Below are positions 1 to 41,699 of a stretch of DNA of 41,699 bases, one piece after another. The notes under the pieces are model-generated. The model made no database searches, was not told where the DNA came from, and worked only from the letters and a program-made list of their open reading frames with translations. The DNA is from a virus. Taxonomy: Duplodnaviria; Caudoviricetes. Numbering within the stretch: the first letter of the stretch is position 1; each line of letters starts with the position of its first letter. The DNA lies in IMG/VR virus record IMGVR_UViG_3300046703_000022, positions 1-41,699 of that record. One strand, written 5' to 3'. A program made the position numbers and the translations under genes.

Positions 1-139
1 GAAGATGACAGGCATATCAAATGTTTGTACCGAGGAAGAACTCACCATCGACATGATGATTGTACTAAATATATCTGTAAGTCGATCAAAAAGACGGACC
101 TACTTTCATGGGCTGAATAATAAAAGGAGAGTGGATGAA

Positions 140-467
140 ATGAATAATGAAATTTTATTAACAATGTTTAAAGAATCGCAAACTGTATGCAATGGATTGG
201 AAAATGAATTAAAAGAATTGAGAGAAAAATTACAAGAATCGCAAAAAAAACAGTGAATGGTATGAAGGTGCCTACTTTACTCAAAGAGTTGCAAAAAAAA
301 ATATGGAATCGCAATTACAACAATCGCAGGACAGGGAACGAGTTTTGCGGGAAGCGTTAGAATATTATGCTGATATGGATATTGCCAGTAGCGTAAAAGA
401 TCGTAAGGGATGGACTGGTAATGTTGCTAGAGTAGCCTTAAAACAGGAGGAATGGCGCAATGACTGA
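140..467 (+). pseudogene. Coiled-coil phage hypothetical protein frameshifted in an A8 run (243-250)
   Basis: RBS AGGAG then ATG140; frame stops at 256, but deleting one A continues it as ...ESQKNSEWYEGAY...LREALEYYAD... to TGA 467, overlapping the next gene. Confidence 0.55.
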
Positions 468-840
468 TATGAAAGAACTATATAAACTTGCTGATGATTC
501 TAGAGTGTTGGGTGCGTTGCAGGAATTGGAAATATTGAGACGGTCACAGATGCAACCTGCCGTGAAGTATTTAGGGAATAGCATAGACGATCAATGGAAA
601 CATTTGAATAGCGAAATTGCAGAAACTTGTCATGAACTTAGAGAATATTACGATTTAACTAATATTGATAGCGAAAATTCGAAAATAATTAAAGGTAAAG
701 CGATAATGGAAATCATAGACATTCAATTCTCCTGCCAAACAATGCTTGAAGGGGCGTTAGGATTATCAAAATATCAAATAGCTGATTATGTGCAGATGGT
801 AGTTAAGAAAAATGCAGATCGAGGATACGATAAAAAATAA
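460..840 (+). CDS. Hypothetical phage protein, possibly MazG-like all-alpha NTP pyrophosphatase
   Basis: RBS AGGAGG; SEIAE...MEIIDIQFSCQT...KKNADRGY pattern. Confidence 0.5.
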   Translation: MTDMKELYKLADDSRVLGALQELEILRRSQMQPAVKYLGNSIDDQWKHLNSEIAETCHELREYYDLTNIDSENSKIIKGKAIMEIIDIQFSCQTMLEGALGLSKYQIADYVQMVVKKNADRGYDKK

Positions 841-1033
841 CTAACAATATCTGTAAATAAATACCAATTTACACCCTATCATAAACAATTATTATTACAT
901 GATAAAAATATGTATTTGATATTAGCTATATAATCTCTTGTGAGTGGCGTAATGGTGGGTAGGTTGAACGTAAATTTATTACGAATACGAATGGTTATAA
1001 TGCAAGTTCAAAATCAATACAGGAGGTTTAAGT

Positions 1034-1282
1034 GTGGATAACAAATCAGCAATAGACAAATTTATCAATCTAGCAGAGAGATTGGACAAGCCTAAAATAT
1101 CAGAACAGCAAGAATATTGGCAGGGACAAGCAATAGTGCTAGCAGATAAGTGTAAAAAGACTATGGTAGTTACCAATGATGATGGTAATTTACAGGTTTG
1201 GAGTAAGTTTATAGCGGACAGATGCGGAGCTAAGTATGAGTATATTGCTGAATATAACGGAGGTAATGAAAATGTCAATTAA
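1034..1282 (+). CDS. Hypothetical protein
   Basis: AGGAGG RBS before GTG; upstream AT-rich promoter-like region. Confidence 0.65.
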   Translation: MDNKSAIDKFINLAERLDKPKISEQQEYWQGQAIVLADKCKKTMVVTNDDGNLQVWSKFIADRCGAKYEYIAEYNGGNENVN

Positions 1283-1448
1283 TTTGTCTTGTAAAAATGA
1301 AACTTGTAAATTTTATTGGGAAGATTGTTGCACTAAACATATGGCAAATGAAATTATATTTTTAGATGCAAACGGTAAGTGCGAGACATTTGAAGATGGT
1401 GTTGCGGACTGGTACCATGATGAAAAGGATAGTGTTGCTAATGATTAA
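1272..1448 (+). CDS. Small Cys-rich hypothetical protein
   Basis: GGAGGT RBS; MSINLSCKNETCKFYWEDCC; overlaps neighbours. Confidence 0.55.
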   Translation: MSINLSCKNETCKFYWEDCCTKHMANEIIFLDANGKCETFEDGVADWYHDEKDSVAND

Positions 1449-1587
1449 ACTAACAGAATGGCAAGTAAAGTTTATTAAAAACGCTATACACAAAGCTATT
1501 ATTGGCAAAATAACTAGCGATTATACGGAAATAGAGAAATTTAGGGATGAATTTTACAAAAGTTATCCTGAAAGCGGGGTGGAATAA
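1441..1587 (+). CDS. Hypothetical protein
   Basis: AAGGA RBS; coupled to the next gene (TAATG). Confidence 0.5.
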   Translation: MIKLTEWQVKFIKNAIHKAIIGKITSDYTEIEKFRDEFYKSYPESGVE

Positions 1588-1841
1588 TGATGAGAATGTT
1601 ATTTAAACATACTGGACAAATATTTAGGCATTTTAAAGGTGATTTATACTTAATGCTTGGATTTGCACAGCATACGGAAACAGGCGAGAAGATGGTAGTT
1701 TATCAAGCTTTATATGATGATTGTGAAATGTATGTGCGACCTTACGATATGTTTGCAGAAGAAGTACCGAAAAATAAAGCTAATCCAACAGGTCAAAAGT
1801 ATCGTTTTGAACTTCATCGTGTTTTAAGCGAGGTGGAGTAA
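1587..1841 (+). CDS. DUF1653 family protein
   Basis: FRHFKGDLY...HTETGEKMVVYQALY...YVRPYDMF...QKYRFE motif. Confidence 0.9.
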   Translation: MMRMLFKHTGQIFRHFKGDLYLMLGFAQHTETGEKMVVYQALYDDCEMYVRPYDMFAEEVPKNKANPTGQKYRFELHRVLSEVE

Positions 1842-2122
1842 TGGCAACAGAAAGTCAGATACAAGCAGATATACAAGAATATTTGAGATATAATGGATGG
1901 TTTGTGTTCAAAATTCATCAACAAGGTAAATTTTGCTACAAGGGAATAACTGACTTGATTGCTGTAAAAGATGGACAAACGTTATTTTGTGAGGTTAAAA
2001 ATGATAAAGGTAAACTTCGGCCGGAGCAGATTAAGTTTATGGATGATATTTTAGAACACGGTGGTGTACATGTGGTGGCTCGTAGCATTGATGATGTGCG
2101 AAATATTATAAAGGCGGTATAG
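1841..2122 (+). CDS. VRR-NUC domain nuclease (Holliday-junction resolvase-like)
   Basis: ESQIQ...GITDL...FCEVKNDKGKLRPEQ PD-(D/E)xK motif. Confidence 0.88.
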   Translation: MATESQIQADIQEYLRYNGWFVFKIHQQGKFCYKGITDLIAVKDGQTLFCEVKNDKGKLRPEQIKFMDDILEHGGVHVVARSIDDVRNIIKAV

Positions 2123-2124
2123 GT

Positions 2125-2949
2125 ATGAAAATTAAGATTATAAATGGATATGGTTGGTATGAAAATTTAGTAGGAAGTGTTGTAAATGTAGAACTTAAAG
2201 GTGGAATGTATATTAAATATTGGAATGAAAATAAGAATAATTTTAATACTATACCTGTTGAAGATGCGGAAGTGGTGGAAGAAGAAAAGAAGATATGTAA
2301 AACATGTTATTTTGATAAGTTTTATGAGATTACTAAAAATTGTAATAAAGTAACTATAAATAAAATTACAAATGAACCTGAATGCTTGGAATGGAAATCA
2401 GACAAAGAAATGATTAAAAATAAAGAAAAAGAAACTGAACAACGTAGGAGATTAGAAGAGAAAAGTTGCAAAAACTGTGGAGTGGAAGATTGCAACTTAT
2501 GTAATGATAAATTTATAAGGTGGCAACCAATTGAACAGACAGAAGAAAAGAGTTGCCAAACTTGCAAAACTAAAAATAACATATGCGCAAATACTATGGG
2601 AACAAGAGGTTTATGTACTGCTAATAACCGTTTTCTTTGGATGCCAATAGAATCAACAGAAGGGGAATATAGAAGATTGAAGTTTGAGGATGGTTTACAA
2701 TTTAAAGCAACTGGTACGACTGATGATGCAACACATTATCAAGTATCAGACAAGCAACCAATAGAGATAATGCAATCTATAATGACTGCAGAACAGTTTG
2801 AAGGGTATTGCCTAGGTAATGTAATTAAATATGCTCTGAGGATGAATCACAAAGGACAGAAGCGGTCTGATGCTGGTAAGTGCTGGCAGTATACTAAATG
2901 GCTAGTACAGGCTATGGATGGCAAAAAGATTGTATTGGGGGATAAATAA
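2125..2949 (+). CDS. Cys-rich repeat protein with C-terminal DUF3310 domain
   Basis: Three E(E)K-x-CxxC repeats; C-terminal HYQ...PIEIM...GYCLGNVIKYALR...KG...DAGK. Confidence 0.75.
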   Translation: MKIKIINGYGWYENLVGSVVNVELKGGMYIKYWNENKNNFNTIPVEDAEVVEEEKKICKTCYFDKFYEITKNCNKVTINKITNEPECLEWKSDKEMIKNKEKETEQRRRLEEKSCKNCGVEDCNLCNDKFIRWQPIEQTEEKSCQTCKTKNNICANTMGTRGLCTANNRFLWMPIESTEGEYRRLKFEDGLQFKATGTTDDATHYQVSDKQPIEIMQSIMTAEQFEGYCLGNVIKYALRMNHKGQKRSDAGKCWQYTKWLVQAMDGKKIVLGDK

Positions 2950-2950
2950 C

Positions 2951-3427
2951 ATGGCACTTAAGGAAGAAATAAGACAATTTACCGATAATGAAATAGAAAC
3001 CATATTGAGATCATACCCGCGACTAAAAGGGCAGAGCGAAATAATTAGAGAACAATTATTTGGTCTATTCCCTAGTTGTGTGGGATGCGGAAACGATGGA
3101 CAACCTAAAGCAGTAGGAGGAATTAGTAGACAAACTGAATCGTACGGCATTAAGAACGCTGTAAATAGAGAATATTTGCAAGCTAAGGTAAAACAGACAG
3201 TAGACCAAGTAAGGAGCATAGAAATAGCCTATGAAGCGTTACATAGTGATGGTCAGTCATTGGTTAAATGTTACTATTACAATAAAGAAAGACGTTATGA
3301 GGTTCAATCTAGTATGAATATATCAGACAGACAGTTTGATCGTATTAGGCGTGAAACTATCAACACAGTTAATGCAATATTATCAATGTCATTAAAAGGT
3401 GACGATAAAGTGGGCATATTGTCGTAG
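2951..3427 (+). CDS. ArpU/RinA-family late transcriptional activator
   Basis: IETILRSYP N-terminus, C-terminal HTH (MNISDRQFDRIRR); position before the packaging genes; GGGGA RBS. Confidence 0.75.
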   Translation: MALKEEIRQFTDNEIETILRSYPRLKGQSEIIREQLFGLFPSCVGCGNDGQPKAVGGISRQTESYGIKNAVNREYLQAKVKQTVDQVRSIEIAYEALHSDGQSLVKCYYYNKERRYEVQSSMNISDRQFDRIRRETINTVNAILSMSLKGDDKVGILS

Positions 3428-3573
3428 ATTATAGACAATAAGTGATAAGATGTAATAAGTCAAAACAATAAATATTACACAATAATGATTCTTTTTGACT
3501 TAGGGAGTTCAAAGTAACTTTGCCCTTGCGGTGGATGGATTGATAACCGCAACCCTTTTAGGGAAATATAATA

Positions 3574-3607
3574 TAGGTGCTTGCAGAAATGTGAGTGCCT
3601 TTTATTT
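3574..3607 (+). terminator. Putative intrinsic terminator
   Basis: AGGTGCTTGCA-GAAA-TGTGAGTGCCT followed by TTTATTT. Confidence 0.5.
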
Positions 3608-4157
3608 ATGTATATAAAGGTGGTGATGCTGTGTGCAAAGAGTTTAATAGAGATGTTTCATTGCCCTGGATTCACGAACTAATCAACAAGTGCCTAGTGT
3701 GCCTGTATTATAAAGAGTGTGGTGATCAGAACCTTAAGACTGCTTTGTGTCATGGCTATCAGTATGGTAATAAACGTAATGGTATTTTACGCTAGTATGA
3801 TTGTATAGGGTACCTAATTAAAGTTGCTTACAATCGACGTGAGAGGGTGTTAATGTGGCGTTATTAATATACGAAGTGGTGATGTTTGGTTTGATTGCAC
3901 TTGGTGGTGTATTTATAGTTAGTTTGTGTATTGGTAGTTCTAATGAGAGATAATAAATATATTAATAAGGATGTGACTGATTTGGAATTAAAAGAAATTA
4001 TTTATCAACTTGAGATGTGCAGATTTGAATGCGAAGCTGGACCATTGGAAATGAATGAGGCTTTTATTGCACTTAAAGAAATGGATAATAGAATGTCTAA
4101 TAGAATGGCTATGTGATTGGTATTATATTGGTAATTACTTCTAAGTGAGGTAGATGT

Positions 4158-4316
4158 ATGGTAGTTTATATAGTTTACAATATTGATGATTTGTGCGGAA
4201 GTGGCGGAATAGAAGAAGTATTTTCGAATAAACAATCAGCACAATCATTCATTGATGATCAACCTGCAAGAGATAGATGGATGCTTGAGATACAAGAATG
4301 GACAGTAGAAGATTAA
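4158..4316 (+). CDS. Small hypothetical protein (52 aa, not in ORF track)
   Basis: GAGGT RBS; MVVYIVYNIDD...IQEWTVED. Confidence 0.55.
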   Translation: MVVYIVYNIDDLCGSGGIEEVFSNKQSAQSFIDDQPARDRWMLEIQEWTVED

Positions 4317-4612
4317 ATGATAAGTGAGGTGAGATGATTGATAAAATGGATAAATGATTTTATTTGGTTTGTTAAACATAGCTATAGTTACATGGAAGGA
4401 AGACATAATGTTTATTTTTGGATGAATGTAATACCTATTTCAATTTCGTTGGCTAATAGCAGTAAGGATTAAATGAGGAGATATGATAAAGAAGGTGTTG
4501 TTAATGGACATAATGACTAGTATTTTTATTGCAGCATGCTTGGTTAATATATATTTACTTATGGATAATCAGAAAAAGATTAATGATATTGAGAAAATAA
4601 GAGGTGAGATGA

Positions 4613-4981
4613 ATGGCTCCTTTAGGAAATAAAAATGCTGTAGGTAGACCAAGGACATATGATCCTTTAGATATTGCTGAAAAATATAGTGTTTATGTGG
4701 ATAATACGGAATTCCCTATGATTGAAGAGTTCTGTTTACAATATGGTATTTCTAGGGCTAGATTCTATGTAATTAAGGATGAATGTGCAGAGTTGCAAGA
4801 CATAGAAGAAAAAGCAGCCATAAAAGGACAGGTACATTTGACTAAAGGAATGATTAATGACACTGTGAAATTCCTGCCTGCTTGCTATCTAACTAAGCAA
4901 TCTCGTTGGGGTGGATATAAGGAGAAAGAAACAGTTGATATAAATCTTAGCGGTGGAGTTACCATTAAGTGGGATGAATAG
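4613..4981 (+). CDS. terS: Terminase small subunit
   Basis: MAPLGNKNAVGRPRTY N-terminal motif, C-terminal ETVDINLSGGVTIKW; upstream of terL. Confidence 0.8.
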   Translation: MAPLGNKNAVGRPRTYDPLDIAEKYSVYVDNTEFPMIEEFCLQYGISRARFYVIKDECAELQDIEEKAAIKGQVHLTKGMINDTVKFLPACYLTKQSRWGGYKEKETVDINLSGGVTIKWDE

Positions 4982-5363
4982 ACTCCCTAACTGACTGATT
5001 ATAACTTTATGATTATCAATTAGATGTAGGTAAATGAGAATACTGGTGTCCGATAAGTAAAGATTATTGGACATTAGACATGATTTAATATGAATGTCGC
5101 GGTGTGGACAGTGACACACATCACGCTTATATAAGCATCAAATGACGGGCTGAGAGAGGGTTGCCTTTTCTGGTTGCGATTCCAGACGACATTCATATAA
5201 ATTATCCTGATAGCGACCCCGTACCCCAAACTTTCGCGTCGTGTCATGTCATGGGTAGCAACACACAAATTTTTTAACAAAAAAGAGAAAAAATAATCCA
5301 CCATATGGAACACAAATACTTTCCTAAAATTTAATTTTCACATATAAAAAGCGAGGTTGTAAT

Positions 5364-5552
5364 ATGCAACACATTTGTAAAGAATCAAAATTACGTATTG
5401 AATCAGAATATATATCCGAGATAACGAATGAATATATATCTGAGATAACGAATGATGGTAATGAATGGAAAGTGATATTTTATGGTGGTGAAGGATTTGA
5501 ATATTTACCGGTTACTTATTGTCCATATTGTGGAGCTAGATTAACGGATTAA
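5364..5552 (+). CDS. Small zinc-ribbon hypothetical protein with a 24-bp internal tandem duplication
   Basis: GAGGT RBS; YCPYCG; EYISEITN x2 (5406-5453). Confidence 0.6.
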   Translation: MQHICKESKLRIESEYISEITNEYISEITNDGNEWKVIFYGGEGFEYLPVTYCPYCGARLTD

Positions 5553-5626
5553 GACTAAGAGGGACAACTTCGCAAAATAAGTGTCTTGAAGCCTTATGTA
5601 GTATGGGATAGAGGCGTGTTGGTGCG

Positions 5627-5675
5627 AGTACCCACTGAGTACTTATAAGCGTTTAAAAGTACCCACTGAGTACTT
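5627..5675. repeat. Two 18-bp direct repeats AGTACCCACTGAGTACTT, each near-palindromic
   Basis: Exact copies at 5627-5644 and 5658-5675. Confidence 0.9.
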
Positions 5676-5698
5676 TTAATTTGATAAAGAGGTGATAT

Positions 5699-6199
5699 AT
5701 GTCTAATATAGGCAGGATAGTTGATGATGATGGACAGGTTATAGGGGCTATACAAGAAGGTGATAGGATAGTTCGTAAAGCTACCGTAGAACACCTTAAA
5801 GATACAGAGGTATGGAGTATAGAACATTTCTATAAAGGGAATATGGATGAAGTTAGAAAGCAACTTGAAAGCCTATCAGTATATGAGAAGGCTTTTTTAT
5901 TTTGCATTGTTTCTTATGTTGGGTATGAAGATTGCTGCATTAAATATGATAACGGTAATTGTATAGGTTTTGATGATCTTGTTAAGTTAAGCAGAATGGG
6001 TAGAACTAAAACGCTTAATACAATTAATGAACTTATTAAGAAAGACATTATTTATAAAGGTAAAAATAGTAAAGGCCTACAGTATTTTATTAACCCTTGG
6101 CTATTTTGTAGAGGTAAACGTATTGATGTAGTGTTAAAAACCATGTTTAAGAATTACCGTATAAAGGTTAGGAATGGTGTTAAATGGAGTGAACTATAA
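5699..6199 (+). CDS. RepL-like winged-helix protein (Firmicute plasmid replication protein family)
   Basis: wHTH (FDDLVKLSRMGRTKTLNTINELIKKDII) followed by YFINPWLFCRG. Confidence 0.65.
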   Translation: MSNIGRIVDDDGQVIGAIQEGDRIVRKATVEHLKDTEVWSIEHFYKGNMDEVRKQLESLSVYEKAFLFCIVSYVGYEDCCIKYDNGNCIGFDDLVKLSRMGRTKTLNTINELIKKDIIYKGKNSKGLQYFINPWLFCRGKRIDVVLKTMFKNYRIKVRNGVKWSEL

Positions 6200-6241
6200 A
6201 TGGCTAAATCAACAGTAATAACAATTCCATACAAAAAATAA
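6200..6241 (+). pseudogene. Remnant 5' end of terL (MAKSTVITIPYKK*)
   Basis: Shares AATAACAATTCCATACAA (6217-6234) with the terL start (7420-7437); GGAG RBS. Confidence 0.7.
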
Positions 6242-6254
6242 AAGAGGTGTTTAA

Positions 6255-6476
6255 ATGCCCAAAGATATTCGTTGTACATGTCATAATAAACTAGCCGAAC
6301 AAAATGATATTGCAATTAAAATTATGTGCAGAAAATGTAAGAATGTTACTGAAATATCTAAACATATCAAAACTGCTTATAATATCAAAAAAATCGCAGA
6401 AGAAAACAAAAACATTGGGTTAGTAGAAAAATCAACAGAAATTATTAATATTTTAGAATCAATGGTGGAGAAATGA
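6255..6476 (+). CDS. Mu Com-like zinc-finger regulator
   Basis: DIRCTCHNKLAE...IKIMCRKCKNVTEI. Confidence 0.65.
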   Translation: MPKDIRCTCHNKLAEQNDIAIKIMCRKCKNVTEISKHIKTAYNIKKIAEENKNIGLVEKSTEIINILESMVEK

Positions 6477-6934
6477 AACTAATACCATTAACACAAAGTA
6501 AATTTGCTATGGTAGATGATGAAGATTATGAAAATGTTTGTAAATATAAATGGAATTTTAGCGTTAAAGGAAGAAACATAAATGCTAGGGTTGATGGAAA
6601 AGCTGTTTGTTTAGTAAGTTTTTTATTTGGCTCTACATATAAAAACAGAATAAAACAAATAAATGGTAATAAGTTAGATTTACGCAAAGAAAACAATATT
6701 TATTATCCGCACAATGCTGATACTCAAGGATGTAAACCCAAAAAAGAGACATCATCTAAATATTGTGGAGTTACATGGAAAAAACAAATTAATCGGTGGG
6801 TTAGTCAAGTTAAACATAATAGAGAAATGTATTATATTGGTTGTTATAAAGATGAAGTGGAGGCGGCTAAAGCTTATAATATTAAAGCATTGGAGTTGTT
6901 TGGCGAAAATGCAAGGTTAAACATAATATATTAG
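6473..6934 (+). CDS. HNH-AP2 homing-endonuclease-like protein with degenerate HNH
   Basis: MKLIPLTQSKFAMVDDEDY N-terminus; KQINGNKLDLRKEN; AP2 domain SSKYCGVTW...EAAKAYN...FGENARLN. Confidence 0.85.
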   Translation: MKLIPLTQSKFAMVDDEDYENVCKYKWNFSVKGRNINARVDGKAVCLVSFLFGSTYKNRIKQINGNKLDLRKENNIYYPHNADTQGCKPKKETSSKYCGVTWKKQINRWVSQVKHNREMYYIGCYKDEVEAAKAYNIKALELFGENARLNIIY

Positions 6935-6943
6935 AGGCTCTCG

Positions 6944-6990
6944 AAGCCCATCGTTTATTACAACTACGTAATAAACGATGGGCTTTTTTA
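6944..6990. terminator. Long hairpin terminator between convergent genes
   Basis: AAGCCCATCGTTTATTAC...GTAATAAACGATGGGCTT followed by a T-run. Confidence 0.85.
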
Positions 6991-6992
6991 TT

Positions 6993-7322
6993 TTAATCGA
7001 TTCTTCGTATTTTACCGTATTGGTTTTGTTCTTCCTGTTGTTTTGATTTTTCATAACTTTTTTTCTTTATCCATGATAAAACTTCATGCAAATTAAAAAA
7101 TACTCGCTTACCAATATTGAACGAAGGACAATTTTCTTTTTGTCTCATTGTTCTAACCGCTGTATATGATATACCTAATTCTGCAGCTAGCTCCTTTTCG
7201 TTTAAAACTCTATTGCTTATAGGTATTGGCTCTTGTCTATCTTCTTTTTCTAATACCTGTGAGAAGTGGTTAAGTGCTGTGCTTAATTGTTTTACGGCAT
7301 AAATTAATTCTTTATTATCCAT
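6993..7322 (-). CDS. Excisionase-like HTH_17 DNA-binding protein
   Basis: VLNEKELAAELGISYTAVRTMRQ...PSFNIGKRVFFNLHEVLSWI; AAGGAG RBS; TG-T-TATAAT upstream on the minus strand. Confidence 0.75.
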   Translation of the reverse strand: MDNKELIYAVKQLSTALNHFSQVLEKEDRQEPIPISNRVLNEKELAAELGISYTAVRTMRQKENCPSFNIGKRVFFNLHEVLSWIKKKSYEKSKQQEEQNQYGKIRRID

Positions 7323-7408
7323 ATGTAGCAATCTCCTTTCTAGTTACTTTTTTATTATAACACCTTAATAGATTACTTTTTATTTCGCAAAAATGAAGAA
7401 GGTGTAAT

Positions 7409-8797
7409 ATGGCAACAACAATAACAATTCCATACAAGCCACGATCCCCCATGAATGAAATACATAAGCAACTAGAAGCCCACAGGTTCAATATATTAGT
7501 AGCCCATAGGCGTATGGGTAAGTCAGTAGGAACTATCAACCACACTATCAAGATGGCTCTTAAAAACACCTTGTGGCAACCTAGATATGCTTACATAGCA
7601 CCATATAGGAATCAAGCTAAGCTGATTATATGGGACTACTTGAAAAAGTACACTGGTGGTATCCCTAAAGTAAAGTTCAACGAGTCTGAACTATATGCGG
7701 AGTTTCTTGATAGAAGAATTTATTTGTTTGGTGCTGATAATCCTGATGCAATTCGTGGTGCTTACTGGGATGGAGTTGTACTTGACGAATACGCACAGAT
7801 CAAGCCAGAGGTATGGGGTGAAATTATTATGCCTGCTCTACTTGATAGACAAGGGTGGGCGGTGTTCAGCGGTACCCCTAAAGGACAGAATCACTTCTAT
7901 GATGCTACTTTGACAGCGCAGAAGCTAATGAGCGAGGGTGATCCTAATTGGTGGTGTGGAATATACAGGGCTGATGAAACAAAGGTAATGTCTGATGCTG
8001 ATTTGGAACTTGCAAGAAAAACTTCAACTTCTGATAATCAATATAGGCAAGAGTTTCTATGTGACTTTACTGCCTCTTCTGAAAATATATTGATCACTAT
8101 TGACCTTGTTACTGATTCTGCTAAAAAGACTAAAAGACCAGAAGATATATTGGGTGCTCCTAGGGTATTAGGCATTGATGTTGCCAGATATGGAGGGGAT
8201 AAGTCAGTTATATTTAAGAGACAAGGATTACAAGCATTCAATCCTTTGATATTTGAAAAGATTGATAATATGACATTTGCTGGACGTATTGCTAATGAAA
8301 TAAAAGAGTTTAAACCTGATGCGGTTTTCATTGATGCAGGACGTGGTGAGGGTGTTATTGATAGGTTAAGACAACTTGGCTACAGTGTGACAGAGGTTAA
8401 TTTCGGTGGAACTGCTTTAAACCATAATCATTATGAAAATAGACGTTCTGAGATGTGGGATCTTATGAAACAGTGGATAGAATCTGGTGGATGTATACCT
8501 AATAACTCACAACTGAAAAGCGAGTTAGTAACTCCTTCCTACACGTTAAATAAAAGGGACAAGTTTCAATTAGAATCAAAAGATGATATTAAAAAACGGC
8601 TAGGGAATTCGCCAGATTTAGCGGATGCTCTAGCCTTAACTTTTGCCATGCCAGTTGCTTCCAGTGCTGACGTTGGACATTACGCAAACCGGCCACAATT
8701 CGCAATAGCAGGGTACAATCCAATACAAAATAACAACAATTCAAGGCAATTTGCCAATTCTTCATACAATCCAATTCAGAGCAAAAGGAGGAGATAA
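7409..8797 (+). CDS. terL: Terminase large subunit
   Basis: Walker A HRRMGKS, Walker B VVLDEY, GTPKG, RNase H-like GIDVARYGGD...SPDLADALAL. Confidence 0.95.
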   Translation: MATTITIPYKPRSPMNEIHKQLEAHRFNILVAHRRMGKSVGTINHTIKMALKNTLWQPRYAYIAPYRNQAKLIIWDYLKKYTGGIPKVKFNESELYAEFLDRRIYLFGADNPDAIRGAYWDGVVLDEYAQIKPEVWGEIIMPALLDRQGWAVFSGTPKGQNHFYDATLTAQKLMSEGDPNWWCGIYRADETKVMSDADLELARKTSTSDNQYRQEFLCDFTASSENILITIDLVTDSAKKTKRPEDILGAPRVLGIDVARYGGDKSVIFKRQGLQAFNPLIFEKIDNMTFAGRIANEIKEFKPDAVFIDAGRGEGVIDRLRQLGYSVTEVNFGGTALNHNHYENRRSEMWDLMKQWIESGGCIPNNSQLKSELVTPSYTLNKRDKFQLESKDDIKKRLGNSPDLADALALTFAMPVASSADVGHYANRPQFAIAGYNPIQNNNNSRQFANSSYNPIQSKRRR

Positions 8798-8798
8798 C

Positions 8799-9044
8799 AT
8801 GTGTGGAATAGTCGGAACTTTACTAGGTGGACTTTTTGGACAAAATCAGAAAGCATCTACACCAACAGTTTCAGCACCACCAACAACCGTTGATGTTACA
8901 AGCGGAACAGATACATTAGAAGCTGGTAAGTCTGCAAAACAGAAAGCAGCAGCAGCAACAGGTTACCAATCAACAATTAAAACATCTTCTAGTGGTGACA
9001 CATCAACAGCTACAACTAATAAAAAGTCATTGTTGGGGAGTTAA
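8799..9044 (+). CDS. Small virion/assembly protein preceding the portal
   Basis: AGGAGG RBS; MCG start, S/T/A-rich, ends KKSLLGS. Confidence 0.65.
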   Translation: MCGIVGTLLGGLFGQNQKASTPTVSAPPTTVDVTSGTDTLEAGKSAKQKAAAATGYQSTIKTSSSGDTSTATTNKKSLLGS

Positions 9045-9047
9045 TTT

Positions 9048-10733
9048 ATGGATGAAATGAAACAAACAGATAATATAAATAGGCAACACAAGTGTTTATT
9101 CGACGAATTTGATCGATGGAAGCCGTTATTCCAAGACGTGAGGGATTTTATTAATCCTTATATTGGATTCTTTGATGGTGAAGAAGTTAACAGTGGGCTA
9201 AGAAATGATGAAGAAATGCTTCGTACTATGCCAATTAAGTATAGTCATATCTTGGCTGCAGGTCTTCAATGGGGTATTACCTCTCCTACACGTCCTTGGG
9301 TGAAATTTGCTTTTAAGAATGCTAAAGTAATGCAAAGTTCGGAGGTTCTTACCTGGCTTAACGATGTTAGTAATACTTGTCTTGATATACTGTTTAAAGG
9401 TGGGTTTTATCCAGAAAATCATCAATTTTACTTGGAATTAGGGGTATTTAATACCGCTGCAATGCTGATTGAAGAAGACGATGAGACGGTTATTAACTGC
9501 AGAACATTCACAATTGGTGAGTTTGCTATTGGACTTGACAGTAAGAAACGTCCTAATCAGTTTGCAAGAAATATTGAGATGACACCTTTCCAAATAGTAG
9601 AGAAGTTCGGGATTGAAAATGTACCAATTGTAGTAAAAAATGCATATGAAAATAAAAATTATAACAAAACTATGAAAGTAAAACACTTAATTTGTCCTAA
9701 TTCTCAACATGATGAACAAAAAATAGATAACCAGTCAATGAAATTCAGTGATTATTATTGGTTGGATTCTCAACAAGACGGAACATTTCTAAAAAAAGGT
9801 GGATTTAATGAATTCCCTGTAATGGTAGAACGATATCAGACAAAGGGCGCTGATATTTACGGTACTGGACCTGGTATATGGTCATTAGGTGATGCTAAAC
9901 AGATACAGTTAATGTGGAGAGATATATGCACGGCTGCAGAACTAAGCGTTAAGCCTGCAATACAAGCACCTTCTGACATCATGAAAAATGGTGGAATAAA
10001 TATGTTGCCTGCAGGGGCTAACTACTATAATCCTAATGGTGGTTCTGATGGGAAAATAACTACCGTGTTTCAGCCAACTTTAGATATGAGGGCTGCAGCG
10101 GAAATACAATCATCTATTGAAGAATGTATCAAAGAGCATTTTAATACTAAGGTATTTCAATTATTGTCCGACATGGAAAAAGGTACTAGAACAGCCAGAG
10201 AAGTAATAGAACTATCTTCTGAAAAAATGTCACAGATGGGTCCACTACTTGAAAGATTGCAAACTGGATACCTACCGCAAGTCATTAATAGGATAATCGC
10301 AATAGGATTTAGAGCAGGGGTATTTCCTCCACCACCACCAGAAATAGAAGGTATGGAAATGGATATAGAATATGTATCAATCCTATCACAAGCACAAAAA
10401 CAATATGTTATTACGCCAATTATGGATACTGTGACAAGTACTATACAAATGGCAACAACAGCGCAATTGCCTGAGATACTAGATAAAATCGCATGGGATG
10501 AAGTTGTTGACCAGTTAGGTACTTTGAATGGCGTTCCTCCTTCTATTATTGTATCTGATGAACAGGTTGCAGCAGTAAGGCAAGCGAGGGCCGAGCAGCA
10601 GCAAATGGCTAACGCTGCTGCAATGGCTTCACAATCAGCTCAAATAGCTAAAACAGCTTCACAAGCTGACTTGAGTGGAGATAACGCTCTTACCCAGTTG
10701 CTTGGCGGTCCGTCAGGAGGTTTGCAACAATGA
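9048..10733 (+). CDS. Portal / head-to-tail connector (podovirus type)
   Basis: 561 aa; GITSPTRPW, YGTGPG...LGDAKQIQ, RTAREV...EKMSQMGPLLERL. Confidence 0.93.
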   Translation: MDEMKQTDNINRQHKCLFDEFDRWKPLFQDVRDFINPYIGFFDGEEVNSGLRNDEEMLRTMPIKYSHILAAGLQWGITSPTRPWVKFAFKNAKVMQSSEVLTWLNDVSNTCLDILFKGGFYPENHQFYLELGVFNTAAMLIEEDDETVINCRTFTIGEFAIGLDSKKRPNQFARNIEMTPFQIVEKFGIENVPIVVKNAYENKNYNKTMKVKHLICPNSQHDEQKIDNQSMKFSDYYWLDSQQDGTFLKKGGFNEFPVMVERYQTKGADIYGTGPGIWSLGDAKQIQLMWRDICTAAELSVKPAIQAPSDIMKNGGINMLPAGANYYNPNGGSDGKITTVFQPTLDMRAAAEIQSSIEECIKEHFNTKVFQLLSDMEKGTRTAREVIELSSEKMSQMGPLLERLQTGYLPQVINRIIAIGFRAGVFPPPPPEIEGMEMDIEYVSILSQAQKQYVITPIMDTVTSTIQMATTAQLPEILDKIAWDEVVDQLGTLNGVPPSIIVSDEQVAAVRQARAEQQQMANAAAMASQSAQIAKTASQADLSGDNALTQLLGGPSGGLQQ

Positions 10734-11089
10734 TAAATAAAGAAGATTTAAAACCTACAAAAGAACAAATTAGAGAAAAGATGGATGAACAATATCTGCT
10801 TGACTTGCGGTCTATCATGGACACTGATCACGGTAGGAGAGTATTTAGTTATCTTGTACAGAATTGCGGTTATAAAGATTCGCAACCTTTGGGGAATAGC
10901 AAGGACTTCTTCAATGCAGGGCGCAGGAGCGTTGCTGTTGAGTTAATTTCAGCTTGTGATGCATTGAGTATGTATGGACTAGACCGCATGATAGGAGTTG
11001 ATTTGAGGCTTAAAGCAGAGAGGGAATATATTGTTCACCAGTGGAATGTTATGCAAGACATTATAAAAAACAAAAAGCCTGCACTTTAA
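10730..11089 (+). CDS. Bbp19-like phage protein
   Basis: DLRSIMDTDHGRRVF...FFNAGRRSVA; position after the portal. Confidence 0.75.
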   Translation: MINKEDLKPTKEQIREKMDEQYLLDLRSIMDTDHGRRVFSYLVQNCGYKDSQPLGNSKDFFNAGRRSVAVELISACDALSMYGLDRMIGVDLRLKAEREYIVHQWNVMQDIIKNKKPAL

Positions 11090-11138
11090 CACGGAATGGC
11101 AAAAGGAGTTGATTACAAAAAAAATAGGGGGAATTAAT

Positions 11139-12161
11139 ATGTGGGTAAATTATGATCCAACTGCATTTCTGGAAATGGGAGCAGAGGTAAAACCGACTAA
11201 ATATATTTATGTTGGTAAAAATGGTAATGATACTCTTGGAGATGGTAGTGCAAATTATCCGTACTTAACAATATCAAAAGCGTTTTCAGTTGCTTTAACT
11301 GGGTCTACTGTATTTACTTTTCCTGGTACTTATGCAGAAAATTTAACATTTGTTTCTGGTGTAAGCCTTGTAACTTCCACTAAGTTTTCGGTATATGTAA
11401 CAGGTAATCATGTTGTAAATGTTACTGGAACCTTAGTAGTTGAAAACATTATATTGCAATCAACTACAGGAATTACATTAACATTTTCAGGTACTGGTGT
11501 ACAAAACTTTCAACTAATGGGATCTAGTGTTAATTCTAGTAGCGGAGATGCTATTAATTGGACTAATACTAATGCTGCAAGCAAGATATATTTTGAAGAT
11601 GGTACCTGCAATGTAACTACTTCTGGTGCAACTGCAAGGTGCTTTTACAGTACAACAGGTGCAGCAGGTGGATTAATAGCAAATAGAGTAACTTTTAAAC
11701 TAGATAATTATGCAAATACTTGTTTGTCAATTGGCGGTGCAGTTTCGTTTAATCATACATCTGATGCTGTATATGGAAAGATAGTAGTATCAGGAACAGC
11801 GTCAACATCTTTCACAATGGTTATGATGACAACTACAGCAACAGCAGTATTAACAACTAATTCATCGGGAACAACTGCAATAGCAGAAGTAGTGGCAGTA
11901 ACGAGTGCAACACCTGCCTTTGACGGAGCAGGGGTATTTGCATTTTTTGCAATTGGTTATGGAAGTACCGGAGTTGGCGGAGCTGCAACATTAAATGGCG
12001 GATTTGGAGCGTCACCGTTGACTATGGCACCAATGAGACTACGTGCAGCAACTTTACTTCCTGCTGGTGCGGTGGCTGCTGGATTATTAGGCGGTACATT
12101 TGAATTTGACGGAACAAACTTATATTTTACAATTGGGACTACTAGAAGTGTGATTGTATAA
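11139..12161 (+). CDS. Beta-helix-like structural protein (DUF1565-like N-terminus), possible head fibre/spike
   Basis: YVGKNGNDTLGDGSANYPYLTISKA...PGTYAE; T/G/S/A-rich; GGGGG RBS. Confidence 0.6.
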   Translation: MWVNYDPTAFLEMGAEVKPTKYIYVGKNGNDTLGDGSANYPYLTISKAFSVALTGSTVFTFPGTYAENLTFVSGVSLVTSTKFSVYVTGNHVVNVTGTLVVENIILQSTTGITLTFSGTGVQNFQLMGSSVNSSSGDAINWTNTNAASKIYFEDGTCNVTTSGATARCFYSTTGAAGGLIANRVTFKLDNYANTCLSIGGAVSFNHTSDAVYGKIVVSGTASTSFTMVMMTTTATAVLTTNSSGTTAIAEVVAVTSATPAFDGAGVFAFFAIGYGSTGVGGAATLNGGFGASPLTMAPMRLRAATLLPAGAVAAGLLGGTFEFDGTNLYFTIGTTRSVIV

Positions 12162-12173
12162 GGAGGTGATTTT

Positions 12174-12308
12174 ATGCCATTAAAAAAAGGTTCAAGCCAA
12201 AAAACAATATCCCAAAATATTAAACATGAGATGAATAAACACCCTAATATGAAACAAGATCAGGCGGTTGCGATTGCAATGTCCAAAGCTGGTAAGTCTA
12301 AAAAATAA
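12174..12308 (+). CDS. Small basic phage protein (44 aa, not in ORF track)
   Basis: AGGAGGTG RBS; [20 protein letters not shown]...[15 protein letters not shown]. Confidence 0.75.
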
Positions 12309-12353
12309 TAAGGATGGTGATCCTCATGCGTAAGCATGGGCAATAGCATCAAC

Positions 12354-12386
12354 AAGCAACTATCAAATTGGTAGTTGCTTTTATTA
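12354..12386 (+). terminator. Putative terminator before the scaffold gene
   Basis: AAGCAACTATC-AAATT-GGTAGTTGCTT followed by TTATT. Confidence 0.6.
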
Positions 12387-12411
12387 TACCTATTTTTAAG
12401 GAGGAAACGTA

Positions 12412-12981
12412 ATGCTAGAAGAAACAGAATCAGTGGCACAAGATAACACTATTGCCATTGAAACGCAAACAACTGATGCAACTGTTGAAACTACGTCAAC
12501 AGAACCAACCACAACGACTGAGCAGGTAGTAGAACCGCAAGTAGAAATTACTGGAGCACCTGAACAATATAATGACTTCACTATGCCAGAAGGTTTTAGC
12601 GCACCTATTGAGGACTTCAAGTCTTGGGCGAAAGAAAACAATATGACACAAGAAGTAGCACAGTCGGCAGTTGATTTTTATACTACCAAAGTTGCACCAA
12701 TACAACAAGCGCAACACGAAGCGCAAGTTACAAAATGGACAACTGAAAGTACAGAAAAATACGGTAATAAAGGAATCGAAGCAGCTAACAAAGCGTTAAG
12801 CCGTTTTTCTACTCCTGAATTTACTAATTTTCTTAAAGAAACAGGATTAGGAAATCATCCTGAAATGGTAGGAATTTTCAATACCATAAATGCAAAGATA
12901 TCAGAATCGGGATTTGTTGATGCAAAAACAGCATCTGTAAATAAACCAATGTTCCCAAATAGTCCAGATATGTATAAATAA
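12412..12981 (+). CDS. Capsid scaffolding protein
   Basis: Acidic N-terminus, APEQY.DFTMPEG, LKETGLGNHPEMV; immediately before the capsid gene. Confidence 0.8.
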   Translation: MLEETESVAQDNTIAIETQTTDATVETTSTEPTTTTEQVVEPQVEITGAPEQYNDFTMPEGFSAPIEDFKSWAKENNMTQEVAQSAVDFYTTKVAPIQQAQHEAQVTKWTTESTEKYGNKGIEAANKALSRFSTPEFTNFLKETGLGNHPEMVGIFNTINAKISESGFVDAKTASVNKPMFPNSPDMYK

Positions 12982-12995
12982 GGAGGAAAAAATAA

Positions 12996-14018
12996 ATGGT
13001 AAATAAAATTAACTTTGATCTTCAATTATTCGCAACAGTAGGCACTGGCGTTATGACAGCGCAAGATATTAAGTCAATGGTGGGGCCTGATGGATTAATG
13101 TTAAATATCGTTGAGACATTATTCATAGAAAATCAAATTTTAGAAGATGTTGTATGGAAAGAAGGAAATCTTCCTACTGGTAATTTAACAGGAGTTAGAA
13201 CTAGTATCCCACGTCCTGGTATTCGTATCCTAAATCAAGGTGGTAATCGTAGCAAGTCCAGTTACAAACAAATTACTGATACTTGTTGTATCTTGGAAGA
13301 CAATTCAGAAGTTGATGAAGAAGTATTAGAACTAGCAGCAAATAAAGAAGCCGTTAGAGCAAGTGACATTGTAGGTCATGCAGAAGGATTCAGAGAAAGT
13401 GTAGCTGATATGTTTTTCTATGGTAGCACAGATGCTAATGATGGAGAGTTCAATGGACTTGACGTTCGTTATAATAAAACGTCTGCTACTAAAACAGATC
13501 CTGGATATCAGATTGTATTAGATACAGGAGCAGCCAATGTTAATACTTCTGCTTGGATTATTGATTGGGGCGATAGAAACGTTGTAGGTATTTATCCAAA
13601 AGGTACACAAGCAGGATTACAAACTAGGGACGTTGGAAGAACCCGCATTGAAGATAATTTAGGAAATCCACTATATGCATGGTGTACAAATATGAAGTGG
13701 AAGGTTGGTTTAGCGGTTGAAAACTATCGTAAAGTTGTAAGAATGGCAAATATTGATACAACACCTGCAACACTTAATGCCAATACTACACTTCTTAAAC
13801 GTTTAGTAACCGCTAAAAACAGATTATATTTACCATCTAACCCTATTATGTACGTAAATAATGATCTTTATACGTGGTTAGAAATCCAACTTACTGACGT
13901 TGGTAACCAGTATGTTACTCAATATACCGTTATGGGTAAAACACCACAGTTGTACTTCAAAGGTATTCCGGTTCGCAAATGTGATTCTATTTTGTCTACC
14001 GAAGCAACATTAGTTTAA
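12996..14018 (+). CDS. Major capsid protein (BPP-1 Bbp17-like)
   Basis: NQILED..W.EGN...RTSIP, EFNGLDVRY, FKGIPVRKCDSILSTE; N-terminal NFDLQLFA. Confidence 0.9.
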   Translation: MVNKINFDLQLFATVGTGVMTAQDIKSMVGPDGLMLNIVETLFIENQILEDVVWKEGNLPTGNLTGVRTSIPRPGIRILNQGGNRSKSSYKQITDTCCILEDNSEVDEEVLELAANKEAVRASDIVGHAEGFRESVADMFFYGSTDANDGEFNGLDVRYNKTSATKTDPGYQIVLDTGAANVNTSAWIIDWGDRNVVGIYPKGTQAGLQTRDVGRTRIEDNLGNPLYAWCTNMKWKVGLAVENYRKVVRMANIDTTPATLNANTTLLKRLVTAKNRLYLPSNPIMYVNNDLYTWLEIQLTDVGNQYVTQYTVMGKTPQLYFKGIPVRKCDSILSTEATLV

Positions 14019-14040
14019 TAAAAAAAGGAGGAATTTATAA

Positions 14041-14457
14041 ATGATTAGAGATGCGTTTAATATTTATTCTGATTTACAGGCAGTAACGGTTACTGCTGAT
14101 TCCACAAATACAATTGATCAATTAAAAGCAGGTGACACATATTGTTCTATGTGGTTACGTGTTAGGGTTGAAACCGCTTTTGCTGGTGGTACAAGCCTTA
14201 CTGTTAATCTTTTAACTGCTGACGATACATCGTTTAGTGTTAATTTAAATACTTTCCCGGTATTGGCTACTACTGTTACGGCTAATTTGACAGGAGATAC
14301 AGTATTATGTCAATTCAGAATACCACCTGGGATGCGCAGATATAGTAAGTTAAATTATGTGGTAGTTGGAACAATGTCAGCAGGTACTATTAATGCTGAA
14401 TTGGTTACTGATGTTCCTAATAACCGTCGTGGTACTAAATTAGGATACATGGGCTAA
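14041..14457 (+). CDS. Capsid cement/decoration protein (Bbp16-like)
   Basis: SDLQAVTVTADSTNTID...RRYSKLNYVVVGTMSAGTINA. Confidence 0.75.
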   Translation: MIRDAFNIYSDLQAVTVTADSTNTIDQLKAGDTYCSMWLRVRVETAFAGGTSLTVNLLTADDTSFSVNLNTFPVLATTVTANLTGDTVLCQFRIPPGMRRYSKLNYVVVGTMSAGTINAELVTDVPNNRRGTKLGYMG

Positions 14458-14738
14458 TGATAACTTATAAATGTATAACAGAATGTACATGGAATGGCAG
14501 GCGTTGGCGTGAGGGTGATATAACAAGCCCTTACGGTGACGATGTTGCTGTGCCAGAACATTTCATTATTGGAACAGATGACAATGAAAATACCGAATAC
14601 GAAGAAGACACCGAAGATACAACCGAAGACGAAATAAAACGTGGTTTTCGTGGTAGTTGGAAACTTCCAAATGGTGATGTTTTCACAGGTAAACGAGAAG
14701 AAGCTAGAATTCACTGGAATAAAATAAAGAATAATTAA
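14457..14738 (+). CDS. Hypothetical virion-module protein
   Basis: Coupled TAATG start; acidic linker. Confidence 0.6.
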   Translation: MITYKCITECTWNGRRWREGDITSPYGDDVAVPEHFIIGTDDNENTEYEEDTEDTTEDEIKRGFRGSWKLPNGDVFTGKREEARIHWNKIKNN

Positions 14739-14743
14739 TGGTG

Positions 14744-14770
14744 GGGAGATTTATTTCTCCCCTATTTATA
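14744..14770 (+). terminator. Putative terminator after the head genes
   Basis: GGGGAGA-TTTATT-TCTCCCC followed by TATTTA. Confidence 0.5.
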
Positions 14771-14786
14771 TGGGGGTGAATATATA

Positions 14787-15377
14787 ATGTCTACATCAAA
14801 AACTGACATATGTAATTTAGCGCTTAGCCGTTTTGGGGCTGGGAAGATCAATTCCCTAGATGACGGTACAGAAACAGCTAGATTACTTGATTTAAATTAT
14901 GATAATTGCCTAGAATCGGCACTGAGAGATTTCCCCTGGAACTTTGCACGTAATATACGTGTTCTTGCATTAACAGATGATACCGCTGTTGGATATGATT
15001 ATGTATATCAATATCCTGCTAACTGTGTTAATATTTTGCGAGTTTATGCAGAAAACAATTCTCGTAAGAAAGAAAAAGACGAGTTTAAAATATTTACCAA
15101 TGGTGAAGAAAAGTTTATTGCTACTGATGTTGAAGATGCTTACGTTGAATTCACATACAAGGTAATCATCCCAGATATATATGATTCTTTATTTGTTAAG
15201 GCGCTTAGTTATCAATTGGCTGCAGAGATTGTTAACGCTAAGAATGGTAATTCACAAAAGGCACAAGAAATGGCTCAGAAATATCAAATTGCAATTGCAG
15301 AAGCTCAACACATGGGAGCAGTAGAAACAAGTATACCTTTTGAATTACCTACGTCATACCTAAAAGGAAGGTCGTAA
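14787..15377 (+). CDS. Tail tubular protein A (adaptor, T7 gp11-like)
   Basis: DICNLALSRFGAGKI...FPWNFAR...YQYPANC...FVKALSYQLA. Confidence 0.85.
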   Translation: MSTSKTDICNLALSRFGAGKINSLDDGTETARLLDLNYDNCLESALRDFPWNFARNIRVLALTDDTAVGYDYVYQYPANCVNILRVYAENNSRKKEKDEFKIFTNGEEKFIATDVEDAYVEFTYKVIIPDIYDSLFVKALSYQLAAEIVNAKNGNSQKAQEMAQKYQIAIAEAQHMGAVETSIPFELPTSYLKGRS

Positions 15378-15378
15378 T

Positions 15379-18228
15379 ATGTCTAATATTTACGTCAAAC
15401 AATCTTCTTTTGCTAATGGTGAAGTTAGTTATGATATGTGGGGTCGTGATGATTATGCCAAGTACTTTGTAAGTGCTAATATATTAGAAAACTTCATACC
15501 GCTTCCGTACGGTGGAGCGCAGAATAGACCAGGTACAAAGTTCATTGCAGAGGTAAAAGATTCATCAAAAAAGGTGAAACTTTTACCTTTTCAATTCAGT
15601 GTAGAGCAGGCGTATGTAATAGAAGCAGGAGAAAATTATTTTAGATATTATAAAGACGGCGGTCAGATAATTGATCCAGGTATTAGTGCAATTGTTGAGA
15701 CAACTACAACATATGATGAAGATTACTTATTTAATTTAAAAACGGCACAATCTGCCGACACTTTATATTTATGCAATCCAAATTACAAACCTAAGACATT
15801 GACTAGATCAAGCCATTATGACTGGACATTAGCTGATTTTTCGTATGAAAACGGACCATTTAGAGTACAAAATATTACAGATACAACCATTACGCCTAGT
15901 TCTATGGTGGGAACAGGAATAACCTTAACAGCTTCAACTAGCATATTTACAGCAGATCAAATAGGTTCATTATTCCAAATTAGTCATGATGTAACTAACC
16001 AAATTATTAATAAGACTTTTACATCAACGACAGCAACAGATTCAATTAAGTGTAATGGATCATGGGCAATGATTACGCATGGATCGTGGGCAGGTAAAAT
16101 ATCTTTGCAATGGTCTAAAGACAGTGGAGCAACTTGGCAAACGATTAGAACATATACATCTAATTCAGATACAAATGTTAATGACTCAGGAAAAACAACT
16201 GAACTTGTAATGTTGCGCCTGAATTATTCTAAAACTTCTGGCACATGTTATGCTGATTTAAACGCATATTCATTTGTCAATGATGGAATTGTAAAAATTA
16301 CAGGAGTTACGAGCGGTACAATAGCCATTGCTGATGTATTAACTAGACTAGTTGGTAATGTAACAGTAGCAGGGAAAAGAAACTACACAACCACTGTTAA
16401 TTTTATTGCTGGTGACACATTCACTGTAAATGGGGTAACTTTTACAGCAACGGTATCAACTTCATCACCAACTCAATTCATCGTATCTGGAACGTTAAAT
16501 ACTACGGTAGCTAATTTAGTGGACAGCATGGAACTGAATACTTCAATCTCAAGCCTTTATAGTGTTGGTGCTAGTAGTGCAATAATTACCTTGACTGAAT
16601 TAGCACCAGGAGAAGGTAATACTCCAGGATTATCCACTACAATAGGTACAGGAACAGTGACAAACGGAACAGAAACAACTAGTTCATCAACCGTTCTTCC
16701 CACTAAATATTGGGCAGAGGGCGCTTGGTCAACTAAAAATGGTTACCCAAGTTGTGCTAAATTTTATCAAAATAGATTGGGATTTGCAGGTAGTATAAAA
16801 GATCCATTAACATTATGGTTGTCGCAAACAGGAGACTATCCAAACTTTCTTGTTAATACTCCTACAGAGGATTCAGATTCTATAACAGCACCGCTTGTCA
16901 GTGAGGGCGTAAACTCCATTAGGTCAATGGTATCTATCGGTAATATGATTGCATTTACTGCAGGTGGTACGTGGAAGATAGGCACTGGTAGTGAGAGCGC
17001 AGCATTAACTCCTACAACTGTTAGAGCGTTGCAACAGGGATATATAGGGGCTTCTATACTTAACCCAATTATAGTAGGTAGTAGAATTTTATATTGTCAA
17101 GAAATGGGTAGCACCATAAGAGATATCAGTTATCAGTTGGCTGATGATGTATACAAGGGTGACGATATGACCATGCTGGCACGTCACTTATTCAAAAATC
17201 ATGAGATTGTTGATTGGGCATTCCAACAAGAACCTGACGGAATCATATGGGCAGTAAGAGAAGATGGTGTGTTGCTAAGTTTTACTTATAATAAAGAGCA
17301 AGACGTGTATGCTTGGGCTAGACACATTACTGACGGAGAGTATGAGAGTGTAGCCGCCATACCAGGTAATGGTTACACAGAGATATACTTTGTTGTTAGA
17401 AGAGAAATAAATGGAGTATATAAAAGATACATTGAAAAGTTAGTTCCTAGAATGGTATCGACTGATCCTAGAGATCAATTCTTTGTTGACTGTGGACTGA
17501 CATTAGATAATCCTATTACGATCACAGGAGCAACTAAAGCGAGTACCATTGTAATTACTGCCGTTGCTCATGGTCTTGTAAATGGGAACTTTGTTGACAT
17601 ATCAGACATTAAGGGAATGACAGAATTAAACGGTATGCGTTATAAAGTTGCTAATAAAACTAACGATACATTCCAACTAGTAAATATGGACACTGATGCT
17701 AACATTGATGGTACAAGTTATACCTCTTATAAATCAAGTGGATATGCTAGAAAGTGTGTTCTTACGGTATCTGGTTTAAATCATTTAGAAGATAAAACAG
17801 TAACGATACTTGCTGATGGTAGTGTGAATAGCCAACAGGTAGTATCTGGTGGAAGTATAACTCTTGATGATTACGCTAGTAGGGTACATGTGGGGCTAGG
17901 ATATGATTGCAACTTAGAAACTCTTAACCTAGACTTTCCGATGAAGGATGGCACTGTACAAGGACGTACAAAAGCAATTAGAAACGTTACCGTTAGATTT
18001 GCTAATACTTATGGTGGTTTTGTTGGAACAAATGGAGATAGTAATTTAGAGGTAATAGAACAGATATTATCTTCTATTATGGGTAAACCAGGAGATTTAT
18101 TTACAGGAGACAAAAAGTCTTCACCAAGATCAGATTTTGACACTAACGCAACTGTATATATTAGGCAATCTGATCCATTACCAATGACTGTACTAGCAAT
18201 TATGTCGGAGGTGGAATTCGGTGCTTAA
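15379..18228 (+). CDS. Tail tubular protein B (nozzle, T7 gp12-like) with inserted beta domains
   Basis: SFANGEVS, NRPGT, GYPSCAKFYQNRL, WARHITDG, VHVGLGY, QSDPLPMTVL. Confidence 0.88.
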   Translation: MSNIYVKQSSFANGEVSYDMWGRDDYAKYFVSANILENFIPLPYGGAQNRPGTKFIAEVKDSSKKVKLLPFQFSVEQAYVIEAGENYFRYYKDGGQIIDPGISAIVETTTTYDEDYLFNLKTAQSADTLYLCNPNYKPKTLTRSSHYDWTLADFSYENGPFRVQNITDTTITPSSMVGTGITLTASTSIFTADQIGSLFQISHDVTNQIINKTFTSTTATDSIKCNGSWAMITHGSWAGKISLQWSKDSGATWQTIRTYTSNSDTNVNDSGKTTELVMLRLNYSKTSGTCYADLNAYSFVNDGIVKITGVTSGTIAIADVLTRLVGNVTVAGKRNYTTTVNFIAGDTFTVNGVTFTATVSTSSPTQFIVSGTLNTTVANLVDSMELNTSISSLYSVGASSAIITLTELAPGEGNTPGLSTTIGTGTVTNGTETTSSSTVLPTKYWAEGAWSTKNGYPSCAKFYQNRLGFAGSIKDPLTLWLSQTGDYPNFLVNTPTEDSDSITAPLVSEGVNSIRSMVSIGNMIAFTAGGTWKIGTGSESAALTPTTVRALQQGYIGASILNPIIVGSRILYCQEMGSTIRDISYQLADDVYKGDDMTMLARHLFKNHEIVDWAFQQEPDGIIWAVREDGVLLSFTYNKEQDVYAWARHITDGEYESVAAIPGNGYTEIYFVVRREINGVYKRYIEKLVPRMVSTDPRDQFFVDCGLTLDNPITITGATKASTIVITAVAHGLVNGNFVDISDIKGMTELNGMRYKVANKTNDTFQLVNMDTDANIDGTSYTSYKSSGYARKCVLTVSGLNHLEDKTVTILADGSVNSQQVVSGGSITLDDYASRVHVGLGYDCNLETLNLDFPMKDGTVQGRTKAIRNVTVRFANTYGGFVGTNGDSNLEVIEQILSSIMGKPGDLFTGDKKSSPRSDFDTNATVYIRQSDPLPMTVLAIMSEVEFGA

Positions 18229-18634
18229 TTCGCGAGAAGCTACATTGGAAGATTTTGTTAATTTTGAATTACATCAAAAAAACATTGACGAATTAAAAGC
18301 ATCTTTAAATATAGACATAACGATTATTATGAAATTCTTATGGGACAATTCGCAAGATAAAACAATAGTATTGGTTGATGATAAGCCTACTTGTTTGTTA
18401 GGTGTAATAAACTCAACGGAAGTATGGCTTTTCTTTTATAAAGATATTGATAATCTTCCTATCAGTTTTTTCAAATTAGGTAAAAAGTTTATTGCTAAAT
18501 ATGATAAGTTGCAAGGACATATTTATTCTGAAAATACTTTCGCTTTGCAGTGGGCTAAATTCATGGATTTTACGATTGAAGAACCGCAACCATACGGAGT
18601 TAATGGAGAATTATTTCATAAATTTTATAAATAG
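18221..18634 (+). CDS. T7 gp13-like / GNAT-fold internal virion protein
   Basis: GGAGGTG RBS with GTG; EVW...ENTFALQWAKFMDF...GELFHKF; synteny. Confidence 0.65.
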   Translation: MLNSREATLEDFVNFELHQKNIDELKASLNIDITIIMKFLWDNSQDKTIVLVDDKPTCLLGVINSTEVWLFFYKDIDNLPISFFKLGKKFIAKYDKLQGHIYSENTFALQWAKFMDFTIEEPQPYGVNGELFHKFYK

Positions 18635-18645
18635 GTGGTGATTAT

Positions 18646-19116
18646 ATGTGTGGGCCAGGAGTAGGAACTATTGGAAATGTACTTGGTACTGGAATGCAAA
18701 TGAATGCTGCAACAAATCAAGCGAACTATCAAGCAGGTATCGCTAATCAAAACGCAGCAATAGCGCAAGCACAGGCGGTATCAGCAGGACAGCAAGGAAC
18801 TAACGAACAAGTACAGATTAGAAATAAAGCAAGTCAAATCACAGGAGCGCAAAAGACTACATTATCTGCAAATGGATTAGACATTCAAGCAGGAACACCG
18901 TTATCTATACTTGCGGATACTGCGCAACAGAGTGAACAGGATGTTCAAACGTCCAGATATAATACCGCAATGCAAATGTGGGGACTTAATAATCAAGCTA
19001 ATCAATATAAATCAGATGCTAAAAACGCAATACAGGCAGGTAAAAATTCTTCAAATTCTGCTTTGCTTAGTGGAATAACTACCGCAGCAAAACAGTATTC
19101 TGCTTATAAAAAGTGA
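18646..19116 (+). CDS. Internal virion (ejection) protein, gp14-like
   Basis: MC start, A/Q/N-rich, SANGLDIQAGTP; synteny. Confidence 0.75.
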   Translation: MCGPGVGTIGNVLGTGMQMNAATNQANYQAGIANQNAAIAQAQAVSAGQQGTNEQVQIRNKASQITGAQKTTLSANGLDIQAGTPLSILADTAQQSEQDVQTSRYNTAMQMWGLNNQANQYKSDAKNAIQAGKNSSNSALLSGITTAAKQYSAYKK

Positions 19117-19133
19117 TATAAGGTGGTGAGTAA

Positions 19134-20645
19134 ATGCCTACAGTACCCGTATATTCTCAATCAGTACAACAACAATCAATGCCTAGCGTTAGAGTGCAAG
19201 CATCCGCACCTACAGAATCATTTGGTGGTGGGTTAGGACAAACTATAAGCAATGCTGGAGAAGAAGCGTTTAAGATACAACAGCAAGAACAGGCTAAATC
19301 AGATATTCAAGCAGTACAGACTGCCTTGACTGGAAGTATTAAAGATATTAACGATTATCATTACAATCAAGACAGTGGAATACTTCATACGCAAGGTATA
19401 AACGCAAAAGGTATAACCGTTAATTCTGATAAGGCAACCAATGATATAACTACTAAATATTCACAAGGATTAACAGATAGTCAAAAGAAATCTTATCTAA
19501 GTACAATAACACCGCAATTACAATCTTTTAAAACCGCAACACAAAACCATGAATACCAACAAAATAATGTAGCATTACAACAGTCTTCTGATGCTTTAGC
19601 TATGCAAAATTCAGAGATAGCATCAACAGCTTATAATAATCCCGATATCGCTGATAATGCCATTAGAGTAGGTATGCAGAGTATTGCCACAAAAGGAATA
19701 TCTCTCGGACTTCCTAATGAAGCGATTAATCAAAATGTTAAAAAGTATAATGAAGGAACAGTAGCGCAAATGGTGCAAACCGCTCTTAATGTGAATGACA
19801 TAAACGGAGCTAAAACTACATTACAGAGATATAGCGATAAACTAGATGGTAATATATTTTCAGAATTAAATTCTGCCATAAGTAAAAAAGAATTACCTAT
19901 AAAGGCTAATGCTATTGCTGATAATTTATTTGCTAGTTTTGGAATGGATGAAGAATCTGGTATGGATCAACTTGAAAAACAATATGGAAATGATCCAAAT
20001 TATAAAAGTTATTCATCTGCTTATCAAGGTAAAATGGAAGATAAGCGAAGATTTAAAGCGGATAGAGAAAAGAAAACACAAGAGACTACACTGTCTCAAT
20101 TATGGAAAGCAGGAACAGTAGAAAACGCTATAAAAATAATTGATGCAGGTGTAGAAAATGGAACAATTAAGCCAGGTCAAGAAATATATCTATTAAATCA
20201 AGCTAAAGGTGCAATTAAGGCATTAACTCCTGGTTCTAAAGCTACTCCTGAAGCAAAGCACTGGGCAGGTTACGAGTTGAATGGTGGATTAGAAAGAAAT
20301 TTGTTGAAAGTAAGAGAATATTATACGCGTATTGGTAAAGGTGAAGAAATATCAGATAAAGAACAAACTAGTTACGATTATGCTGCTTCACAAGTTACCG
20401 CTTATAAAGTATTCAAGTCAAATGGTGGTTTTAATCCTGCCGAAGAAGATCAAAAGGCAGCAGAATCACAATCAAATGAACAGGGTATTTGGAAATCAAT
20501 AAATGATTTAGCGAGTAAAGGAATGTCTAAAGATGAAATAACTAATAGAATTAACATATTAGCCCCTAAATATGGATTTGATCCTAATTATTTTATTGAT
20601 AATGCTGATTGGTCTAAGCAAGGTAATAAGGGTGGTGTTAAGTAA
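19134..20645 (+). CDS. Internal virion (ejection) protein, gp15-like
   Basis: MPTVPVY start, helical 503 aa; synteny. Confidence 0.65.
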   Translation: MPTVPVYSQSVQQQSMPSVRVQASAPTESFGGGLGQTISNAGEEAFKIQQQEQAKSDIQAVQTALTGSIKDINDYHYNQDSGILHTQGINAKGITVNSDKATNDITTKYSQGLTDSQKKSYLSTITPQLQSFKTATQNHEYQQNNVALQQSSDALAMQNSEIASTAYNNPDIADNAIRVGMQSIATKGISLGLPNEAINQNVKKYNEGTVAQMVQTALNVNDINGAKTTLQRYSDKLDGNIFSELNSAISKKELPIKANAIADNLFASFGMDEESGMDQLEKQYGNDPNYKSYSSAYQGKMEDKRRFKADREKKTQETTLSQLWKAGTVENAIKIIDAGVENGTIKPGQEIYLLNQAKGAIKALTPGSKATPEAKHWAGYELNGGLERNLLKVREYYTRIGKGEEISDKEQTSYDYAASQVTAYKVFKSNGGFNPAEEDQKAAESQSNEQGIWKSINDLASKGMSKDEITNRINILAPKYGFDPNYFIDNADWSKQGNKGGVK

Positions 20646-23600
20646 TGGGTGCATATGAAGATATGATGTCTGGAACGGAGGAACTTTCTTCTGAACCTAG
20701 CAAAGGTTTATTAGGTAACGCATGGTCTGATGTTACTAGCACTTTATCAAATTATGGCACAGGAGCGGTTCAAGGATTTAAAGAAGTAGTACGTTCTGGA
20801 AATCAATTAGCAGAAAGTAACCCTTTAGCACTTACTGGTACACCTATGCAAGAAGGTATGACTAATGCACCTGCACCACCACAAACAGAACAACAACAGC
20901 AAGATCTTGCACAATACGGAACAGCAACTGGTAATTTCGGAAATGAAACAATTAAGCCAGTACTTGGAGCTGCAGCATTCGTTAATCCTATTGCAGCTGC
21001 AACATATACTCCGTTTTTAGCAAGTGATATTAAGAAATCATATCAAGAAGGTGGAGCAGGACAAGTGGCTAGGGAATTAACATATGGACCAGTTGTTGAC
21101 TTTGCTTCACAACCAGATTTATACCAACAATTCATGAATCGACCAGTTTCAACTACCGCTAGTGGAGCAATGTCAGTATTACCGTTAGCGCTGATGGGTA
21201 GAGGACTTCATGAAAGTTTAACTAAAATACCTAAAGTAACTGAAAATGGTGATTTATTAAGAGAACCTAATCCAACAATAGCAGAAGACTTTAATAATTT
21301 TAGAACAGCACAAGAGGAAGTTAAGCCAATACCTGCACCAGTAGCACCTATTGAACCTCCACCTGTAGAAGTACAAGCAAGTGCAAAAGGTTCTGACATA
21401 ATCTCTTCTGGTGAACAACAACTAGGAACACCATACCAATTGGGAGCAGACGGAATAAACGCTACTGATTGCGGTAAATTTACCCAAGATACTCTCGCTA
21501 AAAATGGAATTAACCTTGATTATAGAACGGCTGATGGACAATATTTACAACTACAAAATGAAGGTAAAACATTTACTAGTGAATCAGAAGCGCAGGTAGG
21601 TGATTTAGTATTTTTTGACGTTCCAAGTAATCGCAAAACATGGTCACCTAGTGACGATCCAGCAAGCGTAAACAGTAGCGGAGAAGCATATAAAGGTATT
21701 ACCCATGTTGGTATATACGCAGGAGAAGGAAAGGTCTTACAGGCTGGTTCTCATGGCGTTAGCTATGCTGATATTAACGCTTTTGGGGATATTGTTGGAT
21801 TTGGCAAAACGGCAGGAGAAGGAAAAGGTAAGTCAACTGTTACTACCGCACCTATTCGCAATGAAAAATCGAGTGCAGAAGCAACTAGGCAAATTGCAGA
21901 AGATCAAGCTAGTGCTGATGTTGTAAGCAAAGATTTATCTGATATTGTAAATAAGTCAGAAGAAACTTGGAAAATGAGCAAAGAAAAATATGATCAGATG
22001 ATTGATGAATCTCCAATAGTTAGTACTGCTGAAAAGGCATCATTTCCACATGAAAAAATAATCGAACAGGCAATAAAAGAAGAAAAACCAGTACCAATGG
22101 AAGTTTTAAAAGATTATCCTGAATTAGTTTCTAAATATCCTGCTGAAATAGCTAGAATAGAAAGTAAATTAAAAGAAGGAGAGCAGGCTTCACTTGGTGG
22201 TTATTCTACCATACCAGCAGAAACTACCTACAGCAAACCAGTAACTAGATCGGAAATAATTAAAGATGTTAATGAACTAATACCAGCAAGGGCAGGTAGA
22301 ATAGGATCATTTGAAGGATTATATAAGGGAGATCCAGGGGTAATTCGTTCTAAAAACTATGGAGATGTTGAAACTCTTTCACATGAAATAGGTCACTTTG
22401 TAGATAGCAAATTAAATATTGTTGGTCATGATGCTGAATTAATTAATGCTGCTGATACTCAATGGACTGGAAATAAGTCATATGATAAGTACACACCAGA
22501 ACAGCGCAGGGCAGAGGGTATAGCTGAATTTGGCAGGCAATATATGATTAATCAAGCAGAATCATTGAAAAACTTCCCAGAGTACGGAAAGGATTTTGTT
22601 GCAAAGTTAGCTACTGATAAAAAACTATCAAAACAAATTGATTTGATTAGCAATAAAATGCGAGCATGGCACGCACAATCGCCAGGGGCTAGAGCTAGAG
22701 GTGGTATGTCGTTTGCTGGTGATAATAAAAAATCAATATTAGAACAGTCTAAATATTTAGGATTAAAAGCATATGAACAATGGTCAGATGACAAAAACGG
22801 ATTAGTAAGATTCATGGATAAATTTGAAGAAGCAACTGGCGTAAAAGTTAAAATGGAAGATAATCCTGAAAGATTAGCTAGATTAGCAGAAAATTCTGCA
22901 TCTGCTAAATCTGGAATGTTAATATCTGAAAAAGATGCACCAGCGACAATTAAGGCATTGAATGTATACTTTAATGATGCTTTGATCCATGAAGTAACAA
23001 TTAATTCAATTCTAGATAGAGTTAGAAACGAAGTTACAAATAAAGATTACCCTGATTATTTATATAAAAACAATTTTAAAAGTTGGGATCAAGCATTTAG
23101 TACATATTTAACAGCAGAAAGGCAACTTGAAATACAAAGTAGAGAACCTAATTATCTTGGATCAATGAGCAAAGAAGATGCTAAATCGTTTTTATCAGAT
23201 GCACCTAAAGGATTTTCTGATATTGCACAAGAATTTTATAACTTTGGTGATAATCTTCTTAGAATTAGATTAAATGATGGGTTAATCAGCTTAGAACAAT
23301 ATAATGCAATTAAGGAATCAGGTAAAAAATACGCTAGTATGTCTAGAGATTTTTCAGATACATCTACTAAAATTAATGGTAATTCCGCTGGGAAAGGCTT
23401 TGGTAATATTGCTGATAAGTTGAAAAGTTTAACTGAGCAAGGATCGGGTAGAAATGTTTTAAATCCTGTAGAAACTATGATTAAAGATACTTATACAACT
23501 TTAAACGTGGTAGAAAGAAACAGAGTGGCTAAAGCATTTGTTAAACTAGCTGATATTGAAGGATCGGGAAGATTTATAGAAAAGGTAGACGGAATAGCTG

Positions 23601-25195
23601 ATTCTAAAAATAGCATATTTACAATTTTAGTAGACGGTAAAAAACAAGCATATCAGACCGAACCAGAGTACTATAGAGCAATAATGTCATTAGAAGAAAA
23701 GTCATTACCTACATGGACTAAATTTTTCACTATACCTGCAAAATGGGCAAGAATGGGAGCAACTACCACACTTAATTTTATAGGTAAGAATACTGCTAGA
23801 GATACAATAGAAGCTGGTTTATACAGTAGAAATGGTTTTATTCCAGTAGTTGATACCGTTAAAGGCATATTTGCAATGTTTAAAAATGAAGACTTATACA
23901 ATGAGTATCTTTCTAGCGGGGCTGATATGGGATCTAGAATGAATATGAATAGAGATATGTTAGATAGACAAATAAGTGATACGTTAAAAGGAAAAGATTT
24001 TAGCAATCCCATAAATTCAATTAAAACTCTTGCAAAAACAGCTAAAGAAGAGCCATTAAAATTAGCATATGAAGTACCTAAAACCATAATAACAGCTTTA
24101 GAATGGGGGGCTAAAATTTCTGAAACTGGAACTAGATTAGGAGAATATTCTAAAGCTAGAGGTCTAGGAAAGCCAATACAAGAAGCTGCATTAGATGGTC
24201 AAAGCGTAACATTGAATTTCACTAGAGGCGGCTCGATTGGAAAGCAAGTTAACCAGTTTATTCCGTTCTTTAATGCATCTATCCAAGGTGTTGATAAATT
24301 TGCAAGAGCAATTGCTACCGACAATACGGTTAGGGCAAAAACATCAGGACTAGTACTAGCTACAGCATTAATAGCTATTATGAACGCTGATAATAGACAA
24401 ATTCAGGAACTTCCTCAATGGGAAAAAGATACAAATTGGTTTTTCCCTATTGGTGATCAAATTCTTAAAATTCCCAAACCACAAGAAATAAACATATTTT
24501 TCAATGCAGCCGAAGAAGCAGTTAATTATATTAAAAACAACAGTACTAGAACTGGTGGCGAATTTCTTACAGAATCGTTAAAGGGATTTATTCCTAATAT
24601 GATTCCAAGTGTTGCGCTTACAATAGGTGAATGGATTACTGGTTATTCAGCATTTAGGCAAAAGGATATCGTACCGCAAGCTATGCAAAACATGAAACCA
24701 GAGAATCAATTTAACACTAAGACTTCGGAGACAGCTAAAGGTATCGGTAAACTTACTGGAACTTCTCCAATGAAGTTAGATAATGCATTTAATGATATCG
24801 GGGCAGGATTAGCAGGTTATTTAGTATTATCAACGGATGCATTACTAAATGGAATTGCAGGTAAAGATAAGGTTCAGGCAACAAAAGATATATCAGATTA
24901 TCCATTAGCTAGTGCCTTTTTATCAAAAAATGAGAATACACTATCACAAAGTACCAAGAATTTTTATGATAAATTAAAAGAACTTGAACAAGATCATATG
25001 GAAAATGGTAAAAAAGGTGTGGTCAAACCAGAACTGCAAAAATATAGGAGAGCCAATACCGCATTACAGGAAGTTTACAAACAAAATAAGATCATATTAG
25101 GAGATAACAATATTACTTCTGATACTAAGAAGGCTAAAATCGATACATTGCAACAGAAACATAATCAAATAATATTAAAAGCATTAGGTAAATAA
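20645..25195 (+). CDS. Large ejection/polyvalent protein with NlpC/P60 peptidase, HExxH motif and LPD38-like C-terminus
   Basis: LGTPYQLG...DCGKF...HVGIYAG; SHEIGH...EGIAEF; LPQWEKDTNWFF...KIPKPQE. Confidence 0.8.
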   Translation: MGAYEDMMSGTEELSSEPSKGLLGNAWSDVTSTLSNYGTGAVQGFKEVVRSGNQLAESNPLALTGTPMQEGMTNAPAPPQTEQQQQDLAQYGTATGNFGNETIKPVLGAAAFVNPIAAATYTPFLASDIKKSYQEGGAGQVARELTYGPVVDFASQPDLYQQFMNRPVSTTASGAMSVLPLALMGRGLHESLTKIPKVTENGDLLREPNPTIAEDFNNFRTAQEEVKPIPAPVAPIEPPPVEVQASAKGSDIISSGEQQLGTPYQLGADGINATDCGKFTQDTLAKNGINLDYRTADGQYLQLQNEGKTFTSESEAQVGDLVFFDVPSNRKTWSPSDDPASVNSSGEAYKGITHVGIYAGEGKVLQAGSHGVSYADINAFGDIVGFGKTAGEGKGKSTVTTAPIRNEKSSAEATRQIAEDQASADVVSKDLSDIVNKSEETWKMSKEKYDQMIDESPIVSTAEKASFPHEKIIEQAIKEEKPVPMEVLKDYPELVSKYPAEIARIESKLKEGEQASLGGYSTIPAETTYSKPVTRSEIIKDVNELIPARAGRIGSFEGLYKGDPGVIRSKNYGDVETLSHEIGHFVDSKLNIVGHDAELINAADTQWTGNKSYDKYTPEQRRAEGIAEFGRQYMINQAESLKNFPEYGKDFVAKLATDKKLSKQIDLISNKMRAWHAQSPGARARGGMSFAGDNKKSILEQSKYLGLKAYEQWSDDKNGLVRFMDKFEEATGVKVKMEDNPERLARLAENSASAKSGMLISEKDAPATIKALNVYFNDALIHEVTINSILDRVRNEVTNKDYPDYLYKNNFKSWDQAFSTYLTAERQLEIQSREPNYLGSMSKEDAKSFLSDAPKGFSDIAQEFYNFGDNLLRIRLNDGLISLEQYNAIKESGKKYASMSRDFSDTSTKINGNSAGKGFGNIADKLKSLTEQGSGRNVLNPVETMIKDTYTTLNVVERNRVAKAFVKLADIEGSGRFIEKVDGIADSKNSIFTILVDGKKQAYQTEPEYYRAIMSLEEKSLPTWTKFFTIPAKWARMGATTTLNFIGKNTARDTIEAGLYSRNGFIPVVDTVKGIFAMFKNEDLYNEYLSSGADMGSRMNMNRDMLDRQISDTLKGKDFSNPINSIKTLAKTAKEEPLKLAYEVPKTIITALEWGAKISETGTRLGEYSKARGLGKPIQEAALDGQSVTLNFTRGGSIGKQVNQFIPFFNASIQGVDKFARAIATDNTVRAKTSGLVLATALIAIMNADNRQIQELPQWEKDTNWFFPIGDQILKIPKPQEINIFFNAAEEAVNYIKNNSTRTGGEFLTESLKGFIPNMIPSVALTIGEWITGYSAFRQKDIVPQAMQNMKPENQFNTKTSETAKGIGKLTGTSPMKLDNAFNDIGAGLAGYLVLSTDALLNGIAGKDKVQATKDISDYPLASAFLSKNENTLSQSTKNFYDKLKELEQDHMENGKKGVVKPELQKYRRANTALQEVYKQNKIILGDNNITSDTKKAKIDTLQQKHNQIILKALGK

Positions 25196-25222
25196 AAAAA
25201 GAGCGATTAATTTCGCCCTTTA
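25194..25222. terminator. Bidirectional terminator
   Basis: A-run + GAGCGA-TTAATT-TCGCCC + TTT between convergent genes. Confidence 0.55.
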
Positions 25223-25570
25223 ACTATTAACAAGTTTATCTGCTAACTGTTGTTTCTTGTTTTTAAGGTATTCCATAACGTCTTTCTTGCCCATCAATAA
25301 AAAATATATAAAAGTATAAAATGAAATTATACCAATCATCGTGTGGAACAATTTGTTATAATTAACCTCTCCAACTGATGCAGTTAATTTACCGTAATTG
25401 TAACTATACCTTTCGCTTTCTGAGTCAGTAATAGATATATATTTATCGCTTAATACTACATTATTATATGTTTTGCTGGTTATTACCATTTTATGAGGAA
25501 CTTCAATACATGATAAAAATATAGTTAGAGAGAACATAAATATTATAATTCTTTTTAATTTCATTGACAT
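25220..25570 (-). CDS. Moron: membrane protein with two hydrophobic segments
   Basis: Opposite strand; own promoter TTGATA-17-TATTAT (25624-25596); GGATGGTG RBS. Confidence 0.7.
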   Translation of the reverse strand: MSMKLKRIIIFMFSLTIFLSCIEVPHKMVITSKTYNNVVLSDKYISITDSESERYSYNYGKLTASVGEVNYNKLFHTMIGIISFYTFIYFLLMGKKDVMEYLKNKKQQLADKLVNS

Positions 25571-25671
25571 TATTTACACCATCCGTTTTTCTTCCATAAT
25601 ATCACTAATTAAACAGCGTATCAAGAGATTACAGAAATGTAGTCTCTATTTTATTTATAAGGAGGCAACAC

Positions 25672-28191
25672 ATGACAGTATCATCAACACTTAACAAGCA
25701 AATATATGTAGGGAATAGCACAACAAAAACCTTCGACTATACCTTTTACACACTAGCAGAAGGTGACTTAAAACTATATCTAACAAACATAACTACTGGT
25801 GTAGAAACAGAAATAACAACCAATTATGATGTTTCACCAACGGGCGATGCTTTCCCTGCCGAAAGTGGAACAGTAACATATCCAGTAGTTGGTGATCCAA
25901 TAACGTCTAATTATAAGTTTACTGTTATTAGGGATATGACTGTTTTACAACCAACAGTATATCCAAATAATACAGCACTTAAGCCAAAAGTAGTAGAAAA
26001 GTCATTTGATAGAATCACGATGATTTCACAACAACAGCAAGAAAAAATAGATAGAACTTTAAAACTATCAATTACTGTTCCTGACGGAATTAGCAGGCAA
26101 TTGCCATCTCCAACAGCAAACGATGTTCTCGGATGGAATAGCACCGGAACTGCATTGGAAAATAAAGTACCTGCAGGGATAGTAGTTCCAACATGGACAG
26201 CGACATTAACTGCTGGTGGTAATGATTATACAAATACTATTAAAACTGCAGACATTATAAGTAAAGGCCCTTGGGTAGATGTTAGAGCATTTGGAGGACT
26301 TGATGACTATGGTATTGCAATTACACCTACGAATTCCTTTGATGCAATCCTAGGTATTTACAGTGCCTATCCCACAGGATGCATAATAAAATTACCTAAA
26401 ACGATTTCAGGTGTTTACTATATATCTGGGGATGCTTATCAGGGTGATCTATCTCAGTATACCCTTGATCCCGATCCAGGTGTTTCTATTAGATTTGTTG
26501 GAACTTTTTGCCCACTGATAGGAAAGGGTGTCAATGTAACAAAGCCATTAAACATTAGAATAGTAGATTTAGGATATACCTTCCACTTAGGAGTTCAGGC
26601 ATACTTAGACCTATCAGAAAAAAGAACCTTCTTATCAACCATAGATGGAGAAAAAACAATGCCTATATCATTATCGGGACTTTATTCTAAAAATTATATA
26701 ATAACTTGGCCTGATGGCCCCGTTGATCCAGCTACTCCATCGGTTATTGTTGAAGACTCTGTCCAATGGAATCCTGTGTCAACTACAGGATTTAATCTAA
26801 CAACATATCCAGTTAGACCAGGTAATGAGTTGCATGCATATTTTTATCGCCCTGGCTCTGATGGCTTAGGATTAGTTTGCGTAGGTGTTTTAACAGATAA
26901 AGGCTATAGTGTTGTTAGGCAATATGAACATGGAGGTCCTTTAATTTCAACGGTTAAATCTGGAACTAACCCTGTAATAGAGGTAAACATACCATTTACT
27001 ACAACTCCACAGGTATCATACCATTTTGCTAATGCTTTAACAGGTATTAAAATACATTCAGCTAGATCATATTCAGTGTTAGTAAACGGTATAGAAGTTG
27101 CTTATGTTAAAGATGCTGGTGGAAATATTTTAGAGGCTGGATGGGGGTTAGGATTTTGGAGTAGTTCTAATGCTGGTTATATTGGTGGCATGGTAAAAAT
27201 AAATGGTAAAAAATCTATGGGTATGCGTCCATTAAAAATAGTAGTTACAGGCGATTCAATAACTGATAAGAATGTACCCTGTTCATGGACTGAGTATATG
27301 AGACAATACATGTCTGGATTTGCAGGTGTTCAATTTTTAGATATAAATAATATCGCCGTATCGGGAGCTACAAGTTCCTCACAGAAAACATCTTTGTTAG
27401 CTACGAGTATCGAAGGATACGACTATTGTCTAATACAACTTGGTGTCAATGATATACAGGGGCTTACTGGAGTAACTAATTTTACACAGACAATCAGTGA
27501 TATGATAGACTATTGTTACACTAACAACGTCACACCAATTGTTGGAGTACCAACAATGTTCTATGAGCAATCTGATGCAATACCTTATGGAAATACTGGG
27601 CAAGCATCTGTTAACTCTGCCGAAGGAAGTGCTTATAGAACAGCATTATTACGTATGTTATATACTAAAGGCGTGCAAGCAAATATGTTAACTTTACAAG
27701 ATATGGGAGGTATAACACCGTCACTTTTAGTTACTTCTGGTGCTGATTCTGTATTAATGGATAATATACATCCTACGGCTTATGGTAGAATGATATTAGG
27801 TTATGGGTGGGCTAAAACACTGGCAAGTGCTATCAATCCAAAAATAAATAAAGACACATTACCTTCTATACTAGTAAGTGCATGGGTAACAACAGGATAT
27901 GGTAGGGCAGGTAGTACTTATGATATTCAAGGGGACTTGTTTTCATTATCTGGTTATTTAACATGGGCAGGGACAGCGATTACCGATGGAACAGTCGTAA
28001 TGCAATTGCCACTTTGTTACTCCCCTAAATCAAATAAGACACTTTCTATTGTTTATTCTGATGCTACAGGTATTCCTAAAGGAAGTTGCTATGCACAGAT
28101 AAGCACGGTTGGCACTGTGACATTATACGGCGTTCCAATAAATACAATATATTTTTATTTAAGCGGAATTAGTTATACGCTGGCTGAATAA
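25672..28191 (+). CDS. Tail fibre/spike with SGNH/GDSL esterase domain
   Basis: T7 gp17-like N-terminal adaptor (YVGNSTTKTFDYTF...FDRITMISQQ); GDSIT, AVSG, GVND, DNIHP blocks. Confidence 0.85.
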   Translation: MTVSSTLNKQIYVGNSTTKTFDYTFYTLAEGDLKLYLTNITTGVETEITTNYDVSPTGDAFPAESGTVTYPVVGDPITSNYKFTVIRDMTVLQPTVYPNNTALKPKVVEKSFDRITMISQQQQEKIDRTLKLSITVPDGISRQLPSPTANDVLGWNSTGTALENKVPAGIVVPTWTATLTAGGNDYTNTIKTADIISKGPWVDVRAFGGLDDYGIAITPTNSFDAILGIYSAYPTGCIIKLPKTISGVYYISGDAYQGDLSQYTLDPDPGVSIRFVGTFCPLIGKGVNVTKPLNIRIVDLGYTFHLGVQAYLDLSEKRTFLSTIDGEKTMPISLSGLYSKNYIITWPDGPVDPATPSVIVEDSVQWNPVSTTGFNLTTYPVRPGNELHAYFYRPGSDGLGLVCVGVLTDKGYSVVRQYEHGGPLISTVKSGTNPVIEVNIPFTTTPQVSYHFANALTGIKIHSARSYSVLVNGIEVAYVKDAGGNILEAGWGLGFWSSSNAGYIGGMVKINGKKSMGMRPLKIVVTGDSITDKNVPCSWTEYMRQYMSGFAGVQFLDINNIAVSGATSSSQKTSLLATSIEGYDYCLIQLGVNDIQGLTGVTNFTQTISDMIDYCYTNNVTPIVGVPTMFYEQSDAIPYGNTGQASVNSAEGSAYRTALLRMLYTKGVQANMLTLQDMGGITPSLLVTSGADSVLMDNIHPTAYGRMILGYGWAKTLASAINPKINKDTLPSILVSAWVTTGYGRAGSTYDIQGDLFSLSGYLTWAGTAITDGTVVMQLPLCYSPKSNKTLSIVYSDATGIPKGSCYAQISTVGTVTLYGVPINTIYFYLSGISYTLAE

Positions 28192-28262
28192 TCAAACACT
28201 AAACCAAAACATAACTATTTATAACATTACAATTAAATAGAAATATATGGTATACTTTAACA

Positions 28263-28388
28263 GACGCACGAATAGCCATTGTTAGCTTCTTTGGCGACAA
28301 GAGGTGTTCCCAGACTCTTTCGTGCGTATTTATTGGGAATTAAAATACATTGGGAATAGGACATAGAGCCTTTAGTGGCTTATTTTTT
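28263..28388 (+). ncRNA. Candidate structured small RNA or leader (three-way junction)
   Basis: TG-G-TATACT at 28248-28256; ACGCACGAA/TTCGTGCGT closing stem with two internal hairpins; short terminator-like hairpin ending ~28388. Confidence 0.4.
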
Positions 28389-28409
28389 ATGTCCGAAGAG
28401 GAGGAACGA

Positions 28410-28652
28410 GTGGAACATGTATCAGAATTAATCAAACTTTCGTCAGAGATGATTAACAAGACAGACCATATAAACCAACGGCTAGTACAAGCTTTGATAA
28501 TATCAGTAATAGCATTTTCATTATGCTTGACCATTACGTTAGTTGGTATCAGTTATTTTTATTTTACAACTGATTATGGATTTGGAACTGTAAACCAAAC
28601 CCAAACAAATACAGAAAATAGCAATCAAAATATTAATAAGGGAGTGAAATAA
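28410..28652 (+). CDS. Single-TM membrane protein (lysis region)
   Basis: GAGGAGG RBS before GTG; hydrophobic ALIISVIAFSLCLTITLVGISYFYF. Confidence 0.6.
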   Translation: MEHVSELIKLSSEMINKTDHINQRLVQALIISVIAFSLCLTITLVGISYFYFTTDYGFGTVNQTQTNTENSNQNINKGVK

Positions 28653-28655
28653 CAC

Positions 28656-28709
28656 ATGGCAAAACCAAATAAACCAAACAAACCTACTAAACCAGGAAGA
28701 GGTAACTAA
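28656..28709 (+). CDS. 17-aa basic peptide MAKPNKPNKPTKPGRGN
   Basis: AAGGGAG RBS; fills the gap between two genes. Confidence 0.45.
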   Translation: MAKPNKPNKPTKPGRGN

Positions 28710-28710
28710 T

Positions 28711-28995
28711 ATGGCAACATGCGAACTGCACACAGAACTAGTTAAAAGAATTGATAAATGCGAAATTGCCATTAAGAATCTAGAGACACAAGATAATGTA
28801 TTGTCTAACCAACAAACTAGAATCAATACCAAACTTGATTTTATTAGCGACATGATAAAAGACCTAAAGAAGGAAATAACTAAGCTTACAGAGCAACCAG
28901 CGAAGCGTTGGGACACTTTAATAAATGCAGGGATAGCAGGGGTGATATCGTTAGTACTGTCAGGAGCAATTACCTTTGCACTTACCAGGCATTAG
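28711..28995 (+). CDS. XhlA/holin-like coiled-coil protein with C-terminal TM
   Basis: Coiled coil then PAKRWDTLINAGIAGVISLVLSGAITF. Confidence 0.7.
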   Translation: MATCELHTELVKRIDKCEIAIKNLETQDNVLSNQQTRINTKLDFISDMIKDLKKEITKLTEQPAKRWDTLINAGIAGVISLVLSGAITFALTRH

Positions 28996-29004
28996 GAGGG
29001 ATTC

Positions 29005-29232
29005 ATGCTAGATAAAATAAAACATCATTTAATTGAAATATTTGCATGTATGTTTTTAATATTATTTATTGATTGGAGCGTTGGCTATTATGCTAACGCT
29101 CTTTTTAATACCAAATTTGACCTGCAAAGTTGTTGGGGTGGAGTTGCTGCGCTTGGTGGATCAGGTACACTTGCAGCAATCAAGTACATTTACGACTCTA
29201 AATATAACAGCGAGGAGAATAAACCATTATGA
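29005..29232 (+). CDS. Holin
   Basis: 75 aa, two hydrophobic segments, overlaps the lysin start; AGGAGG RBS. Confidence 0.65.
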   Translation: MLDKIKHHLIEIFACMFLILFIDWSVGYYANALFNTKFDLQSCWGGVAALGGSGTLAAIKYIYDSKYNSEENKPL

Positions 29233-29804
29233 CAAATGAAGAACTTGCAAAAGAAATAGCACTAGGTATTATCAATACAGGTGTAGAAGGTGGCTATGAC
29301 AACGTGTGTTGCTCTACAGCAGGAGATTACCCTTGCATGGGTGTTTCGTCATGGGAAGGAATAAACGGGCGTGGTGATGCTTTACTGTCCTGTATAGATG
29401 GTGGACAAAAGTTTATAGGTAGAACATATAGCGATATCAGAGATAATGGAGAAAGGCAAGAACTAAAAAGTTTACTCAATTCAGAGCAAGGACAACTAGC
29501 ACAACAGGCTATTCTTACACAAGATTGCCTTGATTTATATGTTCCAGTACTGAATGAAGTTGAGAATCTTGATGATAGTAAATGTTTTATTTATGCTGGT
29601 ATATGGTGTCCTACTTCTCACTATGTTGTAAAAAACTTCTTGCGTAAACGCCAAGACAATCATGATATTAGAAATATAGAAGAATTAAAGGATATTTTCC
29701 GTGATCAATATTATATTGCTGCAGATGTGGGTGACCAATATGCAGAAGGGTATGCAAACCGAGCAGTAAACACTTATGACTATGTGAGTAATTTATCATG
29801 TTAG
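29229..29804 (+). CDS. Putative endolysin (lysozyme-like)
   Basis: Between holin and spanin-like genes; GVEGGYD.V...GDYP.MGVSSW, GYANR. Confidence 0.65.
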   Translation: MTNEELAKEIALGIINTGVEGGYDNVCCSTAGDYPCMGVSSWEGINGRGDALLSCIDGGQKFIGRTYSDIRDNGERQELKSLLNSEQGQLAQQAILTQDCLDLYVPVLNEVENLDDSKCFIYAGIWCPTSHYVVKNFLRKRQDNHDIRNIEELKDIFRDQYYIAADVGDQYAEGYANRAVNTYDYVSNLSC

Positions 29805-30181
29805 ATAAAGCGAAGGAGTTTTTACAAAATGAAAAGAAGTATATCATTATTGCTATTGTGTTGCTTGTTGTTGGGATTGTCGCCTGGGATGTGTTCAGCA
29901 AACCAAATGGATCAGCAGAAATTGGAGAGGTTAGATCAAATCTTCAATCAGTTGGAGACGAACAACAGCGAACAGCTGATGCAATTGCAGAAAGTAAACG
30001 ACTTGCTGAACAACTCAGACAAGCAAATATTAGAATTGAACAAGCAAGTAACAATATCCAACAGTCAAATAACTCTATTAGAAGCACAGTTGACCAAAGC
30101 GAACAGCTCAATAAGTCAAGCGCAGACCTCATTGCGGATGGCAAACGAATCGTTAAGCAGTTACGAGAAGAAAACAAATGA
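29798..30181 (+). CDS. i-spanin (Rz-like)
   Basis: N-terminal TM (YIIIAIVLLVVGIVAW) plus long coiled coil; follows the lysin. Confidence 0.65.
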   Translation: MLDKAKEFLQNEKKYIIIAIVLLVVGIVAWDVFSKPNGSAEIGEVRSNLQSVGDEQQRTADAIAESKRLAEQLRQANIRIEQASNNIQQSNNSIRSTVDQSEQLNKSSADLIADGKRIVKQLREENK

Positions 30182-30254
30182 TGAGATACGCTCTTTGAGA
30201 TTGCAGAGGGATGTAGTTATTGTGGGGATTGTAGCGTTATTGTTTAAAAAGTGA
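29829..30254 (+). CDS. Overlapping spanin partner (Rz1-equivalent)
   Basis: +1 frame inside the previous gene; AAGGAG RBS; signal peptide, coiled coil, C-terminal hydrophobic tail. Confidence 0.6.
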   Translation: MKRSISLLLLCCLLLGLSPGMCSANQMDQQKLERLDQIFNQLETNNSEQLMQLQKVNDLLNNSDKQILELNKQVTISNSQITLLEAQLTKANSSISQAQTSLRMANESLSSYEKKTNDEIRSLRLQRDVVIVGIVALLFKK

Positions 30255-30255
30255 T

Positions 30256-30333
30256 TTGCTACCGACATCAATGTCGGAGACAAGCGATATTGCCAACGTC
30301 GGCAAAATGGTCGCGAAGTCAATTTCGTTACCA
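30256..30333. repeat. Three tandem imperfect palindromes
   Basis: TTGCTACCGACAT-CA-ATGTCGGAGACAA; TTGCCAACGTCGGCAA; TGGTCGCGAAGTCAATTTCGTTACCA. Confidence 0.7.
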
Positions 30334-30380
30334 AAAAAAGCCACTATCAAGTCGTAATTGACTCGGTAGTGGCTTTTTTA
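30333..30380. terminator. Bidirectional terminator ending the late operon
   Basis: AAAAAAAGCCACTATC...GGTAGTGGCTTTTTT. Confidence 0.85.
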
Positions 30381-30439
30381 TTTAACCTATTATTTTATGC
30401 AGATAAATGTAGAATATACTGTTAATTTTTATAAAACTA

Positions 30440-30448
30440 TGATATAAT
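30440..30448 (+). promoter_or_regulatory. rep promoter (extended -10)
   Basis: TG-A-TATAAT. Confidence 0.65.
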
Positions 30449-30520
30449 AAAACAAAACACCTAATCGCTCTCGACAAGCAATTAGGCATGTTACCCTTAG
30501 CAGAGGGCAATTAATCTATT
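30448..30520 (-). ncRNA. Antisense counter-transcript (ctRNA) to the rep leader, ~70 nt (ends approximate)
   Basis: Downstream of a consensus promoter; two hairpins that pair fully (with G-U) only on the minus strand; the second is followed by UGUUUUGUUUU. Confidence 0.7.
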
Positions 30521-30526
30521 GAGTTA

Positions 30527-30555
30527 ATTATATCAATTTAACCTTCTGCTGTCAA
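30527..30555 (-). promoter_or_regulatory. Consensus sigma-A antisense promoter
   Basis: TTGACA-17 bp-TATAAT on the minus strand. Confidence 0.85.
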
Positions 30556-30577
30556 TAAAGATAGTAGGAGGTTTTTT
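30540..30577 (+). terminator. Attenuator hairpin sequestering the rep RBS
   Basis: 14-bp stem AACCTTCTGCTGTC/GATAGTAGGAGGTT plus T-run; contains AGGAGG. Confidence 0.75.
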
Positions 30578-30579
30578 AT

Positions 30580-31773
30580 ATTTTAGCAATAAACCATATA
30601 CATCAAACGTGTTTATCACCTAATATTCATTTAAATAAGATACATCAAAGTGGAAAAGGATATATATCAATAGCACAAAAGCAAAGCAAATGGAAAGAAA
30701 AATATTATAGTCAATCTGAAATGGCTACGGCCGTAAATGATTGGTCAGGTAATGATATATATACTTCTCAAAATTGCTTTACTGGCCGGCGCCGGTCGTT
30801 AATGACAATAGAACAATTAGAGAACTTATATATAGATATTGATTGTTACAAAAACAATTTTACTCCTGAACATGCTTTATCGTCTGTAGAATACTTGGCC
30901 AATGAAGGTGATATACCATACCCTAGCATGATTGTAATGTCCGGCCGAGGGTTGCAGGTTATATGGAATATCATTCCTGAGCCGGCCGACAAAATACCAG
31001 TATGGCAAGACGTAGAAAACTGGTTATATGGAGAGTTAAAACATCTTGGCGCTGACAAGCAAGCAACAGACGTTGCAAGGGTGTTAAGACTATGCGGAAG
31101 TTATCATAGTGTAACAGGAAATCAAGTCCATTCTTTTGAATATCACGACCGGCCATTTGATCTTGGCCAACTACATGAAACATACATACCGGCGCCAATA
31201 TATAAGCCGATAAAGAAAACTACTGGCCGGCCGGCCAACGTAAAACATTTATTTACTCTTCATTCTTTGTTTTGGAATAGATTGCAGGATATTTGGCACT
31301 TGGTAACTATGCGTGATGGACAGTGTGAAGGAAATAGAGAAATGATATTATTTCTCTATCGGTATCATTCTTGTTGTTTTACTAGTGATCCAAAACAATC
31401 TTTGGCAGATACGTTAGATTTAAATAGTAGATTCCGGCCACCATTGCCAATAAATGAAGCTACTAACGCTACAAAGAGTGCAGAAAGGGCCTATGTAAAG
31501 GACAAGCATTATAAATTCAAAACACAAACAATTATTGATATGCTTGATATTTCCGATGATGAACAAATAGAAATGAAAAATTTGATTAGCAAGAAAGAAA
31601 AGTACCGTAGAAATAATATAAAAAGAAATACTGGCGCCAATACCAATAAACTAAAATCGGTAATTGATTTGTATTGTAGTGGGGTAAATAATGTTAGTGA
31701 AATAGAGAGAGTTACAGGAGTTACTAGAAAAACAGTTAGAAAATATATAGCGGATTGGAATAAGGGTGGGTAA
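30580..31773 (+). CDS. rep: Plasmid-type replication initiator (pIP404-like Rep, primase-like fold with C-terminal HTH); probable ATT start
   Basis: Open frame from ATT30580, 8 nt after AGGAGG; GYISIAQK, DIYTSQNCF, LYIDIDCY, SGRGLQVIW, DVARVLRL.GS, GNREMILF. Confidence 0.8.
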   Translation: MLAINHIHQTCLSPNIHLNKIHQSGKGYISIAQKQSKWKEKYYSQSEMATAVNDWSGNDIYTSQNCFTGRRRSLMTIEQLENLYIDIDCYKNNFTPEHALSSVEYLANEGDIPYPSMIVMSGRGLQVIWNIIPEPADKIPVWQDVENWLYGELKHLGADKQATDVARVLRLCGSYHSVTGNQVHSFEYHDRPFDLGQLHETYIPAPIYKPIKKTTGRPANVKHLFTLHSLFWNRLQDIWHLVTMRDGQCEGNREMILFLYRYHSCCFTSDPKQSLADTLDLNSRFRPPLPINEATNATKSAERAYVKDKHYKFKTQTIIDMLDISDDEQIEMKNLISKKEKYRRNNIKRNTGANTNKLKSVIDLYCSGVNNVSEIERVTGVTRKTVRKYIADWNKGG

Positions 31774-31836
31774 TAAATGCTTCTATAATTAGTAACCAAT
31801 CCTATAGCGTAATTATTATACAGAGGTGGCCAAAAC

Positions 31837-32169
31837 ATGAGCAAAAAGTTTTACGGATTAAAAAGGGACGATTACGAAACGGCCGTAATGTTTATTCAGC
31901 AATTACAGGAGGTTTTCCCCTTAGCATTTCCTAAAAAACCTAAAGATAAAGTACCTTTGATGATAGGAATAGACGAACAATTGTCTAACGAATTTAAAAT
32001 TGACAAGAAAATAATTAATAACTCTTTGAAGTTATGGTGTTGGGGTGGCCGGTACAGATCAGCATTATCTATTATAGGCGCCGGAAGGTTAGATTTGTAT
32101 GGTAATAAAGTAGGATTTGTATTAGATGGCCAACAGCGACCGGTAAATAATAAAAATAAGGTGGTTTGA
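31837..32169 (+). CDS. ProQ/FinO-family RNA chaperone
   Basis: FPLAF...PLMIGI...LKLWC.GGRY...GAGRLDLYG..VG.V matches the FinO-domain signature. Confidence 0.85.
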   Translation: MSKKFYGLKRDDYETAVMFIQQLQEVFPLAFPKKPKDKVPLMIGIDEQLSNEFKIDKKIINNSLKLWCWGGRYRSALSIIGAGRLDLYGNKVGFVLDGQQRPVNNKNKVV

Positions 32170-32175
32170 TGGGAT

Positions 32176-32328
32176 ATGGATATTTTATATAGAGTAATAG
32201 TAATGATATTTATAGTTATTCCAGGTGATTTTATTGCTGAAAAAATAGAAACATTTTGCGAGTGGTTAGAAAAAAAGTGTAATAGGTTTAGAAGATGGTC
32301 ACATTGTTTTTATTATAATATTAAATAA
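32176..32328 (+). CDS. 50-aa small protein with hydrophobic N-terminus
   Basis: MDILYRVIVMIFIVIPG...; last ORF before a terminator. Confidence 0.45.
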   Translation: MDILYRVIVMIFIVIPGDFIAEKIETFCEWLEKKCNRFRRWSHCFYYNIK

Positions 32329-32335
32329 TCCATCT

Positions 32336-32366
32336 GAGGTTAGCCGATTGGTTGACCTCTTTTTTA
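32336..32366 (+). terminator. Intrinsic terminator of the rep-proQ operon
   Basis: GAGGTTAGCC-GATT-GGTTGACCTC followed by a T-run. Confidence 0.8.
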
Positions 32367-32437
32367 TCTTAAAACGTTCGCAAAAGCATTTACAAGTATG
32401 TTAAAGTGTGATACAGTATAATAAAGGTGGTGAATTA

Positions 32438-32614
32438 ATGGATAAACTTTTAGATCCAAATCAGGTGGCTGCAATACTTAATGTATCACCTAAGACTGTC
32501 AGAGACTGGTTGAGAGCAGGTAAATTACAAGGGGTGAGAGCGGGTAAGTTATGGCGAGTAGAAAGCACAGAAGTCGGCAGATTTATCGAAGAAAATAAAA
32601 GTAAACGAAAATAA
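32438..32614 (+). CDS. Excisionase-like HTH_17 DNA-binding protein
   Basis: LLDPNQVAAILNVSPKTVRDWLRAGKLQGVRAGKLWRV. Confidence 0.85.
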   Translation: MDKLLDPNQVAAILNVSPKTVRDWLRAGKLQGVRAGKLWRVESTEVGRFIEENKSKRK

Positions 32615-32615
32615 G

Positions 32616-33017
32616 TGTAAAATTTAAAGAAAGATTGAACATAAGTTGTTTAAATTAGCTTAATTTATTGGTATTTTTTTAAAAGAAAGTTTGAACAAAT
32701 AAAAGGGAGAAGGAAAATGGAATATCAAGAAGGTCAACCATGCCCCGCTTGTAATAGCGATAAAATATCTATACTTCAGACTAGGCAGGTAATTTGGGAA
32801 GTGAATTTAAGCACTGACAAATTAATTAGAAAAGAAAAAGATGGAGCTATAGAATTTTGGCAATATAAATGCAGAAAATGCGGATGGATTAGTGAAAGTT
32901 TTCAAGAATAACGCCTAGTGTATATTTCTTGTTCAAACTATCTTTCAATAAAGTTCAATCTTCCTTTTAAGTATTCAAACTATCTTTAAAATGTACAAAC
33001 TTAGTTTAAAACTAACA
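32616..33017. mobile_element. Non-autonomous Tn7-like mini-transposon (402 bp) with one cargo gene
   Basis: TGT...ACA ends; ATAAG TSD (32611-32615, 33018-33022); 18-bp repeats: 2 at the left end, 4 inverted at the right end. Confidence 0.8.
32717..32911 (+). CDS. Zinc-ribbon cargo protein
   Basis: CPAC...CRKC; AGGGAG RBS. Confidence 0.75.
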   Translation: MEYQEGQPCPACNSDKISILQTRQVIWEVNLSTDKLIRKEKDGAIEFWQYKCRKCGWISESFQE

Positions 33018-33034
33018 ATAAGGATGGTGGGAAA

Positions 33035-33322
33035 ATGATTATACCAACAAGAGAAGTTATTAAACTACAAGAGTTTTTACTTAGTGAGACTTATCGCGTA
33101 TTAACCAGACAAAATCAAATTGACTTGATGCAAACATTACGAGCAGAATGGCAAAAGGTGGATGAACTAACTGAAATGTTAAAACTATTAATTGGGATGT
33201 GTGAAAGTATTGGTACATTTAAAAATGGTGTAGAGTATCAAGGGATGGACCAAGGAGACGTTCAAGCGGATCAAGTTTTATGTGATGCTAGAAATTTATT
33301 AATTGACCAAAAAACAACATAA
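33035..33322 (+). CDS. Hypothetical protein
   Basis: GGATGGTGGG RBS; co-oriented array. Confidence 0.6.
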   Translation: MIIPTREVIKLQEFLLSETYRVLTRQNQIDLMQTLRAEWQKVDELTEMLKLLIGMCESIGTFKNGVEYQGMDQGDVQADQVLCDARNLLIDQKTT

Positions 33323-33335
33323 TGGAGTGTGAGCA

Positions 33336-33494
33336 ATGAAGCTAATAATAAAATCTGGAAAAGAATGTGATATTCAACATACAAATCAAGTAGAGTTTTG
33401 TCCTCATTGCGGAAGGATGATATGTCCTGAAATAATTAGACTACAATTTCCATGTGAATATTGTCATAATTGCGGTGGAAAAGTTGAGTATTAG
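33336..33494 (+). CDS. Small double-CxxC protein (not in ORF track)
   Basis: GGAG RBS; CPHC...CHNC. Confidence 0.55.
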   Translation: MKLIIKSGKECDIQHTNQVEFCPHCGRMICPEIIRLQFPCEYCHNCGGKVEY

Positions 33495-33515
33495 ATAAAT
33501 GGAGCGTGAGCAGAT

Positions 33516-33728
33516 ATGAAGATTAGTGACAAGGAAGTAGCTAATATGTTTTTGCGTGTTATGGAATTTCATTCAATTGGTGAAAATGACGTTATAAGAT
33601 TAATTAGTTCACATGATGAATTATCAAAGAAATTACAAGTCTTACAGCAAGCACATAATGAACTGAAAGAGAAGTTGAAGTTCATCGAATGGAAAGGCAA
33701 TGTAAATATAATGGAGAGTGTTTTATGA
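33516..33728 (+). CDS. Hypothetical protein
   Basis: GGAG RBS; QQAHNELKEKL module. Confidence 0.55.
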   Translation: MKISDKEVANMFLRVMEFHSIGENDVIRLISSHDELSKKLQVLQQAHNELKEKLKFIEWKGNVNIMESVL

Positions 33729-33898
33729 AAAAGTGGAAATGTGACGGTTGCCATAAGGAAATAGAAGTACCAAATAAATATAAACCTAAGTTTTGTTGTG
33801 ATGGCAGAGAAGGAAATTGCCAGTGTATGGGAATAGCCATCAACAAAGCACTATGCAACGATTGTAAAGATGAAACAGAAGGGGTTGGCGCGGAATAA
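33725..33898 (+). CDS. Cys-rich hypothetical protein
   Basis: ATGA overlap; GGAG RBS. Confidence 0.55.
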   Translation: MKKWKCDGCHKEIEVPNKYKPKFCCDGREGNCQCMGIAINKALCNDCKDETEGVGAE

Positions 33899-34278
33899 TG
33901 GAACAAATAAAAATTGATAATTTGAATAAAAAACATTTTAAAATTAAAAAATGTGCATGTAACGCTAATGATTGGGTTTTTAGTGAGTTAAATAATATTT
34001 ATGAATGTAACTTTTGCGATAAAGAAATGACAATTGAATATGTGGATTTATATGTTGCATTTGAAATTACAAAGGAAGATTTAGATAGATGGAAAGAATC
34101 TTCTGCTATCTATAACGAAGAATCTATAAATACCAAAGGTAAAATAGCTGAATTGGAATTGGAATTTAAAGCCGAACAGCAAGCACATAATGATCTCAGG
34201 GAGAAGTTGAAGGAGATAGGTAATTATGATGAGTTGCGAATACTTATACTTGAATTAGGTTTATCAGATCATTATTAG
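33898..34278 (+). CDS. Hypothetical protein
   Basis: TAATG coupling; QQAHNDLREKL module. Confidence 0.6.
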   Translation: MEQIKIDNLNKKHFKIKKCACNANDWVFSELNNIYECNFCDKEMTIEYVDLYVAFEITKEDLDRWKESSAIYNEESINTKGKIAELELEFKAEQQAHNDLREKLKEIGNYDELRILILELGLSDHY

Positions 34279-34289
34279 GAGGACAACAG

Positions 34290-34463
34290 ATGAATATTAA
34301 CGATATCGTAGAAGTAATAGCTAAAATTGATTATCAAGGACTACAAGGTAAAATTATAGAAATAGTAGAAGGTCAACATAAATATAAAGTTAAATTTAAC
34401 GAACAATTATGGTGTTGCTACAGCGAAGATGAATTACAAATAATCAAGGAGGACAGCAAATGA
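34290..34463 (+). CDS. Small SH3/KOW-like protein (not in ORF track)
   Basis: AGGAGG RBS; DIVEVI...GLQGKIIEI...YKVKF...YSEDEL. Confidence 0.55.
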   Translation: MNINDIVEVIAKIDYQGLQGKIIEIVEGQHKYKVKFNEQLWCCYSEDELQIIKEDSK

Positions 34464-34813
34464 AGGATGAAAGATTGTCTGAAATAGAAGAAATGGATGA
34501 AAGCATGGAAGTTAGCGCAAGAGATGAAAATATCATAATGGAATTAATCCAAGCGTTAAGGGATGAACGGGAGAGAAATAAACGATTAGAAGAAACAGTA
34601 AGAGAACAAGATAAATTACAAACTTTTTATAATAAAGAAATATTAAGATATTGTACTATGTATGAAGCAGAACGAAAAAGAGTAGAACACCTGAAAAACG
34701 CACTATATGAGTTAAGCAGCATTATTCACAATGGTAATCCGAGTAATGAACAATTAGAAGAAGTAATTACAAAATATATCCATGGATTAGTTACAGGGAG
34801 ATTAAACTTATGA
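34460..34813 (+). CDS. Coiled-coil hypothetical protein
   Basis: AGGAGG RBS; ELIQALRDER module. Confidence 0.6.
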   Translation: MKDERLSEIEEMDESMEVSARDENIIMELIQALRDERERNKRLEETVREQDKLQTFYNKEILRYCTMYEAERKRVEHLKNALYELSSIIHNGNPSNEQLEEVITKYIHGLVTGRLNL

Positions 34814-35304
34814 TGAATGAGAAAAGATTGGCTGAGATAGAAAGAGTATATGAAATGCAAGACTGGCAACCGGAAGGTGATATTACTTTAGAATTAATCC
34901 AAGCGTTGAGGGACGAACGTTCGAAGTCAGAATGGATTAGTTGTGCTGATCGGTTGCCTGAAGATAAGCAACGAGTGTTAATATATTATCCAAATAAAAG
35001 ATGTACATATAATAATATAGGCGATCATAGTTCTGTAGCGTGGTTTATAAAAGGAATATCAGAAAAAGAAAGAGAGTTAATGAAACAGGGAAAACTTAAA
35101 AACCTAACAAGTGAAGGTTGGTGTGCGTCACAAGGGTGGACAAAGCATAAAAGAAGTGATGTATATAGCAGTGGTGATGTTTTTGGTAATAATACGGTTC
35201 CTTACAAATGGGATGGGGACGGTCCGATGGATTGGAATGGACAAGAAGTTACCCACTGGATGCCATTGCCAAACAAACCTATTGACCAAACGCAACCTAA
35301 ATAA
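34810..35304 (+). CDS. DUF551-domain protein
   Basis: WISCADRLPE...VTHWMPLP. Confidence 0.8.
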   Translation: MMNEKRLAEIERVYEMQDWQPEGDITLELIQALRDERSKSEWISCADRLPEDKQRVLIYYPNKRCTYNNIGDHSSVAWFIKGISEKERELMKQGKLKNLTSEGWCASQGWTKHKRSDVYSSGDVFGNNTVPYKWDGDGPMDWNGQEVTHWMPLPNKPIDQTQPK

Positions 35305-35333
35305 TATGATAGTCAGTAAAAAGGGTTGATATC

Positions 35334-35828
35334 GTGGAACTATACACCTTAGTTGCGTTAACTGAACGGTTTGATACAAAAGAAGCTACAATTCGATTTA
35401 GATTGAAACAATTTAGTGAGTACATAGAAACGGTAGGGCGAGGGAAAAACAGGCGTTACAGTGCCAATGCGTTGCCTGTAATAGAGTTTATCATGGACTG
35501 TTACGGTCAGAATATGAAGTCGTTGCAGATAGGTGACTTACTGGCTGAACAATACCCTAAAATCATTGACGTTGCGATTGAGGAAACTGGAATCGTAAAC
35601 GAAACGGATAGTATAAATGAAGTAGAAATGTTGGATAATGAACAGGTAAGAGCCATGCTTGCGGAGTTATTGAAGCGCGACATAGAAAAGGACAAGCGTA
35701 TTGATTTGTTAGAAAGTAAGTTATTGTGGCAAGGAGAATCGCAGTCAGCAAAGATTAATGATATGGCGATTGCGATCAGTGAAATTAGCAGGGTGCAGCG
35801 TAATAAAAGATGGTGGAAATTGTGGTAA
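35334..35828 (+). CDS. MerR-like HTH + coiled-coil protein with KRWWKLW tail (RacA / pSK1 Par-like)
   Basis: N-terminal wHTH (ATIRFRLKQFSEYI..GRGKNRRYS), coiled coil, C-terminal basic-aromatic motif. Confidence 0.65.
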   Translation: MELYTLVALTERFDTKEATIRFRLKQFSEYIETVGRGKNRRYSANALPVIEFIMDCYGQNMKSLQIGDLLAEQYPKIIDVAIEETGIVNETDSINEVEMLDNEQVRAMLAELLKRDIEKDKRIDLLESKLLWQGESQSAKINDMAIAISEISRVQRNKRWWKLW

Positions 35829-35844
35829 ATAATATATGAAGGAT

Positions 35845-35872
35845 TTAGGCACTTAAACAGTGTCTTTTTTCT
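35845..35872 (+). terminator. Intrinsic terminator
   Basis: AGGCACT-TAAAC-AGTGTCT followed by a T-run. Confidence 0.65.
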
Positions 35873-35953
35873 TTATCTATTTTATTTTTAATATATTTAG
35901 TCATTCGACAATTTATGATATAATTATACATGTTATTGATAATTAAAATCATA

Positions 35954-36007
35954 TTTACTTATTTTATTATTTGGTATATAATGGAATTGCTAGCAAACAA
36001 ATGTTCT
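35954..36007 (+). promoter_or_regulatory. Promoter with downstream LexA-like (Cheo) box
   Basis: TTTACT-17-TATAAT (35954-35982); CAAAC-AAAT-GTTCT (35994-36007). Confidence 0.55.
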
Positions 36008-36035
36008 ACAAACAATATGAGGGGCGGTAATACAT

Positions 36036-36179
36036 GTGGTAGAATACAAGATTGTTGACTTCGGGGATCGACATAAGTGGTTTAAATGGAGTAAAATCGA
36101 TGGAATGTTTTATGTAAGTAAAAGGTATATTAGGTTGTTTAAGTTTAAATTTAAGAAATATAAAGCGCGGGGCTGTTAA
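36036..36179 (+). CDS. 47-aa basic protein convergent with the repressor (not in ORF track)
   Basis: GAGGGG RBS with GTG; MVEYKIVDFGDRHKWF...KARGC. Confidence 0.5.
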   Translation: MVEYKIVDFGDRHKWFKWSKIDGMFYVSKRYIRLFKFKFKKYKARGC

Positions 36180-36550
36180 TCAGTTTTCCGCGCTTTTTTT
36201 ATTTGTATTATAAAATTAATTGCTTCATCTAACTCGGCTGGCGTAATGTCAGCCTTTTTTGCTTTGTCCGCTAAAACTATATAATTTATCAGATTGCTGT
36301 CTGCTAATATATTTTTCGTTTTATTATTAATTTCAAAGTCTTCTAATGAAACATAATTTTCATTTAAGAAAAAATCAACTGGCATTTCAAAATACTTTGC
36401 CATCTTTAAAGTGTTATCTTCTGAAAACTGACTAATACCTCTTTCAACATTGGACACCATGGCAGATGTTACTTCCAGGTACTTTGCCAATTCTGTTGCT
36501 GTTTTACCTTTTTTCTTTCTAACATATCTAACTTTTTCGCCATACTTCAT
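36176..36550 (-). CDS. CI-like XRE-family repressor (no peptidase domain)
   Basis: GEKVRYVRKKKGKTATELAKYLEVTSAMVSNVERG; divergent from the early operon. Confidence 0.88.
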   Translation of the reverse strand: MKYGEKVRYVRKKKGKTATELAKYLEVTSAMVSNVERGISQFSEDNTLKMAKYFEMPVDFFLNENYVSLEDFEINNKTKNILADSNLINYIVLADKAKKADITPAELDEAINFIIQIKKARKTD

Positions 36551-36584
36551 TTAAATAAAACACCCCTTAAATTTATATTATTTA

Positions 36585-36740
36585 CAATGTACCATAGAAT
36601 TAAACTAAATGTAAGTGGTTTTCATTAAAAAAGTAAATAAAGTCTAAATTTGTAAATTTTTGTAATATTTAGAACAGTTTAAAAATATTAATAAATTTTA
36701 ACTAAAACCGTTGACATTAGTTTAAAATAGTTATATTATA
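36585..36740. promoter_or_regulatory. Divergent promoters/operators of the genetic switch
   Basis: TTGACA-17-TATTAT (36711-36739, +); TG-G-TACATT (-); TTAGTTTAA follows the -35 of both. Confidence 0.7.
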
Positions 36741-36780
36741 AAGACAAGAAATAACTGATTTAAACGAAGGTGGTGAAAAC

Positions 36781-36960
36781 GTGCAACAATATATGAAGTT
36801 AAGTGAAGCAGCTAAGTTGATTAACATGAGTGTCCAGTCAATGTATACACTTTGTAATTCAGGTAAATTCCCAGTGCTAAAGATTCCAGCAGGTAAGTCA
36901 TTCACTTACAGAATACACAGAAATGGTTTTGAAGAATGGATTAAAGAAAACAGTAATTAA
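36781..36960 (+). CDS. Cro-position HTH_17 regulator (59 aa, not in ORF track)
   Basis: AAGGTGGTG RBS with GTG; MKLSEAAKLINMSVQSMYTLCNSGKFP...FEEWI. Confidence 0.75.
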   Translation: MQQYMKLSEAAKLINMSVQSMYTLCNSGKFPVLKIPAGKSFTYRIHRNGFEEWIKENSN

Positions 36961-37117
36961 ATATGTGTAATGAAGATAAAAAGTGTGAATACGCAACCTG
37001 TAAGAGTGATGACAAATCAAAGAAGTGCTGTGTTTTATGCGATAGTATCACAACATGTAAAGAGTCTAATTGCCAAGAAATGAAGGAGTGGAAAAAATAT
37101 AGAATGGGAGGTTAACC

Positions 37118-37267
37118 ATGAACTATAAAATAAAAAACTCACATGGCACTACAGTAGGTGGTTATCACAAATGGCACAGTTTCTTGGAGTCATTTATCAA
37201 GGTAACACTTACCATTGTAGCATTGTTAATATTAACGGCAATAGCTACTATTGGTATCTGGGCATAA
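37118..37267 (+). CDS. 49-aa peptide with C-terminal TM
   Basis: GGGAGG RBS; VTLTIVALLILTAIATIGIWA. Confidence 0.55.
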   Translation: MNYKIKNSHGTTVGGYHKWHSFLESFIKVTLTIVALLILTAIATIGIWA

Positions 37268-37317
37268 TAAAAACCGCTCTCGTAAAGCGGTAATTAGGAA
37301 ATCAAATGTTACTTAGT

Positions 37318-37346
37318 ATTATACAAAATATTGAGGGGTGAGTCAA
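37318..37346 (-). promoter_or_regulatory. Antisense sigma-A promoter
   Basis: TTGACT-17-TATAAT on the minus strand, with a terminator-like hairpin ~25-45 nt downstream. Confidence 0.6.
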
Positions 37347-37754
37347 ATGTCAAGAGAGATCAAGTTCCGCGCGTGGGATAAAACATTAAAAGAAATTATT
37401 CCAGTGCGTAATATTAATTTTGAATCAAAAATGATAAACATAAATGGTGCTTGGAGATTATTTAAAGAAATTGAGTTAATGCAATTCACTGGTAAGCGTG
37501 ATAGCAAACAGACTGACGAATTTCCTAAAGGAAAGGAAGTTTTTGAATCCGATATTATCGAATGCGAGTATTACAACGGTGAAGTATGGCGTGGTGTTGT
37601 TGTGTGGGGATTCGGTGAACCTTCATTCTTTGTGATACGTGATAATGATAATTCAAAATGTTATTCAGTTAATTTTGGCGGTAGTGCGGTTAAACGTTGG
37701 GAAGTCATCGGCAATATTCATCAAAATCATGAACTACTAGAGGTGAAATTATGA
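37338..37754 (+). CDS. YopX family protein
   Basis: REIKFRAWDK...LMQFTG...GKEVFESDI...EVIGNIHQN. Confidence 0.9.
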   Translation: MSQMSREIKFRAWDKTLKEIIPVRNINFESKMININGAWRLFKEIELMQFTGKRDSKQTDEFPKGKEVFESDIIECEYYNGEVWRGVVVWGFGEPSFFVIRDNDNSKCYSVNFGGSAVKRWEVIGNIHQNHELLEVKL

Positions 37755-37865
37755 TAAACAGAATCCAAACAATACAACAACTAAAGAATCACCTAAGATC
37801 AATTAATATAGCACCTGAACGCAAACCATGTACCAAACATCCACTGGAACATTTTAAAGATATTC

Positions 37866-38072
37866 TTGCGAGGTGTAAATAATATGGAACTAAGTAGCTT
37901 TACCGACTACGACATAGGTTGCGAGATGATAAGAAGATCAAAAAATAGCAATAATGTACAAGTTGTAAAAAACGACCGTCAGAGCGCTAATTTCAGCGTT
38001 GCGGTGGATGGTGGGGATTTGTTGGTGGATAATGGTGAATGTCTTGTAGTGATATTTCGAGGTTTGTATTGA
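37866..38072 (+). CDS. Hypothetical protein (likely start ATG 37884)
   Basis: GAGGTG RBS. Confidence 0.5.
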   Translation: MRGVNNMELSSFTDYDIGCEMIRRSKNSNNVQVVKNDRQSANFSVAVDGGDLLVDNGECLVVIFRGLY

Positions 38073-38073
38073 T

Positions 38074-38289
38074 ATGGAACTACCTGACATTAATGAACTA
38101 CCGTTGCCGAATTACGGTTATAAACGCAAACGAAACGAAATAGAAGAAACAGTCATAGGAAAGTGCCATTTCCCATTATGCGAACTACCGTTGTACGGCG
38201 ATATGGAAATAGCAATTTGGAATGGTAATGTGTTTTGTTGCCGAAGGTGCAGGGACGAATATAGGTTATGGGAGGATGAAAATAAATGA
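38074..38289 (+). CDS. Cys-rich hypothetical protein
   Basis: CHFPLC...FCCRRC. Confidence 0.55.
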   Translation: MELPDINELPLPNYGYKRKRNEIEETVIGKCHFPLCELPLYGDMEIAIWNGNVFCCRRCRDEYRLWEDENK

Positions 38290-38453
38290 AAAAACAGAAA
38301 AAAATGATAGAAATTACAGTTGAAGAATATGAAAAATTACTATGTGACTCTGATTTCTTAGATTGCCTTGAAGCTTGTGGCGTTGATAACTGGGACGGTT
38401 ACGGGGATGCAAAAATAATGAAAAGGGAATATTCAGAGGGGGATGAATAACAT

Positions 38454-38945
38454 ATGAATCTTTACGGACTTACCGGACAATCTCTAGAACTACTTAAAAT
38501 GATCGAGGATGGAGATTGCACACAAGAAGAACTTGCAGGTGCGTTGGAAGTTTTAAATACATCAATTGAAACGAAAGTCGAAAATACCTTGTATGTCATT
38601 GAATCAGCGAAGGGCAATAGAAACATATTAGTAAACGCAATCAGTAGCTTACAATCGAAATTAAAGGCATTAGACAGCAATGTAGAGTGGTTGCAGAGTA
38701 GCTTGTTTAGTAATTTGGAATTGATGGGTGTTAGTAGCTATAAGGCAGGGGTATTTACGGTTAAGCAACAAGCTAATCCTCCAAGTGTAAATATACTTGA
38801 TGCTAAAAAAGTACCTGCCAAATATCAGACTTTAATTCCTGAGTCCTATGTGCCGAGGAAAGCTGATATTGCCAAGGACTTGAAGTTGGGTATTTTAGTT
38901 CCTGGCTGTGAGTTAAAAAACAGTACAAGATGGGTTGTGAAATAG
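38454..38945 (+). CDS. Gp157-family protein
   Basis: MNLYGLT...IETKVEN...NPPSV...KADIAKDLKLG..VPGCEL. Confidence 0.85.
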   Translation: MNLYGLTGQSLELLKMIEDGDCTQEELAGALEVLNTSIETKVENTLYVIESAKGNRNILVNAISSLQSKLKALDSNVEWLQSSLFSNLELMGVSSYKAGVFTVKQQANPPSVNILDAKKVPAKYQTLIPESYVPRKADIAKDLKLGILVPGCELKNSTRWVVK

Positions 38946-38946
38946 T

Positions 38947-39666
38947 ATGACACTAACATTACCGACAGAAAAAAGCCTACCTAAAACAAATTTAGCAGAT
39001 TATACGATTTGCTTATACGGAGAGCCAAAGATCGGTAAAAGCACCTTTGCAAGTGAGTTTGATAGCCCGTTATTTTTAGCAACAGAAGCGGGTTTAAACT
39101 CTCTTAGCACTCACAACGTTCCAATTGCTTCATGGGAAGATTTTTTAGAAGCTTGCAAACTAATAGCAACAACAAAACATGAATTTAAAACTGTTGTGAT
39201 TGATACCGTTGATAATCTTGCAGTTTTTTGTAGTGATTATATTTGTAAGAAAAATGGAATTACTCATGAATCTGATATGGGATTCGGCAAAGGGTGGAAA
39301 TTAGTAAAAAATGAGTTTTTAAGAACATTAACAAAATTAAGTTTACTTCCTTATGGTTTAGTTTTGGTAAGTCATGCCAAGACAGAGGAGGTGAAGACTA
39401 GGACCTCTGTTATTAATAAATCAATACCTACGCTATCTAGTTCTTTTAGAGAAGTAGTTTTAGGAATGTCGGACTTGATTTTATATGCTCATACAGTTCA
39501 GCATACCAATAAAGCAGAAAACAAGGTTGAAGAAATAAGAGTGTTGCGAACAAAATCAGCTGAGACTTACGAAGCAGGTGATAGGACAGGTCGCTTACCT
39601 GATACCTTACAGTTTGATTATCAGTCATTTAAAACAGCATGGGAAAGCAAAACAGAACAAATATAA
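38947..39666 (+). CDS. Sak4-like AAA_24 ATPase (single-strand annealing)
   Basis: YGEPKIGKST, TVVIDT, VSH, AGDR. Confidence 0.88.
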   Translation: MTLTLPTEKSLPKTNLADYTICLYGEPKIGKSTFASEFDSPLFLATEAGLNSLSTHNVPIASWEDFLEACKLIATTKHEFKTVVIDTVDNLAVFCSDYICKKNGITHESDMGFGKGWKLVKNEFLRTLTKLSLLPYGLVLVSHAKTEEVKTRTSVINKSIPTLSSSFREVVLGMSDLILYAHTVQHTNKAENKVEEIRVLRTKSAETYEAGDRTGRLPDTLQFDYQSFKTAWESKTEQI

Positions 39667-39688
39667 AAAATAAAGGATGGGTTTATAT

Positions 39689-40129
39689 ATGAATTACGCA
39701 GAAATGTTAAAAGATTTTGACGAGGTATTTGCAGGGGCAAAGGTTAGAGATGGTAGTTTGGCGGATGGCAAGTACGAAGTAACTATTGACCGAGTTAGTG
39801 TTGAAGAAAAAGACCTAAGAATTAACCTTGTTTTGGAATTTGTTGTTATTAACGGTGATAATACTGGTGCTAGAATCTTTAAGAGGTCACAACTTAACGA
39901 CAAAAAGCGTGTTGAGTGGCTTAAAACAGACCTTCATAAAATGGGATTAAAAATTGAAAAGATTAGTGAAATTGAATCCTGCATGGGTGAATTGCTTGAC
40001 AGAAAAATAGAAGTTAATTTAAAAGCTGGCAAGCCTAATGCAAATGGTAAAACCTATCAGAATTGCTACATTGTGAAAGAAATAAGTCCTGCTGATTCGA
40101 TGGGGACTGTAGAAGATATGGTGTGGTAA
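39689..40129 (+). CDS. DUF669 / SSB-like protein
   Basis: LADGKYEVTID...; acidic tail ending in W; follows Sak4. Confidence 0.7.
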   Translation: MNYAEMLKDFDEVFAGAKVRDGSLADGKYEVTIDRVSVEEKDLRINLVLEFVVINGDNTGARIFKRSQLNDKKRVEWLKTDLHKMGLKIEKISEIESCMGELLDRKIEVNLKAGKPNANGKTYQNCYIVKEISPADSMGTVEDMVW

Positions 40130-40671
40130 CAGAAAACGGGGAGCAATCCCCACTTTCATTCAAACAAATAGAATACCTATTAAGCCAAATGGTTATTATC
40201 ATAGATTCCAGGGAGCAGGTCAATCATTGGATAACAGATTATTTAGATGCAAGGTGGATACCGTACATATCAAATAAACTGAATTACGGTGATTATTCAT
40301 TTTTTCTGCCTGCTGATAAAGAATTAGGAATTATGGAAGATGTGTATTTCACTGACAAATTGGTTATTGAGCGTAAAAATTCTCTTGACGAACTGTGCAA
40401 CAACTTAACAAAAGACAGAGATCGTTTTGAAAGAGAGTTAGAGCGCGCTAGAGGGTGCAAGTTTGTATTGATGATAGAATCATCATCTTATGCGGATATT
40501 GTCTACCACAGGTACGCTAGCGAGTTTAAACCGCAATCGTTTGTTGCTACGTTGGCTACTTATCAGGCCCGGTATGGTATCGAGGTGGCGTATGTTGATC
40601 GGAAGTGCAGCGGAAATTATATTGTTAATTTGTTTAAGTATTATCTCCGTGAATGGTTGAAGGGCAGGTGA
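40123..40671 (+). CDS. ERCC4-domain nuclease
   Basis: IIIDSREQ, GDYS, IERKNSLDEL, RFERE. Confidence 0.9.
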   Translation: MVTENGEQSPLSFKQIEYLLSQMVIIIDSREQVNHWITDYLDARWIPYISNKLNYGDYSFFLPADKELGIMEDVYFTDKLVIERKNSLDELCNNLTKDRDRFERELERARGCKFVLMIESSSYADIVYHRYASEFKPQSFVATLATYQARYGIEVAYVDRKCSGNYIVNLFKYYLREWLKGR

Positions 40672-40675
40672 TTAT

Positions 40676-41263
40676 ATGAAAATTTTAGTAGCGTGTGAAG
40701 AAAGTCAAGCGGTAACTATTGAATTAAGAAAACTAGGTCATGAAGCTTATAGTTGCGACATTGAACCTTGTAGCGGCGGTCATACTGAATGGCACTTGCA
40801 ATTAGATGTTTCTGAACTATTAAAACTTAAGTGGGATATGATTATAGCGTTTCCTCCTTGTACTTATTTAAGCAATGCAGGAGCAAAACATTTATTTAAA
40901 GGTAAAAAGTTAAATGAAGAACGTTATCAAAAAGGGTTAGAAGCTAAAAATTTTTTCTTAATGTTTTATAATGCTGATTGTCCAAGAGTAGCAATAGAAA
41001 ATCCTATTTCAAGTAAAATCTATGAAATGCCAATACATACACAAGAAGTTCAACCTTATATGTTTGGACACCCAGTACAAAAGAAAACAAGATTGTGGCT
41101 TAAAGGATTACCAAATTTAACACCAACAGAAATTGTAGATCCTAAAGCTAATTGTCATGAAGCAGGGACTTGGTTTATGAAGGGTGGCAAGGATAGACAA
41201 AAAAACAGATCGAAAACATTTCCAGGAATAGCAGCGGCTATGGCAAAGCAGTGGGGTAATTAA
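40676..41263 (+). CDS. Short C5 cytosine methyltransferase-like protein
   Basis: FPPCTY and IENP catalytic motifs; 195 aa. Confidence 0.75.
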   Translation: MKILVACEESQAVTIELRKLGHEAYSCDIEPCSGGHTEWHLQLDVSELLKLKWDMIIAFPPCTYLSNAGAKHLFKGKKLNEERYQKGLEAKNFFLMFYNADCPRVAIENPISSKIYEMPIHTQEVQPYMFGHPVQKKTRLWLKGLPNLTPTEIVDPKANCHEAGTWFMKGGKDRQKNRSKTFPGIAAAMAKQWGN

Positions 41264-41296
41264 TCCCCTCCCAAATCTATCAAGGCAGGTGATTAG

Positions 41297-41699
41297 ATGG
41301 CAGACGTTAAGTGGATAAAAATTTACACAGATATGTTGAATAATAAAAAGATTAAAAGAATTAGAAAAATGCCAGAAGGTAATAACATAATTCTTATATG
41401 GGTATTCCTTTTAACAACAGCAGGAGAATCAAACAAGAACGGTGGACTATTTTTAACCGACACAATACCATTCAATGAAGAAGATTTGTCGATTGAATTT
41501 GATTTTGATGTTTCTGTTATAAAATTTGCTTTAATAACTCTTGAAAAATTCCAAATGGTTGAGATTTTTGATTCAATAATTTATATAAAAAATTGGTCAG
41601 AATATCAAAACGTTGAAGGATTGGACAAAATGAGAGAGCAAACAAGGTTAAGAGTTGCCAAACATAGAGAATTAAAGCAATTAGAACAACCTGTAACGC
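41297..41699 (+). CDS. Phage replisome organiser (N-terminal domain; truncated by window edge)
   Basis: MADVKWIKIYTDMLNNKKIKRIRKMPEG...IKNWSEYQN; AGGTGA RBS; no stop before the end. Confidence 0.88.
   Translation, partial: MADVKWIKIYTDMLNNKKIKRIRKMPEGNNIILIWVFLLTTAGESNKNGGLFLTDTIPFNEEDLSIEFDFDVSVIKFALITLEKFQMVEIFDSIIYIKNWSEYQNVEGLDKMREQTRLRVAKHRELKQLEQPVT

Follow-up and report, generated by a model that had tools for sequence, protein, structure and literature searches.

A predicted antisense-attenuated plasmid replicon beside a FinO/ProQ gene in an integrase-less phage genome

How might a temperate phage without an integrase maintain itself in its host, and what would a small protein of the FinO/ProQ family be doing next to its plasmid-type replication gene? 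Both questions are raised by a cassette in a single virus record of 41,699 bases, classed as linear and 98% complete, the whole of which we refer to as the window (G000 in genome comparisons). Protein family searches identified terminase, portal, capsid, repressor and replisome-organiser initiator genes in the window genome, and searches for tyrosine integrases, resolvase-type domains and PF07508 found no integrase in the record. A plasmid Rep, a repressor and virion genes without an integrase form the set of traits by which phage-plasmid genomes are recognised, and the missing integrase agrees with the extrachromosomal prophage that a preliminary description of this DNA had proposed. We lean towards seeing in the cassette the replicon with which a temperate phage without an integrase persists as a plasmid; an antisense RNA and an attenuator would form its off-switch, ProQ would stabilise the RNA, and copy number would stay low. 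The following features surround the cassette.

30327..30386, + strand: strong hairpin with T runs (inverted repeat I2, folding z -8.9) at the end of the lysis module, which would insulate the cassette
35334..35828, + strand: MerR-HTH/coiled-coil DUF3967-like protein, a candidate single-protein partition factor (atlas clusters DUF3967/MerR_1, score 0.94)
36176..36550, - strand: cI-like repressor (HTH_3 and PHROG repressor families), pointing to a temperate life style
41297..41699, + strand: lytic initiator of the phage replisome organiser type, separate from rep (PF09681, 131 bits) and cut by the contig end

The window was compared with seven further records, G001 to G007 (portal identity at least 51%, completeness at least 90%, from 80 portal loci), and with L072, a partial metagenome contig found through proQ and hence biased towards that gene; fragments, the distant records G011 and G012, and L073, where proQ lies at the contig start, were left out. 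The cassette lies directly 3' of the lysis genes and the strong hairpin, an equivalent of which occupies the matching position in G001 and in L072/G004. The DUF3967-like protein, which may be comparable to pSK1 Par, is present in G000, G001 and G003 and absent from G002, G004-G007 and L072; G004 and L072 have ParA instead. The window cassette yielded neither iterons nor DnaA boxes, and a replication origin was not located there. Conjugation control of the FinP/traJ type was considered and rejected, transfer genes being absent among the window ORFs seen.

The replication gene itself is read as follows.

30580..31773, + strand: Rep of the pIP404/IEBH family, 397 aa, with a likely ATT start, a PrimPol-like N-terminus and a C-terminal HTH

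An open frame for rep extends from 30568 to 31773. The Shine-Dalgarno (SD) motif, AGGAGG, lies at 30566-30571, and ATT at 30580 comes 8 nt after it. Two Rep homologues (P0006 and P0007, 74% and 72% identity) start with MLAINH at this codon, and a related contig has TTG at the equivalent codon; from these alignments, ATT 30580 is most likely the start. Rep is 36% identical to pIP404 Rep over 96% of its length (E 9e-62) and 27% identical to that of phage IEBH (E 5e-26), and it matches phrog_9432 (E 4e-34); its PrimPol match is weak (E 0.22). It finds 629 of 72,556 plasmid records, the best of them clostridial and pIP404 among them, together with 16 phage records including IEBH. Rep-pattern scans of viral contigs returned no match, and a Rep scan of genomes returned one distant Rep, in Tumebacillus. 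The earlier assignment to a plasmid-type Rep is borne out by the resemblance to pIP404 and by the family's capacity for self-replication in IEBH, for which plasmid replication has been shown with a rep fragment of ~2 kb (PMC4113786).

It could be objected that the cassette is no working replicon, Rep being untranslated or accessory and the phage either lytic or integrating by means of a gene in an unsequenced gap. The non-canonical start, the linear 98%-complete record, the separate initiator and the failure to find an origin would all fit such an objection. We nonetheless consider it very improbable: rep has an undamaged frame, with an N-terminus that agrees with the starts of its homologues; a 43,305-base contig, probably of the source run and so not independent, is identical to the window over the cassette and runs ~1.6 kb past the window end, this extension being roughly as long as the rest of the initiator plus the 429-aa gene that comes next in the complete genome G003; G003 itself has the cassette and no integrase; and the window carries a cI-like repressor.

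If rep is taken to be a functional replication gene, the stretch ahead of it becomes the obvious place to look for its control, and it contains the following.

30419..30448, + strand: predicted sense promoter with a weak -35 and an extended -10, TG-n-TATAAT, at 30440-30448
30455..30579, + strand: predicted rep leader, comprising attenuator and antisense RNA target (folding z -5.1)
30498..30507, + strand: antiterminator, lying in the loop and 3' arm of the target hairpin 30491-30510 and pairing with 30542-30551
30540..30577, + strand: attenuator terminator (terminator scan, folding), whose 3' arm holds the rep SD
30527..30555, - strand: antisense promoter TTGACA-17-TG-n-TATAAT, a 12/12 match
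30450..30520, - strand: predicted ~70-nt counter-transcribed RNA of two hairpins (promoter and terminator motifs, fold)
30457..30489, - strand: intrinsic terminator of the antisense RNA (terminator scan), with a U-rich tail, the predicted ProQ binding site

The TG-n-TATAAT motif is the top sense site in all five leaders examined, and sense transcription would start near 30455, so that 125 nt of leader precede codon 30580. The ~125-nt structured leader of the preliminary description held up against shuffling, none of 200 shuffles folding as well as the sense strand; on the antisense strand (z -3.65) one of 200 did. Its perfect TTGACA-17-TATAAT promoter, directed antisense across the leader, likewise stood out: of the 22 promoter-like sites listed for 29000-33500, no other matches at 12/12. 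It has the TG in addition; the total of 22 is at the level of shuffles (20.3 +/- 4.5). Counterparts of this promoter are found in G001 (TTGACA/TATACT) and G003 (TTGACT/TACAAT), for both of which two-hairpin antisense folds are predicted as well, and L072 has an antisense terminator at the equivalent place. Terminator-like sites in 29000-33500 number seven, against 2.0 +/- 1.3 in shuffles, and three of the seven frame the cassette: the antisense terminator at 30489-30457 (-), the attenuator terminator, which the scan places at 30540-30573 (+), and a terminator past proQ, which it places at 32336-32359 (+).

An antisense-controlled replicon had been proposed before, and the antisense unit is indeed conserved in relatives; what had been missed is the SD-holding terminator and its antiterminator. 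Because the + strand terminator holds the SD and a competing antiterminator exists, we read the leader as an attenuator. Hairpins that hold the SD in the same way occur in G001, G003 and phage IEBH. The antiterminator duplex of the window has a predicted energy of -16.2 kcal/mol, compared with -8.7 +/- 2.0 in shuffled leaders (1 of 1000 as good), and the helix is kept in G001 (6 of 1000 shuffles as good) and G003 (0 of 1000) despite different hairpin sequences. When the window leader is folded as growing prefixes, the ON helix appears at 95-110 nt and gives way to the terminator from 115 nt onwards, and such a switch from ON to OFF with transcript length is seen in each of the three type A leaders (G000, G001, G003; leader types are set out below). 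At full length the minimum-energy fold is the terminator, and the ON state would therefore depend on folding kinetics. Of the elements expected of pT181/pIP501-type control, the analysis found a promoter and a terminator for a counter-transcript across the rep leader and, in the predicted folds of all three type A leaders, a mutually exclusive antiterminator and terminator, with the antiterminator inside the region covered by the antisense RNA.

The leader therefore has, as predicted from its folds, the anatomy of a pT181-type attenuator, and transcription attenuation combined with occlusion of the SD, as in pT181, describes the mechanism better than translational blocking of the FinP/FinO type. 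Rfam models gave nothing near gathering score for window positions 30200-32500, nor for the L072 and G004 regions, IEBH, pIP404 and one Bacillaceae plasmid; the window leader would work like that of pT181, and homology to the Rfam families of counter-transcribed RNA is unsupported. At the DNA level the leader is 74% identical to that of G001 and 70% to that of G003. A pattern for the attenuator core gave six matches in viral contigs, of which one was real (G001) and five were judged to be chance. Because the hairpin region is misregistered in the alignment of the three leaders, we gave up counting base pairs on it. Taking leader and Rep together, we regard replication of a plasmid prophage under antisense attenuation as very probable.

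The remainder of the cassette lies downstream of rep.

31760..31789, + strand: box conserved ahead of proQ and likely a promoter for that gene, with a -10-like TATAAT-type hexamer at 31784-31789
31837..32169, + strand: single-domain FinO/ProQ protein (PF04352), 110 aa, pI 9.7, 12.7 kDa
32176..32328, + strand: 50-aa hydrophobic ORF, no Pfam match, not a conserved part of the cassette
32336..32366, + strand: terminator past proQ and the small ORF (terminator scan)

The FinO-domain gene, for which a Pfam search had been proposed, scores 58.9 bits against PF04352 (cut-off 27), and its predicted model (pLDDT 81.6) matches RocC, Lpp1663, NMB1681 and FinO (probability 1.0; best E 2.4e-5, TM 0.68); by profile and model, it is a true FinO/ProQ domain. 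The positions matching E. coli G37, K54, R62, R69, Y70 and R80 are kept, R62 as Lys, so that the K54, R62 and R69 positions are basic, Y70 corresponds to Y73 and R80 to R84. The R58 position is Asn (N61) in the window and its close homologues, that of K35 is Met, and the R58 column varies across the ProQ subfamily; R58, Y70 and R80 are essential in E. coli ProQ (10.1101/2023.04.25.538249), and one of these three is replaced here. The dN/dS values of three proQ pairs (0.072, 0.055 and 0.09, with synonymous sites near saturated in two) indicate that the gene is under purifying selection.

G001 retains the box ahead of proQ together with what is left there of a lost rep, namely the final ~55 nt of rep as it stands in the window; the box is also recognisable in G003, and from this conservation, proQ is probably transcribed from its own promoter. 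The preliminary description had placed everything from the promoter to the final terminator in one apparent operon. The parts exist, small ORF and terminator included; the single operon is put in doubt by the conserved box. The small ORF, which had been counted as part of the cassette, is present in the window and absent from the closest relative, G001.

Close homologues of this ProQ fall into four clusters at 90% identity and a single one at 50%, the next scores being 97 bits against 224. The remark that the family is rare in Firmicutes is matched by our finding of no FinO/ProQ member in 401 Bacillota genomes drawn evenly from the phylum. A peptide-pattern scan of genomes yielded no ProQ relative; pattern scans undercount, as they missed the G003 ProQ that the PF04352 search found. 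Plasmid matches (n = 37) were in Burkholderia, Mycetohabitans, Caballeronia, Cupriavidus and one Pseudomonas, the closest named plasmid matches of the subfamily being mostly from Burkholderiales (36 of 37 records). Reviews call FinO/ProQ a proteobacterial family (PMC9977716, PMC9037510), assigned to four proteobacterial classes (PMC9977716), whose known plasmid members affect translation.

On what would this protein act? FinO domains bind a hairpin plus 3' tail and need a free 3' end, and they recognise shape, not sequence (PMC9977716). One possibility is that ProQ represses rep through the sense leader, either by favouring the SD-occluded fold or by attaching to the terminated leader, with no part played by the antisense RNA. 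PcnR sets a precedent, since it binds a stem-loop in the rep leader without antisense RNA (PMC9977716), and the terminated leader does end in a hairpin and U tail. However, the leader offers the required free 3' end only after termination, and leaders of type A and type B, though accompanied by near-identical ProQs, do not have the same terminator; we consider this route improbable. The choice between the antisense RNA and some target outside the cassette is better approached through the relatives that bear the leader.

G000: type A leader; pIP404 Rep as payload; proQ
G001: type A leader; DnaD-like initiator with internal repeats and DnaA-box-like motifs; proQ
G003 (complete): type A leader; GIY-YIG-like ORF and DnaD-like initiator; proQ
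L072: type B leader; ~500 nt without a frame above 66 aa; proQ, then ParA
G004: type B leader; ~500 nt without a frame above 66 aa; another small ORF at the place of proQ, then ParA

A leader thus occupies the same slot in five of the nine records and is missing from G002, G005, G006 and G007. ProQ is encoded in four of the five leader-bearing records and in none of the four without a leader (Fisher p 0.04, the records not being independent). Tyrosine integrases are present in G005-G007, none of which has leader or proQ, and were not found in G000-G004; no resolvase-type domain was detected in G000-G007, the PF07508 search covering G000 and G001. The cassette appears to stand where integration genes are missing; since G002 lacks integrase, leader and proQ alike, lack of an integrase alone fails to predict it. 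ParA adjoins the cassette in G004, L072 and L073. The type B leaders of L072 and G004, 80% identical to each other, are longer than those of type A, with the terminator ~200 nt in and the antisense terminator at the same place in both. Their ORF-less stretches, in which the longest stop-free frames are 66 and 62 aa, have no protein similarity in common (best E 0.5), short DNA matches only, and no plasmid match; against mononucleotide shuffles their folding is unremarkable in L072 and stronger in G004, and they may hold a degraded gene. The G001 initiator has matches at 62 other loci, which are ordinary prophage initiators, none of them with a proQ match. Between G000, G001 and G003, non-cognate duplexes of antisense RNA and leader reach -30 to -60 kcal/mol, versus -124 to -140 for cognate ones, a predicted weakness that fits incompatibility types, as expected.

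ProQ persists across three unrelated payloads, and leader and proQ appear to outlast the initiator between them. This linkage may be hitch-hiking, because any recombinational swap keeps its flanks, and proQ is not obligatory, since G004 retains a leader 80% identical to that of L072 without it. It might be argued on these grounds that the attenuator replicon is real and ProQ an independent cargo, made from its own promoter, binding other phage or host terminator RNAs and kept by module swaps. The promoter-like box and the near-identical leader of the proQ-less G004 agree with such a role, as does the observation that ProQ is 88% identical between phages whose antisense sequences differ; ProQ-alphaCTD fusions, which occur among near homologues, hint at other roles, and according to passages in PMC5435934 pT181 control functions without a dedicated chaperone, even in E. 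coli. Set against this, FinO domains read shape rather than sequence, and those plasmid-borne members that have been characterised work on the element that carries them, in most cases on one target (PMC9977716); proQ is absent from four of four leader-less relatives, and in IEBH a different RNA chaperone occupies this slot. We consider the cargo role unlikely, if deserving of real weight. Action of ProQ on the antisense RNA is favoured because of the linkage (four of five against none of four) and because of the precedent of FopA, which stabilises Inc RNA and speeds Inc-repZ pairing sevenfold (PMC9977716); it is weakened by G004, by the Asn at the R58 position and by the own-promoter box. By analogy, we find it somewhat easier to accept than to doubt.

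With ProQ acting on the antisense RNA, the cassette would operate as follows. RNA polymerase would start near 30455 and, once the transcript has grown to 95-110 nt, the antiterminator at 30498-30507 is predicted to capture the 5' arm of the terminator, allowing read-through; the SD would then be free and Rep translated from its weak ATT start. As in pT181, the level of antisense RNA would follow copy number, and at high level the RNA would pair first with the target hairpin, whereupon the terminator would form, the transcript end and the SD be buried. By the example of IEBH and pIP404, Rep would initiate replication of a circular prophage. Least certain is the last step, modelled on FopA and FinO: ProQ, probably from its own promoter, would bind the terminator hairpin and U tail of the antisense RNA, protect it and speed its pairing. 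Leader and proQ would then be a fixed frame, with initiator and antisense loops swapped between phages to give incompatibility types.

The host is likely a member of the Bacillota, because the best Rep matches are from Clostridia, a portal homologue at 42% identity is named Firmicutes bacterium, and the DUF3967 clusters are mostly from Bacillota. The close ProQ or Rep clade was found in no named genome searched, and portal and lysin queries led to no named Firmicute element. Two overlapping ORFs of 127 and 141 aa after the lysin may be spanin-like, which would point to diderm Negativicutes.

We further suggest, as a tentative and on balance unlikely generalisation, that Firmicute podophages of one family rely on a portable frame for copy control, with an antisense attenuator upstream, FinO/ProQ downstream and an interchangeable initiator between them: a pIP404 Rep, a borrowed lytic DnaD-like protein or, in L072 and G004, no protein at all, the attenuated read-through RNA serving as replication primer. 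If true, these phages would provide the first case of a FinO-domain chaperone that acts on transcription attenuation and comes from outside the Proteobacteria, together with a new Rep-less, attenuation-gated replicon. A conserved FinO/ProQ tied to an attenuator in a likely Firmicute phage would extend the family in both range and mechanism, and the cassette is a small enough system in which to ask whether a dedicated chaperone benefits antisense attenuators, with G004 and L072 as a natural pair without and with proQ and IEBH as an Hfq counterpart. The swapped antisense loops would be natural, likely orthogonal attenuators of ~125 nt, with small replicons for anaerobic Firmicutes, and the ORF-less variants raise the question of protein-free initiation. 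In the full-text literature searched, which takes in few subscription journals, no paper was found to describe a FinO-domain protein from a Firmicute or one paired with an attenuator; family surveys could list some. The parts are known separately from pT181, phage IEBH and FopA/PcnR, and what we describe is a new combination of known parts, as far as that literature goes.

RepC of pT181 is a rolling-circle Rep, and the window differs from pT181 in its unrelated Rep, its phage context and the lack of Rfam-family sequence similarity. The resemblance lies in the control: repC of this Staphylococcus plasmid has an antisense-controlled attenuator whose terminator holds the SD, and both systems have a cis-encoded two-hairpin antisense RNA across the rep leader, an antiterminator within the target hairpin and a terminator with AGGAG of the SD in its 3' half (PMC5435934). 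In passages of the same source pT181 is described without a chaperone, whereas the window cassette adjoins proQ. With FopA/Inc/repZ of pCol1B9, PcnR of IncI2 and FinO/RepX the window shares a small FinO-domain protein on an antisense-RNA-controlled replicon (PMC9977716, PMC7491321, PMC8053102, PMC8136791); those are enterobacterial plasmids under translational control, by pseudoknot or leader peptide, whereas the window would use attenuation. 

The plasmid nearest in its Rep, at the identity given above, is pIP404 of Clostridium perfringens (NC_001388), which differs in having a divergent gene for a copy-number protein upstream and an AT-rich repeat tract downstream, both missing in the window; an SD-holding terminator was not found in pIP404 by the scan, whereas the window has one. 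We take pIP404 to have an antisense RNA as well, RNA1. The plasmid prophage of Bacillus phage vB_BceS-IEBH (NC_011167) is like the window in Rep family, MLAI-type N-terminus and phage context, and also in an antisense promoter and terminator, an SD-holding terminator and a predicted antiterminator, as read from the record without a shuffle control. IEBH differs in its longer leader, its ParM-like partition genes and its being a siphovirus. Its rep, too, adjoins a gene for an RNA chaperone; the gene after rep in PfNC7401 and 0105phi7-2 has no Pfam match, making an Hfq neighbour one case in three, and in IEBH the chaperone is Hfq (PF17209, 40 bits) where in the window it is FinO/ProQ.

Upstream of the sense -10 element lies a box, near-identical in the related phage G001, that is a possible operator coupling the replicon with the lysis-lysogeny switch.

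Window 29229-30254: lysin-like ORF without annotation, then two overlapping ORFs in different frames
Window 30397-30424: box of about 28 nt, 5' of the sense -10
Window 32389-32614: HTH gene (PF12728) of excisionase-like type, with a promoter-like site, 3' of the cassette
Window 35334-35828: gene for a DUF3967/MerR-like protein

The lysin-like ORF had no Pfam or PHROG match, its Atlas clusters being mostly unnamed, and the overlapping pair after it has what we take to be a spanin-like appearance. The promoter-like site and excisionase-like gene are kept in G001; no integrase was found in the window phage. The DUF3967/MerR-like protein, a candidate single-protein partition factor, was found with type A cassettes only, type B (the types being those of the leader) having ParA instead.

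The related records show other arrangements.

L072:9150-10000 (metagenome contig): type B leader, about 500 nt without an ORF, then partition genes
L171:4950-6010, minus strand (phage G004): the same order
L163:130-549 (phage G003): GIY-YIG-like ORF, Pfam score below cut-off
L163:1453-1959 (G003): ProQ, then an RNA polymerase alpha-CTD-like domain in frame beyond one stop codon
L001:5041-5940 (G001): lytic-type DnaD-like initiator with internal repeats

These ORF-less loci of two phages, each with a DnaA-box-like motif upstream, are candidates for a Rep-less, RNA-primed replicon akin to ColE1 or pLS20. The ProQ homologues P0128 and P0132 are uninterrupted alpha-CTD fusions. In G003 the GIY-YIG-like ORF, possibly a homing element or translational coupler, immediately follows the attenuator and overlaps the start of the initiator gene. 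In G001 the DnaD-like initiator, a full-length relative of which is carried by a 16-kb Bacillus plasmid, replaces the plasmid Rep.

The plasmid prophage IEBH offers a parallel.

L183:2150-4240 (Bacillus phage IEBH): pIP404-family rep followed by Hfq; ahead of rep, an antisense promoter with its terminator, and a terminator that holds the SD and has a predicted antiterminator

Its logic is like that of the window cassette, but the RNA chaperone differs, being Hfq in IEBH and ProQ in the window.

Follow-up and report, generated by a model that had tools for sequence, protein, structure and literature searches.

A putative 402-bp Tn7 derivative around a phage-family gene in a tailed phage genome

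Tn7 ends, laboratory mini-Tn7 and the targeting of phage by TnsE are already known. In the parts of the literature consulted, Escherichia coli Tn7 is described with three left-end and four right-end sites (PMC9308760), its ends confer target immunity (PMC9308760, PMC11014353), and TnsE directs it into replicating plasmids and filamentous phage (PMC4678854, PMC11406308, bioRxiv 10.1101/154229). The related donor mini-Tn6022, which has TGT/ACA tips, is moved by proteins supplied in trans (PMC11014353). The transposon resident in prophiGD20-1, which must be lost for lytic growth (PMC8092298, PMC9934374), is not called Tn7 in the text consulted (PMC8092298). No natural mini-Tn7 in a phage genome turned up in the titles and abstracts searched, a set that lay largely outside subscription papers and the supplements of Tn7 surveys, and surveys anchored on tnsB (PMC8649781) would miss such elements by design. 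The locus described here lies in a window (the whole stretch of DNA that was analysed, 41,699 nucleotides) that is an entire 41.7-kb virus record rated 98% complete. It holds a 402-bp natural pair of Tn7-type ends around a phage-family gene in a tailed phage, an arrangement that did not turn up in the literature searched and is apparently new.

The insertion, its empty allele and its architecture

Reading of the sequence places the element at 32616-33017, 402 bp between two copies of ATAAG. Its parts and flanking genes are as follows.

32438..32614, + strand: upstream phage gene, HTH_17, excisionase-like; intact flank outside the element
32611-32615, + strand: left ATAAG copy of the target duplication, carrying the TAA stop of the upstream HTH_17 gene
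32616-32618 and 33015-33017: TGT and ACA tips, as in the Tn7 family
32616..32705, + strand: Tn7-type left end, TGTAAAA tip, two predicted TnsB sites
32623..32640, + strand: predicted TnsB site L1 (motif match)
32679..32696, + strand: predicted TnsB site L2, 56 bp after L1 (55 bp in the mini element L049, see below)
32703..32716, + strand: purine-rich stretch, putative ribosome-binding region of the cargo gene
32717..32911, + strand: cargo gene, 64-aa zinc-ribbon protein with two CxxC
32925..33017, - strand: Tn7-type right end, TGTTAGT tip, four contiguous predicted TnsB sites
32931..32948, - strand: predicted TnsB site R4 (motif match and end alignment)
32953..32970, - strand: predicted TnsB site R3 (motif match and end alignment)
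32973..32990, - strand: predicted TnsB site R2 (motif match and end alignment)
32993..33010, - strand: predicted TnsB site R1, identical to R1 of element B in genome G446
33018-33022, + strand: right ATAAG copy of the target duplication, restoring TAAGGA before the next gene
33035..33322, + strand: downstream phage gene, 95 aa, no family; intact flank outside the element

The upstream HTH_17 protein, used as a query, recovered four loci, among them a related phage (L001) at 97% identity in which a single ATAAG (3174-3178) lies between the same two genes and the flanks are identical to those of the window at 95 of 100 positions on either side. Contigs of three sequencing runs (X2, X3 and X4, which represent at most two samples of one study) likewise join both flanks and skip 407 bases, that is, 402 + 5, with the shorter side covering 50 nt. 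The filled form is also present in run X1, in one 43-kb contig, and X1 may be the source of the window. As these relatives lack the 402-bp stretch, it is an insertion, accompanied by a 5-bp duplication. Only 13 nt separate the two genes at the target, and in the empty allele the upstream stop codon and TAAGGATGGTGGG are contiguous; through the duplication the left-hand gene retains its stop codon and the right-hand one its TAAGGA, so that neither flanking gene loses anything. The initial annotation had proposed the ATAAG|TGT...ACA|ATAAG junctions with two left and four right 18-bp sites, the restoration of a stop codon and the next gene's ribosome-binding site on removal of the element, the absence of gene disruption, and a single-ATAAG empty site in relatives; the junctions and sites proved exact, both flanking genes are intact, and the alleles of L001 and of the three runs agree with the rest. 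A promoter-like site at 32389-32417 falls within chance counts (5 found against 3.4 expected).

At both ends the first 18-bp site starts 7 nt inside the tip, and the four right-end sites, all on the - strand, follow one another at spacings of 22, 20 and 20 bp. With up to three mismatches allowed, the 18-bp motif has seven matches in the window, six of them inside the element, whereas shuffled windows have a mean of 1.15 and none of 100 reaches seven, in a test that is partly circular because the motif pattern was derived from these copies. Support for the predicted sites that is independent of the shuffling comes from homologous ends elsewhere. The identity of R1 with its counterpart in G446 element B indicates that its departure from the consensus is conserved and does not reflect decay. 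The asymmetric arrays claimed as a Tn7 hallmark hold for the right end with its four contiguous sites; at the left end there are only two, one fewer than in E. coli Tn7, and a search for a third found none even at 6 bits, the left end resembling L049 in this respect. No terminator was found within the element.

Relatives of the two ends

The right end is identical, without gaps, at 82 of 93 positions to the end beside tnsA in L067, a canonical glmS-targeting Tn7 that carries tnsABCDE, and at 80 of 93, again ungapped, to the four-site end of element B in G446, in line with the Tn7-like character first proposed for the ends. In L067 the TGT end sits 24 nt after the stop codon of glmS (identified by NCBIfam) and is followed by four sites and then by tnsA, tnsB, tnsC, tnsD, a metallophosphoesterase gene and tnsE, the tns genes each scoring over the Pfam cut-off; the metallophosphoesterase gene, between tnsD and tnsE, occupies 16738-17457. 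All four sites are spaced identically in the homologous ends. The homology stops a few nucleotides inside site 4, before the hairpin and tnsA start of the full element. A truncated TnsB in G446 is 91% identical to that of L067 over 289 residues. The end directly upstream of the tnsA/tnsB' pair of G446 that most resembles L067 is only partial (43/88), and the four-site end lies 4.3 kb away from that pair. Comparison with the remaining 15 distinct tnsA loci (20 rows with duplicates merged, including the G446 copy with the partial upstream end) gave identities of only 21-53/88. These low scores argue that the right end is specific to one Tn7 lineage, and by its sequence we assign it to the glmS-site lineage encoding TnsA-E. 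As the ends differ by ∼12% from the closest Tn7, L067 is to be regarded as a relative and not as the donor.

More distantly related is a glmS-site Tn7 with two tnsD genes (L052; 77% over 79 bp), in which two tandem TnsD/TniQ genes occupy 12121-15571 and no tnsE match occurs within the stretch examined. TnsB matches were present in 19 of 351 genomes of the LpxB-positive Bacillota class, which we take to be Negativicutes. The nearest named TnsB proteins include those of Anaerosinus (73%) and Pectinatus (52%), and the Tn7s of Bacillus and Staphylococcus, with a TnsB identity of 42%, have a different end site. The G446 locus itself (L103; G446:C14 2464-19818) contains stacked Tn7s behind glmS: the first element, 11.2 kb long, has both of its ends and duplicated ATTTT; next comes a second right end, in which the start of tnsA has decayed, and this is followed by ∼4 kb of other genes and a partial right end with tnsA and truncated tnsB. 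One gene in this ∼4-kb stretch is presumably lpxB.

The IS21, Mu-like and Tn5053/Tn552-type families have TG/CA tips and repeated transposase sites in common. The ends could accordingly derive from one of these TG...CA families, the element being a MITE thereof, and the tips and repeated sites shared by Tn5053 and Tn552 (PMC8649781) would suit such an origin. We regard it as highly improbable, as every autonomous context in which homologous ends were encountered is a tnsA-tnsB pair at glmS (L067, G446 and, more distantly, L052); all gene-bearing homologous ends precede tnsA-tnsB, and none was found next to istAB, MuA or a tnsA-less tni module. That the element is a Tn7-derived insertion of some kind thus appears nearly certain.

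The left end has a different closest relative, a gene-less 149-bp mini element (L049) found in the metagenome that also yielded L067; its tips are TGT/ACA and GCTAT is duplicated around it. L049 (323-471) carries 2 + 2 sites and lies between genes, away from glmS. One of its ends resembles the first two right-end sites; the other is identical to the phage left end at 26 of 29 positions at the tip, and the similarity extends ∼9 nt beyond site 2. The local alignment score of the left end against L049 is 80, compared with a maximum of 48 in 2000 shuffles. A left end of this type was not found on a tns-bearing element in 15 genomes of the G446 family or 401 genomes of the class, and matches only L049; the L067 locus and the G446 contig stop short of their left ends. 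Five weak L049 matches outside G446, viewed through four loci, were not end-like. The ends thus do occur elsewhere, as the initial annotation had anticipated (the right one in L067 and G446, the left one in L049), and for the autonomous tnsABC parent that it had postulated the right end has a relative in L067, while the search for the left end on an autonomous element gave none.

Copies of the ends around other cargo, also predicted, failed to appear: neither a second insertion of the 402-bp unit nor a copy with another gene was found in the searches of viral contigs, GTDB, metagenomes and genomes. In viral contigs the end patterns returned no loci, three loci (tandem repeats) and 15 loci (single sites), none of them an element. 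A GTDB-wide pattern returned 26 loci, none with a TGT-anchored end; this pattern missed the real G446 end and is therefore not exhaustive. On metagenome contigs a pattern of invariant positions also gave 26 loci, of which three were informative (L049, L052 and L067) and 23 were discounted as repeats or chance matches. A Clostridiaceae genome has, at two places (L017 9998-10053 and L028 9998-10061), arrays of at least three similar 18-bp repeats with no TGT tip. BLAST of the element against named phages and plasmids gave no match, and its DNA matches one of the 15 family genomes and one of the 401 class genomes, G446 in both cases. A search with the L067 TnsB found no relative in viral contigs and four weak matches in named phages. 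None of the data sets listed as containing the sequence was an RNA set. The tnsA-E genes of L067 matched short pieces only in contigs of runs X1-X4, contigs that cannot show absence.

The carrier phage, the cargo gene and routes of entry

The phage encodes terminase, head-tail adaptor and major head genes together with a plasmid-type Rep, which is 37% identical to Clostridium plasmid Reps over 98% of its length and which we take to be of the pIP404 type (NC_001388), and a ProQ/FinO gene. The replication protein gene and then the ProQ/FinO gene occupy 30721-32169, in the same arrangement as in L001. Neither a tyrosine integrase nor a large serine recombinase was found in the phage or its relative, so that the phage combines virion genes with a plasmid-type Rep and a lack of integrase, as phage-plasmids do. 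Three separate HTH_17 (excisionase-like) genes lie at 6993-7331, 32438-32614 and 36781-36960 in this phage in which no integrase was found. Two overlapping ORFs in different frames follow the lysis genes (29798-30254), presumably an inner and outer spanin pair, which would fit a diderm host. Elsewhere in the phage, DNA identities of 67-84% link it to four of the 15 genomes of the G446 family, in a comparison made with no control family; this shared DNA places the phage and the Tn7 in the same host group. The carrier is likely a phage-plasmid of Negativicutes, and the plasmid-type Rep, the ProQ/FinO gene and the lack of an integrase suggest that it resides as a plasmid prophage beside a host Tn7.

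No tblastn match of the five Tns proteins (E 0.01) occurs in the window, whereas the controls L052 and L105 do match, which bears out the earlier view of a transposase-less element; in sequence terms it is a non-autonomous Tn7 derivative lacking TnsA, TnsB, TnsC and a target selector. Nor is the insertion site an attTn7. The window flanks match the last 36 nt of glmS at 17-19 positions, compared with 26-28 among real glmS genes, and the best such match anywhere in the window is 21-23/36. With flanks so unlike glmS, entry by way of TnsD is improbable.

We lean, by a little more than an even chance, towards excision of the 402-bp unit from other DNA and its joining into the phage as a unit by the TnsABC proteins of a host Tn7; its delivery as a whole in trans, with TnsE the likely guide, we hold at about the same slightly better than even probability. 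By the known Tn7 pathway, TnsB would bind the six predicted sites and cut the 3′ ends, TnsA would cut the 5′ ends, and TnsC with TnsE would choose replicating extrachromosomal DNA; joining with a 5-bp stagger would then yield the ATAAG duplication. TnsE enters this scheme solely through exclusion of the glmS site. The element may have persisted because it is small enough to package and lies in a 13-nt gap with the stop codon and ribosome site kept, and by the same token the cargo would be expressed as one more gene within the phage operon. That a single filled site is seen counts against this reading, and movement of the 402-bp unit in trans with the gene already inside is an inference.

The cargo ORF (64 aa, with its own ribosome site) occupies the space between the ends and runs the same way as the phage operon. 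Searching with a profile returned 33 matches, and in an alignment of 16 of these with the three closest proteins (P0002, P0003 and P0004) four cysteines, one tryptophan and one serine are invariant. The structural model is a confident all-beta zinc-ribbon-like hairpin (pLDDT 90). No family over the cut-off was found in Pfam, PHROG or NCBIfam, nothing under E 0.2 among PDB sequences and nothing at E 0.001 with Foldseek. Hints of a Lar-like protein are weak (phrog_599 at E 0.09; PF14354 in 2/19 members, best E 0.003; Foldseek E 0.03-0.4), and in the structural comparison (VIA) the best Z of 3.2, with the RAZR complex, AcrVIA2, NrdR and TFIIS tied, is too weak to use. The protein might be a zinc-binding accessory factor acting on the host early in infection. 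One member of its cluster is labelled Caudoviricetes, and the profile matches gene 42 of Bacillus phage 268TH008 (E 5e-15) and one IMG/VR phage (L139; E 8e-14). Searches of viral contigs with the protein or a three-sequence alignment found no relative, and P0037 as a query gave three loci, one of which contains a family member. The profile matches none of the 401 host-class genomes, among which there was no positive control. Membership of a phage gene family and the lack of such matches suggest that the cargo was taken from a phage and not from the host.

The relatives in 268TH008 and L139 stand in ordinary phage operons with no Tn7-type site nearby, and this invites a different order of events, in which a gene-less mini element like L049 landed first and phage recombination later put a phage gene between its ends, the gene itself never having travelled by transposition. 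Such a gene-less element does exist in this lineage, and the phage encodes a Sak4-like annealing protein. We nevertheless judge this order quite unlikely: no allele with ends and without the gene was seen, L001 and the contigs of the three runs being fully empty; neither the window nor G001 contains a donor for the element interior; and recombination must have spared all six sites.

Alternatively, a full-size Tn7 may have inserted at ATAAG with its own enzymes and then shrunk there, as the genome had become too large for packaging, so that both ends and one gene beside the left end survived and no movement in trans took place. Such a history would account for a right end that stops just before the tnsA control region and for the single filled site, and a prophage that needs to lose an 8.4-kb transposon for lytic growth has been described (PMC8092298). 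We consider it unlikely, if worth serious attention, as the interior consists of one clean gene and ribosome site with no tns remnant, the cargo family occurs in phages and in none of the 401 host-class genomes, and a 149-bp element stands alone in the lineage, although L049 may also have shrunk.

If delivery of the unit in trans is nonetheless correct, natural mini-Tn7s may be a general route by which phages acquire morons. A bolder and fairly unlikely extension is that minimal Tn7 ends serve as a phage-to-phage shuttle that captures single promoterless genes and also shields the phage. Host TnsABC and TnsE would drop captured genes into co-resident phages and phage-plasmids, and the six predicted TnsB sites would give target immunity against full-size Tn7. 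By analogy with the immunity conferred by Tn7 ends, the element may protect its phage from large Tn7 insertions; were this so, an excluded full-size Tn7 would be one that overfills the capsid or brings anti-phage cargo.

Significance and comparison with known systems

The locus preserves a naturally occurring Tn7-type insertion into a tailed phage, and direct tests are possible because its empty allele, a cognate tnsABCDE element and a sister mini element are all available. If the unit moves in trans, transposon ends would offer phages a route to single accessory genes, and one that spares operons and packaging limits. With 2 + 4 sites in about 90 + 93 bp the end pair is very compact, and integration tools could be built on this Tn7 for the diderm Bacillota group from which it comes.

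Bacterial MITEs are small, non-autonomous elements with transposase-binding ends and a target duplication. L049 fits this description fully, whereas the phage element has coding capacity, in the form of an intact 64-aa ORF from a conserved family; MITEs are also known from several dispersed copies, and of the phage element one filled site was seen. With Tn7 it shares the 5-bp duplication, the four contiguous right-end sites and the spaced left-end sites (PMC9308760, PMC11406308, in the text consulted), as well as a right end homologous to that of a natural glmS-site tnsABCDE element. Unlike Tn7, it lacks tns genes, has two left sites in place of three, resides in a tailed phage away from attTn7, and measures 402 bp as against a median of 14-29 kb for Tn7-like elements (PMC8649781). 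The 8,452-bp transposon of M. abscessus prophiGD20-1 is comparable in that it inserted naturally into a phage genome, duplicated 5 bp and has relatives with the empty allele, but it is large and breaks a gene, while the 402-bp element breaks none (PMC8092298, as far as consulted). The closest likeness in layout is to laboratory mini-Tn7 and mini-Tn6022 donors, in which only the ends surround a passenger gene; in contrast to these, the phage element is natural, its passenger belongs to a phage gene family, and its mobility is putative.
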